A stretch of DNA of 63,305 nt, the filler included, from Licmophora abbreviata (Eukaryota): assembly GCA_900291995.1 (NCBI GenBank). It is 14 parts of 14 records of this genome, joined end to end, with 100 filler letters (N's around TTAATTAATTAA, not from the genome) between each part and the next. Parts side by side here need not be neighbours in the genome. Positions count along the whole stretch, not along the records: positions 10,046 to 13,948 come from OLMU01004139.1; positions 14,049 to 18,585 come from OLMU01004140.1; 12 more parts are not named here. One strand, written 5' to 3'. Shown here piece after piece: positions 1-63,305 of this stretch. Every line of letters begins with the position of its first letter. Position 1 is the first letter of the stretch. Made by a program: the position numbers and the translations under genes. Under the pieces are notes generated by a model. It did not search any database and was not told the DNA's origin. It saw only the letters and a list, made by a program, of their open reading frames with translations.

Positions 1-3000
1 CGCCGCCTCCTCCTGTATGTCGTCGTCCTCCGTTGCTTCTACGGCTCTCCTCGAGCGCCGCGGACTCGACCCGCGCGTACGATGAGGCACTTCGATGTCT
101 TCTGCGGGACCATGTGATCTCGTGTGGGCCTCGGGCGATCCGATCTCTTCGGGTTCAGCCCAATGCTCTTCTTCGTCGTCCACAGCGTCGGCGATTGTCG
201 GTCTACCAGGAGACAAAGACAGTTCGATTTCTTCGGCGGGACCATGTGATCGAGTGTGGGCTTCCGGTGAGCCAATGCCCGGTACCGCCTCCTCCTGTAT
301 CTCGTCGTCCTCCATTACTTCTGCGGCTCTTCTCGGGCGCGGCGGACTCGAGGCACGTGTTCGTGAATGCAGCTCAATCTCTTCAGCCGGACCGTGTGAC
401 CTGGTATGAGCCTCAGGAGATCCTAGCGCTGCTCTGAACTCCCGTTCAGCTCCGTCATCGAGCATGTCTTCAGCCCTGCTCGACCGCATGGGGCTCGAGT
501 GACTTCTTCTTGCGGTTCCCGTCACATGAATTCGTCGAGAGCTTTGTTCGGGACTGGAATGATCCATAGCATCTACTCGATCATGTGATCTCGTGTGTGA
601 TGCAGGCGAGCCAACGTCTACTATTTGGTGGTCGGGGTTTCCCTCGTCGATTCCAGGATGCTCGCCTTTGCCGCTGATCGAAGCAGCGTCGGCCGCATCA
701 GCACCAGTACCGGAATCTATCTCCATTGTAGCATGGTCTGTTGCAGCTTCTGCAACTTTCGCCTCTTCCTGAGGAAAGAAAACAACATTTCCAGCTGGTA
801 CAGTCTCGTCATCTGTCATAATGCGATCGGAGACTTCTTCAGTGTTCACGATCATCGATACATGTATCGATGCTTCATTGTCGGCGCTCTGGGCAATATC
901 TTCCTTTTGATGGCCTGCTTCAAATGTCGCTTCAAAGCGGGTCGCTCGAGCGACACTCTCCATACTTTCCGGGACTGTCGGAGGCTTCAAATTAGAAGAG
1001 TCGGAAGTAGGAGCAACACTCTTCTCTTCGACGTCGGCTAGGTATCCCTTGGGAACTTCTTGTCCAGTGACAGGCCTTGGAGGTGGGGGCTTCTTCAAGA
1101 CCTCGGAGTTATCTTCCACTTCGGCGTCATATCCAGCGTGATCGCCCTGCCGGGGTTCAGCGTTCGATTTCTTTTTCGCCTTGCCACGCTCATCCGCTTG
1201 ACTCTCATGGTCCAGGTTGAATTCACTGAGGTAGTCCCCTGCCTCCGAAGGAGCACGAGTCGCGTCTGTGACCTCACCGTCTTGGTGGTGATATCCTACG
1301 GCTGGTATCTCATCGACAATTTCTTTTCTCTCATCCTCCCCATGCCCACCAGCTTCCATTTCAGCTTCGCTGAGGTAGCGTCCTATATCGGAGGGCGCCA
1401 CAGCGTCACTCGTGTCATCTCCAGCTTCGAATCTTGGAACAGGTGGGACGGGATTCACAATCCGTGCGGCAAAAGTCGTGTCGACGTCCATCTCTTCTGC
1501 TCCAGCCTCGCTCGAGTACCGCCGCTCCACCGAAGCCGCGACAGAGGCAGTAGAAGCGATATGTGGGTGTTCATCGAGAATTACTCTTCGTTCTGATACG
1601 CTTGCTCGCTCCGGAGAACGAACCGGCGATGCGCTAGCGCTCTGGCCAGCGCTGTATGAGCTCGCCATGAGTGCCGACGCCGCAGGCATACCCGCATCGG
1701 AAGATTCGGCTCCAGCGTGCTCTTCTTCAGAATAGAATGCGCGCTCATCGGCCGCATCCATATCCGAAAAGCTTGGTCCGCCGGCGATCCGTGGTTCTGG
1801 AGGCTGCCTTGGGCGGAAATCTCCAAAGCGACTCATATGGTATCGACGACGGGACTCTGCATCGTCTTCTTCTTCAGTGTGAAAAGCTTCTGACGCTTCC
1901 TCTTCGGTGTGACCCTCTGGCTCGTATCCTGTCTCAACATAGCCCTCGTCTTCACCGTCCTCGGCCTCATTCTCTTCTTCTTCGTCGTCCTCCGTGCTGG
2001 AATTCAACTCAATGACAAGCTGGCCGTCTTTCGGTTCTTCGCCCTGCTCTTCCTCGTCCCGAAATTCTTCCTCTTCGTCCACAGAGGACTCATAGTCGAC
2101 TTCCCCTTCTTCTTCGTGGACCGGCTCCATCAACGACAACTTCTTGTCTCGTTCTCCGTCAGAGTCAAATAGAGCCGCGACACTCTGCTCGTCGGCCGTC
2201 TCATCGCCGTCTCGCCGGTCCGAGACGCCAAGTTCCTCTTCCAAGAGCGCCTGTTCGTTGTCATCGTCTTCCATGCCTAGCTCAATTTGTGACGCGGCGA
2301 TCTCTCTTTCTAGTGCCGCACTGGCAGAAATGCCATCATCCGACGCAGGACAAGGCCTCCACAGTTCTCCCAGATCCACCAGACTACTACCGTCAGGCGA
2401 TAATAAGGACGCCGGAATCGGATTCCTCCGTTGCAGAAACTGAATGGCCCAAACCGTGGCATCTCCACCACCACCACCACTCGCACCGAGAGTGGACGGA
2501 AATTCTTCCCAGAACCGTTCAATCCCTCGCTTCATATCCAACGACGTGTCCAAAAGGAGTCGCAAGACGGTATGTTGAGTTGCCAACGTCACATAGGCCA
2601 GTTCGGCGGCGCCCGTAGTACTCGTCGTCATGCGGCGGTGCACAGTCGCCTGGTGGATGACATTTTGATACCATTCCACCATGACATCGACTCCCAGACC
2701 CCGTCCCAGCTGCTTGCTGACAATTGATATAAGCTTGGTTCGTTTCCACTGATACCTTGCAGAATGTGGTTCATTGCCATCGAGAAACACATCGCCCTGA
2801 TTCATCAAGTAAGAGAAGACATGTGACCACATTTGGGCTTTTGTCGATTCGTCCAAGGCCGTGCAGAGCTCCACCTTGTGACACAAGTCGCAACCCCACG
2901 AGAACTCATCCTTCATCAGTAGCACTTGAAGACGCACAAGAAAGGGATATCCAGGATGGGAAATGCAGTCACGGCGCTTTGCCCTGTCGGTGGTGTCACA

Positions 3001-3657
3001 CACCAACGCCTGCAGTGGTACAACTATTGGATCGCTATCGGTTTGTCGTCGCTCTTGCTCCAGCACCTGTTGCCGCAATCGATACTCGACACTGTGCACG
3101 AATCCAAAGCCGACGAGTCGTTTACAGGCTCGTGCCGTAGCGTCGTATGTAGCATCACCGGCAGCAGCACTTGTAGTAAGAGTCCACTGAAACAGAATGT
3201 CGAGGCAGTGAGCCACAAGGGCATCCCGGGAGAGACATGTCGCGCTCGTCATGAGATAAATGGAGCTGCATGTTTAAAAGTAGAGTAAGAAAACTGAAAA
3301 TGAGCGAAAACCAAAGCAGTGTCGATGTTGTTACTGCTGTCGCCACACTTACTTGGTCGTCTCGAGCAAATTGACAATGCCCTCTGCTGTCAATCCTTGC
3401 AGTGGGACCCCCACAGAAGGACCGGTAGTAGTTTTCTTCGTCATAAAGACGACTACTCCATCCTCATCACTACCACCATCGTCACGATTACTAGTACCGC
3501 GTCGTTGGTGTTGTTGTTCCATACAGTCCAGTGCAAACAAGGCGAGTCCAGCCGACATACTGGCACTCGATGACGCAATCTGAGGAAAGTCAGTTTTCAA
3601 CATGGATTCCGCCATGGAGGAGACTGCTGTCCACTGCAGTGCTGAAGTCTCGTTATC

Positions 3658-3689
<32 letters not shown>

Positions 3690-4324
3690 GCACTAGTAGA
3701 TACTCGCAAGCCATGTAGGCCGTCATGCACACGACAGTCGCATACCACTGCAAAGAGGAGGAGGAGGATGTCGTATATCCAAGACGCTTGTTGTTGCGGC
3801 GACAACGGCGAGAGGCTTCTTCTTGCAAGGAAGAAAAGAATTCCATCCATGGAATGCATTTAGTAGTGATAGTAGTAGTATTACTGGTGAAGAGACGACT
3901 TGGCAAACACAAGTCCGACACAAACGAAGATTGCACCATATCACTAGTACTGCCTCTCCAAAAGGACGGCAGTGGTCCATACGTCATACGACAGTAGGCC
4001 AAGAATTTCATCCAGCAGGCTCGTTGCAGACACGTTTCGTAATAGTCTCGTTCTTGCTGTGTAATGGAAGTCTTCAAGGTGAGTGGCAGCAAGTGTTGAG
4101 TTTCCAGCGTCACGTGGTCGATGAATTCTTGAAAGTCGTGCAAGGACGATGAATGTTCCAAAAGATCCACGAGCATCTCTTGAATGATTTTCATGACGTC
4201 GTCCAAGTCGGGTCGCAGCAAAGATGAGGGACCTGTCGTTGTAAGTAGTAGTAGTACTAGGAGTAGTACCGGTACGGGCAACAGCAAACACGGTACGCTG
4301 ATGTATAGGACGCAGCGGTGTCAT
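1..4324 (-). CDS. Large (>1300 aa) protein of unknown function: N-terminal helical region with polyQ, then a long acidic low-complexity tail with GSPEAHTRSHGPAEEIE repeats; 3' end lies outside the window
   Basis: Manual minus-strand translation is open from ~3265 to position 1. The ORF track misses it because it has no stop in the window. It joins ORF 3349..4287 through an intron (GTAAGT donor at 3352, TGCAG acceptor ~3266) that restores the frame. Likely ATG at 4324, with a short first intron (GTACCG...ACGACAG). Confidence 0.75.
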
Positions 4325-4813
4325 TTTTCGTTCCTCAACCACGAGACGAAGGAGGATTGCAGCACCGTACTCTAGTGCGACTCTTTCAGAAGGATGATGT
4401 TTCTATTGATGCGATGGATCCAGTCTTGGAACGAGAATCAGCAACAATGGTAGGATGATGTTGTCCATCGTGGATGTGATCTGTGCTGGATTTTCGTGCG
4501 CCGAAAATCAAAAATCAACGAGACCGTGTTTCTCAAGAATTCATCCAACTAAAATGCCGGATTCCTGATTGATTGAGTCGAGTCAAATGAGTCATATGAG
4601 TCGAACCAGTCATATGATAATGAAGCAATGCAATTTGTCCGTCCGTGTGTCCCCTCGCTATCTTCAATCTCGAGTGCGGCCGGGTCTTTCCTGAACCATG
4701 GTCATGAATCATTCTTGCTGTGACGGCCGTTCCGTTTGTCGCCTTGTGTGTCTCTCTGTTTCTTTCCACAACACACAAACTACAGTGACTGTACCTTCTT
4801 CTAAAGTTTCAGC

Positions 4814-7727
4814 ATGTGGGGAGACTTGGCAGGTCGCGTCGCTCAAAATTTGAAAGAAAATGCCGGAGATTTGCGCGGTGCATTGCACAACGTAGCACAA
4901 GTCGTGGCGCCTCCCTTGAACGACGACGACGACGACGACGACGATGAGGAATACGAGTACTATGAGGAAGCCGATGACGAGGATCTTGACGGAGACTACT
5001 ACTATGAAGAAGAGGAGATCACTGAAGGCAACGACGACAAGACGGGATTCTCGTCGTTTTTGCAGCATGCCCTGGACGATGAGGAAGCAGAGCACCAGGT
5101 TCATGTAGAGCAAGAGCAGCGCTTGATGAAGCATCAGCTTTTGACGGACGAGCGGCCTGTGGTGGTCGATACTTATGAAAATGATGACGACGACGACGAT
5201 GAGATTGTTGACTTGGGCCGAGGAAATAGCGATACTGGGATGACAGGCGGCGTTACTACGGCTCCTACTAACATCGTCCGTAGTGGTGCTGGTCCTCGAC
5301 CTGATGATGAGAGAATCTCACCCTTGATTCCTAAAGATGTCGTGTCAGAAACCTTTGTCTCGCAGAACCCCACTTTGACAAACTCAAATACTACTGCCGA
5401 ATTGCACTCCCGAGCCGATGCATTGATACAAGCACGACGAATGGCACGTTTGGAACAGGAAACGAAGTCCAACGAACGGCCCGCACCGACCGAAGGGACT
5501 GCGGTCACTCCACTTCCTACTGCAAGTAGGACTAAAACTACTGATGATGTTGAGGTAGTAGCAATGAAGAACGAAAAGCCACCAGTAACCAAGACACGCT
5601 TGTCTGTCCCCAGCATGCCGGGTCATACAACCAAACAACACGCAACGACGTCAACAACTGCATCTGTGGCTACAGTCAAGGAGGAACAGCACAAAGAAGC
5701 GGTGCCAGTGCAGCAGCAGAAAGCAACTGAAGACAAGAGGCAAAAAGCAATAACGACTCCTCCATTGCGATCATTGGAGCAAGTGCCATCGGCCCTCCCG
5801 CCGAAAGTAGTAGCAAATGGTGCAAGGGCGACGGCAGCCACTTTGAACACCAGCAACAGCAGTCGACTACGAACTGAGATCGAATCAGAGCCGCAAACGT
5901 CGTCTACCCCGACCATCAAGGACGTGGAACCGCCACTACAACAAAACCAACCGTCATCATCCTCTTCGTCCTCTCTTCGCAAAGGACTTGGAGAAGCAGT
6001 GTCAGGATCTGCAGCAACAATTGAGTCATGCGGAACGGCACATTGTGGAATTGCAGCAAGATATGGCGAGACGCTTGGACGAAGAAGAGCAGTGGAGAAG
6101 TCGACATGCCGAACAATTGCAGCTCGAGCAAGCGCGCATGGTGGAGGCGGCCACCGAGTCCGTTACGACTGAACACAAGCGGGAACTGCAAGAATTGAAG
6201 GAGTCTTTCCAGTTCGAACAGTTAAGTTTGGAGCGACAGCTGCAAGAGGAACAGAACGTGTCAAAACAACAGACGGTGGAGCTTGAGAGACTGCTCAGGG
6301 AAACGCAGGCGCGTCTGGATGCGGCTGAAGCGGCTTCGCAGAATGCTTTGGCGAAACAGGAAGCCTCGGCCGCCCAAGAGCAAAAGCGCCAGACTCGTTC
6401 TGTACGTATGGCCGAAGATAAGCTGGCGCAGACACGAGCGTTGCTCGATGAGCGCGTGGATGAAGTGAAAGAGCTCAAGGCTTCTATCAAGAAAATGAAA
6501 GCGACCATGCACGAACACAATGCAGGGTTCGCTGAGGCGGAGGAAGAAATGGATGAGCTGCATACCGAGAACGAAACCTTGCGACAGACTGTACACGACT
6601 TTGAAATTGAACGAGAAGAATGGAAAAAGCAAATTGATCATCTAGAGACACAAAGAGAGAAGATGGCCGGATTGCAGGTAAGGTCCATGATCGACTGTTG
6701 GTGGCATTGATATCGTGGGAGTCTCCTCATGACTATGCGTCGCCCCCCTTTTCGTGACCTTACTTAAGATGGAGATCAAGATGCTTCGAGAAGAGCGAGA
6801 TCGTGCAGTTGCCAAGAATGTGTCGGTCTCTGTCAATGCCGAGAGCAGCCAAGCCGAACTCGAATCCGAGAGAGATGCGGCACTAGCACTTGCGCGGGAT
6901 GTAGAACAGCAGCTCAAGGCCTCGCTCGCTGATCTCGATGTAGCAAATTCAGACACGGCTCGAGTAATGAAAGCCAATGAAAACCTCCAAAATGCTCTGG
7001 AAGCGTTTCAGAGCGAGCGTGATGCCGAGCTTGGCTTGATGGGTGAACAAAGAGCCGCTGCAGACGAAGCAATTGCGGCAGCTCATGCAGCGGCGATCGA
7101 GGCGACACATGAAGCGAATGAGGCTCGTATGAGAGAAGTGCAGGCGGCCGCTGACACAGCTGTCAAGAATACAATGGTCCATGTAGAGTCGTTGGAGTCG
7201 AAGTTGGAGGTAAGTGAATCAGCGAGCAAAGCAAGGAGTATTCCGAGAGCCACATCCCCACTCACTACAATGTCTTATCCAAACAATTCTTTCAGGAATA
7301 CCGAAAGGACAACTTCCAGTTGCGCCGATCGTTGGACGAAGCGATCAGCCGCTTACAGACGAGCCAGGAAGATGTGATCGATCGAATCCTTATGAAGAAT
7401 ATCCTTCTGGACTGGTTCGCCAAGACTGGTAAAGGAAAACGCGATGTACTAGAGGTTATGGCCAGCCTCCTCCACTTCACGGACGAAGAAAAGGACAAGG
7501 TTCACATCGGCGACAGTCATGGAGCCCTGGGCAGCATCGTGGATGCCGTCACTGCGCCACTCCCACCATCGAAAGCCGACATTGACCACCTTCAAGGCGA
7601 CACAGTGAGAGAGAAGTGGGTTAACTTTTTACTCGCTGAGATTGGCGAGGACGAGGAGGGTGCTGGAGACGATGCGAAAGCGGCGACGAATGGGGAAGTG
7701 TCCACTATAAATGACACCAATCAGTAG
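4814..7727 (+). CDS. Golgin-like coiled-coil protein with C-terminal GRAB domain (GMAP-210/Rud3/GC3-GC4 type)
   Basis: Acidic N-terminus, long E/Q/K coiled coil, and C-terminal DVIDRILMKNILLDWF...KRDVLEVMASLLHFTDEEK. Introns 6678..6768 and 7210..7295 (GT-AG). One +1 frameshift at AAAGG 5981..5985; removing a base gives LRKDLEKQ. Confidence 0.8.
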
Positions 7728-7770
7728 TAGCGACGAGTCTTATTAGTATTGCGTCGTAGCGATTCCTGCT

Positions 7771-9945
7771 CTAGTTATTGATGGTGCTCAGCAACTTGAC
7801 GCTAGCCTCGACCCGTTTCCTGGTCTTTTCCAATGTCGCCTTCTTATATTCGTCGAAATCGCCACGGAATCGGGTCGCATGTCCTTCACCGACCACCCAG
7901 AGCTCACGACAAGTGTTCGTAATAAAGAATTGGTCATGGCTGACGACCATGAGTCCACCGCGATAATCTTGCACGGCGGCGACGAGAGCATCGATACTCT
8001 CCATGTCAAGGTGATTCGTAGGCTCGTCCATTACAATTACATGCGGCTTCTGATAGGCTAGCGTTGCAAAAGCGACCCTCGATTTCTGACCACCCGAAAG
8101 TAGAAACATGGGTTTCAAAGCGTCCGACCCTTGAATCTGAAATCTTCCGAGGAAGGACCGCATCTCTTGATCTTCTGCGTCGTCAAAGAGATTCAGCATG
8201 TTCTCCACGGAAGAAAGCTGTAGGTTAAACTTGTCAGCACTGTGCTGAGTGAAATGTCCGATTCGAAGGCGACCGTTGCGGGAAACTGATCCCTTCTTGG
8301 ACTCCAAGAGGCCTAAAATAAGATTCAATAGCGTACTTTTTCCTGCGCCATTTGCTCCCAAGATTCCAATTCGTGACGAAAGATCGACACCAAAGTTCAC
8401 CTTTTGCAACAAGAATTCGCTCTCTGGTTTCTTCTCGCCGTCCGGACCAACGGGGGTGTAATCAAACGTCACGTCATCGACTGATATAATGGGCCGCCCA
8501 AGCGGTTCCGGATTCGGAATCGAAAAACGCCAGACTTGCTCCATCTCCACGGGCTCTGGCGCCTCCGCATCCATCTTCTCAACCGTCTTGATGCGACTCT
8601 GTACCATCGACGCTCGCTTGGCATTGGCTCGAAACTTTTCAATGAATTCCATTAGGTGTGCTCGTTTGTCTTGATAGGCCTGGTAGACGCGCATTGTGTT
8701 TTTGACTTTTTCGTCGCCGTCTTGACGTACGAATCGTAATTGCCGCGGTAGTCTAGAGTTGTCACATGCGACGTGAGAAAGGTGGTTCGTACGGGCTTAC
8801 ATCCAATACGTACTGCACGCACTTACAAGTCAACTTGAGCTTTTTGAATTCCACAATGTCGGTGCACACCTCGTTGAGAAAGCTTCGGTCGTGACTGACC
8901 ACAATCAGAGTATGTTTATAATCGACTAGGTACTCTTCCAACCACAATACCGCCTCGAGATCCTGCAAAGTGTTGGGGACGAATTCACGAAGCAATGAGT
9001 CCAGTCAGTCCGCGCGAGAGTGAGATTGCAAACTACAGTAGCAACAGGACACACACACACCCCGACTCATGCAGCAACACCTACCAAATGATTGGTCGGT
9101 TCGTCCAACATGAGTAGATCCGGTTCGATAAAGAGAGCCGCGGCCAGTGCGACACGCATGCGCCACCCTCCCGACAGGGCCGACGTCGGCCCTCGTTGCA
9201 TATCATTTGTAAATTGAAGACCGCTGAGAATCATGGCGGCCCGTGCTTCGGCCGAATCGGCCGAGAGGACCTGTAGCCGAGCATAGACTTGATCGAGTTG
9301 GATCAAGTCTTGTTGAAACGAGGAAGAGGAAGCAGTAGTTTTCTGTTGCTGTTTCAAGAGCCGTTCTCGTTTTTCCTTGACGGAAGACGACGGTCCCTTG
9401 TCGGCCTCTTCTGTACTACGAGTAGAAGAAGTAGTAGTAGTACTCTCACTCTGCGTCTCATCATTCTTCTCCAATCTCTGTAAAATTTCTTGTTCTTGTT
9501 GCAAGAGCGCCAGTCGTTCTACATCCGCCTGTAGTACAGCTTGCAAGACGGGAGTGTCATTCCCAACACTCTTGAGTTCCTGTCGGACATGCAATACCCG
9601 CAAATGACGAGGAAATCCTTCCAATTCCATAGCCGCAATGGCCTTTAACAATGTCGTCTTGCCACTGCGCGCATGTGCGAACATGTGTATGTACAAAGGG
9701 CGCGTGAGTACGTATACAAAATGAGGAGTCTCCCACATTCCTATTCCACATGGACATACGTACACTCCATTCTTTCCCACCAGCCCATATCGCCTTCGAT
9801 AGGCCAATTTCAAGTCTCCATGATCCAACAAGGACGTTCCGTTGTCCAAAGACAAGGATATATCTCGCACTTGAATATCTCGTTCATTCCTGCCACTGCT
9901 ATAGTCTGGCAAGACCATACTCGACACGACGCCTGTAGTAGTAGT
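7771..9945 (-). CDS. ABC-F family ATPase (ABCF3/GCN20-like), 5' truncated by gap
   Basis: Two ABC domains and no TM segments: GKNGVGKTT, LSGGWRMR, LDEPTNHLD, then GANGAGKST, LSGGQKSR, MDEPTNHLD. Introns 9665..9763, 8963..9084, 8753..8826. One-base frameshift near 8716. Confidence 0.92.
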
Positions 9946-10045
9946 NNNNNNNNNNNNNNNNNNNNNNNNNNNNNNNNNNNNNNNNNNNNTTAATTAATTA
10001 ANNNNNNNNNNNNNNNNNNNNNNNNNNNNNNNNNNNNNNNNNNNN
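9946..10045. other. Artificial contig linker (44 N + TTAATTAATTAA + 44 N), first of 13. Others start at 13949, 18586, 20320, 29162, 40969, 44232, 45990, 50422, 53527, 55171, 58755, 62155
   Basis: Identical 100-nt cassette each time, with a 12-mer giving stop codons in all six frames. Confidence 0.99.
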
Positions 10046-10450
10046 CTTATTGTGACTGTGCTCCAGCTGAATTTTTGTGATTTTGTTCTCTATTCCAAAA
10101 TTTGGAAAATGTCATGACAGTTTTGAACTTCAACAACGATAGCACGATGGAATTCTGTTCGGTCCGTCCGGCTGTGCGATACCAATGACGACGAACGAAA
10201 TGCGGAAGTTTGAAGTTTGGAAAATCCGAATCAGGGCAAAAATTGAAAATGGCGAGATAAGAGATGAGCCATTTTGCGTGATGACGATGCCACCGGTATG
10301 CTCAAAACGACTCGACTACCTCACTTCTCACCAAAACTGCCTTGACTACTACTACTACTTTGCTCTTTTAAAATATCAAGACTGGCTTCTCGAGACACAC
10401 TCTTAGTTAGGTTGACTGAAACATTGAAATGCGAAACATATGATACGATC

Positions 10451-11596
10451 ATGATGAGAAGACGAGACACTACCGCCGCACCGACGAAAGCTGGAGGCAC
10501 TCGCCATCTAGAGCGACATTCGACTAGCAAGAGTGAAAGGCGCAGATTGATGATGGGATCTCCTCCGAACTCATCGCGAGAAGTGAGATTAATCGCGTGC
10601 ATCGCCATAGGCTTGACACTCCTGCTTCTGCTGGTCCTGCTAGTCGGCACGCCGCCGACAAGAACATCTGAGTTTCTTCATGTTCGAAACCCATCATCAC
10701 CCGGACAACTTCCAAATCTGTTATTGGCAGGACCTCAGAAGGCAGGAACGACGTCCATTTTCACCTACTTGGAAAGCCTTAATAAGAATGATAACGTCGT
10801 TTGTATCTCTCGTCGATTCAGTCGGAACGAGCCATCGCGGTATGAGAAAGAAGTTCATTTCTTTGACGACAGCAGTCGCTACAAGCTGGGGCTGCAATTC
10901 TACAAGGACCGTTTTCGTCACTGTGGTGAGCAGTATTCCATCGTTGTGGATGGATCACCAAAAACATTGGGATGTACCAATCGAGTGTACGAAACCTACA
11001 AGGAGGACGGGACATTGGACCAAGTCAAAATGATTGTTGTCTTGAGGGAGCCGGTACGTCGAGAAATTTCGCAATACAATATGTTCTTGCGAAATCGTCA
11101 AGCTCCAGCATCGCAACAACACCGTGTGACTCCGGACACACGAGGCTACATTACTCATGAAGATGGAACCTTCTTGACGTTTGAAGAATACGCGGAGACT
11201 CATGTTATTCCGCATGTCATTCAAGGGACAAAGAATCAAGGCTTGTATGGAGTCTTCCTGAAAGACATGTTCGAGCTGATCCCGAATCGCAAGCAGATAC
11301 TTGTGCTATCCTTTGACGAGATGAGTACCAACCAGACGACATTTTTGCGACGCATCCATCAATTCCTTGATTTACCTATGCCCAGTGATGAAAGTTCAAT
11401 TGCTCTGCCGGCCACGAACAGTGAACACGACTGGTGGAAAGACATCGTACCGCCGTGTGCCATTCAGGACAAGCTCGCTCTCTATTACGAAGAATCAAAT
11501 GCTCAGGCCTATGATTTGCTGGATAAATATCCTGGTCCAGATATGGAGCAGCGCCCATTCCCTCGATATCAGTATCGTTGCGAAGAGGAATCTTGA
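10451..11596 (+). CDS. Type II membrane (Golgi) sulfotransferase, heparan-sulfate 3-O-sulfotransferase/NDST-like
   Basis: N-terminal TM (IACIAIGLTLLLLLVLLV), 5'-PSB motif LLAGPQKAGTTS, KEVHFFD, and 3'-PB motif VVLREPVRREISQYN. Confidence 0.85.
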   Translation: MMRRRDTTAAPTKAGGTRHLERHSTSKSERRRLMMGSPPNSSREVRLIACIAIGLTLLLLLVLLVGTPPTRTSEFLHVRNPSSPGQLPNLLLAGPQKAGTTSIFTYLESLNKNDNVVCISRRFSRNEPSRYEKEVHFFDDSSRYKLGLQFYKDRFRHCGEQYSIVVDGSPKTLGCTNRVYETYKEDGTLDQVKMIVVLREPVRREISQYNMFLRNRQAPASQQHRVTPDTRGYITHEDGTFLTFEEYAETHVIPHVIQGTKNQGLYGVFLKDMFELIPNRKQILVLSFDEMSTNQTTFLRRIHQFLDLPMPSDESSIALPATNSEHDWWKDIVPPCAIQDKLALYYEESNAQAYDLLDKYPGPDMEQRPFPRYQYRCEEES

Positions 11597-11865
11597 ACGT
11601 ACATATTGTTTCGGAGTACCAGGTACCGTCATCCACTGTACCCTACAAGCTATTCGCTGCCTTGCCTGACTGCCTAAACTGCCGGTATGATACCAAGTAC
11701 ATAAAACATGATCTACTCTTGTACGGTATATTATGTAGTATCCATTCATTGTTGACCGACGCGGGTGCACTGTGTGGGCGTTGTTGATTTCGAATTGGAA
11801 TCTACTAACCGTATGATATGTCCTGTACCTGGTATCATGGTCCTGGAAGGAAAGCTCTCGATCAC

Positions 11866-14800
11866 CTATGATCGTTTACTCTGTTTAAGCATCTCAAACG
11901 CCATACCCCCACTTAGCTCAACACTTTTTTCGTCGGACTCCTCCACATCTTCCAGAGAAGCGCCCGCATCGTCCAGAGACGCTGTACCGTGAGGCTTTCG
12001 GTGCGACAGCTGCAGAATGCGCAAGGAGCGAGCAAGATCCATTTGACTACCGCCTTCCATTAATAGCGTGTAATCGTAGTCTTTGTTGGCCTTTCGCGGA
12101 GTGATTCGCTTCTTCTTTGGCGCAACCTTTCGATCGACAAGCAAGTGCGTTTCCATTTCGCCGATGCCCTTCACGTGTACCACCCCCCTTCGCTCTGTCG
12201 TGAAATCGTTCTTGATCAAATTGACGACACTGGGTGTTATCTGAATCTTGCCCGGGATTCCTGTGCTCTCCATCCTCGACGCTAGGTTGAAACGCAGAAA
12301 AAAATAGAGACGATGAGACATCATTTTCCCCATTCGATTCGTGAGCGCTTCACCTACTACTCACCGAGATTGACCGCGTCTCCCCACAGGTCATATAGGT
12401 ATCGCTTGGTACCAACGACACCGGCAACAACCTCGCCCGAGTTGATTCCGACACGCAGATTCAAGGTACGATCCGGGTGGCGGTCGTTAAAGTTGCGGAG
12501 TGCCTCGATCATGTCGAGCGCAAAATGACACACTGCAGAGCAGTTTGCAGATGCCACTGCATCCTCCTCCGCTTTGGATTCTGGAACGATTGTTGCCATG
12601 TAGCAGTCTCCAATCGTCTTGATCTTTGTGAGCGGATGATACTGCTCAACTAGGTCGTCAAACATACTAAACAGCTCATTTAACATGGATACGACCTCCT
12701 CGGGTTTCATGCTGTTCGACATGGCAGTGAAGCCGACGATATCAGCAAAGAGGATTGTCGCACCCGAGTGGCTCTCTGCAATGTGCGATGGATCGGATTT
12801 CAATTTGGCAGCAATGCGTTCTGGGAGCACATTGAACAACAGCACCTCGGCAGCGGCCTTTTCGATTTCTGCCTGCATGCGTCGCTTCTTGTCGGTCATA
12901 TCCTCTGCGTATATTGCAAAGAATACGGCATTGTCCGGGCCCTCCACTTCAACGGTGTGTAGCGAGACGGGAAAGGACTTGCCTTCCTTGGTGAGTCCTT
13001 CACCCTCCCTCGTCTCGGTCACAGGTACTCCGACCGAGAGAAACGCTTCCATTTCTGCTACGACAGCGTCACCAACCTTCTTGGAGAGCACTTGCTTGAC
13101 AGAACATCCTTTCAGATCGTTAGCTTCCCAGCCGAACTTGTTGACTGCGGCAATGTTGACTCGGACGATGCTACCACTCGAGTCGACGACAAACAACGCA
13201 TCTGGAGATGACTCGATGATTTTACTGGTAAATTGCTCTTTTCTTCGAATTTCAAGCTCATATTGCTTTTGCTTGGTCAAGTCACGGAGAAAGCCCGCGA
13301 ACTGTCGCTTGTCTCCATCTTGAACCTTAACCTCGCAGAGTGCAAGCTCCATGAGAAATTGTGTCCCGTCCTTTCTCATTGCCAAAAGCTCACGTTTCTG
13401 GCCCATGATGTGCGACACACCCGTCTTGAGAAAGCGCTTCAGGTACTCGTCGTGGTGCTGGGCGTGGCCTCCACCGCAAATGATACTAATGTTGCTCCCA
13501 AGAAGTTCGGCCTTGGTCCACCCAAGGTGGCCCTCGGCCGCGTCGTTCACCAGCTCGACAATCCCGTCTTCGTTGATCATCAGTAAGGGGTCTAGAGCTG
13601 TATCAATGATTCCTCGGATGAGATCCTCTCTTCGCTTGCGACCCGATAAGTCGTGCACAACACCACAGAACATCCTGTCCTCTCCTGGATTCGTCTTGAG
13701 CTCCAAAACAGCCAATTCAATCCAAAACTCAGTCCCATCCTTGCGCCGAGCCGGCAACTCTCGGTTCTTTCCAATGACGCGCTTTTCTCCCGTGGCGAGA
13801 TAGTGCTTCATGTAATTGTCGTGATGCTTGGCGTGGTTGCCACCACAAATCACACTAATGTTCTTTCCAACAAGTTCTTGTCGACTCCATCCAAATTTGT
13901 CGACTGCCGCTTGATTGACCATGAGTACCGTTCCATTTTCGTTCACATNNNNNNNNNNNNNNNNNNNNNNNNNNNNNNNNNNNNNNNNNNNNTTAATTAA
14001 TTAANNNNNNNNNNNNNNNNNNNNNNNNNNNNNNNNNNNNNNNNNNNNGTCGACTGCCGCTTGATTGACCATGAGTACCGTTCCATTTTCGTTCACATGA
14101 AACATGGGATCCAAGGACGCCTCCACCATTTCCGCCGCCAGACGTTCCTTTTGCTTGAGAGAGGACAAGTCTCGCACAAAGCCACAGAAGAGCCGTTCGT
14201 CTCCCAGAAACGTGTCACATTCGACCACTCCCAGCTCAATAGGAAACTCCGACCCATCCTTTCGTCTGGCAGGCAGTTCCCGCTTTCGTCCAATTACTCT
14301 CGTTTCTCCGGTCGCCAAGTACCGCTCCAAATACGCGTGGTGTTGCGGCCCATGATTGCCGCCGCAAATCATGCTAATGTTGTTGCCCAAAAACTCAGTT
14401 CGGCTCCAGCCAAATAGTTTCGTGGCAGCAGAATTGACCATTTGAATCGTCCCGTGCTCGTTAATTTGAAAGAGCGGGTCGAGGGAGGCGTCAAAGACGG
14501 CCGATAGTATACTTTCCCGCTGATGGGCGTCCGATGAGACCGTCAGAGTTTCGGTGTCGGTGGGAAGTGCATTGAGACTGCTTCGACGACGCAGGAACTG
14601 CGGCTGTCCTCCGGACGCGACACTTTTCACACTGTCCTGATGATCGCCATGACGAATCCACAAGAGAATCAAGTTGTCATCGTCAAAGAGTGTCAGCTGC
14701 AACGCTCCGGGAAACGACGTGCCATCCAGTTTTCTGCCAGTGATGGTCCACTCGTCCGGGAGCGAGGATGATGATGATTCATCGGATTGATGAATGTAGT

Positions 14801-15056
14801 TTAGCGTTTCCAGCCAGCTCAGACTATCCTTTTCTTCAGCCATGGCTGTCCCCAGTGTCCAAAAGGACAGGGTAGAGTCGACATTCGATCCAACCAAGGA
14901 TGAAGGCCTGTCTGCACCGCCGGAAGTTGACCCAAAGAGGTCATGCGCGGGCTGGTTTGCATACAGAATCTTGTGTTCCGAAGCGTCGACTAGCACTCCG
15001 GCGTCAAACGAATTCTTCAGAACTTTCGTCAGTAATGTCTTTGAGCTGCTCATCAT
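11866..15056 (-). CDS. Soluble multi-PAS class III adenylyl cyclase (5 PAS + cyclase, ~985 aa if the two contigs are merged)
   Basis: Cyclase motifs ATILFADIVGFT, KIKTIGDCYM, LRVGINSGEVVAGVVG, YDLWGDAVNL|ASRMES, with intron 12282..12364. PAS repeats with RxDGxxF. The linker splits the gene, and 13899..13948 is identical to 14049..14098. Confidence 0.92.
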
Positions 15057-15457
15057 CGCCGAGAGAAAGAAGCAACGCCAAAACGATTCGCTACAGCGAG
15101 ACAATCGACCATCAACGATACTGGTATAGCATGTCGCAAAGGACAGTCAGCCCTCCAGAGTTCTTCGGAAGTTTTGGAATGTTGTCTGTTTTTTGTCTCT
15201 ACGACGTCCTATCATAAATATGCAGTCGTGCTTCGTATAGTACAAGAGCTGCGCGATGTCACCTGCGCCGTGATCTTTCTGTGGCGTGTGTGTGTGTGAG
15301 GATGCCAATGGCGGTACCGTGTCATAGTCAACCATACAATTAGAGCCGAACTGGACTTGCGATTCAATGCCTCGTGATCATGTGTGTATTTTCATCGCCT
15401 GACGCTTGATTGGATCACCATTGATATTACAAGAACCGAAAACGCTCGTCAGCAATC

Positions 15458-15856
15458 ATGTCGTCGTCATCAGCCTCCACACAAGCTCATCATCCGGATG
15501 CCCAGAGTTCATCGTCGCCAGAAATACAAGCACTGCGGCAGTCCGCGGACCAAGCCGTTGAATTGATCAATCGTCTCGATGCAGACTACTCTGATCTCGA
15601 AGAACGAGAGCAGCAGCTACTGCAGGCCATGCGGTGTCTGGTCCAAGATCAGGCATGTCTCCAGAATGCCATACGCGAGACCACGGAATCTGGACCGGAG
15701 CGACGGGCACGACGTGTGCAAGAACGAGATGATGCTGTGATTGCAAGATTGGAATCGGCATTGCTTCAAGCAGCGAGTAGCAGTGAGGATGAGGAAGAGC
15801 AGGACGACACCGCGATGAGTACGACAAGCAATCGGGATCATCGTCAAGGCGCATGA
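15458..15856 (+). CDS. Small coiled-coil hypothetical protein (132 aa)
   Basis: ATG-started ORF with heptad-like helical composition and an acidic tail; a (GAT)n microsatellite follows the stop. Confidence 0.65.
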   Translation: MSSSSASTQAHHPDAQSSSSPEIQALRQSADQAVELINRLDADYSDLEEREQQLLQAMRCLVQDQACLQNAIRETTESGPERRARRVQERDDAVIARLESALLQAASSSEDEEEQDDTAMSTTSNRDHRQGA

Positions 15857-17157
15857 TGATGATGATGATGATGATGATGAGCAAGCCGCAAGACGGCACG
15901 AACGCTGGATTGACAACCACCCAGGAAGTAAGTGTGCAAGAGAGAAAGTTGTAGACTATTTATACTTTGGACAACTTTGGTTGGTTGTGTTTTGAAGGGC
16001 GGGAAAGCGCACCGACCGCAACTTCTCGTCCAGAGGTGCATGTCGAATCCATTTCATACGCAGTCCCATTTCTCATGTAGAAGCGCAGAACCAAAATGGA
16101 ACAATCGGAAGGATCATGTTTGGTGATGTCAATTAGTTGACCAACCGTCTCTCTAGTATCTAGTACCATTCCGTGCGGCAGCAACAACACATCTATCTGA
16201 GCATCTCTACTCTGTAACGCTAGTCGCCTATTGGCCCTTCTTTTGATCCAACGGTTTTCCCTCATTTGTTGAGATATCGGATACGCCAATCTTTACGATG
16301 GTCGTATTTTTTGTTACTTTCCTTCGCGATCGAGTTGCTTCTCCTCGGTTCCGATTTCCGGTCATTCCTCACCAGAATTCCCCCGCTAGCCTGGCTGGGA
16401 AGCTTCCCGTTCCAACTCGGCATCCAACGCTTCCAGTCGTGCATCTACGCGTCGAAACCTTCTCCGGAAGATTGTCTTGTTGCATGAAGGATGCCGCTGA
16501 CGATCAATGGAGACCCCGTGGTCTCCCGGGCCTGGATCCTGGGGAAGTTGAAAATATGATGCTTTCCGACGAGAATGTCAGTGTGGAAGAGTGCAAGTGT
16601 CAAAGGCATGTTGAAATGACTCAACACGTCATTTCCGAAGATCCTCGTAGAAACAATACCAATCTTGTTTCGCGTGAACCTCCAGTTAGGAGGTCGATGC
16701 ACTTCAGCATTTTGAATGAGCTGGAGTCTTGTTGGACGTTCTGGTTCAATACAAATTTCTGGAGTGAGTTCAAGGAAAAATCTCAACGGCAGGCAATAGT
16801 CCGATTTTATATATGCCCCGACGAGGCGCCATCCGCAACGAGGAATTTTATGATCATTGAGAATCGAAATGTGCCGTTGTTCCAGCTGCCATTCATTTCA
16901 AATACTTATGGATAATATCGCTTCTACCATTTCTGAGACGTTTACACGAATGATCAAACTACAGTTCTTAAAGTTTTAATCTTCAAGATTCATGAGCGGG
17001 CAGCGCAAGGTCCCACAACGGCTTGTCCAAATGTCACAAAATTCAACCCCGCTCTGGATCACACAGCACCGGCGACATTCAATACTCCGGCAGAACGAAC
17101 GTTCCCCTGTGATCTTGTGAAAGACTTTGGGTTTCACAATCAACACGAAGTAAGACC

Positions 17158-18003
17158 ATGAAGCTCTTTGTTTCCATCGGGGCCCTTGCGGTCCTTTGCA
17201 GCACCGTTTCGGCGCAGGACGTCTTGTCTTTCGTCCTGCGCGTTAAGGAAGGTGATGCCATCGACGATTTGTATTGTCCTCTCAACAAAAAAGATCTTGG
17301 AAGTTCAATGGAAGAGTACGTTTTTAATCGTATTGTCGATGGCGTCGAGGAATATGCCAAGGAGGTTGGCGTGCTGGAAAAAGACGTCACGTTGAAGGGC
17401 GGAGAGTTGATCGCAGACAACATTGAAGACGGCCATCGTGTTCTTTTCTCTTACCATCGCAATAATGGTGGCGGAAGCGGTGGTGCTGGAAGTGGGTCGA
17501 GTGGCGATGACGAAGATGACGGCGGCCGTAAGCTGTTTAGGTTCAACTGGAAGCCTCGCAAGTACGGTGGTGGCTCTGGCGGTTCAAACAATGGTGACGA
17601 CAACGATGGCGGCGGCCGTAAACTGTTCAGGTTCACGTGGAAGCCTCGCAACCGCGGTGGTGGCTCTGGTGGTTCAAACAATGGTGACGACAACGATGGC
17701 GGCGGCCGTAACCTGTTCAGGTTCACGTGGAAGCCTCGCAACCGCGGTGGTGGCTCTGGCGGTTCAAACAATGGTGACGACAACGATGGCGGCGGCCGTA
17801 ACCTGTTCAGGTTCACGTGGAAGCCTCGCAACCGCGGTGGTGGCTCTGGAGGTTCAAATAATGGTGACGACAACGATGGCGGCGGACGCATGCTCCAGGA
17901 CATTCAAGACTTTGAGAAGGAGGTCAGCAAGTCGATAACTGAGACGATCAAGAAGGAATGTAAGGGACCCGAGCTAACTGTTGAAGTTTTCATTGACCCT
18001 TAA
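17158..18003 (+). CDS. Secreted multi-peptide precursor with six RXL sites
   Basis: Signal peptide MKLFVSIGALAVLCSTVSA, then five 30-aa units delimited by RVL/RKL/RKL/RNL/RNL/RML. Confidence 0.9.
   Translation: MKLFVSIGALAVLCSTVSAQDVLSFVLRVKEGDAIDDLYCPLNKKDLGSSMEEYVFNRIVDGVEEYAKEVGVLEKDVTLKGGELIADNIEDGHRVLFSYHRNNGGGSGGAGSGSSGDDEDDGGRKLFRFNWKPRKYGGGSGGSNNGDDNDGGGRKLFRFTWKPRNRGGGSGGSNNGDDNDGGGRNLFRFTWKPRNRGGGSGGSNNGDDNDGGGRNLFRFTWKPRNRGGGSGGSNNGDDNDGGGRMLQDIQDFEKEVSKSITETIKKECKGPELTVEVFIDP
17437..17895 (+). repeat. In-frame 90-bp tandem repeat (1 diverged + 4 near-identical units)
   Basis: Units start at 17437, 17527, 17617, 17707 and 17797. The last four encode RxLFRF[NT]WKPRxxGGGSGGSNNGDDNDGGG. 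Confidence 0.97.
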
Positions 18004-18831
18004 ACGAAGGGTGTGAGAGGACGGATGGGCTCTACATCACGACTGACACGTGCATTGGTGCGTGAACGGAATTGCGTTGAAGGAATCGGTAGCTCAGATG
18101 GCGAAATGGACATTTCCTAGCCTAGGGTATTCTAAATAGCATTGTATGAATGAATGTTAAAGTTAGTTCTAACCTTGGCTGGTAGCTATAGTGTTGAAAG
18201 CCCAGACATCATCCGTTCGAGCCCTCGAAACGGAACAAGCGAATCTGCTTCGTTCTCGCTCATTCTTCACCGAATCTTGCTTCAGCCTGCCCCGCGACTT
18301 GACCCATCTTCTAGGTGTTATTGTTCCCGTTCCCAAAAGGTTAAGTTCGAACGAAAACGATCTCTTTCATCCCACTTTCTATCCTCTCATGGTAATTTCT
18401 CTTCACGTGGGACTTCAACTCCCCAACCTAAAAATTTCGAGAGCGAATCGGAAAAATTTCATGTCGCTCGCCGAAAATGACCCTTATGACGTCATACAAG
18501 AACTCAAATGGTATGCAAATGTCAAGGGGGATTCTCTGTACGAAGCCCCCCTAATCGTCTGTCCGGCGGCGATATTCATTCGATTNNNNNNNNNNNNNNN
18601 NNNNNNNNNNNNNNNNNNNNNNNNNNNNNTTAATTAATTAANNNNNNNNNNNNNNNNNNNNNNNNNNNNNNNNNNNNNNNNNNNNTCTACTACAGTAGAA
18701 GTACGGGTAGTAGTATCACGTATCATTCAAGTTGATCACAACTCCTTCTTGCTATGCCAGTAGCTCGAGATGACTCGTATCCACTGTTCACCAGCAGCCC
18801 GTAAATAGTAGCATTTCAGTCGGTCCCAATC

Positions 18832-19110
18832 TCAGTTTCCATCTCCATCCTCATCCTCGTCGTCCACCTCGAGCCCTCTCGCCAACGACGCCTCCGCTTC
18901 CGACACAAGTGAGTCTGTTAGAATATCCGTCAGTCGAGTGGTAGCAGCTACCATGCGGGCTTGTTGGGAAGCTCGCATCAGTCGCATTGCCGTCGTCGAC
19001 TGCTGCGAAAGGACTCGATTGGAAGCGGCAGTGGTCGTCCTCGGGAGAGCAGTCCGTTGCAAGGCCCTGGAGGCCGTCGTTGTCCCTCTTTGCAGCGCCG
19101 TTCGATACAT
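18832..19110 (-). CDS. Small, probably mitochondrion-targeted protein (92 aa)
   Basis: R/T/A/S-rich, acid-free N-terminal ~60 aa resembling a presequence, plus an acidic C-tail (EVDDEDEDGDGN). Confidence 0.6.
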   Translation of the reverse strand: MYRTALQRGTTTASRALQRTALPRTTTAASNRVLSQQSTTAMRLMRASQQARMVAATTRLTDILTDSLVSEAEASLARGLEVDDEDEDGDGN

Positions 19111-19701
19111 TGTAATGTTGCTGAATAGATGATGAGTATGAGCGATCGACGGAGGCTATGAAACGAGCAAAACACCGAACAGCAGCAGTCTACAAGTCTT
19201 CGTCGGTCAGCAGCCGTCCATTTTGAGGAAGCTGTGTGTTTGGAGAGGTGGCGCGCATCATCTGGGGCGCAGTGTTCGCATCAGGCGAACCCCTGTATTG
19301 TTCGAACTCGGGCAGAGATGGTGCTCACAACAAGTGCGGATTGGACTCTACCCTGGAAGCAGGCGTAACATGCCCTTCCTTTATCGTGGGAGGGTACACA
19401 TAACTTTTCTAGAGAGTAGTCAGCTGAGTTATCGATACACTCCTGACTTCGTCAAACTCACAACAATAAGTTTACTCTTGACAGTTATTATCGGTAGTGT
19501 GTGTGTTATCTGTGATCTACTGTGCTGTACAATGTTCTAAGGTGTCGTGTGTACATTGGATGCGTTCGCGAGGTCTTCCGACGCTAACGGAATTGACCCG
19601 ACCTTTAATATCTTTGGACAAGTATGAGGAGAGAGCGCGTGGTATATTTGGTTGTGAAATGCGCCGGAATTGTATGTGCAAGGAGCTCGTGTTGCCCCAA
19701 T

Positions 19702-20319
19702 TTAGGGCTGCAGAGTTCCACTCTTGTTGCTTTTGAGAATGGCCGTACCCAACAATACGTGCGAGTCATCCTTGAAGCTCGTGGACGAGTGCTTCTTGCT
19801 CCACACGGTTCCCGTGTTGCACAGCAACAATCCGGGCGGGATACTCAAAACATCCTTGTCGAGCGGAATGCTCTCCGCCAGCTTGGTATTGAGGAGCATG
19901 TGTTTTTCCATCGCAGCGGCAGCATCGCGGTAGTGCAAGGCCTTTTTGAGAATGTTGGACTCATCGGCATATTTGTGAAGATGATCGATGCGCTCGGTAT
20001 TGTACTCGCCGGCCTTGGTTTCTATGCGAAACTTTTCCACTTGGGCTTCGGCCAGTCCCTCGGGCGTCCAGACGGGGAAGGACATGTAAATGCGACCGCT
20101 CGGGAGCTTGGCCGCATTGCGTTGAACGTCGGTCGCAAGATCAAAGCCGACGACCAATTTTCCTGCCGGCACGTCGTCTTTCCAGATGAGCTCCCAGCAG
20201 CCGTGCTCCAGAGGGACCTGCTGAGCTCCTTTCATGCTGATGAAGGAACCGGGTCGATGGACTGTGAGGGCGCGAGTGCCGCTGCTCAGCGACGGGTGGG
20301 GTCCGTGAATGCCGGGCAT
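19702..20319 (-). CDS. Hypothetical protein, 5' truncated by gap
   Basis: 205-codon open frame with strong coding bias and globular composition (GCWELIWKDD...GRIYMSFPVW). Confidence 0.75.
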   Translation of the reverse strand: MPGIHGPHPSLSSGTRALTVHRPGSFISMKGAQQVPLEHGCWELIWKDDVPAGKLVVGFDLATDVQRNAAKLPSGRIYMSFPVWTPEGLAEAQVEKFRIETKAGEYNTERIDHLHKYADESNILKKALHYRDAAAAMEKHMLLNTKLAESIPLDKDVLSIPPGLLLCNTGTVWSKKHSSTSFKDDSHVLLGTAILKSNKSGTLQP

Positions 20320-20868
20320 NNNNNNNNNNNNNNNNNNNNNNNNNNNNNNNNNNNNNNNNNNNNTTAATTAATTAANNNNNNNNNNNNNNNNNNNNNNNNN
20401 NNNNNNNNNNNNNNNNNNNAAATACAGATTCGTCTTTTACAAAAATGAACCAAAAAGTGTGTATCTGGCACAGGGTCAATCGTAACAAACACAAACGACT
20501 GCCTTCACATATACATGCCAATCAATGGTGTTCTGATGCAAGTTCTGATGTGTTGCCAAACGCTGTGATGGCACGTGACACCACGCCCTCACTTCATGCG
20601 TCAGAATCAGTCAGAACTTCTGTCATTCAGTCGTGGCGGGATTGAAGTTCTTGTAGTCTGTCATCAGTCGAAGAAGTCCATTGTGTATCTGGAGACTTCG
20701 TTTGATCAGCTCAATTAGATATCTATCCGGTTTGTTCATTTACCCCGGTCGCTTCCGGCTTATCTTGTCATTTGGAGATGACATTCGTTCGTTTCTGCTA
20801 GTTGTATACGGAGATATCCTTGGTCGCATCACAGAGATTCTATAATTAGCAAATCTAAAATGCTTGAT

Positions 20869-23800
20869 CTACCCGGTCCGCTTTCTCGGGTCTGCGGTTT
20901 TCTTGGACGAAACCACAACTTCTCCTTCCTCCGCCGGACTGGTGGCCTTGCGCTTGCGCGGAGCTTCGGGTCTCAAAGTTGGCAAGGGGGGAAACGACAT
21001 CATGTGCCGATTATCTATAGCATTCGGCGCCATGTGGACAGGCACCAAGGCGTTGCGCTCGCGAGCATGCTCCACCAGTTGTCGCCAATACGGATTGACC
21101 GTGATACTGCGACAACGCGCAATGACGAACAAAAAGTGCTTGGCGCGGGTCAGTGCCACATTCATGCGCCGAACATCACTGAGGAATCCAATTCCGTGAC
21201 TTCCGGCGGCACGGACACAGGAAAAAATGACAATATTGGCTTCCCGACCTTGAAAGCCATCGACTGTATTGACTTCAACAAACTCGGTAAACTGGGAGCC
21301 CAGCAAGTCAGAAAAATCTCGTCTTAGCAAATTGGCTTGCTGTGCATATGGTGTAATTACCGCGACGCGCGACTGCGCCGACAGGCCGCCCGTGAGTTCT
21401 CTCAGTGATGAATACAAATGGGTTGCCAACTTTGCTTCTGCAGAGTTGGCCAAGCTTGTGCCGCCGCGTTCTTCTTGCGAGTCCAAATCGAGAACCGTGA
21501 AAGGCTGAAAGGCTTGAACTTTGGTCAGAACTACTCTCCGGAGAGGATTGCCGTACTCGGGGTGCACCACGTTTGGCCCATCCAACAAGTTTCCCCCGTA
21601 GAAGATTTCGCGAGGGAAATGAGAGATGGCAGGATTCATACGATACTGTTTGTTCAGCATGTAAACCTTGTGCCCAGCCTCTTCCAGACGTTGAAAGAGG
21701 CTTCGGTCATATTTCGTATTGCGCCCTGAGACATTGAAAATAGTAGCTGGAAGTTGCTGAGGATCGCCCACCAAGATGCTATGCTTCGATCCCAACTGCA
21801 ACGCCGACAGCGTCGCAGGTTCCACGCTCTGCGCCGCCTCGTCCACCACGACGACTTCGAACTTGGCAGCAGCTTCCAATACCCGATTTCCGGCACTTCC
21901 CAGCGTCGTCATGACCACATGGACCGAATCGAGAACGTGCGTTTCGAGCTGCTGTCGTACTTGAATCATATTGCGGGCGTTCTTGTTGCTGCCGACGGCG
22001 CCCCGGACGATAGTGCAACGCTCAAGCTTCGTCGTGACGGAATTATATTTTTCGACTAGCTTGACGATTTTGGATATGTGAGCTCGATACTCAGGCATGG
22101 AAGTCGCCTCATATTGAGTCTCGCCGGGTTCAGGAGGTGGCGGTACTTCAAATGTTGTTGCCTTCTCGTTGTGATTGACAAAATACACCCGTCCAGACTG
22201 CTCAAATGTGTTTTCATCAATCCGCATCTCCCAATCTTTCGAGAGAGGCCACGGACAGGCGGTCGTCAAGGCATGAATGCGCCGTCGCAGCCGGGTAATA
22301 TCGCTTTGCGTCCTCTGGAGCTCCATCTTGTACCCAGCAATGGATGATTCTAACCTCGCCAGGTCAAGATTCTCCGCTAAGATCGAATCTATCTTGCTCT
22401 CAAGTGCCACGTCCTTTACAGCAGCGCTCTGCCCATTGCCGACGCGAATCATGCTTGGATTGTAGCGTGCACCGCCTCCATCCTTGAATCCCTCCTCCAT
22501 GATCTTTAGAATGATATTGTCCACTGCTGCGTTGGATGGTGCACACACCAACAGACGCGGCTTTGCTCGGACAGCATGGTTCAAGGCAACTTTCCGATTC
22601 CCAACGTGCTTTGTATTACTCGCGATCTCACGAACTTCTTCATAATACTTGTTGAACTGTCGAATATGTAAACTGTTCAAGACTGCCACTAAAGTCGTAG
22701 TCTTCCCAGTACCTGGTGGGCCTTGTATTAACGTGAAGCCCCCTTCGCCGTAGTCAGAGGACGATGCCGATATTGCGGCTAGCTGAGACGAGTTGAACTT
22801 CTCCTTTGCATACTTTGTAAATCCCTTTCCGAGAGCATCGACCCCACCCATGGCATGAATCATAGAACGCTTACTCTTGTTGGCAGCTAGGGAGGCGTGC
22901 TGCGATTGTCTGGACGGATCCGTGGGCGCCAGATGTTGACCCAATAGAAATCTCTTAAGAGGAATGGACTCGACGCGACACAACGCGGTGAATTCACGCA
23001 AGGCCGTCACATTGGACCCCAAAGGCAAAAGGCGCATAGCTTCGTCTGTCGTTTCGTGAATAATCGCCCACCATCGTTTGGATACTTTCAGCTGCAGTCC
23101 ATCAAGGGAGCTGCGAGATTGTTCGGCATGTCCAACCAATCCGTATTTTCTCATGGTCGATGCATCACTATCGGTCAACTCGCCCGCATACAACGCACGC
23201 TCCACAGCATTGAAGTGTCGCTCAGGAACCAGCAAGAATAAATCATGAGGAAAGACTTTGAATCGGTTCGCATTCTTGTCTTGTCGATCGCCGAGTCGCA
23301 ACACAATTGTGATGTAGTCCAGCATCGTCGATCCCCCAAGACCACTCATACTGCTCATGCCAGAGCCACCACCACGACTCGGCATGACCAAAACGCTACT
23401 CCACTCCCCACCATTACCCCTGTCGTTGTTGAAATTCTTTCGACGAGGTAGTTTGAAACTCATGATTTCCTGTAGCAATTGTGCTCTCGTTTCTGCCAGA
23501 CACAGAGGAGCCCATGCCGCCATGTAGTGCCTGTGCGAGACGAAAATATCAGGCAGTGGCTTATGTGTAGCAGTATTGACATGTTGATGCAAGTCGGCAT
23601 TGGTGCTATCGCCACTCTTTTCCTTCACAATGGCCGTCAGTAAATCCCAGTCTCTCAAATTTCTCCAAAAGTCGTCCGGCTCTAGTTGTCCATAGGATGT
23701 AGAAGCCAAATCTGCCCCAACGGATGCTATGGAGGATCCATTGCTTTGTGCTAGAGACGCCACCGAAGAAGCCCACTGGGAAAGCTTGCTGCTCGTAGCA

Positions 23801-24249
23801 GCTGATGTGCTACTGGCAGTGCCGCCGGACTTGTCACTCTTGGTTGAGGCCCCACCGTTACCAGCGAGCCGACTCCGCGCTTGAATCAGAACGGCTGCCG
23901 CGGTTGTCGGAGGCGGGGGCTGTGGTGGTCCTGAGCTGCTTTTGAAGGATGTCGGTCGTTTTCGTACTGCTGGTCGTTTCTTGGGAATACTAGCAGCAGA
24001 TTTGGAAGCTATCTTTGTAGGTTCATCCGTGAGGTCAATCCTCACTCCTGTTCTCTTCTGCGGAGGCGGCGGCTTCATTTTCGTTGGTCTGTTGGCAGCA
24101 CTGGCGCTCCACCCAGCGGTAGCTCGACTTCCTGTAACATTCTTAGTCACAGCACCGCCGCTGCTGTCCCCATGTCCACCTTGTTGCTTGAGACGTGCCG
24201 CTACTATGCGCTGTTGCTCCAAGATTTGGGCTGCTCGGTCGTCGGACAT
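20869..24249 (-). CDS. Sen1/senataxin-like SF1 (UPF1-family) helicase with internal WW domain
   Basis: LIQGPPGTGKTT, LLVCAPSNAAVD, VVVDEAAQ, LVGDPQQLP, QYRM, NTVDGFQGRE, RRMNVALTRAK. Intronless 1126 aa. Confidence 0.93.
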   Translation of the reverse strand: MSDDRAAQILEQQRIVAARLKQQGGHGDSSGGAVTKNVTGSRATAGWSASAANRPTKMKPPPPQKRTGVRIDLTDEPTKIASKSAASIPKKRPAVRKRPTSFKSSSGPPQPPPPTTAAAVLIQARSRLAGNGGASTKSDKSGGTASSTSAATSSKLSQWASSVASLAQSNGSSIASVGADLASTSYGQLEPDDFWRNLRDWDLLTAIVKEKSGDSTNADLHQHVNTATHKPLPDIFVSHRHYMAAWAPLCLAETRAQLLQEIMSFKLPRRKNFNNDRGNGGEWSSVLVMPSRGGGSGMSSMSGLGGSTMLDYITIVLRLGDRQDKNANRFKVFPHDLFLLVPERHFNAVERALYAGELTDSDASTMRKYGLVGHAEQSRSSLDGLQLKVSKRWWAIIHETTDEAMRLLPLGSNVTALREFTALCRVESIPLKRFLLGQHLAPTDPSRQSQHASLAANKSKRSMIHAMGGVDALGKGFTKYAKEKFNSSQLAAISASSSDYGEGGFTLIQGPPGTGKTTTLVAVLNSLHIRQFNKYYEEVREIASNTKHVGNRKVALNHAVRAKPRLLVCAPSNAAVDNIILKIMEEGFKDGGGARYNPSMIRVGNGQSAAVKDVALESKIDSILAENLDLARLESSIAGYKMELQRTQSDITRLRRRIHALTTACPWPLSKDWEMRIDENTFEQSGRVYFVNHNEKATTFEVPPPPEPGETQYEATSMPEYRAHISKIVKLVEKYNSVTTKLERCTIVRGAVGSNKNARNMIQVRQQLETHVLDSVHVVMTTLGSAGNRVLEAAAKFEVVVVDEAAQSVEPATLSALQLGSKHSILVGDPQQLPATIFNVSGRNTKYDRSLFQRLEEAGHKVYMLNKQYRMNPAISHFPREIFYGGNLLDGPNVVHPEYGNPLRRVVLTKVQAFQPFTVLDLDSQEERGGTSLANSAEAKLATHLYSSLRELTGGLSAQSRVAVITPYAQQANLLRRDFSDLLGSQFTEFVEVNTVDGFQGREANIVIFSCVRAAGSHGIGFLSDVRRMNVALTRAKHFLFVIARCRSITVNPYWRQLVEHARERNALVPVHMAPNAIDNRHMMSFPPLPTLRPEAPRKRKATSPAEEGEVVVSSKKTADPRKRTG

Positions 24250-24747
24250 GACAAATATTTCTCACCCCAAAATTGAATTTCCAATTTCTTTCTCTCTTGT
24301 CAGTTAAGCTACCAATTCGAGAATCGGAACTACAGATCGGCCAGTTCTTTAACACAGCGTCGTTGTCGTCTCGGACAACGTGCCATAGAACGACCGCGAT
24401 TTGATTTGATTCATTCGCGATTCGCAAGGTCGTGTTCAATTTTGAGTTTGCAGTTTATTTTTCTCATAAGAGACCTCGTCGTTGAAACACGCAGACACGA
24501 TCGATACACGGACACCATACTACACCGCCTGCTCACAAACCACACAAAGATCTTTCGGATTCGGTGTCACGCTTTGGCGCCAAAAGTGACCCAAAAGCTC
24601 AGAAAGTTCTCGTTGAAGAACGGCATCAAAAGCCACAACGAACACAACGAGGTTCACGTCACTTCTACTCACCTGCAACGCCCGGGACTATTCTAGTCTT
24701 TTACACAGATCCTACTTTCATACTTCCTGGACCCCATCGAAGCAACC

Positions 24748-25476
24748 ATGTCGTCGACAAAGAGGCCCGCTCGCTTCACCATGGAAGGCATGATCTACAC
24801 CGCCGACCAAGTTCTGACTTCCGCGTTGGACCCGAGCCACTCGGGAATTCCGAAAGATCTCTTCAGCCGCTGCCGTGGTGTCGTCTTGATGCAGGTCGTG
24901 ACGGCCGGCCTCGTCTTCTCCGGGACAGGAGGCACGGGTGTCATGATGGCCAGGTCCAAGACGGACGGTCACTGGAGCCCCCCGTGCGCCGTCAACCTCG
25001 TGGCGTACGGAGGAGGCGCCATTGCCGGGGCCGACGTCAGTCATACGCTAACTTTCGTTATGGACCTTGAAACCATGAAGGAGTTTGCCAGCCAGCCGCA
25101 GACTAGGTTCAGTGCGAATGCGACCATCACGATTGGAAAGCACAGTAGAGATGAAGCCATCGGTGAGGAAGCTCCCAACGAAGGTTCCATTACGGTTAGC
25201 TTCAAGAAGGGCGCCATGCTGGGAGCTGGTCTCAACTTGGGTACGATGGGCATCTGCAATGAAGTCAACCAAAAGTTCTACGGCGACAAGATGAAGGGAT
25301 CGGTCATTCTTTATGACCAGGCAGTCGAGGTTCCGGCCGACCGCGGCATCGCTGAACTTCATGAGAAGCTCAAGATGCTCGAAGGAGGAGGCACGTGGGT
25401 GCCAACCCCCGCGGACGTGGAAAAGTCGGAGAAGCTCATGGTTGAAGCGGAAAAGAGTGCCGAGATGGAGACGTAA
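24748..25476 (+). CDS. SYLF / Ysc84 actin- and lipid-binding domain protein (SH3YL1-like, no SH3)
   Basis: IPKDLFSRCRGVV...AGLVFSGTGGTGVMMAR...WSPPCA...N.KFYG pattern. Confidence 0.88.
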   Translation: MSSTKRPARFTMEGMIYTADQVLTSALDPSHSGIPKDLFSRCRGVVLMQVVTAGLVFSGTGGTGVMMARSKTDGHWSPPCAVNLVAYGGGAIAGADVSHTLTFVMDLETMKEFASQPQTRFSANATITIGKHSRDEAIGEEAPNEGSITVSFKKGAMLGAGLNLGTMGICNEVNQKFYGDKMKGSVILYDQAVEVPADRGIAELHEKLKMLEGGGTWVPTPADVEKSEKLMVEAEKSAEMET

Positions 25477-26322
25477 TAAAAACACTATGGGTCGTGCGTA
25501 CGGATTGGTATTTTGTGTTTGCGTACTTTTTTTGGTTTGTTCGGAGTGTGTGTGGCTTTCTGCATGCCGAGTTTGGCGTCTTTTAAATAGTGCAAGTCGT
25601 GAAGTGCAAACTACGCTGCTTTTATCAGTATCTGCCTAAGAACTAGCTACTGAAAGTTTATTTGAGAACTAGGAAGCCCCCCTCAAAGAAAACCTGCAAT
25701 GGACTCACTCGGCAAAAGCAAACTCGAGTTCTGAAATTCATTCTAGCCTTATGCTCAGAATCCCGCTTTCCTTTCCGCACTGGATGCTGCAGAAGCTCAT
25801 TCACTTTTTCTCTAGTTGTGGGGTCGTGAACTCGCACGCTTTACAGCTGCTATCATCATGTATCATGCTACTGTACCAACCAAGGTGTTGGGACGAACAG
25901 ATCGCTTCTTAATTGGCTCATGACTACTTCGAAACTCTCATCCGACAAGGTCGAGCCCTTCTTCGCGCGATGAGAGCGTGTGTGGGAACGCGCAGCGTTG
26001 AAAACTAAACTGGAACCACGCTCTGCATACCTTACGTATAGATGTGTCATGATGACCATGGTGTAGACGACGTCAGCAGTCTAGAGTAGTGCTGACGGAG
26101 AATTCATTGTCCATTAGATAATGCAAGTCGAAACGGTGATATGTTGGCCCATGATGGCATGAGTAAACACGCAGAATAATGGAGACTGGAAAGCCTTGGC
26201 GACGGCGCCCTCCAAGTACCGGCGACGGAGGATCCCTCTCCATCACGGCGGATTTACAAAGCACTTCTGTCCGACCTTCATCGTTAGTCGGGACAGACCT
26301 TGATATCCGCAGCGATTGCAGG

Positions 26323-27269
26323 ATGAAAAGAGTTTTTCGTACTCTCAACCAGAGGGGTCGAGGCGCTGTGATTGTCACGAGTCTCCTGCTTGCAGTTTCT
26401 GTCGTGGTAACTCGTGCGCGTCTGCTCTCGTTCATTGGGATTTCCATTCCTGATAGCCCTGTGGAGCGATTGGACACAATTACACTTTTCAACGAGACGC
26501 AGTGTTCCAGAAACGATTTCGACTGTGTTTCTGCCAAGATTCCCGTCCACCCCAATGCTCACGGGTGCAACAGCTTTGTCTTTTCGTCTCACCACAAGAC
26601 TGGACACACACTATCACTACAGATCTTGAGAGGCATGTGCCCCCAACCCAAGGATCGAGTACGCATTGCACTCCATGGATATAAAACGCATACGAAATTT
26701 CAGCCGCTAGGATTCCTGCGCAAAGCCAAACCAAGTCAGTATGTCAAAGGCAAGCCGTTCGTTCACTTTATTCGAGACCCCTTGGAGACAGTCGTTTCGG
26801 CGTATCAGTACCATCTTGTGAGCGACGAAAAGTGGTTGCGGAGATCAGGCTATCAAGAGAGATTACGGAACGCGACTGTCGATGACGGTGTGGAGATGGA
26901 GTTTCACAGATCGGTGAATGACGCGATCAACAAGGCAGTCAAAATGCACGAGTTCTTACGACAACCGAGTGTACAGCAGATGGGTTTACAGTTCGAATGG
27001 AGCAGCTACGAGACGAGTTTGAGTTCCGGGCAACCGTGTACGCCTTAGAAAAGTGGCTTCGTATGCCGGGTCATATGTCTTGGGAGCTGCTTCAAAAATG
27101 TTGCTATGTTTCCAGTTCCGTGCGAGAGGAAGGCCAAAACCATGTCAGCAAGGTCGACGAGAAGGATGAACTTCGGAAAAAAGTCATGTCGCAACATGGA
27201 GACGCGATACGAGACGCCCGGCGTCGGCTTGGATTCCCACAGGTTGGATTAGAGATTCTGAAACAATGA
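26323..27269 (+). CDS. Sulfotransferase-like type II membrane protein, paralog A (frameshift ~26975)
   Basis: TM anchor, SSHHKTGH (PSB-like loop) and VHFIRDPLETVVSAYQYH (3'-PB-like). GTACAGCAGAT versus the paralog's GTACAAGCAGAT shows one missing A. Confidence 0.78.
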
Positions 27270-27734
27270 ACGATGCTCGCTCTCGATATTAACCTACGAA
27301 GAATGCTCTCGGTAGCTACCGTGTGGCGTTGCCGACCCCTTTCAGCTGCTCTGCCGTTTTGGCTCTCCAATCTTGTAAGTGGCGTGCAGCTTATCTAACG
27401 AGCCGTCTAATTTCTAGTCTAATCTAACTGTCAGCGCTGGAACCATCATCGATCGCATGCATCGAACCACCCCTACTGAACCAGGAGGTATGATGACTAT
27501 CGTATAGTCTACCAGTACAGTGTACCGGTTTCGCTCAAGCACGCGCTCTGTGCATGATGTGCGCGATGTTGAATGAGAAAAAAATTAAAAATAGCGCGCC
27601 TTCGATGTTTCCGCCTGTCCCAAAAATGCTGAACATGTGAATTTGTCCATGCGCATTGTCTTTCAACTTTCGCAATGCATGTAGTCGATCCACACTTTCC
27701 TCTCTTCGGTCTTCCAGAGTAGTCACTAGTAAAG

Positions 27735-28703
27735 ATGCCCCTATCGACCATGTTACGCCAAAAACACGGTTTTGTCGTTCTGACCCTCCTCGTTTTGTGG
27801 GTCCTCTTCATGTATGCACCGCAACGCCGCGGTTCCAAACTAGATCAACGCTCTCCTGAACTGAGGAGTGCTTTCTCGAGCCATTCACTTGACTCGCTGG
27901 ACACAATTACACTTTTCAACGAGACGCAGTGTTCCAGAAACGATTTCGACTGTATTTCTGCCAAGGTTCCCGTCCACCCCCACTCGAACGGGTGCAACAG
28001 CTTTGTCTTTTCGTCGCACCACAAGACTGGACACACACTATCACTACAGATCTTGAGAGGAATGTGCGCCAGTCCAGTTGATCGAGCACAGATTCAATTG
28101 TATGGCTACGGAGGGCATGTAATTTCCAAGCCGCCCGGGTTCCTGCGCAAAGCCAACCCAAGTCAGTATGTCAAAGGCAAGCCGTTTGTTCACTTTATTC
28201 GAGACCCCCTGGAGACAGTCGTATCTGGCTATCAATACCATCTTGTGAGCAACGAAAAGTGGTTGCGGAGATCAGGCTATCAAGAGAGATTACGAAACGC
28301 GACTGTCGATGACGGTGTGGAAATGGAGTTTCAGCGGGCGATGGCGGACCCGCTGCGCCAGGCAGTGACGATGCACGAGTTCTTACGACAAACGAGTGTA
28401 CAAGCAGATGGGTTTACAGTTCGAATGGAGCAGCTACGAGACGAGTTTGAGTTCCGGGCAACCGTATACGCCTTGGAAAAGTGGCTTCGTATGCCGGGTC
28501 ATATGTCTTGGGAGCTGCTTCAGCAGTGCTGCTACGTTCCTGGCTCTGCACGAGAGGAAGGCCAAAAGCATGTCAGCAAGGTCGACGAGAAGGATGAACT
28601 TCGGCAAAAAGTCATGTCGCAACATGGGGACCAGATACGGGAGACCAGGCGTCTGCTTGGTTTCCCCCTGGTGGGACTAGAGATGCAGAAGGAACGTGCA
28701 TAG
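27735..28703 (+). CDS. Sulfotransferase-like type II membrane protein, paralog B
   Basis: Intact 322-aa ORF and tandem duplicate of paralog A with the same motifs. Confidence 0.82.
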   Translation: MPLSTMLRQKHGFVVLTLLVLWVLFMYAPQRRGSKLDQRSPELRSAFSSHSLDSLDTITLFNETQCSRNDFDCISAKVPVHPHSNGCNSFVFSSHHKTGHTLSLQILRGMCASPVDRAQIQLYGYGGHVISKPPGFLRKANPSQYVKGKPFVHFIRDPLETVVSGYQYHLVSNEKWLRRSGYQERLRNATVDDGVEMEFQRAMADPLRQAVTMHEFLRQTSVQADGFTVRMEQLRDEFEFRATVYALEKWLRMPGHMSWELLQQCCYVPGSAREEGQKHVSKVDEKDELRQKVMSQHGDQIRETRRLLGFPLVGLEMQKERA

Positions 28704-29101
28704 TATACCAAACTACAATCTATCGTGGGGGTGCGCATAAGAGCTATGATGAGAACAGAAGGTCTCAAGCGTGGCGTCCTTGGCTATTGTAGCTACTCTC
28801 GCTTCTATATATCGAGCGAACAGGGGGGCCCAGCGCACCCCATTCCCTAGCTAGTGTTTCGACCCAAGGATGCTTGGATGCAGGAAATCGATAGTGTGAA
28901 CCCTTCTTTTTCTCCTGTGCAGAGTCTGCCGTGTGTACGTGGATTCGGCCGACGCCCGGGCGACTCGCCGCGGGATGCTGGCGGCGGCGATGGGATGCGC
29001 TATATGATCCTGATGGTTGCATGATGGTGGCAAGACGCTAAACTGCAGTCTATTCGAGCGGGCGCGCCTGGCACTCTATCACTATGAAGTATCCTGCACT
29101 C

Positions 29102-29161
29102 GCGTGGACAGCTGTGCTGATTGGCTCGTTGAAAGCGGCGTGGACAGCTGTGCTGATTGGC
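29102..29161. repeat. 24-bp direct repeat at a contig end
   Basis: GCGTGGACAGCTGTGCTGATTGGC at 29102..29125 and 29138..29161 (period 36). Confidence 0.85.
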
Positions 29162-29470
29162 NNNNNNNNNNNNNNNNNNNNNNNNNNNNNNNNNNNNNNN
29201 NNNNNTTAATTAATTAANNNNNNNNNNNNNNNNNNNNNNNNNNNNNNNNNNNNNNNNNNNNCTCGGCGTACCTCGGCACCAGACGACGGGCATCCATCGT
29301 CGTCTTTCAAGAGGAGATACGTTCGACCCTGTGTCATGACCATTCCAGCGGGTGACGCCACGCGCATTGGGATTCGACCGTCCGACCGTTACAGGAATAA
29401 TGAATAGAGAAGGCCATACCAAACGAAGGGCAAGGGAATGCCGGAATACTGCAAGCCTACAGACTTTTTC

Positions 29471-30634
29471 TTATTCCTTCTTTAGACGTTCCTTGGTGTC
29501 GCGCACAACGGGGGGATGCGTCGAATGCATCCACAAACTGACTCCAGCCAAGGCCCCTCCCACAATCTGTTCCCGAGACACGCCCTTGCCTGCGAGTCCC
29601 TGCACGATGCCACTCAACAGGATTCCAAACATGAGGGCAAATCCCTTGCGCACGCTGCCGGCATATTTTGTGACCAGTCCAACCAGGATACCACCGACGG
29701 CGTTGGTCGTAATGGGAATGAATGTGTAGGATGTCCATCCCGTCCAGAATCCCTCTGAATATATGGCTTGGCCGTCCGGACTAAACACGAAACTGACCAA
29801 GATCACTAGTACACTGGCCATACACAGCTCCATGCTAAACAACATGGGATTGCGTTGCTTCTGTTGAAGATTGTATTGCGATAATGCCCCTGCCAATCCA
29901 CTCAGATAACTGGCCAGCATTATCGGTGCCACACCGTGTGTCACGTGGCGACTATGGTTCTGCAACGAAAACCTGTCCCACATCGAAAGGACACGCTCGC
30001 CATCGCCGCTGCTGCTCCCCCTCGACACTACCATCGACACTAGACTCTCCACGGTGACAACTCGTTCCATAACGAGCGCTGCTAGTAGCAAGAGGAAAAG
30101 AGACAGAATCTGCATTCGGCTCTGCGGTTTGCCCATGACGAGGTAGCAATTCAACGCCGCCGAAAGGGTCTTGGTCTGATTGAGAACGATAAAAGTAAGA
30201 GCATCGAGGTTTTGATAGGCCATGAGCGCCGCCATATTTTGAACCGCATAGAGTGCTGCAGGAACACCGGCAACTTGTATCCAATTTTGTATGGACCAGT
30301 CTTTCTCAGAAATGAGAGGCACCGTGAAATGATCGATGTGAGTGTCAGTGCGACGACAGTGTCTCATCATCATCATCATCATCATCACTTTATCAAAACA
30401 CATGATGCACGCACCTTTCAATGCCTGTTTTCTCTGTCCACTGATTATGAGCATAGTATACGCCAATCCGAACTTGATCGTTTCTTGTACCAAGACGACC
30501 GTGCTTCTGTGGCAATCCTCGGACGTGTACTGTCGAGTGAGATTCGGCTGCATCCCAAACTGCAGCGCCAACAGCGCCATGCTCAAAATGGACGCCATGG
30601 CATTGTTTTTATCACTAGGAGAAGTAGAAGGCAT
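29471..30634 (-). CDS. Nucleotide-sugar transporter, SLC35A family (UDP-Gal/UDP-GlcNAc/CMP-Sia type)
   Basis: VPAALYAVQN...NLDALTFIVLNQTKTLSAAL, and NAVGGILVGLVTKYAGSVRKGF. In-frame intron 30301..30414. Confidence 0.9.
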   Translation of the reverse strand: MPSTSPSDKNNAMASILSMALLALQFGMQPNLTRQYTSEDCHRSTVVLVQETIKFGLAYTMLIISGQRKQALKGACIMCFDKVMMMMMMMRHCRRTDTHIDHFTVPLISEKDWSIQNWIQVAGVPAALYAVQNMAALMAYQNLDALTFIVLNQTKTLSAALNCYLVMGKPQSRMQILSLFLLLLAALVMERVVTVESLVSMVVSRGSSSGDGERVLSMWDRFSLQNHSRHVTHGVAPIMLASYLSGLAGALSQYNLQQKQRNPMLFSMELCMASVLVILVSFVFSPDGQAIYSEGFWTGWTSYTFIPITTNAVGGILVGLVTKYAGSVRKGFALMFGILLSGIVQGLAGKGVSREQIVGGALAGVSLWMHSTHPPVVRDTKERLKKE

Positions 30635-31013
30635 GCTGTATCGATGCTTTTTAGAGAGGGACAAGGGAGACCGGCGACACAAACACCCCAAATCCCATGG
30701 CTCCGGCGTCGACGAAACAAAATGTGACACGCGTTGTGGATGTGTGTGTGGTCGGTGGAGGTGCGAGAACGACTCATGACTAACACAATGGATACACGAA
30801 TACAATCAATCAGGTCAGTCCCGTTCGTGTCTCGCTTGGCGCGTATCATGAGGCCAGTAGTTTATAGCCGGTACATGTACGTACTGTGTTTGGTCTCATC
30901 GTAACTATTTGGATGTACAGATGAGACGGAACATAACACATCGCAATTGCTCATACGCTTCAGGGAATAGAGTATTCTCTAGAGGTAACTCACAGCTGCC
31001 CGTCTCCATTGAA

Positions 31014-32659
31014 CTAGCTTATTTTTGTCGAAGCAAACAAGCTGGACCAGTTTGGATCGACGAGTACCTTCGCCGTATCGATACCGCAGTGCTTGCCTTT
31101 CCGCTTATTTTCGAAGAAACTGTCATCCATTGTACTAGTTGCATTGACCGGCATTGCATCGGCCAACTTCGTAGAGAGCCTGTGAAGTCCTCCCTCTTGC
31201 TCTGGAGAAAGACACTTTCGCGGGAGTGTGTAGTTCGCCTTCAGAGACTTTGTAACAAAGTCCTTGCAGATTCTTCGGGCTCCCTTTCGACTCACATCCG
31301 GTGGGAAGAGGTCGGCTTTGTGAGCCGCGACGGCGATTAAGTCGCAGTCGAGTTCCACCTGCCAACGAGCGCCCTCGTTGGCGTGTACGTCCAGCTCCTT
31401 TGCTTTGCTGCAAGCCAGCGTTGCGCCAGGCAGCGAGCAAACAAATCTGGTTGGGAGCTCCCCATCATGCAAGTTTAGAACGGAAACATGTTCGAACAAT
31501 TCCAAGTACACATGGTAGACACTCAATGAAGTTTTCCAACCACTCGAATGTGGAGAGGTGGGCCGATTAAAATCAGCGTCGTAGGCATCCGGAAAGCTCG
31601 GCATCTCGGGGCCTCCAAGCTCTGGCCATTCGCTCCCTACAAAGAGAACTCGCTGTCGAAACCCAGCACCGTAACTGCTAACAATCCAGTCATGAAAGTG
31701 TCGGTAATGTACACTGACGTGTACATCCCACTGTTCCGTAAGCGAAAGGAACCTCTCCCGGTTGCGACGTGTAGACATGGAAACGCTATCCAACAGCTCA
31801 TGCGAAAAGATAACAGAATGGTTGTGCGCGTGATGCTGATTCAAGACTTCCAGAAAGGCGTCCCAGTGCTTTTCATTGCAGTCTTTGACATTTTCTTCGT
31901 CATCATCGCTGTTGCCGCTTTCTACTAGGCACTCTTTTCCCATTGCAACAGCTTGAGCAGTATCAAAGACTGGAAGCTCGCCGCCACCAGCATCAAGATT
32001 GTGAGACCTAGGAGTGTCTTGAACGTGAATTCCAATGTACGAGAAATTGGCAGCGTTTAGCTCCGGCTGTGCAGAATTGAAAGCAGTGTATATACAGTAG
32101 AACCGAAGAGACAACATTAGACGTTTTTTCGTTCTGATGGCATGAACAGAAGTCTGTTGTTGTGAAGTCCATCGAAGCTTACCTGAAGTTTTGCCAGCGT
32201 CATTTGTAGCGTTGTCGTGGCGTGTTTATGAGGACCAACGTTCAAGTAAAGCCTGGGCTTATGGTAGTCTTGTTGTTCTTGTTCTTGTTGCTGCTGTTGT
32301 TGTTGTTGTTCTCGTCGTTGACGAAGAATATCGGAAACTGCATCTGCATGGAGAGACAAGGTCTCGTATAGAGTCAGCTCTGTCTCGTCCTTCGTGGTAC
32401 TAGCAACCAGGGCAATTTCCCCATCACCAGTGTCCTCATTACTGCTGCGGAGGCTGCTATGACTGATGGCACTAGTAGTAGAAGAAGTAGAAGTAGTTTT
32501 TGTGTTGCCCATCCACAGGAAGAAGAAGCTGAACTCCGACCCGAACGACACTACTAGTAGGAATGGCAGCAAGGCACCTGCCAACAAGAGAAGTGCTACT
32601 AGCAGTGCACCTCTCGTGGTGCGACGGCGGAAGAGGTCATGAACATCGCGAGAGTTCAT
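31014..32659 (-). CDS. Type II membrane protein with sulfotransferase-like P-loop (GPHK-x-TTTLQ family)
   Basis: TM near the N-terminus, then LYLNVGPHKHATTTLQ, VIFSHELLD and VHYRHFHDWIVSSY. Intron 32067..32182 joins the two track ORFs in frame. Confidence 0.75.
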
Positions 32660-33083
32660 CGTCGTCGTCAAGAAGAAAAAGAAGTGTGTGTGTGTGTGTG
32701 TGTGATGGCTGTTGTGACTAGTCTAGCTATGATACTTGCCGCGGCAAAGGACTCACTCTCTTCAGGTTGCAGTAGAGCGGTTGTGTGTATTGCTTTGCAA
32801 CCATTGCATGTTTTGTAGAACAGAGTTGTGGTTGGTCATTATGGGGGCACATCGCCGCGTCGTGTGTGTATAAATGTGAAGCTTGTCCCTTTTTCAATTT
32901 TTGATTTTGGGCGCGCCAAATGCGAGGTATGGTGGTAGGTAAAGTAGTTTCCTAGCGCGCCGTATTCGCGAGGTATTCCTGCGAGGTATCTCAGATGCGG
33001 TCATTTTCACACACAGCATGACGACGACGGTGCTCATGATACAGCCTTGAGTCAGTCTCGTCGTTCGTCTCTCGTTCTATGTC

Positions 33084-35604
33084 ATGTGGAACAATCTTGT
33101 ATCGTCGGATGCTAGCAAGAGTCTGACGGGAGCTCTGGAACGAGCCGGAGAAGCCATTACCAAGGGAGCTACGCAGGCGGCCAAGCCTAAGACTACTACT
33201 GCTACTGATGCTAGTAGCAGTACTAGTACTACCAAGACGACATCCGCAGACCCAACGACGACGCCTCATTTGGATGTAGAGCTTACGCCGCACGCGGAGG
33301 CATCTTCTACTCCTTCCAAACCTCTATTCTCGTCACATCGACTCCAGAAAGGATGGGGGAGCATGATGGAAGCTACGAAACATGCTGTAGAGCACGCCCG
33401 GGAAGCCGTCGAAAAGGAACAATCACGACTCATGAGTACAGTGAATGCCAATACGTCTGCGAATTCAGCACCGCGTCTTCGACAAGTCACACTGCCTCTC
33501 GACAAGGAGGCACTCCGAGATGCCGAAGTCGTCTATATTACCGATCGGATCATTAGCATGGGTCACCCGGCATTGCAGTCCCAGTACGACGGTGACATCA
33601 CTCCCAATCGTAAACTCAGCGCCGTCGCTCACTTGTTGGAAAAGAGACATGCCAACAAGTATATGGTTTGGAATCTCAGTGAAGTCGAGTACGACACGAC
33701 CTTGTTCCACGATCAAGTCTTATTCTTTTCCTTTCCCGGCTCACCCTCCCCTCCACTGGGACTGTGGTTGAAACTCATTCTCAGTATGGAATCCTGGCTC
33801 AAGGCGGACGCGGAGAACGTGGCGATCGTCCACTGTCTTACAGGCAAGGGACGGACCAGCAGCGTGCTGGCGGCGTTCTTGTGTTGGATGGGCGAGGCGG
33901 GCTTTACCAACGTACCGGCGGCGCTCGAATACATTGCACGGTGCAAACAAATGGACGACAAACATGAGCAATTGACGATTCCATCGCAGCGACGGTACAT
34001 TCAATACTTTCAAAACATGCTGGATGGAGTCAGGCCCAGTCAACCGCCATTGTTGCTAAAGAGAATTATTATGAGTGAAGCGCCAAAAGTGAGTTTCGAT
34101 TTATTATAGTATACAACATGGGAGCATCGCTACAAGCATTGGGTTGTTCGTTCTCACCCGCCGACCTGTCTTTTGTTCCTCTCCAGTTTGCCAAGGGCCC
34201 ACCTCGTAATACCAGCGATGCCCACAAATCATCTGACACAGATTCATCGCTCATGGGCTGCGCTCCCTACCTTCAAATCTTCAAGGCCGGTCAGTTGATC
34301 TTTACCACCGCCGCCACGCTCCGCGCCCACCAAGACCCGGAAGAGTTGCCCTTTTGTCATGTCGCCGATGGTAGTATCTCCTTTCACGTCGAGTGTGTCG
34401 TACAGGGCGACATACTCTTGCGATGTCGTCATTTGACATCGCATGGGCAGCGCGTGAGTATGTTCCGAGCAGCCTTCCATACGGGCTATGTGCCGCCGAA
34501 GGTGATGCGATTGACCAAGGTGCAGTTGGATGGGGCGTGCAGTGATGATCGATTCGGTGACGAATTTTTCGTGGATGTCATTTTCGAACCGTGCGAGGCT
34601 GAAATGGCCAGCAAGCATTTGAGTGGTAAAACAGAAGACAACAAGAATCCTAGCTACACAGCGGCGGCGGGATTGGAGGGAAATTCAGAACATTCCCGAA
34701 ACGAAGCAGCGGAACGACGCTCCGGAGGAACCATGTCGGGTGCAGCAGATCATTCGTCTACCCCTCGGCGTCGTCAGTCACTCGGTGGAGGTGCGACCGT
34801 GACGGCATCTGCCTACGATAGCATGTTGCATCGCGACTCACGCTTTTGGGATGTGATTGCTGCGAGACGTCAAGAACATGTTGTGACGAACCAAGAGCGG
34901 GATGATAACACTAGTGATGGCGCCGACGTAGATCCCATGTGGGGACCGACGATTGGACGGAGACGAGAATTGGAAGACAAGCAATCGAAAGAACAACAAG
35001 CACAGGAAGAGTCCACGCAGAGCACGCCAGATCATCGGCGTCCCATGGAAGCCCAGTTTAGTATTGGTGGCGAGTTGGACTTTTTCAGTGCTGTAACAGA
35101 TGCCAAGGATACAAACACTCCAGCAGCAGTCGAATCATCACTACTGTCGCCGCAAGCTCCCATGCGCGATGAACTCATGGAGGCGTTGAATGCGTTGGAC
35201 GATGATGCAGTATCGCCGGTGGCCGCTCATCGTCCGTCAATAAGTACAGAAGTAGAGGAGATTGTCTTTGAAGACCCCGAGACGCACGAGACGAAATCTC
35301 CACTGATGAAAGCATCTAAGGACGCGGTAGCCGCATCAGAACGGATTCCTGACGAGAGCAACACAGCGCCTGCTGAACAAGCTACCGAAGAAAGCCTGAA
35401 CGACCGAAAGTCGACGACGACGAGGCAGCAGTCGTATTGGAGGATGCAGACTTTTTGTTAACCGGAGACGTGGATGCATTGTTGGCCTCGGCTGCTGCCG
35501 ACGACGAGCTTCCCGACGATGACATGGACCTGGGCGACTTTGACTTTGATGACGACGATGATGAATTGGCGGATCTCGAGAACTTTCTGTCCAAGGCCAA
35601 GTAG
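33084..35604 (+). CDS. PTEN/tensin-type phosphatase with C2 domain and acidic tail
   Basis: VYITDRIISMG, YMVWNLSE, IVHCLTGKGRT (CX5R), TIPSQRRYIQYF, and C2 motif MFRAAFHTGY. Intron 34089..34186. A frameshift near 35392 extends the frame to the stop at 35604. Confidence 0.9.
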
Positions 35605-35694
35605 ATGGATGCTTAGCTTGTGTTTTAGACCATTCTCAGTAGTAATAGGTGATACTCTCTCTAGCTTCAAAATCTGTGTTACAGTAAGCAATTG

Positions 35695-36750
35695 TTATCT
35701 TGCCTTTTCTAGTCCTACGAGTGGGAATCCGAGGCGCCGCCGGGCCTCTCGTATCTCATCCCCATGTCGTAACATGACTGTTTGTCTGAGCTTGATCTTT
35801 TCTTCTACCTTGCTAATGTGCTTATGTCCTTCCTCCCGCGTCGCCGGGGGGACATAGCAACACTGCTGCAGAACGTGCCAAGACAAATGGTGCCCCCTAC
35901 CCAGCCACTTTTCCAATGCATAGATCGTGGCTCGAAATGGAAATTCCTCCCGTACTTGTTCCATGCGAACCGTAAAGGCATCCGCTCGGATTTGGGGTTG
36001 TTGTAAAAAGTCATACATGGTAATCATTTGCCCAATCACCTTTGTCATGGACCTCTGAAACTCCAGTTCCACACCTTCGTCGATGCTTGCATTGCGTAAA
36101 CTTTCTTGATATCCAGACCTTCGCAACCATTTCTCGGTACTCACAAGATGGTACTGATAGCCGGATACGATGGTCTCGAGAGGATCTCGGATAAAGTGAA
36201 CAAAGGGCGTGTGGTTGACATACTGACTGGGGTTGGCCTTCTTTCGAAAGCCTGCGGGTTTGTACTTGACACTTCCCTCACGGTATCCGATGCGTTGTAT
36301 TTGCAAGCGATCTTTGGGATCGGGACACATGGCTCGTAGGATCTGCAGTGACAGCGTATGTCCCGTCTTGTGGTGCGAGGAAAAGACAAAGGAGTTGCAA
36401 CCGGAGGATGGAGAGTTGTGTACGGGAACCCTGGATTCTGCAATGCAGTCGACGTACTGTTGATGGAAGGGACAATGTGTGTTTTGAAAGAGTGTTTGCG
36501 TATCCAATGATGATAGTGACGACGATGTGTGATTGGTGTAGACGCTTTGGAACCACTCGTCGTTGCCATGAGTCTTTCTGTAAGGCAGAAGGATGGATGC
36601 AAGTGGTCTCATCGGCCGAAGGCTACTCACGACGATGAGACTCGTCAGCACGATGATTACTGCGACGACGACATGCCAGCGGCGATGAGTGTGTCGATGC
36701 TGCTGGTGTTGGTCTTCTTGGATCATCGTTCTCGTCGTCGTCGTCGTCAT
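35695..36750 (-). CDS. Sulfotransferase-like type II membrane protein, paralog C (inverted)
   Basis: Shares GCNSFVFSSHHKTGHTLSLQILR and PFVHFIRDPLET.VS.YQYHLVS with paralogs A and B. Confidence 0.82.
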   Translation of the reverse strand: MTTTTTRTMIQEDQHQQHRHTHRRWHVVVAVIIVLTSLIVVSSLRPMRPLASILLPYRKTHGNDEWFQSVYTNHTSSSLSSLDTQTLFQNTHCPFHQQYVDCIAESRVPVHNSPSSGCNSFVFSSHHKTGHTLSLQILRAMCPDPKDRLQIQRIGYREGSVKYKPAGFRKKANPSQYVNHTPFVHFIRDPLETIVSGYQYHLVSTEKWLRRSGYQESLRNASIDEGVELEFQRSMTKVIGQMITMYDFLQQPQIRADAFTVRMEQVREEFPFRATIYALEKWLGRGHHLSWHVLQQCCYVPPATREEGHKHISKVEEKIKLRQTVMLRHGDEIREARRRLGFPLVGLEKAR

Positions 36751-37197
36751 TGTCAGGAGTTTTGTGTGCTTTTCGCCGTACAAGGTTCGATCGTATCACT
36801 GCAATCCATCCAGACAGATGGGCTCATCTTCGTAGGAAAGCGTAGGAATCACACACAACCAGGTCTTCTCTCTCTCTCTCTTACTATAGTGCCGTACCGT
36901 ATGGCAGTCTTGCAATAGGAATAGATGACGATGACGTGAGGCCGCCGCAATCTGCCATCGCGGCTCGTCGTCGTCGCATCAAATTTGGAATTGAGAAAAT
37001 TCCAAAATTCAAAATTCAAGGCACATTGTGTTTGCGACAGCGGACAGACGTCGACAATAAGAGGATGACACGACTTTTTGAACGAGATGCTGTGAAAAAG
37101 ACGAGACATCAACACGGATCTGTTCGTCCTATGTTCATCATTACTCTCTCTCTCTCCGAACCCGCCTCCGCGCGAAAGACTTCCTCCTTCACCAATC

Positions 37198-37929
37198 ATG
37201 TCGTCGTCTGCCTCCTCTGCTCCTACTAAAAAGTCCTGCTCCGCCACGAACGTCCTCTTGTTTGTCCCCAACTTGATTGGCTACGCCCGCGTCGCTTGCA
37301 CTCTGACCAGTTTCCTCCTCATGACACTGTCTCCTCCTGGTGACAAAGGCCACCTCGCCATCACTCTCTACCTACTCAGTTTCGTCGGTGATCTCTTCGA
37401 CGGCATGGCCGCACGGAAGTTTCATCAAAGCAGTACCTACGGAGCACTCCTCGATATGGTCACGGACCGATGCAGTACCTTGGGACTCCTTTACGTCTTG
37501 GGAGGAGAGTATACGAGTCACGATGAAGAAATGGGACTTCCAGTCTACCGTACTACCTTTTTACTTCTCATCCTACTCGACATTGCATCGCACTGGTGTC
37601 AAATGTATGCCACCCTGGCGACTACTAGTACTTCTTCTACTACTACGGCACATCACAAGAGCGCTGCGAGCAATCAGAATCGCAACATTTTGGTGCGCTG
37701 CTACTATCAGTATTATTACTTTTTCGGATATCTCTGTGTTGGGGCTGAATGTGCCTATGTCTGTTTGTATCTTTTGAAACAACAAGAAAATACAATCGTC
37801 TTGTATCTGTTGTATGCATGTCTGCCGGGATGTGTTTTGAAACAAGTAGTCAATGTAATGCAACTGGCGTCGGCATGCTATGCCGTGGCAGAGTTCGATG
37901 CAGCGAACAGGAGAAAGCAGCAAGAGTAA
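37198..37929 (+). CDS. PIS1: Phosphatidylinositol synthase (CDP-DAG:inositol 3-phosphatidyltransferase)
   Basis: VLLFVPNLIGYARV, CDP-alcohol phosphotransferase motif DLFDGMAARKFHQSSTYGALLDMVTDR, LDIASHW, and KQVVNVMQL. Confidence 0.93.
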   Translation: MSSSASSAPTKKSCSATNVLLFVPNLIGYARVACTLTSFLLMTLSPPGDKGHLAITLYLLSFVGDLFDGMAARKFHQSSTYGALLDMVTDRCSTLGLLYVLGGEYTSHDEEMGLPVYRTTFLLLILLDIASHWCQMYATLATTSTSSTTTAHHKSAASNQNRNILVRCYYQYYYFFGYLCVGAECAYVCLYLLKQQENTIVLYLLYACLPGCVLKQVVNVMQLASACYAVAEFDAANRRKQQE

Positions 37930-38028
37930 CATGTACCACTACTAATACTACTACTTGAATGAATGCACTGACCCTACTGCTGCAGTACTAGCAATATTAT
38001 CGCAGTAGGGAACTCTCTCTCTCTTTTG

Positions 38029-40282
38029 TCACTTTCGCAGTGCACCAAAAATATCGCCCACATTCGGTCCTTTCGGTTTGCGATTCATGAAAAAGTCCTT
38101 GACGGACTCTTCAAAGTCCGTCGCGTCCACACGAGTATTCTTGACGCTCGTCGGATCCTCTCGCAGTTTGGCGCTGACGCGACGGACGGCCCGAATGGCG
38201 GCTTCGTTCACAATGAACTCCAATTCGGCACCCGACAGGCCGGGAGTGACGGCGGCGACGGCGCTCAAGTCCACGGCGGGGCCGATGCCGAGGCTACAAA
38301 GGAGAACGAGGAAAGAACAAGGTTTGTGAGAAGTTTAGATGCACATCCTATACACACACACACAACATATAATAGTCATAGTATGCTGTTTCCATTCATG
38401 CGTACCTTCCCATTCGTTTGTCATCCACACCGCTGCCTTCCTGGAATCCTGGTAGTTTCTTGGCATGCACACGCAGTATCCGTTCTCGTCCACTCGCATT
38501 GGGGAGTTCCAACTTGACGATGCGGTCGAACCGTCCCGGTCGCACGAGGGCTTGATCCAAGACTTCTCTCCGATTCGTTGCGGCCATGACGCAGATGCGA
38601 CGGGATGAGTCCAGACCGTCCATGCAGGCCAAGAGCTGGTTGAGCGTTTGTTCGGCTTCGTCGTTCGATCTCCCCATGTTGGCCATGTAACCAGTATCGC
38701 GGGATTTTCCCAGTGCGTCCTGCAAGTATGTTGTAATGCACACCAATGATGCAAAACGAGGTGAGACATGAGTTTCAAGACATACACATGTCATATCGAT
38801 GGGAACAAGAAAGTCGCATTCATGGTGTCGCTTCATTCGTCCTGTGTAGCTACGTACCAGCTCATCAATAAAGATGATACAGGGGGCCAGTTTGGTGGCC
38901 TTTTCAAAGGTCTTGCGCACGCGAGCGGCACCTCTGCCCACAAACATTTCGACAAAATCTGAGCCACTGCAGTAGAGCAGGGGAACTCCTGCCGTGGCAG
39001 CTGTAGCTCGAGCCAACATGGTCTTGCCCGTGCCTGTGTGCAATGATGCACGTAAGAGGTAAGAATGTGAGTGCATGTTTCGTGTGGGAGCGGAGTACAC
39101 TACTAGACAAGCAACGAGAACAGCGCATAGACAACGTGCCTGGCGGTCCCTCCATCAAGAGTCCAGTCGGTGCTCGAGCTCCCAAGATGGCGTACTTGTT
39201 CGGATTCCGTAGGGTGTCGACCAATTCCATGACTTCGTACTTGGCATTGTCTATCCCTTCAATTTCCTATATAGTAGTGTCAAGCATTGATAGTTTGATT
39301 CAGTGAGCACGAGCGACTGTGTGTCGTACATTGTGTCTCCCACAAATGACGGTATAATTGTTTCATTGTAGACCCCACAACGAGCGAAACGTACATCGAA
39401 ACTGGCCAGCGGCAAATCACCGGCCTTCGCTAGCTTCCCCGGCGCCCCTCCACCACCACCTCCCCCACTCATCGTTCTATACATGCGCAATAGTATAAGT
39501 CCATAGAATGCCAGAAGAAAGCTCCGTATCGTCACCGACAAGACGTTGGCCTTGTTGGGCGCGGCCGAAAAGCGCACCTGGTTGTCCCTCAGGTACTGCA
39601 CGAGTTCCGGCGACGCGGGGACTTTTCTGGTATACGCCGATCGCTGCGGTATACTAACGGCAGGTTTCTTGCCTTCCAGTGCTTCTGTCAGTGCCTGACG
39701 TTGATCGTCATTGTCCAATCGAAAAATTCGATAGCCAATGCGGTCTGCCCCGACCTGGACATTGGCAATCTGGACGTCATCCTTTTCCTTGCCCTCGACA
39801 AAATCTAAAAAGGTGCTGTAAGGTATTTCCACTGGAGCGTTGGCTCGTAAAGGAGGACTTTGATCTACGATGCGCTTGACACTGATACCTGCCACGAGGG
39901 AGAATACGGCGAGCTGCGTCAAGACGAGCATCTTGGCCTTGCGGGGGAGTGCCGAGAAGCGGGCCCCGAATCTAGTCCAGTAGGCAACAAAGCGCGACCA
40001 AGCCCTTCGAACCAAGATGAGCGGATTCTTTCGAGGTCTCTTGGAGTCATCATTGTTGATTGTATCATCGTTGGAAGACTGGTGGAGTCGCAGTAAGCGG
40101 TATGACTGTGGCGGGGGGAAACGCGCACTCAGTGATGGAGTCAGTAACAACGTTCTCCCGGGTGATGCCGCAGGTACTCCTAAGCTTCTTGGGGAGGTCG
40201 TCGAGAAGGCCTCGGCTCTGTGAAAGCTTATCAGCTGTATCAGAAGAAGCACTGGGATCACTAGGTAGCGTCTTGTCATCAT
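38029..40282 (-). CDS. Plastid-targeted FtsH-like AAA ATPase lacking the M41 protease domain (FtsHi-like)
   Basis: Signal peptide ending AEA|F plus transit peptide, two TMs, [48 protein letters not shown]. Several introns. Stops soon after the AAA lid with no HEXXH. Confidence 0.88.
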
Positions 40283-40581
40283 CGTGTTCTCTTGTCTCGA
40301 GTGAAGCACTGGAACGCAGCCGAACCAGCTCATCGTCGTCAACAGTCATGGTCAACATCATCACACACACTCGCTTTTTCTGATGACAGCTGGAGGCGCG
40401 CGAACCTCACCCCACAGCGCGCGATGGAGAGCGACGGACAGGACGTTTACAGAAATTGGAGGTGTGATGGACGGACGAGGGGGTTGTATAACCGGCACGC
40501 CTACAAAGCTCATTCATATCATACGAAAAGTGTACACACATTACGATCATTTACTGGAAGTAAGAGCCTCTGGTGTCCCTC

Positions 40582-41289
40582 CTACCTTGCTGACGGCGGA
40601 CTCAAAACTTCTTCGACAACGTAAAAGACTCCATTTTCAACGAGCGTGACGCTTGCCAGCTCGGCACCGTTGATGAAAAACCTAGGTTCCGGTACCGTCG
40701 TGGTTGTAAATGTCAAACTATCGCCATTCAGTGTCTCCAATTGCTCGCCGTCTTCAAAAGCGACAAATACAGCATTGCCGTCCAATACATGATACAAAAG
40801 AATATTCGTCACAGCGTCAATGTCTTCGTCAGCAATAACGGTGCTGGAGGTGAAGTTGAGGGCAGCAAAGGCATCGTTGGTCGGTGCAAACAGTGTCAAG
40901 GGATCCTCGCCGCCTAACGCTTCGTCAAGTCCTGTTTGCTGCAGTAGACTAAGCAACGTCGAGAAGACNNNNNNNNNNNNNNNNNNNNNNNNNNNNNNNN
41001 NNNNNNNNNNNNTTAATTAATTAANNNNNNNNNNNNNNNNNNNNNNNNNNNNNNNNNNNNNNNNNNNNATCGACATTGACATGGACATTGACATGGATTT
41101 GTCCCCTCTCAGGTAACGGTCCCAGAACGCGATGTCCTCTGAGAACAGAAAGAGTTCGCGGTCGTTCCCGGAAGACTGTTTCGCATTCTCATTGTTGATG
41201 TTGATATCGTCAACGCGGAACACTTCTCGCACGGCACTCGCCACCGACACGCCCGTAGCCAACAGCAAAAGGGAAGCCTTGGCCTTCAT
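40582..41289 (-). CDS. Secreted fasciclin (FAS1) protein with RXL pro-region and SMSMSM tract, interrupted by gap
   Basis: 41069..41289 encodes a signal peptide, REL, RYL and SMSMSMSMS. 40582..40968 encodes FAS1 (TLFAPTNDAF, ILLYHVL, NGVFYVVEEVL). Joining across the linker is inferred. Confidence 0.75.
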
Positions 41290-42248
41290 TGCAGCTTCAA
41301 TACGGCTTTCGGAAGTATTTTGTCGTCGATACTGAGTTCACAGCAGAGGTTCCCCTCACAAAAGAGGCGCTCATGCGGGTGAGGCGCGCCACAGGAAAAT
41401 CTTTTTGTCGAAGAGCACATGGAAGAAAGGCGCACACGCTTCCATTCCATAAGTGTACACGTGAAGCTCATGTTTTGCATAAATAGTAGTATCGCATCAA
41501 CGTCTAATTACGCTGAGTAGGCTCGCATCGATCAACTCATTATTTATCAGAATGAAGACTGTAGATTTCAAACGCACCTTCCCGCCAATTTTGTGGATCC
41601 ACAAAAATTTGGTGGGCAACACAGTCGCACGACCTCCAATAGTTCCTCGAAACGTTTCGCGTGTTTGTTCTATCGCATTTTTCTCTCTGCAAGGCCGGTT
41701 TTGAACATGTTTTGTGAACGCAAGCGCCTCCTCGTGGTCTAGACCAGTAGGTTTATGTCTGAGTGGCAGATTGACTTCGACTTGATTAAACTCGGAAACT
41801 GGTGACTTACGCCGGACAGACCCTGGAGAGACTGTGAAGATTGCTTAGAGTTCGAGCACAGAAATAGCCGTAACTTGGTAGGTGTACGAGTAAAGATGTA
41901 AACTGAGACTTTGTTGAGACTTTTGGATCGTGAACCATCCTCACAACCTGAGTGCTGTTGCAAATTATCTATCCAGAGAAACTGACCTTGCGGTGAGAAA
42001 ATGTGCTCGAATGCAGACATATTGACAACGAAAGGTTTGGAGAGGTTCTCTCTAGAGCTCGCGACTGTGTAGCCGACCTAAATCTTGGTTGGATCGGCAG
42101 GCTTGGAGACTAAACAGCCCCTTCTTACATGACTCTCTGATGGCATAGTTGACTAATTGTAGATCCAAACATTGACGTTTTTAAAATATTAGAGGTACGT
42201 ATTCGACTCGCATTATACATGAATTTCAACAAGAGAGTAAGCCTGAGG

Positions 42249-44231
42249 CTATGGCGGTGTCAGAACTGCATCGATAGTGTAGAGGACGCCATTGCCGACG
42301 AGATCCATTGACGCCAGAGTTTCGCCATTGATAAAGAAGCTCGGCTCTGGTGTTTGGACTACGGTGAACGTGACTGCCGCCCCTTCAAGGAGAGTGTCCA
42401 GCTCTTCTCCATCCTCCCAATCAACAAAGACCTCATTTCCGTCAAGAACGTGATAGAGAAGCGTATTCGTAATGCTTTCGAGCTGATCCTCCGGAATATA
42501 GTGTCGGGAGCGATTCCTATTGCTGCGAAAGCTTCATTTGAGGGAGCAAAGACCGAAAGCGGACCATCCGCTGCGAGAGCGCCGGAAAGACCGGCTTGAG
42601 TCACGAGACTGACAAAGGTTCCTAGGATGGAAGGGTTGAATTGCGCTACTTCAAAGATAGTGAAGAGCTGAGTAGCCGGGAACAAGAACCCATCAACCTT
42701 GTGGATAACTCCATTGACTGCATAGAGATTTGCAAGGTCGATATCGATCTGTGCATTGATTGCTGGTTGATCAATGTCTGCGACGACGAGATCTTCTGAG
42801 ATAGTGAGAACATCCCCACTTCGCACCTCTATTTTTCCTGATTCCACAAGTTCATCGGTGTCAACAACCATCGAGACAGCCAAGTGTCTAAGAAAGACGT
42901 CTTGGTTGTGGTATTTCCACTCGGGATCGAACAGCCGATTAAACATATCCTGCTCCAGAGCCTCGAAGGCGGTATCGTCGGGTGCAAACAGCGTCAGGAA
43001 CACAGTGTCGGTTGCCAATGGCTTAAAGTATCCCAATAATGCCAGCATCTCACTCGCTACAAGCGACTCGGTCAAAAGACCGAAAGAGAAAGCTCCCTTT
43101 GACAAACGGGAGGCCTGGGCAAGAAACTGGTCGGCAAATAGCGGTGAGATGACTTCCTCCACAGTATGAATGACACCGTTCGACCTAAGGATGTCATATT
43201 CATCGCCTGAGATATCATTGACAGTGACTCTTCTCCAACTTGCGAGATGAATGAGGTGGTAGGCCAGAAACTACCCACAAGAGCGAGGTCGACGCCATCG
43301 AGGCGGGACGAATATAGATTTCCATCAAATACATGCTGCGAAAGAATGGCTTGAACTAGATCTTCATCGGAACTGATCTCATCCAAGTCAAGGCCGGCAA
43401 AAGCGCTATCGGGCGGAGCAAAGAGAGTAAAGGGAGCATCCAAACCATCCAACATCTCGCCAACTCCCGAAGACTGGAGAAGGCTAAGTAGGATGGTGAA
43501 GTCTCCACTGGCAGTCAGATACTCGGGTATACTTTCGGTTGCACATGTCGGCAAGAGAACGTCGTCAAGAACGTGGGCAACCCCGTTGCTAGCCTGGAGA
43601 TCTGGCGCAGCGACATCAATACCGTCGACGCTCGGAGTGGGATTTTCTGAAGTTACTGTCAGGTCTCCTCCTTCTAGTGTCTCCAACGTCTCCCCTTGCA
43701 CAAAGTCGTCTGTCTCGACAATAGTATCGAGAACATGGAAGGTGAGGACGCATGCTGTATGGCCTCCCCAAACATCCGTATTTGCTAGATTCGCCAGCAG
43801 ATCTACGTCCAAGTCATCAAATGCGTCGTCAGTTGGAGCAAATACAGTATAATCAAGACCTTCAGTGTCAAAGAGCTCCAGTAGGTCAATATCTGTAAGT
43901 AGAGTCTCTAATGTTCCAAGCTCATCCGTGTTTCGCACGATGTCTCCAAGCGTTACAGTTCCCGCGGGAGGATCGACAGTACCCGACGGAGAATCAACAG
44001 GCATTTTGGTGGGGGTTGCCCCGGGACCGTCAGTTGTGGGCGTGCCAGCGGGCGCGTCGGGTGTGGGTACCCCGCCAGGACCAGAAGGCATCGGTTGAGA
44101 TACTACAGGCTGGCGAGTGGGTCCGCCGATTGGACTTGCGGGTGTCGGGCGAGACGCTGAAGGGGATGGATCAGGAACTGCGGGCTGTTGAGCGGGTCCG
44201 CCGATTGGACTTGCGGGTGTTGGGCGAGACG
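42249..44231 (-). CDS. Multi-FAS1 fasciclin (4 domains) with Pro/Thr-rich repeats, 5' truncated, two frameshifts
   Basis: Four FAP motifs (TVFAPTDDAF, TLFAPPDSAF, TLFAPDDTAF, SVFAPSNEAF) with NGVxH/Y ends. Frameshifts at ~43230-43290 and ~42493. Confidence 0.87.
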
Positions 44232-45132
44232 NNNNNNNNNNNNNNNNNNNNNNNNNNNNNNNNNNNNNNNNNNNNTTAATTAATTAANNNNNNNNNNNNN
44301 NNNNNNNNNNNNNNNNNNNNNNNNNNNNNNNTCATGATCGAGGTTAGGCTTGCATTCTCAGGACGCATCATGCTCAAGAGAGTAGCAGCTAGCGATCCGC
44401 CTCACAAACCGGCAGTGAACGATGCGAGCTCATAAGCATAGACGTCGTCAACCTCAACAGAGAATCTTTCACAACTCCCGATCTTAACTACCTGGCATCA
44501 TTGCTTCTCTAGAATCCTCAATGACTTTCGCTGTATTTGGATTCAGAAACCCTCCAGTCATTTACACTGTCCTACTGTATGAGTCACCGCCGCGCCGTAA
44601 TTTCCATTCCTTCTGTTGAAGCTACCCCCAAACTTTGAGCGACCCAAATTTGCAATTGAACAATTCTGCACATTTGTATGAAAAACAAGTTGCTGCGCAA
44701 GACTCTCATGGGCACGGACAATCCACATGCACGGTTCGTATCAAGATAGCGGCGACCAGAGAGCAATAACAGTGGAACTCGATAGATTGCCGCAGCAGAT
44801 TTCTCCTACACAGGGTGTCGGTGGAATCACAAACAAGTTGCCCTCAACAACGAAGACGGTGCGGAAAAGACGAGACCGAGATAGGGATAGTCGCCCTCGA
44901 AAATCAATGTAAAACCGACTGTCGGGAACGACGAGACTGAGACAGGAAACAAAGAATCATCGTTGCTCTCTGTAATCAAGAGTCATGAAGTGGTACAGTC
45001 TAACAGGGCGTATGGTCTACAAATATCAACATGTAAACCTATCATTATTGTAATACTTTAACAGTGGAAGGAAGAAATATGGCAGTCCTTCACAACAGAC
45101 CTGTACATCGGAGCAATCGGAGATCCGTTTCT

Positions 45133-45798
45133 TCATACAACAGTCCCAGTTCTCATTGGTTCATTCATCATTTCAAAGTTCGTCGCGGTCAAATCCTCTT
45201 CGTCCACCACATCCCGACGACGTTTCAGCCCGTACATGGCGCAGCTGGCCAAAAGCATAACGCCGAGAAAGGCCGCGGCGAATGTCATGCTATATGCCTT
45301 TTTGGCCTTGGCTGAGACATTGCACGTGGTAGTCGTAAAAGAATCACCGGAAAATTTGGCTGTGACATCAATCCAGTAGCCACTGAACCAGTCCTGCCCG
45401 TCATCCCCGGGGAGCTTGAAGCCGGTATCGACCGCGTAATCTCCGGCTGCACCGCAGTCTTGGCCGTCCGCAGGCTCAAACCCCATGGAACAGAGACTTT
45501 CATCCTTGTCAATAATCGTTTTGCAAATGACACTCATGAGACAGGCCTTGACGGAGATGTGAATGTCGTCGGTAGACATGTCACTGCCTGCTGAGACGAC
45601 CGCTTCGACACTCACGTCCTTGCCAAATCCGCATCCCCCATTTTCGCAATTCGTGCTAAAATCTGACAGCGAAAATGCCCCACTGCACGATGGGCTGCCC
45701 TGTACCTCAAACACAGTCGTTGCCTCGCATAGTGTGGGCAGTGATGACGCCAAAACAGCAGCGACAAACGCGGCTCTTCTCGTCATCCTCATGGTCAT
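45133..45798 (-). CDS. Type I membrane protein with Cys-rich, possibly ML (NPC2/GM2AP)-like lumenal domain
   Basis: Signal peptide ending CEA, eight lumenal Cys, a TM followed by KRRR, and a short tail. The fold assignment is tentative. Confidence 0.7.
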   Translation of the reverse strand: MTMRMTRRAAFVAAVLASSLPTLCEATTVFEVQGSPSCSGAFSLSDFSTNCENGGCGFGKDVSVEAVVSAGSDMSTDDIHISVKACLMSVICKTIIDKDESLCSMGFEPADGQDCGAAGDYAVDTGFKLPGDDGQDWFSGYWIDVTAKFSGDSFTTTTCNVSAKAKKAYSMTFAAAFLGVMLLASCAMYGLKRRRDVVDEEDLTATNFEMMNEPMRTGTVV

Positions 45799-46249
45799 CG
45801 CCGATTTTTTGTGGCGACATCGTGGCGCAACAAGAGTCAAAGACGCGGGCGCGCGATGAAAAATCGCAGATCGATGCCGTTGAGATGGGTTATATCATAT
45901 TCGGCCACGAAGCTCACATTTTAGTATAGAAGGTAGACATGCTTAATGCGTGAGTAGAATAATAAACTACGGAGCTCCGGAGCTCGTATNNNNNNNNNNN
46001 NNNNNNNNNNNNNNNNNNNNNNNNNNNNNNNNNTTAATTAATTAANNNNNNNNNNNNNNNNNNNNNNNNNNNNNNNNNNNNNNNNNNNNACTATAGACCC
46101 TATGCTCCCAGTGTTTCCAACAGGTTTGCTTCTCCATCTGGAACCCGAGTACCCCCAGCGGAAAGATACGTTTTGGACTATGATTCGAAGTCGACAGTTG
46201 GACTGAACATGCCCGTCGTGCTTGCTAGCCCGTCTGCAACATGAGCACT

Positions 46250-47419
46250 CTAAGCGGCAGGTACCCCTTCCGAAGCACGAAGCGGAGTCGATCCCTCGGA
46301 GGATGGACTCAATATGGCCGAAGACGGGATTACCGTCCTTCTCCGCAACTCGGATTGTGCGGTCGTGTCCATCATCTTATACTCCACGGGAGTGTCAAGT
46401 TTGTCAAGCTCAATAATGAAAAAGACAGCAATGGCGTCGAGGACAAATTCAGTGGGCTCTGAAGCCCAGGCCAGCTGGACGGGAAGGACCAGCATGATGA
46501 TGAAGAGACCCGTGTGATGGATAAATAATGATAGGATGAAGCGCAGCCACAAGCGTGTATCGTTGTACCGAAGTTCCATGTGGAAATGACCGGCTACTGT
46601 GTTGGTTTCGCGCGTCGATACGGTGGTCATGCGAGTCGAGAATTTCGATCTTTCTATCGCAGTGTCGTCCTCGCTTGTCTTGACACAACACCGATGTTTT
46701 CTGGCGCTCCGAAAGACATTTACCCAGTCAATGTAGTTGTCGAATGGTCCCAGGAACAAGTTTTGTCCCGCAACGTAGAATGCTTGGACGAAAATACCGG
46801 TCCAATAAAACACGTAGACTTGCTGTTCGTCGAACGGAGGAATCCCTCGCCGGATCAAGCCTGCAATGTACATGGCCAACAACACCAATTGTCCCAACGC
46901 CAACAGTGAGGTGCGCTTGTAGCTGGAGGCAAGGTCAGTAAGCTGATTGTGGGAAACAAACGTATCACCTCCTTCCAGCATTGCTGTCACCACAGCCTCT
47001 CGAAACCTCTGCGAAAACAGGAGGCGTGGGAAGGAGAGGCGCACTGTTTCAGGATCACAGTTCAAACTCGAAAAGAGGTTCGCATTGTAAATATCGCGCA
47101 GAAGCATTAGACCAGCAATGGCAATCACTACGAAACAAATCTCATCGAAGTGTCCCAGCTGAAATACGGCCATGACCATCGCGTTGGTGCCCATTAGAGC
47201 ACAGAACTCGGCGACCGCGCCCGTGAACAAGCCATTGAACAAGTCCTTTCCAGTGGAGGATCGGAAGATTCCGTTCCCAATCGGGATGGCCCAGGCTATC
47301 CCGCCAACTGCAAAAGCGAAATAGAAAGGTAGAATGTCGTCATCGTCGTTTTCTCCTAACAGGTAACGATCGCCGGATTCGTCGGCGTGAAGACCCCGAA
47401 GCATTGAAAGAATCACCAT
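46250..47419 (-). CDS. Multi-pass membrane protein of unknown function
   Basis: 389-aa ORF with about 6-7 hydrophobic segments and FVLDAIAVFFIIELD near the C-terminus. Confidence 0.75.
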   Translation of the reverse strand: MVILSMLRGLHADESGDRYLLGENDDDDILPFYFAFAVGGIAWAIPIGNGIFRSSTGKDLFNGLFTGAVAEFCALMGTNAMVMAVFQLGHFDEICFVVIAIAGLMLLRDIYNANLFSSLNCDPETVRLSFPRLLFSQRFREAVVTAMLEGGDTFVSHNQLTDLASSYKRTSLLALGQLVLLAMYIAGLIRRGIPPFDEQQVYVFYWTGIFVQAFYVAGQNLFLGPFDNYIDWVNVFRSARKHRCCVKTSEDDTAIERSKFSTRMTTVSTRETNTVAGHFHMELRYNDTRLWLRFILSLFIHHTGLFIIMLVLPVQLAWASEPTEFVLDAIAVFFIIELDKLDTPVEYKMMDTTAQSELRRRTVIPSSAILSPSSEGSTPLRASEGVPAA

Positions 47420-47969
47420 TGCGTTGCCTCGTTTCCCTTTTTACAGACAGACGATTCTTTGGGATCTTCCTGACGCTTGTGTCTCGACTGAGTTTCGTAT
47501 CTTTTGAAGGGCAGGATGCACAACACTCGTCTCTCATCATGTGAAGCTTCTGTAGGATAAAACGCGGGGGGCACAAATCAAAAATCGCATCTTGCGAAAT
47601 ATTTAGCGCGCGCCTCATATTCGACTTGTTCGACTATCATAGTTTTTGTTGCTTCATCAGATGCATCTTGAGCCATCCCTTGCGAGGGCATAATAGACAC
47701 GGCGATTTACCACAAGACCATAGAGAAAAGAGTCATCAGACAACCAATAATAACCTAAACCTCACTATTCAGTTCGTGCTGAGGATCCTATCGTCTCTCA
47801 TTGACTGGTGAGTCGAGTTGAGTCGAGTCAGTCGAGGGGGTCATGCTTCAGACGAGTTGAGTTGAGTCGAGTGAGTCACGCGATAGGCTTTCGGAAAACC
47901 CGGATATTCAATTCAAAAAATGGCGCGCCATCATCTTTCTCATCGCGACGCACAAGCAACGATCTCACC

Positions 47970-49451
47970 ATGGCGACTGCAGACATGGCCGGCCTCTCGT
48001 CAGCCGCCTGCGACGCATCACTGCGTCTTCCAACCGGTAGCGACGACATTCTGTACTCGAATCTGGAGACAACAGCCATGGTAGATGCGAAATGCTCGCT
48101 TGTTCTACCACCGCGCGAACACCGCATGGTGGCGTCCATGGCTTCGACTCTTCCACCTGGTACCTTTCCGATCGCCAAGAGATCACCCATTGACTTTGCC
48201 GGAACCGACATTCTGCAGCTTCACATCGCTGCCAAGCCTAATCTACCTGGATCGGCCGTGCTTCCCACTACTGTCACCTTCGCGGGCAAGTGCCACTTGT
48301 CACACGCATGTGTTCAAAAGTTCGAAAAGACTCTTGCTTTCAGCAGCGACCTGCCATCCAGCAAAGCGTGCTCAATGTGCCCAGCATGTCTTCTATCGAT
48401 CGCTCCAACCAAGAATCCGTCTTCGGAGGAAGCAGTGTATATGGTCTTCTATCCAGTTTACTACACCCACGGCGGCACGTCCGCACGTCGATGCTTCCTC
48501 ATGCCACGACTCGTGTGCGTGCGCTGCTGCATGTCTCTAATGACTCAAGCGGGCTTGACCATGGACCGCCCAGAGATCAAGAATCTTCCACCCAAGTGTT
48601 GTCAAACTCTCTACCAAGAACGCTACGGTCAAGACTACTCGTCTGTTTCTGCTCCGGCGAGTCGTCTGCTTTCTGTGTGGAAGCGTACTGCATCATACTC
48701 AGCGTTGCTCAGCTTCGTCAGGAGCCATCGCTTCGAAAGCAAGCTCCGGACCATTGAAGCCGCGTTTGCTGCACCAAAGCTTGATCCTCCCGGAGAGGCT
48801 GACCACAGTGCCGGTCATCGCAAGCCGCCTCCGGAAGACTCCTGGTATGCCATCGCCCAGCAACCGAGCAACGACCGGAGGCCTCCAAAGAAGCGGCGTC
48901 ACGGGATCATGATGGCCGGCAGGTTTGGAGAGAAACCTCGGGGTGTCGCTGCTGTAGTTCGCTCGTTACAACGTCCAGTTCACAAGGAAGGCGCACCGTC
49001 CCGGTCTGTGCTCCAGGAACGTCCTCTTCGTGGTATCCAGTTGAACACGAGCACAACCGGCACAGCTCACTTGCCCAATAGAACCAGCTCTGTGACGGCA
49101 CACCCGAAACTCTATCCTTCTCAACAAGAGTTAGACGCGGCCAAAACTCCGCGGAAGATGAAGAATCTACGCGGCTGGTACAACAAGCTTCGTTTGTACC
49201 AGCAGTATATCCAAGAAAATGAAGGGGAATCATTCATTCCATCCGGATACTCGATGCGCGGGGAGAAACTTGGAAGCTGGGTCTTCATACAGAAGTCGTG
49301 TGCCAAAAGGTTCCTCTCGGGCGAGATGCGTCAGGGACAGCATACCGACGCATTTACAAAGGAGAAGTTCGAAGCCCTTCAGAGTATCGGTGTCCAGATC
49401 TTTCATTCCGTTCAATGTGCCCTCCCGTCTGGAAAGAAAGCGCACAAGTGA
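47970..49451 (+). CDS. Protein with Cys-rich N-terminal region and C-terminal helicase-associated (HA) domain
   Basis: CxxxC/CxxCxxC/CxxCC clusters, and WYNKLRLYQQY...IPSGY...KLGSWVFIQK...FTKEKFEALQSIG matching the HA repeat pattern. Confidence 0.72.
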   Translation: MATADMAGLSSAACDASLRLPTGSDDILYSNLETTAMVDAKCSLVLPPREHRMVASMASTLPPGTFPIAKRSPIDFAGTDILQLHIAAKPNLPGSAVLPTTVTFAGKCHLSHACVQKFEKTLAFSSDLPSSKACSMCPACLLSIAPTKNPSSEEAVYMVFYPVYYTHGGTSARRCFLMPRLVCVRCCMSLMTQAGLTMDRPEIKNLPPKCCQTLYQERYGQDYSSVSAPASRLLSVWKRTASYSALLSFVRSHRFESKLRTIEAAFAAPKLDPPGEADHSAGHRKPPPEDSWYAIAQQPSNDRRPPKKRRHGIMMAGRFGEKPRGVAAVVRSLQRPVHKEGAPSRSVLQERPLRGIQLNTSTTGTAHLPNRTSSVTAHPKLYPSQQELDAAKTPRKMKNLRGWYNKLRLYQQYIQENEGESFIPSGYSMRGEKLGSWVFIQKSCAKRFLSGEMRQGQHTDAFTKEKFEALQSIGVQIFHSVQCALPSGKKAHK

Positions 49452-49590
49452 TTGAACTGTACGACCTAGTAGAAGATTGCATTGCCGTGTGATGCGAGTA
49501 CAGCATTCATCCAAATAGAGAACGCGATCATCTGTCCACCGTTGTTTAGTCCTTCGCTTCAAGGCTTCGTTCGGGCGAACCAACCTCTAG

Positions 49591-50421
49591 CTAGTCGGCT
49601 CCGGGAACTAGCCGTCGAGCGACACAATAGTCCACAAACTGGAGCTTGACGGTGTCTAGCGATTTGGATAGCCCACTTGAGTCTCTCCCGAACGCCTTTC
49701 CGTCCAAAAACGTACAGAAACCGCGAATCCCCTGGTTGGCGAGTATAGCCTCAAGTTTGCAGTCGTTCAGGGGTGGATGTGACGGGCCATTCTCGATGCG
49801 CACAAAGACTATGGACATCGGTGCCGATTGAACCGACTCGAGCTTTCGCGTCGATCGAAGTATGTCTTTCTCTGTCCCAGTTGTGAGTATAAGTAGCACT
49901 GTGTAGGATATCGTTTGATGCGTCTGCGCTTCATCCTAATGAGTTGCCATCGTGATTGTACTAGTTAGCATGATACATAGCAAGGAGCATACAAGACCAC
50001 TCCCTGTTGCCACATTGTACGTACCATCTGTTTCTTGGAAAAGTGAGCGGCCGCCTGAATCACGTTGTCGTACTGGATATCGTCTCCAAAGACAAGTCCC
50101 GTCTGTAAGGTTGAGCGATAAGCAGCAAGCATCCCTTCGGAACCCGACGCTCGCGACGACGATCCCACTTGAAAAATGTCATAGGGCGTTCCGCCAAACC
50201 TGGCCCCGAAGCCCCACATTGGAAACTGGCATTCTCGATTGTACTTGCTCACGGTCTGTCCAACTTCCTTCATGATCCACTCATAGTCATTCAGATGCCC
50301 AGGCCCGACACAATGTGGCGTTCCAGCAACCCGAAAGTCCCCATTTGACGCTGTGAAATCAATCGCCACGCAAAGTTCCAGCCTGCTGCTATTGCCATTC
50401 ACAAAGTACTCGTCAAAGGAT
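49591..50421 (-). CDS. Copine (vWA domain), partial
   Basis: LCVAIDFTASNG, FPMWGFGA, YTVLLILTTG, APMSIVFV. Intron 49936..50024. A possible start MSLPPQNTID lies at 50551, just across the gap. Confidence 0.85.
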
Positions 50422-51026
50422 NNNNNNNNNNNNNNNNNNNNNNNNNNNNNNNNNNNNNNNNNNNNTTAATTAATTAANNNNNNNNNNNNNNNNNNNNNNN
50501 NNNNNNNNNNNNNNNNNNNNNATCAATTGTATTCTGTGGTGGAAGGGACATGATGTTGCTGCTGATGAGGATGACAAAAGATGACGAGAGACGTCTCCAT
50601 CATCGACGTCGCATCGTCCACCAGACTTCTTTGTGGACAGTTCCATTTTTGATTTTGAGACGCCCCCCAACTTCAATCTACGACCACTGCGACTAGTCAT
50701 TATGGCACGTCATGCTCACGTCATACCAGCCTCTTCCATCCAGCCTCGTGCGTGGCTATTTTGTTCGCACTGCGGATGATTGCGATGCTGTGAGAGTGAA
50801 TGACAGTGCGTGTCGTGTCAGACGAAAGCAAGGAGAGAAGAAGAAGCAAGAGTGGAACGAGCAAGACTAGGACATTGAGCATACAGCCGCAGCGGCTGAT
50901 CTAGTGCTTTTTGAAGTCTTGCTTTGTCTATCGAAAGACAGAGAGACTGGAATCCCCCCCCAAAAAGAGAAAAATTACGCTAGAGAACGACAAAAGCAGC
51001 ACATGATGCGTCGCAAGTTTCGGAAC

Positions 51027-51881
51027 ATGAAACGAACGACACCACCCTTCTTTGTCGTGTTTCCCTTATTTCTGCTGCTTGAAGTACATGACCTTTTGTC
51101 GTTTTCAAGTACAAGGACGACACGAACGGATGCATTTTCCACACTGCCTTCTACTTCTACACTGGCAGCCCTACAGCAACATCACCGACGCGTAGGACGT
51201 CATCGTACAACACCACTCGTCGGCGTCGTCGTCCTTCGAAACTCCAACGATCCACACAATGATATATTCTATTCCGACTTTGAAGATCTCTGGGGGCCGT
51301 CGGAAGAAAACGATGATAGTGAGAATAGTCAAGACGGCAAGGAACTCGCTTTGGAGTTTTACAGTGTCGTCCAGGAGCGACGAGAGCAAGAGAAACGAAA
51401 GGAAGAACAAACACGGAAGCAGCCCCCGTTTTCCAAGAGACAAGAAGTCACACGAGAGGATCTATTCTCGTCGTCGTCCTCGGAACAGCAACGCTCGTCG
51501 GCGGGATTCTTTACGGGGCAGGGGCAGAGCGTGTACAGTTTTCCTCAAGACACGCCGCCGTTGTACAGCAACGCGGACATTGACTTTCAAGCCAGTGGTG
51601 AGAACGACGACGCCTTTGATGAACGAACATTGGTGATTCCGCTTGTCGTGGCGGCGGCAGTCATTTTGGTTTCCTTCTATGCTGCTGTGAGTACTGGCGG
51701 CTTTGCTATGACCATGGAAACACCACCCGATGGAGTGGTTATGATGGAGAGTGTGAGTAACAATGGTCATGCTGGTGGTGGTTGGAATCACGATGCTGCT
51801 GCCGCTGCTGCGGTTGGTCCATCCTTGCGCGATGCAGGAGAGGCGGTGGAGCAGGCGAAGCAGGGAAGCGTATGGTTGTAG
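51027..51881 (+). CDS. Putative plastid single-TM protein of unknown function
   Basis: Hydrophobic leader, TDA|FS motif, S/T/R transit-like stretch, and one TM (LVIPLVVAAAVILVSFYAAV). Confidence 0.65.
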   Translation: MKRTTPPFFVVFPLFLLLEVHDLLSFSSTRTTRTDAFSTLPSTSTLAALQQHHRRVGRHRTTPLVGVVVLRNSNDPHNDIFYSDFEDLWGPSEENDDSENSQDGKELALEFYSVVQERREQEKRKEEQTRKQPPFSKRQEVTREDLFSSSSSEQQRSSAGFFTGQGQSVYSFPQDTPPLYSNADIDFQASGENDDAFDERTLVIPLVVAAAVILVSFYAAVSTGGFAMTMETPPDGVVMMESVSNNGHAGGGWNHDAAAAAAVGPSLRDAGEAVEQAKQGSVWL

Positions 51882-52118
51882 CGACAAAAGAGTACATACA
51901 ATGTATATTATGCATGAAAGAGTGTGAAACTGCTCCCCATTTCAAAATACAAGGTGACAGAGCCAACAACAAGACAAAGAGATCCAGGTGGCACGGGACA
52001 AGTGCGCCTGTTTATCACCGCGACACATACTACACAACATACCACAGGACGAAAATAGTAAAATCTGTATTGTATTCATTTTACTTCTAAGCTAGAGTAG
52101 CTTTTCTGATCATGCACT

Positions 52119-53526
52119 TCATCGCCGCGATCCTCGCAGGAGTAGAAAGGACAGAGCTGCTAGTCCTGTGACAGAGGCGGAGAGAATCAGTGCTTCCTTG
52201 TGTTCCTCGTACCAAGCCTCGTTCTCATCGGCGTCGACAACGTCATCGGCGTTGCCGGTGTCAAGATCCTTGCTAGTAGAAGTAGAAGGGGTCGAAAAGG
52301 CATCCAGCCTCACTTGTTCATTGGAAACCCTACTGTTTTTCACCTCGAGCCCGATCGACCGCGGAGATGGTGTCACGGTTGGTACTGTCCTTCTCGATGC
52401 AGGAGAAACAAGCGACGCCTCCCCTTCCGTCATCTGTGCATCCGCTCTGTCGCTGGTGGGTCCACCTGCCGCTTCCTCCTTATTGCTTTCGCTCGAGCTG
52501 TCGTTATCTTTAGTCGTGCTTGCAAACATGGCAACAGCACGTTGCTTTTCCTTTTGCTTTTCCGCCTTCTTTCGTTGTAGGCACGCTGCATAGAGCTTTC
52601 GTACCTGCTTGTCCTGTCCAAGTAACTGTTTCGCTGCCGCTTCGTCTTCCACATTGTCTCGATTTGTTGTAGAATACTGGGCAATAGCTTCCCGCGCTTG
52701 CTTTAGCACCTGCAGTGATTCTGTATACTTGTGCTGTTCATAATACGCTTGTCCCAATCGAAACCAGCTCTTGACCCGCCACTCTCCAAACAACTTGACA
52801 TCGCTCAATCCCTCCTTATTGAGAATCGAATGAATCTTCAAACCCCTCTTTTCATAGAGCGCTTGTAACAAATTCAACGCCATGCTACTAAACTGGATCG
52901 AGTCGTCCCACTGCGACAGATTCGCACTGCACGTCCCAGCGTTGTTGCAACAGGTAATCATGGTCTGTACCAGGTCCGCACGTAGTTCATTGGGAGAGTT
53001 GGGTGTATGCTGAATGTACCGGACGGCATTGACGGCGTTCGAGTACATGCTCCGTGCTCTCTCGTAGTGGTGGTGTCCAAAGGCAAGGTTGGCACGCTTT
53101 TTCTGTTCCATGGCGTATGCCACACGTTCGTATGGATCTGTCAGTTCGTAGAGTGTCTTTTTGCGTACTACCTGGACGACATCCATTCCTAGAAAGCACT
53201 GTACTTTAGAGCGTCCCGCCAAGCGCCATGACATAAGTTCCACATGGCAGCGTCGGTCTAGCAGAGAGGCGTATACGACACGGCCTCGTCCGTAGACAGT
53301 CAGTACATCGTCGTTTAGTACGGGAGGGACCGACGGAAACTTGGTTGCGGAATACAGCATCGTGATGGCATGCTTACTGCTGGGACTGTCAGGGTCGTTC
53401 TTCTTGGTGTCCACCAGCGACATATCCCACTCGAGCAACTGAATTTCTTGCATTTGGTCTGGACGTGTCCGAATCACACATCCTCGACCGTAGGGAGTCT
53501 GTACCACACGCTGATGCTTGTCGGCA
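52119..53526 (-). CDS. Tail-anchored TPR-like protein with N-terminal TxYGRG repeats, 5' truncated
   Basis: QTPYGRG and LTVYGRGRV repeats, TPR-like helices (KKRANLAF...YSNAV, CCNNAGTC, KSWFRLGQAY), and a C-terminal TM + RR. Confidence 0.8.
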
Positions 53527-53626
53527 NNNNNNNNNNNNNNNNNNNNNNNNNNNNNNNNNNNNNNNNNNNNTTAATTAATTAANNNNNNNNNNNNNNNNNN
53601 NNNNNNNNNNNNNNNNNNNNNNNNNN

Positions 53627-53829
53627 ACAAGTCGTGGGTGTGAGACGATGGAAGTCCAAGTTTGCAACGACGAATCCAATCCGTGAATCCAAACTATCGT
53701 GGGGACCGACGATGCGAGTTTCATGGGTGTACGAACAGAGTGCAAGCGTACTGCCATGATGGTGAGTGGAAAAAAGAGAATGGTTCGTACAACCGTTCGC
53801 AGCGGCAGGGCCATGGTGCACATTCCCAT
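53627..53829 (-). CDS. Alpha/beta-hydrolase N-terminal fragment, 3' lost in gap
   Basis: PTIVWIHGLDSSLQTW oxyanion-strand motif running into the linker. Confidence 0.6.
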
Positions 53830-54023
53830 CAGAGTGGAGTGAGTGTCGAATGTTCAATGTGGCGGCGTCATTGGTAACATCAGACCTCGTAGAGCTCGTG
53901 CAACGGAACGAACTGTACGTCGTACGGGTGTAGGGGGCAAAAGGCTCACACGAACTGTCGCATAGACCTATCATACATGTCAGACGCCTCTTTCCCATTG
54001 CCCTACACAAATCGGTTCCATTG

Positions 54024-55170
54024 CTACTTGAAATACGCATGATACCCGATTCCAAGAAACGTGGCAATGGCATAGCCCAAGTTTCCCACCAGCAGCGATG
54101 GAACTAACAACGAGTTCCACGACTGTGCTTGCGCCAATGCCGCCGCTGTGGCGGGCCCGCCGATCGCCGCCGAGCTGGCAACCAGCAGTCGTTGAGGTAG
54201 TAAGGATGGTCGTTTTGGAAATAGTCTGTGCAGCGATAGCAAGATCAGTCCATGAATGCCGTACAGGATACTCAGGAAGAGTCCCAGTGGCACCAGCGCG
54301 TGGCGTACCGAATCGGCGACTGCGAGGCCCGGGGCGCCTGCCGTTGCAAAGAACAAGTACAACCCGCATGTGCCAAACACATATGCCGCTGGTTGGATTG
54401 GTCTCAGAACAGAAGTGGGCAAAATGGAGGCAAGAATGACTGTAAGGAGTGTGCTGCAGGGCAAGGCGCCCGTCGTGCCGCCAATTCGTTCTCCGACCCA
54501 TGTCAATAGCGCTGCCAGCGACAGTGCCGTCGATGCCTGCTGAACTGTTGTCGGCCGTTGCTCTAGTGAGAGAGACGAGTCTTTTTCCGAGGTAAAAGAT
54601 TCGCCGCTCATTTCCTTTTCTTCTTCTTCCACATCTGGTCGGTTGGCACCAAGTGCACTCGTAATGGGAAAATAGAGTAGTGCAAACAGATTATCCACAC
54701 ACAGTCCCGCCGCCATGGCGGCACTACTCGTATTCAACGATCGACACACAGCAACATAGTTGATCCCCCCACCAATGTTCTTTGCCATTAAAGCTGCTGC
54801 GACCTTGAGTCCATCCGTCCCTAGTGCTGTCTGTAGCAAAGACTGACACACACTCCATCCCACCAAACACGCCACGAGTGTCGATGCGGCCGCATACAAG
54901 AAGGCCTGTAGAAGCGGCCCACAACGTTCGGCACAACCTCGTAAGTCAGCTCCCAACAATAGCAATGGCGTCGCGAGTTGCAAACTGAGCAATTGTAGCG
55001 ACTTGGCTGCGGCGGTACCACCGGCGGGCAGGACTCCGACACTGGCCAGTGCAAAGGCCAAGGCCATGGCAGTGACGGGAGGTCCCAACAATCGACCAAC
55101 GGTAGTTGTCGTTCCCAGTACCTGAGAGGCTGTTGCTGTGGCGGTAAGGACGGCCCAGTTTCCCCAGGTG
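54024..55170 (-). CDS. DUF819-family multi-pass membrane protein, 5' truncated
   Basis: LATPLLLLGADL, NIGGGINYVAV, LLVASSAAIGGPATAAALA, LLVGNLGYAIATFLG. Confidence 0.85.
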
Positions 55171-55800
55171 NNNNNNNNNNNNNNNNNNNNNNNNNNNNNN
55201 NNNNNNNNNNNNNNTTAATTAATTAANNNNNNNNNNNNNNNNNNNNNNNNNNNNNNNNNNNNNNNNNNNNGAAGGGTTGTGGTCAACACCTTCTTGTCAC
55301 TGTCCCCATACAAAAGACTTCTTTTACGTGCATTGCAGAATGGTGCAACTCCACGGATAGAAAATATTGTTGGCGCTGATGAGCACCGACGATGATGTTG
55401 TTTCTATTTTTTTCGGAGCTCGATCATTCGAAAACGCTGAAAGCTAGTATCACGAGCTCTTCGTTAATTCTTTTCTCATGATGTGTGACTGATGTCAAAA
55501 GGGGTTGATGGGCGCGTGGTGTGCACGTGCTGATGATCATGGAAGTGCACCACCAGCCAGGTAAAACCGCACATATTGAATATAGTATACTGCGGTCGCA
55601 TGACATATGGAATCGAATCTCTCTACGAATGCGGTATCTGTTGGTGCGGCACGAGTACAAGATTCCTTCGAAGATTCGATTCAAGATGCATTGCACGCGC
55701 CAAAACTGAATGGGTGCGTGTCGTCCCGTGGTGTCGCGTATCTTCTTCTAGTCACTAAATCAAGGGTCCATAGCAAAACAACTGTTGTATATCACCCAAG

Positions 55801-57213
55801 ATGAAGGTTGCTCTGGTGTCCAGTCTCTTGCTGCTTGTCAGCGTCGCAGCAGGTGCCGAGGAAATCTGTACTTCGAGTACGAACACCTACACCGCCGTCG
55901 TCGACTTGTTTGCGTCCGAGCTAGGTACGTTGTCAAAATATTCGTTCGGGTGACTTTGTGGTGAAGACAGCAGGGGTGCCGTTCTGATTGCCCCACAGAT
56001 CATTTCTAACTTGGAAATCGTCTCAGAAGCAAGCAACAGTGTACCTCTTTTGACGATTTCTGACATTAGCTATCTTCTCCGCATCCAGGTTACTACACCT
56101 TTGCTGAATGCCCAGGCAAGATCAATCCAACAATTGGAATCGAGCTGGGCGAATCGTACACCTTCGTCCAAACGGATCGGTCAAACTGGTTCCACCCAAT
56201 GGGATTTGCCTACTTTCCTGACGGAGCTCACGTGGATGTGGATGAGCTGGAGCCAGAGATATCACAGACCGGCTCGGAGTGCGCTTCCACTAGCTCGTGT
56301 CCCTCGCCGCGATACTTTCGAGATGGCGTCTTCCTTGGAGTTGACGGCACAGATGATTTTGGCCTTGACGTATACGAGCCGGAATTCTTCGCAAGTCCAG
56401 GAGACTGGTCTGCTGCCGGTGACTATTCCATCGAGCTGACGTTCGACGATGGTGACTATTCAAAAGATATCTTCTACTTCTGCCACGTAAGTTCTCCCTG
56501 CTGGTAAAATTATGCGCAGCTTCAGACTATGTCCTACAATATCTTCTCTTTCCTCACCTACAAAACGTGCCGCTTCTCGACAGATTCATCATTCCATGTC
56601 GGGTCGGATCAAGATTCTAAGCGGCGGGGTCCCTGTCTCGACCGAGGACAATCCTCCTCTCGGCTACGAGCTGGATGAACCAAGCTCATTTGATCAAATG
56701 TGCGGAACGTTTGGTTTGGGCGACTATCAGCTCCCCAACCCGGTCTGTCCTGCTAGGTTTGTGTGTCTGGAAAATGAACTAGACCAAACGCTGGCAGATT
56801 TCACGTCATGCTTAGAAGCGATGAACTGCGCCATGCTTGCCGGGATGACCACAGGGATTAAGGCGGCAGATCCGGTAGTTCTGTTCATTCACCACATGAT
56901 CCCGCATCACCAAAATGCAGTGAACATGGCCAAGGCACTATTGAAGCAGGACGTTCTCGACTGCTCTGAACTATCGGATGACGAAGGATATAAATGCGTC
57001 ATGCAAGGTATGATGCGAGAGATCATCAACGGACAGAACCATCAAATTCAGACAATGTTTGCTGTACTGGAGGAACTGGGGGCACCAAAAACAGACAACT
57101 GCGTTGTAGAGATTGAAACCGTGGAAGACAGAACCACGTCATCCAGCACGGGACGACTCAGGCAACGCCTTCTGCTTGGAGCGATAGGTATTTGTACATC
57201 GATATTTCTGTAA
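55801..57213 (+). CDS. Secreted or surface protein: cupredoxin-like domain + DUF305 (ferritin-like) domain + hydrophobic C-tail
   Basis: Signal peptide MKVALVSSLLLLVSVAAG. Introns 55925..56088 and 56487..56583 give NWFHPMGF...FYFCHIHHSMSG, followed by FIHHMIPHHQNAVNMAK...IINGQNHQIQTM. Confidence 0.82.
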
Positions 57214-57708
57214 GTGATAAATGACGTTTCTCTCTCAGTCTTGGGTTGTTCCTCTATGAGTAGAAGCACGACTTGACGAGCATTTCGCCCTCCTCTGCTA
57301 GAGGTATAGTAGGAGACTAGTACTGCAGCACTATGTAGCCGCCTCGTAGCTACTGGTACCGAGGATAGATTCTTATTTCGCATTCCATCGTGGACTATAG
57401 CACGGGCTCTTCCTTTTTTGGGGCGGTCCATGCCTCACAAATAAGGCGGCGGAACCGCGACGCACAATGGCGCCAACCTTCGTTTGAATTTGTCGAGTCG
57501 ATGAAGTCAAAAACACGGGGAATGTCTGATGTGACAACATGCTACGTCACGATCTACTTATCGAATTTTGACTGGTGACGTTCGAATGTTTGAACTCTTT
57601 CTTTCAATTTGGTGTGTTGTGCCGTTGTGCCATTGAGAGACCGACTTTGTTGAGCACACTTGCGTCTCCTTTTCCGCCTTGAAGCCTCTCGTATAAGTCT
57701 CCGCGAGG

Positions 57709-58506
57709 ATGATTCAAAATTGCATTCGGGTACTCGTGCTTTTGCTGGTGTCGTTGTCGGCCCTGGGGTTCTCTGGGGTCGGGTCTCGTAGAAGTAGTAA
57801 GAGCACAGCTGCTGCTCGAGGTGCTGCTGCATCTACACGACAACAGGCACAGTGCTCTCCCCTATTTCGACACTCTCCTCCGATAAGAATCTTTCCTATG
57901 AATCGCAACTTACAATCCACAACCAAGATTTTCATGACAGCGGACGACGATGCCGGAGACGACGACGAATCTGCAACAGAAACCGACAATAAGGGCCTCT
58001 TGGAGAAAGTGGACGATTTCGGTCTCTCCCTCAAACCCAAGGCGATCAAACTGAAGGAAAAGCGCGATGAGGTTCAAGATGACAAGAAGAGACAAATCTG
58101 GTTAACTCTCCGCGTCTGCGGCTTGTTTACATTGTTCATTGCGTACAGAGCATACAGAGGTCTTTTTGTCTTGCTACCGGCCGTCTTTCGAGAAGTCTAT
58201 TCCAAAATGGAAGCATCGGTGGACAGTCCTTTCACGGAGGATCCGCAAGATATAAACCCGGAAACAGGCAAAGTGCGTTGGCGTACGCGCATCACGGTGG
58301 CGGTGCTGTCGGCGATTGTGACTTTTTCGTACGTGGCGACGGGGTTGATACGGATTGCGGGAAAGTTCCTCCAGACGGTCTTGTCCACTGCGAATATCAT
58401 GAACTCGTTTGAGGCGGCAGCAGATGAAGTGGAAGTCAATGAAGGAAAGATTCGCAAAATGACGGACAAGGAGAAAGGCGGTGGAACGAGTGGGTTGGCG
58501 CCGTGA
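57709..58506 (+). CDS. Putative plastid membrane protein of unknown function
   Basis: Signal peptide ending ALG|F, basic transit-like region, and two hydrophobic segments. Confidence 0.75.
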   Translation: MIQNCIRVLVLLLVSLSALGFSGVGSRRSSKSTAAARGAAASTRQQAQCSPLFRHSPPIRIFPMNRNLQSTTKIFMTADDDAGDDDESATETDNKGLLEKVDDFGLSLKPKAIKLKEKRDEVQDDKKRQIWLTLRVCGLFTLFIAYRAYRGLFVLLPAVFREVYSKMEASVDSPFTEDPQDINPETGKVRWRTRITVAVLSAIVTFSYVATGLIRIAGKFLQTVLSTANIMNSFEAAADEVEVNEGKIRKMTDKEKGGGTSGLAP

Positions 58507-59029
58507 GGATGCCCTATTCCTCTCGAGTCTAGTGTTGGACTGACGCTGTGTGTGAATGTGTGTGTTTTGGTGCCATGTAAGAGAGCGGAGAGTAGGAGCG
58601 TATTATAAAGAATCATCATGCTCTTATGCTCGTAACGCCGCGTTATCATGTATGTGTGAGTCGTCAGACCCCGAGCAAGGCTCGGTATTGTGCTCATTCG
58701 TCAAAAGAGTTCTTTTCTATGACCTCAGACTACCACTACTTCGCGTCATGATGANNNNNNNNNNNNNNNNNNNNNNNNNNNNNNNNNNNNNNNNNNNNTT
58801 AATTAATTAANNNNNNNNNNNNNNNNNNNNNNNNNNNNNNNNNNNNNNNNNNNNGCGAATCTCGCGGCGGCTCTTCATTGCCGTCGAATATTGGTGTCGC
58901 AGAAGCCGACTCGTTCGACTGATCCTTTCCGCGGCAGGCGGACGCGATTGGATGAGTTCCATTCCATCCATCGATGCCTCGTCGTCAATCGTAGGCTATT
59001 GCCAATCTCGACTTGTGAGGAGTAACCTT

Positions 59030-60151
59030 TCAATCTAGTGGACGGCTCCTCTTCTTACTTGGTCGCTCTTCCTCAAAGGTCCCAATGTATATCTGGATTT
59101 GCGCTCGTTCCCATGCTTGATACTCTTCCTCAGTCATGTTGGCCGTGTCCGCCTCGGAAATCTCCGCCAGAGGCGTCGGTACACCTTGCACACCAATGAG
59201 AGTCGATTGAAAGTAGCGTTGACTGGACGGAGAATCCGGATTGCCATAGTCTTTCCAGTGCAATGGACAGGAATCATCATTATGTTGAAATAGGCGCCAC
59301 TCGAGACCGAACTGTTGGTGTGATTGTACAAAAAAATCGCGTTCCACCTCGGGTTTTCGCCACCGCACGGCCAACACTACACGTCCTGTTTTCGGTTGTA
59401 GATTTTGCTGTATCGTAGTCACCAGGGCGGGAATCAAGGCGACATTGTAGAGCAAGTCGGCGCCCAAGATCAAATCAGTCCTACCAGTCTCCTCCTGTTC
59501 CTCGTCAACATCACAACTCCACAATAGCGGCTTTGTTTCCATAGTGACATGGTTCGGTAAAATAAGATGCTGATTGCGTTGCACATTGTACTCGAGCAGG
59601 GGCATAGCGGCAGGGTGGTCTGTCAGAACGATTCGTTGTGGTCGTTGTGACTTGCTGGTGTCGTCGGTATTAGTAGTAGTACTCATAGAACAAGCGAACG
59701 CCATGCCCACAGTCCCAAGCCCTGCACCTAGCTCCAGGACAGTGTCCATCCGCTTATCATCGTCCACATGCAGTAGGCTTTGTTCTTTTTGCAGAAGTAT
59801 GCGAGGAAGCAGGCGTGCCAGTGTCAATCCTGCGGGCCAGGCCATGGCGTGCGTGCCGTCCGCCTCGCGGACGATGGTGTCGGTCGTCGTACATGCATCA
59901 TCATCCGATGGAATTTGGGACACTAATTTCAGTTCCTTTCCATCCGTCAGTGGAACTCGAATCATAACACAACCTTCTTCCTCCGCGTCATCGCTGGATG
60001 CTTCATCATCACGGCCCACTTGAATTTGCAAGACATCGCCGGGAGTCGATCCCTCGGGTACCGGCAATTCCAGTTCCTTTCCGTCGATCCGGAACGTCAA
60101 GCTGTCTCCCGGTTCTGATCCCGGTGGAACCTGAATGGTAATGGAAGGCAT
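59030..60151 (-). CDS. Lysine methyltransferase, family 16 (METTL21-like)
   Basis: AWPAGLTLA, VLELGAGLGTVG, IVLTD, LEYNVQRN, DLILGADLLYN. Confidence 0.88.
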   Translation of the reverse strand: MPSITIQVPPGSEPGDSLTFRIDGKELELPVPEGSTPGDVLQIQVGRDDEASSDDAEEEGCVMIRVPLTDGKELKLVSQIPSDDDACTTTDTIVREADGTHAMAWPAGLTLARLLPRILLQKEQSLLHVDDDKRMDTVLELGAGLGTVGMAFACSMSTTTNTDDTSKSQRPQRIVLTDHPAAMPLLEYNVQRNQHLILPNHVTMETKPLLWSCDVDEEQEETGRTDLILGADLLYNVALIPALVTTIQQNLQPKTGRVVLAVRWRKPEVERDFFVQSHQQFGLEWRLFQHNDDSCPLHWKDYGNPDSPSSQRYFQSTLIGVQGVPTPLAEISEADTANMTEEEYQAWERAQIQIYIGTFEEERPSKKRSRPLD

Positions 60152-60396
60152 ACAGTGTGGGAAAGAGAGTATGAGCACACTCTATGATGTACAATGTGGT
60201 ACGATAGCTTCATCAGAGCAGACACATCACCGCCGGTAATGAAACACGCCTAATTTTGTCGCACTCAAAAATCATCCCAACTTTGGCGGCCTCGCGCACC
60301 CATCGCGACGACGAGACTGATGCGCTGCACTCTCTTCACCCCTACCTGGTACCACTTTCGTTTTGTTGGATCTTGCTGTGTTCTTTGAAATAGAGA

Positions 60397-61353
60397 ATGC
60401 GCAGGGTGAATGCTAGTAGACTTTCCTTCATTGCTGCTCTTGTATTCCTGTCGCTCTTGGCGTCACTCTCATCATCCTTGTGTCTTGTCGTCGCAGCGGT
60501 GGTGGTCGATCAGGACAGTGGTAGTAGTAGCTTGTCGGAGTGTGAGAATGAGGACGTTTCGTCGACAACAACGACGACAGGCTGCTTGAATCCAGACCAC
60601 GAAACACCATGGAGATGGAAGCCGGCACAGCGACATCGCTGCAATATTCCTGTCGTAACCTACCATGAGCTGTTGGAAACCTACGGAACAGCAGGACTCC
60701 CGCCACTGCACCCCAGTCCACTCGTCGTTCGAGGAGATCCTCACAATGCCGACTTTCGACGTCTGACGCGACTGGATACGATACTTTCCTCTCTTCCGCT
60801 GAACTTTAACATTACACTCTCTAGTTCCAATTCATTCTCGACGCATCGACGGACAATCCCACTGGCACAGTATTTGGACGAACTCTTGGAGAATCAGGGA
60901 GAAACAACGCCGGACCAACTATCCAACGAAACGTGGTACTTGTTTGGAGAAACCTACACGGAGGCATGGCAGCAGCTCTTACAAGAACACTACCACTTGC
61001 CACCCTGTCAGACCTGTTCCAGGGCACTCACGGCGCTCTCCTTTGGCATTGGCAATCGCGGTTCCGGCGTGCAGTGGCACTCGCACGGACCGGGATTTTC
61101 GCAAGCCCTGCATGGACGTAAACACTGGGTACTTTACAAGGAAAAACCATCTTTTCATCCTGACTATACCTCGCGGCATTGGATGGAATATACTTATACG
61201 GAACTGCCCACGTGGCAACTGCCGGACGAGTGTACGTTGGACCCGGGGGACATGCTGTACTTTCCGGATGGATGGTTTCATGCGACGATCAATCTCGATC
61301 CGTATACGGCCTTTGTGTCGGCGTTCACCACCGAACATGGTCTTGTCGTTTAG
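60397..61353 (+). CDS. JMJD8: JmjC/cupin protein with signal peptide, JMJD8-like
   Basis: SFGIGNRGSGVQWHSHGPGFSQALHGRKHWVLY and ECTLDPGDMLYFPDGWFHATINL. The HxH...H pattern and signal peptide are as in JMJD8. Confidence 0.82.
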   Translation: MRRVNASRLSFIAALVFLSLLASLSSSLCLVVAAVVVDQDSGSSSLSECENEDVSSTTTTTGCLNPDHETPWRWKPAQRHRCNIPVVTYHELLETYGTAGLPPLHPSPLVVRGDPHNADFRRLTRLDTILSSLPLNFNITLSSSNSFSTHRRTIPLAQYLDELLENQGETTPDQLSNETWYLFGETYTEAWQQLLQEHYHLPPCQTCSRALTALSFGIGNRGSGVQWHSHGPGFSQALHGRKHWVLYKEKPSFHPDYTSRHWMEYTYTELPTWQLPDECTLDPGDMLYFPDGWFHATINLDPYTAFVSAFTTEHGLVV

Positions 61354-61670
61354 AAGTGTACAGATATAGCGTCGACATGACACGTCGAAACGTACAAAAC
61401 TAACATAGAAGCAGCATTCTAGAAAGTATGTAACGAACAGAGTCGCTTTCGTGTGCGTGCAAAGCCCCGCCCTATTATTGTCAATTTATATTTTTTTATT
61501 TTTTCATGTTTTGTGCATTTGAGGATTTGTGTGACCGAGTCGATCAATGTTCTTCTCGTGTCGAAAGTTGGAACGTGTACTTTCGCGACGGTGGAAGAGC
61601 TGGAGAACCCACTCAGAGAATGCAAGCAGAGAAAGAGTGATTAAGCAGATGGCCAAACGACAAAGAGTCT

Positions 61671-62154
61671 TCACATGGGTACAATCGACGGCCGCGCTTG
61701 GCCATCGGTTCGGTCGGCACTGTCCTTCATGGCCGATGCATACTGAGTCAAAAATGCACCAAGCGTCGCAGCCGCCAGAGGTATCGCTGCTTCGTCGCGT
61801 GCATCCCCGCTACTGGAAGGCTGCTGCTGTCCCACACGCTTCTTGGCGTCCTCAACGGCTGCTGCCGCCAAGGCCGTCACAGCGTCAACCTGATGTTGAA
61901 AAGCTTCCGGGTTGGCAATCGCCGCCACGGTGCGATCGACAAAGAGTTCTTGCATCTGAGGGGGGAGGACGGCGAGCGACTCTTGCAGTTTCTTTCCCAG
62001 TGCGGGATTCACCGGGTTCGTCGACGCGGTCGGTTGGATGCTATTTTCGAGCCCTATGCTCTTTTCGATACCTTGTTCGGATGCGGCTGAATCGGGGAGA
62101 GCCGCCATGTCAAGTAGCCCTGAGAGGTCCTCGCTGGCATCAAAGTTATCGGAA
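61671..62154 (-). CDS. Hypothetical protein C-terminal fragment
   Basis: Frame open from the gap to the stop at 61671; Ala-rich helical composition. Confidence 0.6.
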
Positions 62155-62589
62155 NNNNNNNNNNNNNNNNNNNNNNNNNNNNNNNNNNNNNNNNNNNNTT
62201 AATTAATTAANNNNNNNNNNNNNNNNNNNNNNNNNNNNNNNNNNNNNNNNNNNNTTTTCGAAATTTTCCAATCCTAGAAACCTTGGGCATGGTGAGCTGT
62301 CGGTGAGATGATGAGCTAGATTAAAATGGCTTGTGGAATGAAAGTTCTCTGGACGTTGTAGGCAACAGCGATGGCCCCGGCCATTTTTTTTCAGTTTGGA
62401 ATATTTAATTTTTGGTTCGTTTCGAGTTTTCCGTTTTCGAGTTCGTGGACAGGATTGAGTCGAAGCAGTCATGTCTGTTCATGCACGACCCGCGGGCGCC
62501 GCGCGGGCAGTTTTCTTCGTAGGCGAATCTAAACCAAATGTGCTTTGTACCTTGTAGTCTGCCGGTACCAGATAGATTGGCCTTAGTTC

Positions 62590-63305
62590 CTAGCTAGGAT
62601 TTGTGCGAATAGGTTCACCCTTTCGCTTTCTCTTATCATCAGGCGCATGAAAGTTCTCCCTGTCGTAAAAGGAGCGTAGCAATGTGATCGCTTCGTCTTC
62701 GAGAATACCACCCATGATGGGATAGCCTGTGTGGTGCTCCGAGGGAAGGGCATTCGGCTTGTGCAGATGCATCAGTGAGCCACAACCTCCGAATCTATCG
62801 TTTCGGCAGCCGAAGAATACTCTCCCCATTCCCACTCTTGCCAAGGCTGCTGCGCACTGTCTCACAAAGAAGAGAAGGAGCGACCACAGTACGACAATCA
62901 GAGTACGGTGCGAGGTACCCGAAGCACACGGCGACAACATTATCCACTTACCATGATACACGGCTCACAAGTCACATATAAATCACACTTTTCAAACACA
63001 TCTTCCGTATACAATCTGCCGCTTCCCCATCCATACTCATTTTTCCAGTGCATTGGGTCCTCCTGCACGTTGACCCATTTGTCCTGCATAAACTCCTTTA
63101 AATTCTCTTCGGACAACAACAGGGGCGAGTCAGCGGGCATGTTCCCGTGTGTCGACTTTGCAATGACCGTGGGCGGAAGGCCCAGCTGATCCGAGAAAGC
63201 CCCTCCCGTGATCATGCGGTCAATGGCCACTATTTCGGCATGCCTCGTGGCATCGCGTGTCGCATTCACTTGATTCGCCCCATGAGACACGATGACTGAC
63301 GCGTC
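62590..63305 (-). CDS. ADAT2: tRNA-specific adenosine deaminase (ADAT2/Tad2), 5' outside window
   Basis: NATRDATRHAE, LYVTCEPCIM|CAAAL across intron 62857..62951, and VFFGCRNDRFGGCGS. Confidence 0.92.

Follow-up and report, generated by a model that had tools for sequence, protein, structure and literature searches.

The window, a 63,305-nucleotide stretch of joined contig parts from the Licmophora abbreviata assembly GCA_900291995.1, contains an intact gene, from a pennate-type diatom, whose product is probably an O2-regulated, homodimeric, cytosolic adenylyl cyclase of class IIIa. The 985-residue model lies on the minus strand, from a start codon at 15056 to a stop codon ending at 11866, as originally predicted, and encodes first five PAS domains, then a helix of fixed length and finally a class IIIa cyclase. 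The sequence, fold and residue register of the three central PAS domains correspond to those of the heme domain of FixL, and their functional residues are conserved across a diatom-wide family with one to nine FixL-type domains ahead of the cyclase. Heme binding by PAS2, PAS3 and PAS4 is very likely, activity of the cyclase on ATP is highly likely, and control of this activity by O2 is likely. The features of the gene are as follows.

14049..15056, minus strand: exon 1, first contig part, residues 1-336; the homolog consensus begins at the same place
14628..15044, minus strand: PAS1, residues ~5-143, divergent, without heme His (HH probability 97%, E 4e-11; AlphaFold2 fold)
14163..14510, minus strand: PAS2, residues 183-298, FixL-type, with His239 (codon at 14342), Arg245 and Arg259 (codon at 14282); FixL 1d06, E 5.4e-22
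13644..14141, minus strand: PAS3, residues 306-421, FixL-type, with His362 and Arg382, spanning the assembly gap; FixL 1d06, E 5e-21
13899..14098, no strand: gap region; the contig ends duplicate 50 bp (13899-13948 = 14049-14098) as an exact overlap
13275..13622, minus strand: PAS4, residues 429-544, FixL-type, with His485, Arg491 and Arg505; FixL 1dp6, E 5.9e-21
12894..13232, minus strand: PAS5, residues 559-671, His-less (Val615) with Arg633 kept
12798..12893, minus strand: signalling helix and cyclase-transducing element, residues ~672-703; helical in the model, aligned with the AC9 element
12365..12767, minus strand: class IIIa cyclase core, exon 1 part; Pfam PF00211, E 1.9e-38
12282..12364, minus strand: 83-nt GT-AG intron, phase 1, interrupting codon 848; intron position shared with the paralog
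11866..12281, minus strand: exon 2, with Arg850, the remainder of the cyclase (to about residue 897) and a ~90-residue tail; PF00211, E 1.2e-11

Pfam recovers PAS2 to PAS5. PAS1 was detected neither by Pfam nor by a phmmer search of PDB sequences; its HH match to a PAS profile is accompanied by PAS secondary structure in the AlphaFold2 model, and the predicted count of five PAS domains holds. The start Met lies a few residues ahead of PAS1, with no apparent signal or transit peptide, and no membrane segment was found (maximal 19-residue hydropathy, 1.46).

The FixL-type motifs that had been quoted for PAS2, PAS3 and PAS4 are present at residues 238, 360/361 and 483, respectively. For each of these domains the top PDB sequence matches are FixL first and DosP second, the FixL matches being far above chance. 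The PAS2 model superimposes on O2-bound FixL (1dp6) with Z 16.9 and an rmsd of 1.2 A over 116 residues at an offset of 39, bringing His239, Arg245 and Arg259 into register with His200, Arg206 and Arg220; a second structure model aligns with FixL heme domains at a target TM of 0.93-0.94. Thus, the proximal F-helix histidine (FixL His200) is found as His239, His362 and His485, and the distal arginine (FixL Arg220, DosP Arg97) as Arg259, Arg382 and Arg505, the column of the latter being anchored in the FixL alignment by the R220A structure 1y28. The distal triad, which we take to be formed by FixL positions 215, 236 and 238, is hydrophobic in all three domains (V/L/V in PAS2, V/L/V in PAS3 and I/L/L in PAS4), and the proximal arginine is present in two of the three copies. 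The original prediction had PAS1 and PAS5 lacking both heme-site residues; the histidine is indeed missing from each, but PAS5 keeps Arg633, a position filled by Lys in the paralog. PAS5 is likely, judging from the models, to be a dimerisation and relay domain. We also considered covalent attachment of heme through the Cys of a repeated ICGG motif and rejected it, as Cys occupies this position in just 23% of 305 family domains, Val or Met being commoner.

Once the intron is spliced out, the cyclase contains the predicted motifs KIKTIGD and YDLWGD together with N846 and R850. Alignment to AC9 assigns Asp722 and Asp767 to the metal site, Lys763 and Asp839 to adenine recognition, and Asn846 and Arg850 to the transition state. 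All six residues of an adenylyl rather than guanylyl active site are therefore in place, and the best cyclase matches are class IIIa adenylyl cyclases (mammalian AC9, AC8 and AC5, and Rv1625c). The FxxFD dimer motif (F746-D750) and an arm of 14 residues, which we take as hallmarks of class IIIa, are both present. A single catalytic domain bearing all six residues implies a homodimer.

The distance from the last PAS domain to the transducing element is 20 residues in 45 of the 54 family members measured. When two copies of PAS4-PAS5-helix, the part covered by the dimer prediction, were modelled with heme, the dimer score was 0.53 against 0.00 for the best control, with a pLDDT of 81 or higher and 75% or more of the contacts agreeing between runs; heme was included but unscored. 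The tightest contacts were formed by the N-terminal helix and sheet of PAS5. Among solved microbial proteins this mark was reached by 20 of 30 homodimers and one of 23 single chains, and among eukaryotic ones by 17 of 29 homodimers and none of 30 single chains. It was reached by only one of seven proteins without an older solved relative, so that the pass obtained here may be memory of FixL or DosP.

The family was examined through 336 PAS domains from 109 diatom-type proteins, five of the domains being dropped for gaps. Of the 305 domains that bear the histidine, 299 retain the distal arginine, versus nine of the 26 that lack it, counts that are inflated by shared ancestry and by the His+Arg query used to pick the hits; five of the 109 proteins fall outside the diatom clade, and without them the first count is 284 of 290. 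In the subset of 19 proteins from named diatoms it is 59 of 61. Among 80 bacterial loci the arginine accompanies 37 of 98 His-bearing domains, and 105 of 279 in other hits. The two positions preceding it vary freely in the family, and 72% of the family has a further conserved histidine one turn ahead of the heme ligand. The six adenylyl-type residues occur in all 44 fully covered family cyclases, each with the equivalent of Asp839, and guanylyl Glu takes the Lys position in none of 61, 17 of which are incomplete. The heme domain is not indispensable throughout the family, as no His+Arg domain was detected in six of the 61 cyclase-bearing members; one of these six, an 821-residue protein of Entomoneis, has a single detected PAS domain, which is His-less. 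Relatives of the window gene are found in Cyclotella, Skeletonema and Conticribra; Phaeodactylum is not among the species named in the 360 matches listed. The ESM Atlas returned PAS-cyclase clusters only, one of them mostly diatom.

The identity of the signal is the first point at which other readings have to be weighed. The heme domains may control the cyclase in response to NO, CO, the redox state of the heme or its supply, which we regard as unlikely. In favour of this reading, diatoms use NO signalling, according to work cited in a passage of PMC3727952, FixL structures with bound NO, CO and cyanide exist, and DosP can be switched on by CO and NO, as stated in part of PMC11543664. However, the same part of that paper describes the distal arginine as needed for any significant O2 binding, unlike that of CO and NO, and it is this O2-specific residue that is so consistently retained; moreover, Pfam finds no globin or H-NOX domain in the window protein, where five PAS domains fill the region before the cyclase. 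Family-wide conservation, as read from the alignments, thus supports O2 over NO or CO.

Whether bound O2 acts on the cyclase at all is questioned by the occurrence of the domain elsewhere. A cyclase was not detected in 48 of the 109 family proteins, many of them fragments, and the FixL-type domain is found also on an ion channel, in Odontella. Cyclase-less arrays are conserved, with two in the L. abbreviata assembly itself. Separate amplification has brought the arrays to seven to nine copies in several genera, among them Conticribra and Seminavis. PAS2, PAS3 and PAS4 have their closest relatives in proteins that lack a cyclase, and hence the hemes may serve a separate function. The arrays could bind O2 as a store, buffer or scaffold, with the cyclase set by a PAS1 or PAS5 ligand, by inorganic carbon or by a partner protein; the published Thalassiosira gene discussed below is linked to low CO2 in the portion of PMC5067629 covered here. 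This is somewhat less likely again than another heme signal. A signalling enzyme would usually be too scarce to serve as a gas store, and in many members a His+Arg domain abuts the helix directly at a fixed distance, although in the window protein it is the His-less PAS5 that adjoins the cyclase. As to inorganic carbon, the bicarbonate-responsive cyclases (sAC/CyaC, class IIIb) typically have Thr or Ser at the adenine-selecting position, where the window protein has the class IIIa residue Asp839; "soluble adenylyl cyclase" should therefore not be taken here to mean the bicarbonate-activated sAC class.

It is improbable that the FixL motifs are relics in domains that serve without heme, as structural spacers or with another ligand. 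Loss of the histidine does occur: an excerpt of PMC10468136 puts it at about 40% of domains in the same PAS cluster, from which human PASK has also lost heme binding, and PAS5 is an example in the window protein itself. Nevertheless, conservation across the 305 domains is 95-100% for His, Tyr, Gly and Arg, in contrast to the drift of adjacent positions, and the arginine decays where the histidine has been lost.

O2 control also presupposes that the architecture is real. The 100-base N spacer at 13949-14048 sits inside the gene, and the original prediction crossed it without saying so. The exact 50-bp overlap of its flanks, seen at this one of the 13 gaps in the window, joins them in frame; it cannot stem from a neighbouring repeat, since the three PAS repeats are only 57-63% identical in DNA and share no exact stretch longer than 9 nt. 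The spacer thus appears to be an assembly artefact with no sequence missing. A paralog from the same assembly (67% identity over residues 132-850) spans the junction, and an outside homolog aligns in one piece over residues 9-911; together with the overlap they rule out an extra PAS domain hidden in the gap. Short contigs at least 99% identical to the gene are present in all four DNA runs aligned (pieces of 151-251 bp at depth 2-5, short of the gap), and one crosses the intron with no difference; no RNA run was listed as containing the gene. In the upstream 800 bp there is one match to hexamers of the CO2-cAMP element, searched without a control, to which we give no weight.

The host could likewise be confirmed as an alga. 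The window cyclase groups with nine of nine named diatom sequences (SH-aLRT 98), and a quick tree of 114 columns separates the diatom PAS domains from all 45 bacterial sequences included (SH-aLRT 98); both trees are unrooted, and thus no donor is claimed. Recent bacterial transfer was rejected on these trees and on a best bacterial match of only 45% identity. TmcB-type membrane proteins with a His+Arg PAS domain occur in Phalansterium and Artemidia, and those of them that were placed in a tree do not group with the diatom PAS domains. It is therefore very improbable that the architecture reflects misassembly, bacterial contamination or a gene that is dead: against the N-gap and the bacterial contigs in the assembly (L020, L021) stand the in-frame overlap, the DNA runs, the trees, the eukaryotic neighbours and a spliceosomal intron shared with the paralog.

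The original prediction knew of no characterised example of this architecture, which holds in part. A Thalassiosira pseudonana PAS-cyclase, Thaps3_5951 / g5760, is in print (Smith et al. 2016, PMC5067629); the sections covered describe a gene of ~3 kb whose product combines several PAS domains with a cyclase and is predicted to be cytosolic; the gene is co-expressed with carbon-concentrating and photorespiration genes, and CO2 rather than O2 signalling is proposed. It and the window gene are likely candidate orthologs. "Heme", "haem" and "FixL" are absent from the main text of that article, as is "FixL" from the supplement text examined. An O2-responsive cyclase is also known from Leishmania, and cyclase-less relatives of the diatom family bear the automatic label "Sensor protein FixL". 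What stands is that mainly open-access literature yielded no report that connects a diatom cyclase with FixL or heme; term searches of PMC4496561, PMC3634410, PMC13737086, PMC2677595, PMC3820574 and PMC12755159 gave nothing on this family. The cyclases that set diatom cAMP are unknown according to the same portion of PMC5067629, and a 2026 bioRxiv preprint on the anoxia proteome calls the strategies behind diatom anoxia survival poorly understood, with no "sensor", "PAS" or "cyclase" in the text available.

In the mechanism that we propose, a b-type heme would be ligated by the F-helix histidine in each of PAS2, PAS3 and PAS4, bound O2 being stabilised by the distal arginine as in FixL and DosP. 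Two chains would run in parallel, their PAS dimers stacked one on another, and a change in the heme domains would pass through the His-less PAS5 and the fixed-length helix to the cyclase dimer and set its rate; several hemes in series may widen or steepen the response. By analogy with FixL, our best guess, held by a narrow preference, is that O2 inhibits. Light and high O2 would then lower cAMP and release cAMP-repressed carbon-concentrating and photorespiration genes, and hypoxia in the dark or in sediment would raise it. The link to the carbon-concentrating mechanism is suggested by the single co-expression report for Thalassiosira. More tentatively, cyclase arrays, free arrays and a TRP-like channel may constitute a diatom O2 receptor system built on one FixL-type domain, with the cyclase as the source of the cAMP that represses these genes and the "CO2-cAMP" switch partly reading O2.

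The family offers a soluble, easily expressed candidate for the cyclase setting diatom cAMP, in which heme binding, O2 binding and catalysis could be told apart by point mutants. If the proposal is correct, a major group of primary producers has an O2 receptor, and O2 is added to the control of their carbon-concentrating mechanism. On the more tentative reading, the switch would partly track O2 because O2 competes with CO2 at Rubisco, and it would signal hypoxia in biofilms and sediments as well. The family would be a natural series of one to nine hemes for studying how repeated sensor domains affect a response.

Among known systems, FixL of Bradyrhizobium and Sinorhizobium agrees with diatom PAS2, PAS3 and PAS4 in fold, proximal histidine, distal arginine and hydrophobic distal pocket, all in register, and its structure 8js5 likewise has a non-heme PAS beside the heme PAS. 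It is bacterial, with a kinase output and one heme domain, whereas the diatom protein is eukaryotic, with a cyclase and three heme-type domains, and its ligand region lacks the additional histidine of the diatom family. The window protein is not a FixL; Pfam finds PAS and PF00211 only, with no histidine kinase domain. Chlamydomonas also has eukaryotic FixL-like PAS domains, in the FXL proteins, which Murthy et al. in 2012 reportedly found to bind heme and O2. These are membrane proteins not known to have a characterised output, and differ in this from the soluble diatom protein.

DosP (EcDOS), the top Foldseek match for PAS3-cyclase, shares the layout of a heme PAS, a second PAS, a helix and a dimeric nucleotide-signalling enzyme, but it breaks down c-di-GMP and the diatom protein is predicted to make cAMP. 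Lys or Asn, not Met, stands immediately before the G-strand arginine in the diatom domains, which makes a FixL-like five-coordinate heme likelier than a DosP-like Met-ligated one. AC9, AC8, AC5 and Rv1625c also have a helix and transducing element before the core, but the diatom protein is without their membrane anchor. NO-sensitive sGC resembles it in its PAS-helix-cyclase layout but has an H-NOX domain, which the diatom protein lacks. Finally, the protein most likely works like HemAC-Lm of Leishmania major, described in part of PMC4534343 as a soluble heme protein with O2-responsive cAMP synthesis that matters under hypoxia. The sensor of HemAC-Lm is a globin, and that of the diatom protein is unrelated in fold and repeated. 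An O2-regulated eukaryotic cyclase is thus already known, and the heme-PAS form is a variant of it.

The gene under study occupies the following region of the window:

15056 to 11866, minus strand: predicted heme-PAS cyclase gene, two open frames meeting at a 100-base N spacer

Judging from its sequence, the encoded protein combines sensor domains of the FixL type with a cyclase of class IIIa, and we consider it moderately probable that O2 controls the cyclase. Among solved structures, FixL was the top match of PAS2, PAS3 and PAS4 (E 5e-22, 5e-21 and 6e-21, respectively), with DosP next. An AlphaFold2 model of PAS2 superposed on O2-bound FixL (Z 16.9; rmsd 1.2 A for 116 residues), and within the range of constant offset 39 (the sole gap lies further along the domain) His239, Arg245 and Arg259 correspond to His200, Arg206 and Arg220 of FixL. 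The respective His/Arg pairs are His362/Arg382 in PAS3 and His485/Arg505 in PAS4, so the assignment of these domains to the FixL type in the original prediction was borne out, with both residues in register in all three copies. The accompanying statement that PAS1 and PAS5 lack both residues holds for the histidine, since PAS1 is a divergent PAS domain without the heme His and PAS5 has Val in its place, but it overlooked the distal Arg that PAS5 retains. In DosP, according to the paper on its structure, the distal Arg is required for O2, and not for CO or NO (PMC11543664). With this residue present in PAS2-4, we regard it as unlikely that the heme domains sense a signal other than O2.

The cyclase domain best matched AC9, AC8, AC5 and Rv1625c, and other bacterial cyclases weakly; it contains the FxxFD motif and the 14-residue arm, which we take to be criteria of class IIIa. 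In agreement with the adenylyl-type active site proposed originally, both metal Asp, the adenine-specifying Lys763 and Asp839, Asn846 and Arg850 are all present. The same six residues are found in 44/44 fully covered relatives among the 61 cyclase-bearing family members (17 are incomplete), which suggests that the 'guanylate cyclase' database labels on some relatives are probably wrong. Asp at the adenine-selecting position 839 sets the cyclase apart from the bicarbonate-activated type.

The distance from the last PAS domain to the transducing element is 20 residues in 45 of the 54 proteins measured, a constant spacing as would be expected of a coiled helix relaying the signal. Two-copy prediction of PAS4-PAS5-helix gave 0.53 versus 0.00 for the best control (pLDDT 81 or higher, contact agreement 75% or higher). 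Because solved structures of tandem PAS dimers exist for both FixL and DosP, this score shows likeness to known dimers and not binding. In benchmarks, the dimer mark was reached by 20/30 homodimers versus 1/23 single chains from microbes, by 17/29 versus 0/30 from eukaryotes, but by only 1/7 without an older solved relative. That the protein binds O2 without placing its cyclase under O2 control seems quite unlikely.

Conservation of His and Arg was scored in 336 PAS domains (5 dropped for gaps) from 109 cluster representatives chosen by rank as diatom-type. In this set, where counts are not independent events because the domains share ancestry and were found with a query itself bearing both residues, Arg is present in 299/305 His-bearing domains versus 9/26 His-less ones. 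Without the five of 109 proteins that fell outside the diatom clade, the values are 284/290 and 9/24; in the 19 proteins that come from named diatoms, Arg accompanies His in 59/61 domains. In the comparison sets, Arg is present in 37/98 His-bearing domains of 80 bacterial loci (6 of 129 domains dropped) and in 105/279 of other matches (480 domains, 21 dropped). The loss of Arg where His is missing is a more telling control than the raw counts. His+Arg domains number one to nine in 55 of the 61 cyclase-bearing members and were not detected in six. That the window gene's FixL-type domains bind no heme is very unlikely.

The spacer flanks overlap exactly over 50 bp, the sole overlap among 13 gaps in the window. 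Removal of the duplicate 50 bp joins the frames, and once an 83-nt GT-AG intron is spliced out, the product is 985 aa long with a single stop at its end. Because the 50-mer occurs twice, both times at the gap flanks, and exact runs between the PAS repeats are at most 9 nt, repeat collapse is unlikely. The paralog on contig C4138 is continuous across the junction (67% identity) and has the intron at the same position, an outside protein aligns in a single piece to residues 9-911 (48% identity), and short contigs at least 99% identical to the gene are present in 4/4 DNA runs examined, from 3 studies; an artefactual architecture is extremely improbable.

The assembly contains three PAS-cyclases: the window gene, C4138 and C5639. 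The C4138 paralog (locus L016), which lies outside the window, has the same domain order and intron, with a frame change in its 5' part; because its contig is numbered next to C4139 of the window, it may be a tandem copy, and it could also come from a co-binned species. Two adjacent locus tags of the diatom heme-PAS family are observed in Cyclotella cryptica. For two other heme-type PAS genes of the assembly (L017 and L018, on C3597 and C2665), and for the database proteins P0018 and P0034 with the same trait, no adjoining cyclase was found; such proteins may regulate in trans or buffer O2.

In a quick tree of 125 PAS domains, those of the window, its paralogs and named diatoms split from 45/45 bacterial domains (SH-aLRT 98). 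PAS2, PAS3 and PAS4 each cluster with the same-position domain of cyclase-less Seminavis and Entomoneis proteins, the Seminavis relative being labeled 'Sensor protein FixL', and the Seminavis and Conticribra arrays are separate amplifications. A quick tree of 61 cyclases places the window and 9/9 named diatoms in one group (support 98). Among the matches listed, the named relatives of the family are diatoms, from Cyclotella cryptica, C. cf. meneghiniana, Conticribra weissflogii, Skeletonema marinoi, Stephanodiscus, Attheya, Striatella, Seminavis, Amphora and Entomoneis, and the identity of PAS2 to a Seminavis protein, up to 78%, points to a pennate origin of the gene. The genes around it, which encode ABC-F, sulfotransferase, PTEN-like and fasciclin proteins, are eukaryotic. 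Two bacterial-looking contigs of the assembly (L020 and L021, on C1107 and C2196), the former with a histidine kinase gene, are contamination. Elsewhere in the window, Pfam searches gave no match for a Gly/Asn/Asp-rich ORF (17113-18003, plus strand) with several near-identical 90-bp repeats, each closed by a basic aromatic motif, or for three related ORFs (26167-28703, plus, and 35695-36795, minus), of which a tandem pair has 87% DNA identity and the third about 70%.

Other proteins differ in architecture. The same domain is found in P0319 (Odontella aurita), P0330 and P0336, ion channels some 1200 aa long (Ion_trans in Pfam, YVC1-type by precomputed domains) with one His+Arg PAS each, 58-62% identical to PAS2; the two placed in the PAS tree fall inside the diatom group, and P0319-type proteins are candidate O2-gated TRP-like channels. 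P0206 and P0219 of the amoebozoan Phalansterium solitarium are TmcB-type membrane proteins in which one His+Arg PAS accompanies an intact adenylyl cyclase; they lie outside the diatom clade. Also outside the diatom cyclase clade are the soluble His+Arg PAS-cyclases P0162, P0062, P0053, P0077 and P0049, with up to 9 domains, two of them ending in a hydrophobic tail. Two Acidimicrobiia genes encode a His-bearing PAS without Arg followed by a distant cyclase. A family of membrane proteins of about 3400 aa (P0400-P0434 and others; P0400 is from Artemidia motanka) has some 12 predicted membrane segments and, in certain members, TmcB TPR repeats; these proteins end in a tandem array of 13 PAS domains that bear the His, and no enzyme was found in them. 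P0178, in which three His+Arg PAS domains are fused to MoaE, may stem from a transcript that is chimeric or reads through.

FixL-like heme PAS proteins occur in Chlamydomonas. In diatoms, Smith et al. (2016) combined three T. pseudonana gene models to give a 'PAS-cyclase', cytosolic and with expression that follows that of carbon-concentrating and photorespiration genes. Such genes, they note, are repressed by cAMP, and the cyclases responsible are, per these authors, not known; the available text and supplement text mention neither heme nor FixL (PMC5067629), and this protein is a putative ortholog of the window gene's product. A literature search, with most subscription papers beyond reach, found none that connects a diatom cyclase with heme or FixL. 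The components are well known and the architecture itself was already glimpsed in 2016, but the heme reading appears unreported; it opens O2 sensing in diatoms, and the origin of their regulatory cAMP, to direct test. We lean slightly to inhibition of the cyclase by O2, because this would fit cAMP repression of carbon-concentrating genes.

The window protein is neither an sGC nor an sAC, nor is it itself a FixL, with PAS2-4 being sensors of the FixL type. Most likely it would work like DosP or HemAC-Lm, the latter described as a soluble heme adenylyl cyclase of Leishmania responding to O2 via a globin (PMC4534343). Both, however, are turned on by O2, opposite to the inhibition slightly favoured for the diatom protein.

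Follow-up and report, generated by a model that had tools for sequence, protein, structure and literature searches.

Licmophora abbreviata encodes a predicted secreted precursor in which five 27-residue cassettes, each bounded by Arg-x-Leu (RxL) triplets, are nested between an N-terminal and a C-terminal flank with one cysteine each. The array appears to be the expansion of one such nested cassette, and the precursor is probably processed at its RxL sites. As the best single reading of the product we tentatively favour a signal or recognition peptide, with a wall or matrix role close behind. RxL polyproteins themselves are already known; what appears to be new is the peptide type, together with the evidence tracing the array back to one cassette set within a small domain.

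The gene lies on contig C4140 (OLMU01004140.1; positions 14049-18585 of the window, that is, of the whole 63,305-nucleotide stretch of DNA that was analysed, filler included), at contig coordinates 3110-3952. Its coding sequence (17158..18003, plus strand) is a single exon with no intron needed, begins at an ATG with an in-frame stop codon 16 codons upstream, and predicts a precursor of 281 amino acids, P0001, which a protein search of the assembly (29.2 Mb, 7734 contigs) returned as a single copy. The N-terminus is the sole hydrophobic segment (KD window-11 maximum 2.68) and was called heuristically, from hydropathy and a V-S-A end (Ala19), as a predicted signal peptide of residues 1-19 (17158..17214, plus strand). 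No transmembrane helix was found, the KD window-19 maximum after residue 20 being 0.56, and Pfam returned no family for P0001 or for its paralog P0002.

The neighbours of the gene look eukaryotic, with a PAS protein on the same contig and a PAS/guanylate cyclase and a WW-domain helicase on adjoining contigs. About 2 kb upstream of the precursor, at 12357-15056 on the minus strand, a PAS ORF and a PAS plus guanylate cyclase ORF flank an assembly gap and are probably one multi-PAS nucleotide cyclase gene. A 205-residue ORF directly upstream (16298-16915, plus strand) has no Pfam match and may be a non-coding promoter region open by chance. Silicon transporter genes in the assembly (11 matches above the cut-off, best E 2.5e-212) mark the genome as that of a diatom; three silicon transporter matches stand in tandem on contig C845 (1790-6079) with long open frames of 883 and 1334 amino acids, possibly a multi-domain SIT, and a triplet-domain transporter has its own section in a recent report (10.64898/2026.03.25.714164). 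Translations of contigs C2231 and C2298 and of two more stretches (L082, L177) look bacterial (guanylate kinase-like and Lrp/AsnC-like by eye), and the assembly probably contains some bacterial contigs.

P0001 contains RxL at residues 94, 124, 154, 184, 214 and 244 (RVL, RKL, RKL, RNL, RNL and RML), spaced exactly 30 residues apart, and nowhere else. Site 1 (RVL, 17437..17445), preceded by non-repeat acidic sequence, opens cassette 1 (17446..17526), a diverged 27-mer with an FSY head and a net charge of -4. Site 2 (RKL, 17527..17535) opens cassette 2 (17536..17616), a 27-mer with three residues unlike those of cassettes 3-5 (17626-17706, 17716-17796 and 17806-17886), which share the same amino acids with synonymous differences and are bordered by sites 3-6 (RKL 17617, RNL 17707, RNL 17797 and RML 17887, within 17617..17895; all features on the plus strand). 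Each cassette consists of an aromatic, beta-strand-like head, a Gly linker, a D-D-x-D tail and Gly-Gly, after which comes the closing R-x-L. Cassettes 2-5 carry four basic and three acidic residues each (pI 8.5-8.7, net +1), and their heads alternate strictly, with F, F and W on one face and R, T/N and K on the other, a pattern equally compatible with self-assembly, strand donation and receptor binding. The heads of cassettes 3-5 hold four basic and three aromatic residues in 10. Every cassette has two Ser and one or two Lys; none contains Cys or Pro-Pro-Asp. The 27-mers begin at Phe97, Phe127, Phe157, Phe187 and Phe217 and have calculated unmodified masses of 2516, 2817 and 2783 Da, in a full-length chain of about 28 kDa. 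The original prediction of a signal peptide, of six triplets 30 residues apart and of five 27-mers, three of them identical, agrees with the predicted protein, the first item on heuristic grounds. It also held that the diverged first unit keeps both length and bipolar layout; the 27 residues stand, but with one basic and five acidic residues (pI 4.05) the unit is not bipolar in charge.

At the DNA level, TRF delimits a 90-base unit in 4.1 copies with 95% matches (17515-17885). Thirteen bases vary among units 2-5, nine of them at third codon positions of the P0001 frame; two overlapping ORFs, 17451-17903 (minus strand) and 17465-17938 (plus strand), were therefore read as repeat shadows and rejected as genes. 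The Arg and Leu codons of the borders vary synonymously in these units, and the middle residue changes (K, N, N, M). In cassettes 3-5 all 27 residues are invariant though three codons differ synonymously, and the sole amino-acid change is at the x of the border. The copy number of five may be an under- or over-count, because the assembly is fragmented and no read-set contig spans the array.

How far the RxL register can be trusted depends on what chance would give. In 20 long ORFs of the window, RxL occurs at 55 of 9109 positions (0.6%), and on the same ORFs a random 30-residue unit holds one with p ~0.17, after which duplication copies the site. Because four of the units are recent tandem copies, the sites cannot be counted as six independent events. 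Judged on sequence, the informative evidence is the register of site 1, of site 6 and of the paralog's two sites, not the site count: site 1 is in register although the sequence upstream of it lies outside the repeat, and site 6 coincides exactly with the end of the array. Arg and Leu are invariant at all eight cassette borders of P0001 and the paralog, x being V, K, K, N, N, M, R and R. The context of the borders is also distinctive, with the proviso that tandem copies are non-independent: at least three acidic residues fall in the eight positions upstream of 8/8 border triplets versus 4/54 control RxL, and Phe opens six of six cassettes, an aromatic residue following RxL in 7/54 controls.

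The paralog supplies a second view of the cassette. A genome search that used the last cassette and C-terminal flank of P0001 as query gave a weak match to P0002 (genome-wide E 0.03), a 171-residue ORF on contig C5381, and the reverse search with P0002 returned the P0001 gene (E 0.02). P0002 is composed of a signal peptide, REL at residues 30-32, an acidic N-terminal flank, RRL at 94 and 99, a cassette, RRL at 131, and a C-terminal flank with a helix and a Cys. Its cassette of 29 residues starts with FSY, contains two Cys (Cys-x4-Cys, no Pro) and ends in D-D-S-D-Q-G-G. The expectation that homologs keep the triplet at unit borders was thus borne out by the sole homolog found, with RRL on both sides of its cassette. 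Cassette 1 is the closest to the P0002 cassette, 0/3000 shuffles reaching the score, and for cassette 3 the score was reached by 8/3000 (local) and 1/3000 (global). Similarity is marginal between the C-terminal flanks (81/3000 shuffles) and not significant between the N-terminal flanks (1096/3000). These comparisons show the cassette, not the flanks, as the apparently conserved part of the two proteins. Because the one-cassette state exists in P0002, the five-copy array is most simply a tandem duplication of the cassette; copies 3-5 would, again most simply, have been homogenised later.

We consider it likely, from the placement and conservation of the triplets, that P0001 undergoes RxL processing and that its peptides are released. 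A diatom RxL endoprotease, described as unknown in one account (PMC5525289) and with candidates proposed from co-expression in another (PMC5501833), would cut after each Leu in the secretory pathway. The R-x-L tail would then be trimmed off as in silaffin-1, whose mature peptides are described without their RRIL/RRNL tails (PMC4557024), and the product would be up to five peptides of 27-30 residues per chain. In frustulins, cingulins and silacidins the repeats terminate in RXL (PMC4557024), and P0001, a predicted secreted diatom protein with RXL at its module borders, fits this broad kind of precursor. A 2017 account called RXL processing hypothesised and unproven and gave RXL sites as known at that time only from biosilica-associated proteins (PMC5647440), and one study avoided the motif when tagging (PMC9650480).

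RxL alone does not point to silica, because an RRL-bounded insert also sits in a carbonic anhydrase domain of this genome. The exon in question, eukaryotic-type and located on contig C491 (L142:587-1216; Pfam E 1.8e-12), carries within the domain a strongly acidic insert of about 27 residues with RRL on both sides, possibly an excised loop of a secreted carbonic anhydrase. In Toxoplasma, an aspartyl protease reportedly cleaves a PEXEL-like motif, and that cleavage falls after Leu. C-terminal amidation, which the Gly ends of the cassettes might suggest, gained no support: the two copper type II monooxygenase genes found look DOMON/dopamine-beta-hydroxylase-like, and neither could be shown to encode an amidating enzyme. 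One of these genes (contig C4050, L185) has DOMON domains and a signal-like start; the other (contig C4194, L184) is cut at its 5' end and ends in Pro/Thr repeats.

Given processing, about half of our expectation falls on an extracellular signal or recognition peptide, and the evidence for this role is circumstantial. The aromatic/basic head would be the active part, the acidic tail would serve as protease context or spacer, and the repeat would raise the dose per transcript. P0001 has no silica-targeting motif. Mating-linked secreted genes of Cylindrotheca are young, taxon-specific orphans (10.1101/2024.04.15.589526), and the orphan status of P0001 fits such genes of diatom mate signalling. 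The structural model of P0002 falls, at low confidence, in the fold class predicted for MRP1 of Pseudo-nitzschia multistriata, a secreted protein that is positively selected and has been proposed to function in sexualisation (PMC6261938; PMC11749564), and whose predicted fold is S6-like/SEA-like (10.64898/2026.03.25.714164). MRP1 resembles our proteins in being secreted, in belonging to no recognisable family and perhaps in its predicted small S6/SEA-type alpha/beta fold (here that of a P0002 model with pLDDT 41); it differs by five helices in the predicted element order, the comparison being one of description, not of sequence (10.64898/2026.03.25.714164).

Among the sex-inducing pheromones of diatoms only one has been solved, and it is a modified heptapeptide (PMC12843257; PMC12352721). 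SIP+ of Seminavis robusta is a heptapeptide with a two-residue Cys loop (Cys-x-x-Cys-Pro-Pro-Asp core), two hydroxyprolines and a sulfated Asp (PMC12843257; PMC13369874). An extracellular signal of a diatom, it is built from standard amino acids with modifications, and it shares Asp and a Cys pair with the P0002 cassette; the cassettes of P0001 cannot give a SIP+-type peptide, because they contain neither Cys nor Pro-Pro-Asp. Pheromone biosynthesis in diatoms is presented as still open, and the SIP+ precursor as not described, in a 2025 review (PMC12352721). We noticed after the fact that two tandem sulfotransferase-like genes lie next to P0002, in tail-to-tail orientation, on contig C5381 (L186:1107-4597), neighbours that are of interest because SIP+ is sulfated; this subfamily has seven matches in the genome, often paired. 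Yeast MF-alpha1 offers a works-like analogy for the array, in that one secreted precursor carries a number of almost identical peptides, the repeat number controls the dose and repeat expansion raises peptide output (PMC5850478). There is no homology between the two, and MF-alpha1 has no flanking split domain. Its processing relies on Kex2 Lys-Arg sites and Glu-Ala spacers.

The same processing could instead release structural peptides, that is, self-assembling zwitterions of the silica wall, the organic casing or an adhesive matrix, in which the F-x-F-x-W heads would form beta-sheet stacks and the basic head of each chain would pair with the acidic tail of another. We regard this as possible, if somewhat doubtful. 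The architecture is equal to that of Sil1p and of the silacidin precursor (PMC4557024). Like P0001, Sil1p of Cylindrotheca fusiformis has a signal peptide, an acidic N-terminal part and tandem units each closed by RXL, of which the first and second are slightly diverged and the later ones near-identical (PMC4557024). Its units are Ser/Lys-rich with S/G-type KXXK, whereas those of P0001 are Gly/Asn/Asp-rich with an aromatic head, and the P0001 array is followed by a C-terminal flank with a Cys. The silacidin precursor of Thalassiosira pseudonana likewise has repeats, RXL at unit ends and an acidic stretch per unit (PMC4557024), but four of the five P0001 units are net +1 with two Ser, unlike a Ser/Asp/Glu phosphopeptide. 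A structural role would agree with the strict alternation of heads in cassettes 2-5, with their near-neutral balance (+4/-3) and with the high copy number, which suits bulk material.

Composition argues the other way. Set against the silaffin criteria (PMC5501833), P0001 has a heuristic signal peptide and tandem units closed by RXL, but no K[SG][SG]K, two KxxK in total, no pentalysine cluster (at most four Lys in 14 residues), 7.5% Ser and 6.8% Lys; each cassette has only two Ser, and one or two Lys for polyamine modification. In silacidin-like composition, cassettes 2-5 fall outside (pI 8.5-8.7, two Ser) and only cassette 1 is acidic. Cingulins alternate KXXK-rich with Trp/Tyr-rich regions (PMC4557024); P0001 has one Trp per cassette and no KXXK-rich region. 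Silicanin-1 and related SAPs share with our proteins a signal peptide followed by RXL, the REL of P0002 at residues 30-32 recalling their 'RXL domain', but they are single-pass membrane proteins (PMC5525289; PMC5647440), and P0001 lacks their C-terminal transmembrane segment (KD window-19 maximum 0.56). Composition and motif counts therefore uphold the earlier statement setting the peptides apart from silaffins and silacidins. Absent targeting motifs do not exclude a wall role, because 25 of 92 silica-associated proteins also lack known ones (10.1101/2021.09.18.460806). The RRL-bounded insert in carbonic anhydrase, a non-silica enzyme domain, further weakens the structural case, as does the failure to recognise wall genes among the neighbours checked (PAS/guanylate cyclase and helicase).

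The N-terminal flank (residues 20-93; 17215..17436, plus strand) is acidic (pI 4.3) with one Cys (C40, 17275-17277); on low-confidence AF2 and paralog models it probably contributes a strand, a helix and a strand as the first half of a split alpha/beta domain. The probable second half of that domain is the C-terminal flank (residues 247-281; 17896..18000, plus strand), with a long amphipathic helix, Cys268 (17959-17961) and a terminal strand. For full-length P0001, AF2 gave pLDDT 37, with low-confidence helices at 51-69 and 241-267 and strands at 78-85. The mature part of P0002, modelled from a three-row alignment, reached pLDDT 41 with the order beta-alpha-beta-beta-alpha-beta; in this model the Gly/acidic part of the cassette is a loop, RRL-FSYN forms strand 3, and the first RxL and the head lie in a core strand (residues 67-73). 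Fold searches with it retrieved ferredoxin-like folds, including ribosomal S6/S10-like chains, none of them significant (Foldseek best E 0.2); the best match had Z 6.8 and rmsd 3.1 over 97 residues, ferredoxin-like matches being common generally. SEA was absent from the fold matches listed for this pLDDT-41 model, an absence that does not exclude it. Complex prediction of the two flanks without alignments gave a score of 0.16 and a mark of 0.34, a result that speaks neither for nor against their association. The flanks may be halves of one small domain, and the chances seem evenly balanced that they fold together as a small ferredoxin/S6/SEA-like carrier, possibly linked through C40 and C268, with the cassettes looped out. 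Of the pro-domain of about 75 residues in the original prediction, an N-terminal part of 74 residues exists, but it looks like half of a small alpha/beta domain that includes the C-terminal 35 residues, left unmentioned there, and has the cassettes nested inside.

Such a fold admits a reading in which the domain itself is the functional unit, RxL and the aromatic head being one of its strands; any cleavage would be SEA-like with the pieces staying bound, and the extra cassettes would be spare or exchangeable strands and linkers. The position of RRL-FSYN as strand 3, the beta-strand pattern of the heads and the single Cys in each flank speak for it, and the head in the core strand of the P0002 model could mean that the head stays in the domain, which would count against a signal. 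Still, we think it unlikely: the model has a pLDDT of 41, one strand suffices per domain and yet cassettes 3-5 are identical with synonymous change only, and between the two paralogs the cassette is far better kept than the flanks, where a functional domain carrying a passive insert should show the reverse.

An antimicrobial or allelopathic precursor, in which the acidic tail neutralises the cationic aromatic head until release, is more improbable again. Animal defence-peptide precursors commonly combine acidic spacers with repeated copies, and the heads of cassettes 3-5 are basic and aromatic enough to invite the comparison. Against this, the cassette as a whole has a net charge of only +1 (-4 in cassette 1), head and tail have no evident further cut site between them, and no Pfam family matched. 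Among the three functions originally offered, this one seems the weakest on the net charge.

Searches for further relatives, restricted to lengths near the query, found no outside homologs of P0001 at E<=0.001 among 1533 candidates, of P0002 at E<=10 among 72, or for alignment A1 at E<=10 among 2981. Against 1.84 billion representatives, P0001 gave a single match, P0003 (E 4.5e-4, 27%), which we rejected as a homolog because it is a different repeat protein that shares only an F-x-F-x-W-K word and has neither RxL borders nor the flanks. P0003, a metagenomic protein of 520 residues known as a single member, consists of repeats of about 22 residues that have an aromatic core and spacers of acidic residues, a build that itself resembles a peptide precursor. 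Pattern scans of metagenomes confirmed 0/269 and 0/597 matches, the ESM Atlas held no usable match for P0001 or P0002, and a PDB sequence search (alignment A2) gave 33 matches at E<=10, the best at 0.033, mostly tags and linkers. Because these libraries are mainly prokaryotic and metagenomic, the absence of homologs leaves room for the family in other diatoms. In the literature, with subscription journals thinly covered, we found no paper on this peptide type or on a nested RxL cassette family.

Many hypothetical proteins of pennate diatoms have RRL-bounded inserts carrying a Cys pair and an Asp-rich tail. A DNA pattern for such inserts matched the L. abbreviata genome 21 times (control 11), with no member at any of the 21 loci. 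A second pattern had 539 matches and, among the 100 matches listed, no member at 30 loci and 14 stretches; a third (77 matches, control 27) found only P0001 and P0002 at 30 loci and 16 stretches, a fourth (46, control 98) only P0002 at 30 loci, and a fifth (43, control 22) no member at 30 loci. One profile match (L180, E 0.003) was rejected as the antisense of a 691-residue ORF, and no further member was seen on the P0002 contig or three other stretches. Contigs of four sequencing runs (X1, X2, X7 and X8) were compared with the gene, eight of the ten listed holding small shares (0.05-0.13). Those of X1 cover 17440-17647 with five differing letters and no gap, a contig of X7 matches 120 bases of the array exactly, and that of X2 has gaps at 17125 and 17129; the related contigs keep the P0001 frame within the ORF, and their gaps are confined to sequence upstream of the ATG. 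RNA evidence consists of a single 151-base contig of depth 2 on the N-terminal flank, from the polyA metatranscriptome X8, a weak hint that P0001 is expressed. Near-neutral, fast-evolving repeat expansion in an orphan gene, the register stemming from one chance motif and the chain staying uncut, could draw on the chance rate per unit, on four copies 95% alike, on the lack of outside homologs and on barely evidenced expression, but it is very improbable given RRL at both cassette borders of P0002, synonymous-only change within cassettes 3-5, borders in which x varies and R and L do not, and the frame kept in related contigs.

Diatom RxL polyproteins are known almost only from silica work, and P0001 would extend them with a small, clean candidate substrate for the protease, having six sites with a naturally varied middle residue and peptides of low synthesis cost. 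Wall or matrix products would add a third type of chemistry to those of silaffins and silacidins, marked by an aromatic head that self-assembles; signals, which we tentatively prefer, would bear on how diatoms make peptide pheromones (PMC12352721). Either way, P0002 suggests how RxL polyproteins can arise from a loop insert. More speculatively, and with a low likelihood in our estimate, diatom signals may share a general design in which a small SEA/S6-like secreted carrier has an RxL-bounded cassette looped out; MRP1 and the SIP+ precursor would be members and P0001 the MF-alpha-like multi-copy form. If this carrier-plus-cassette design is true, it would provide a first gene-level handle on the peptide pheromones or hormones of diatoms.
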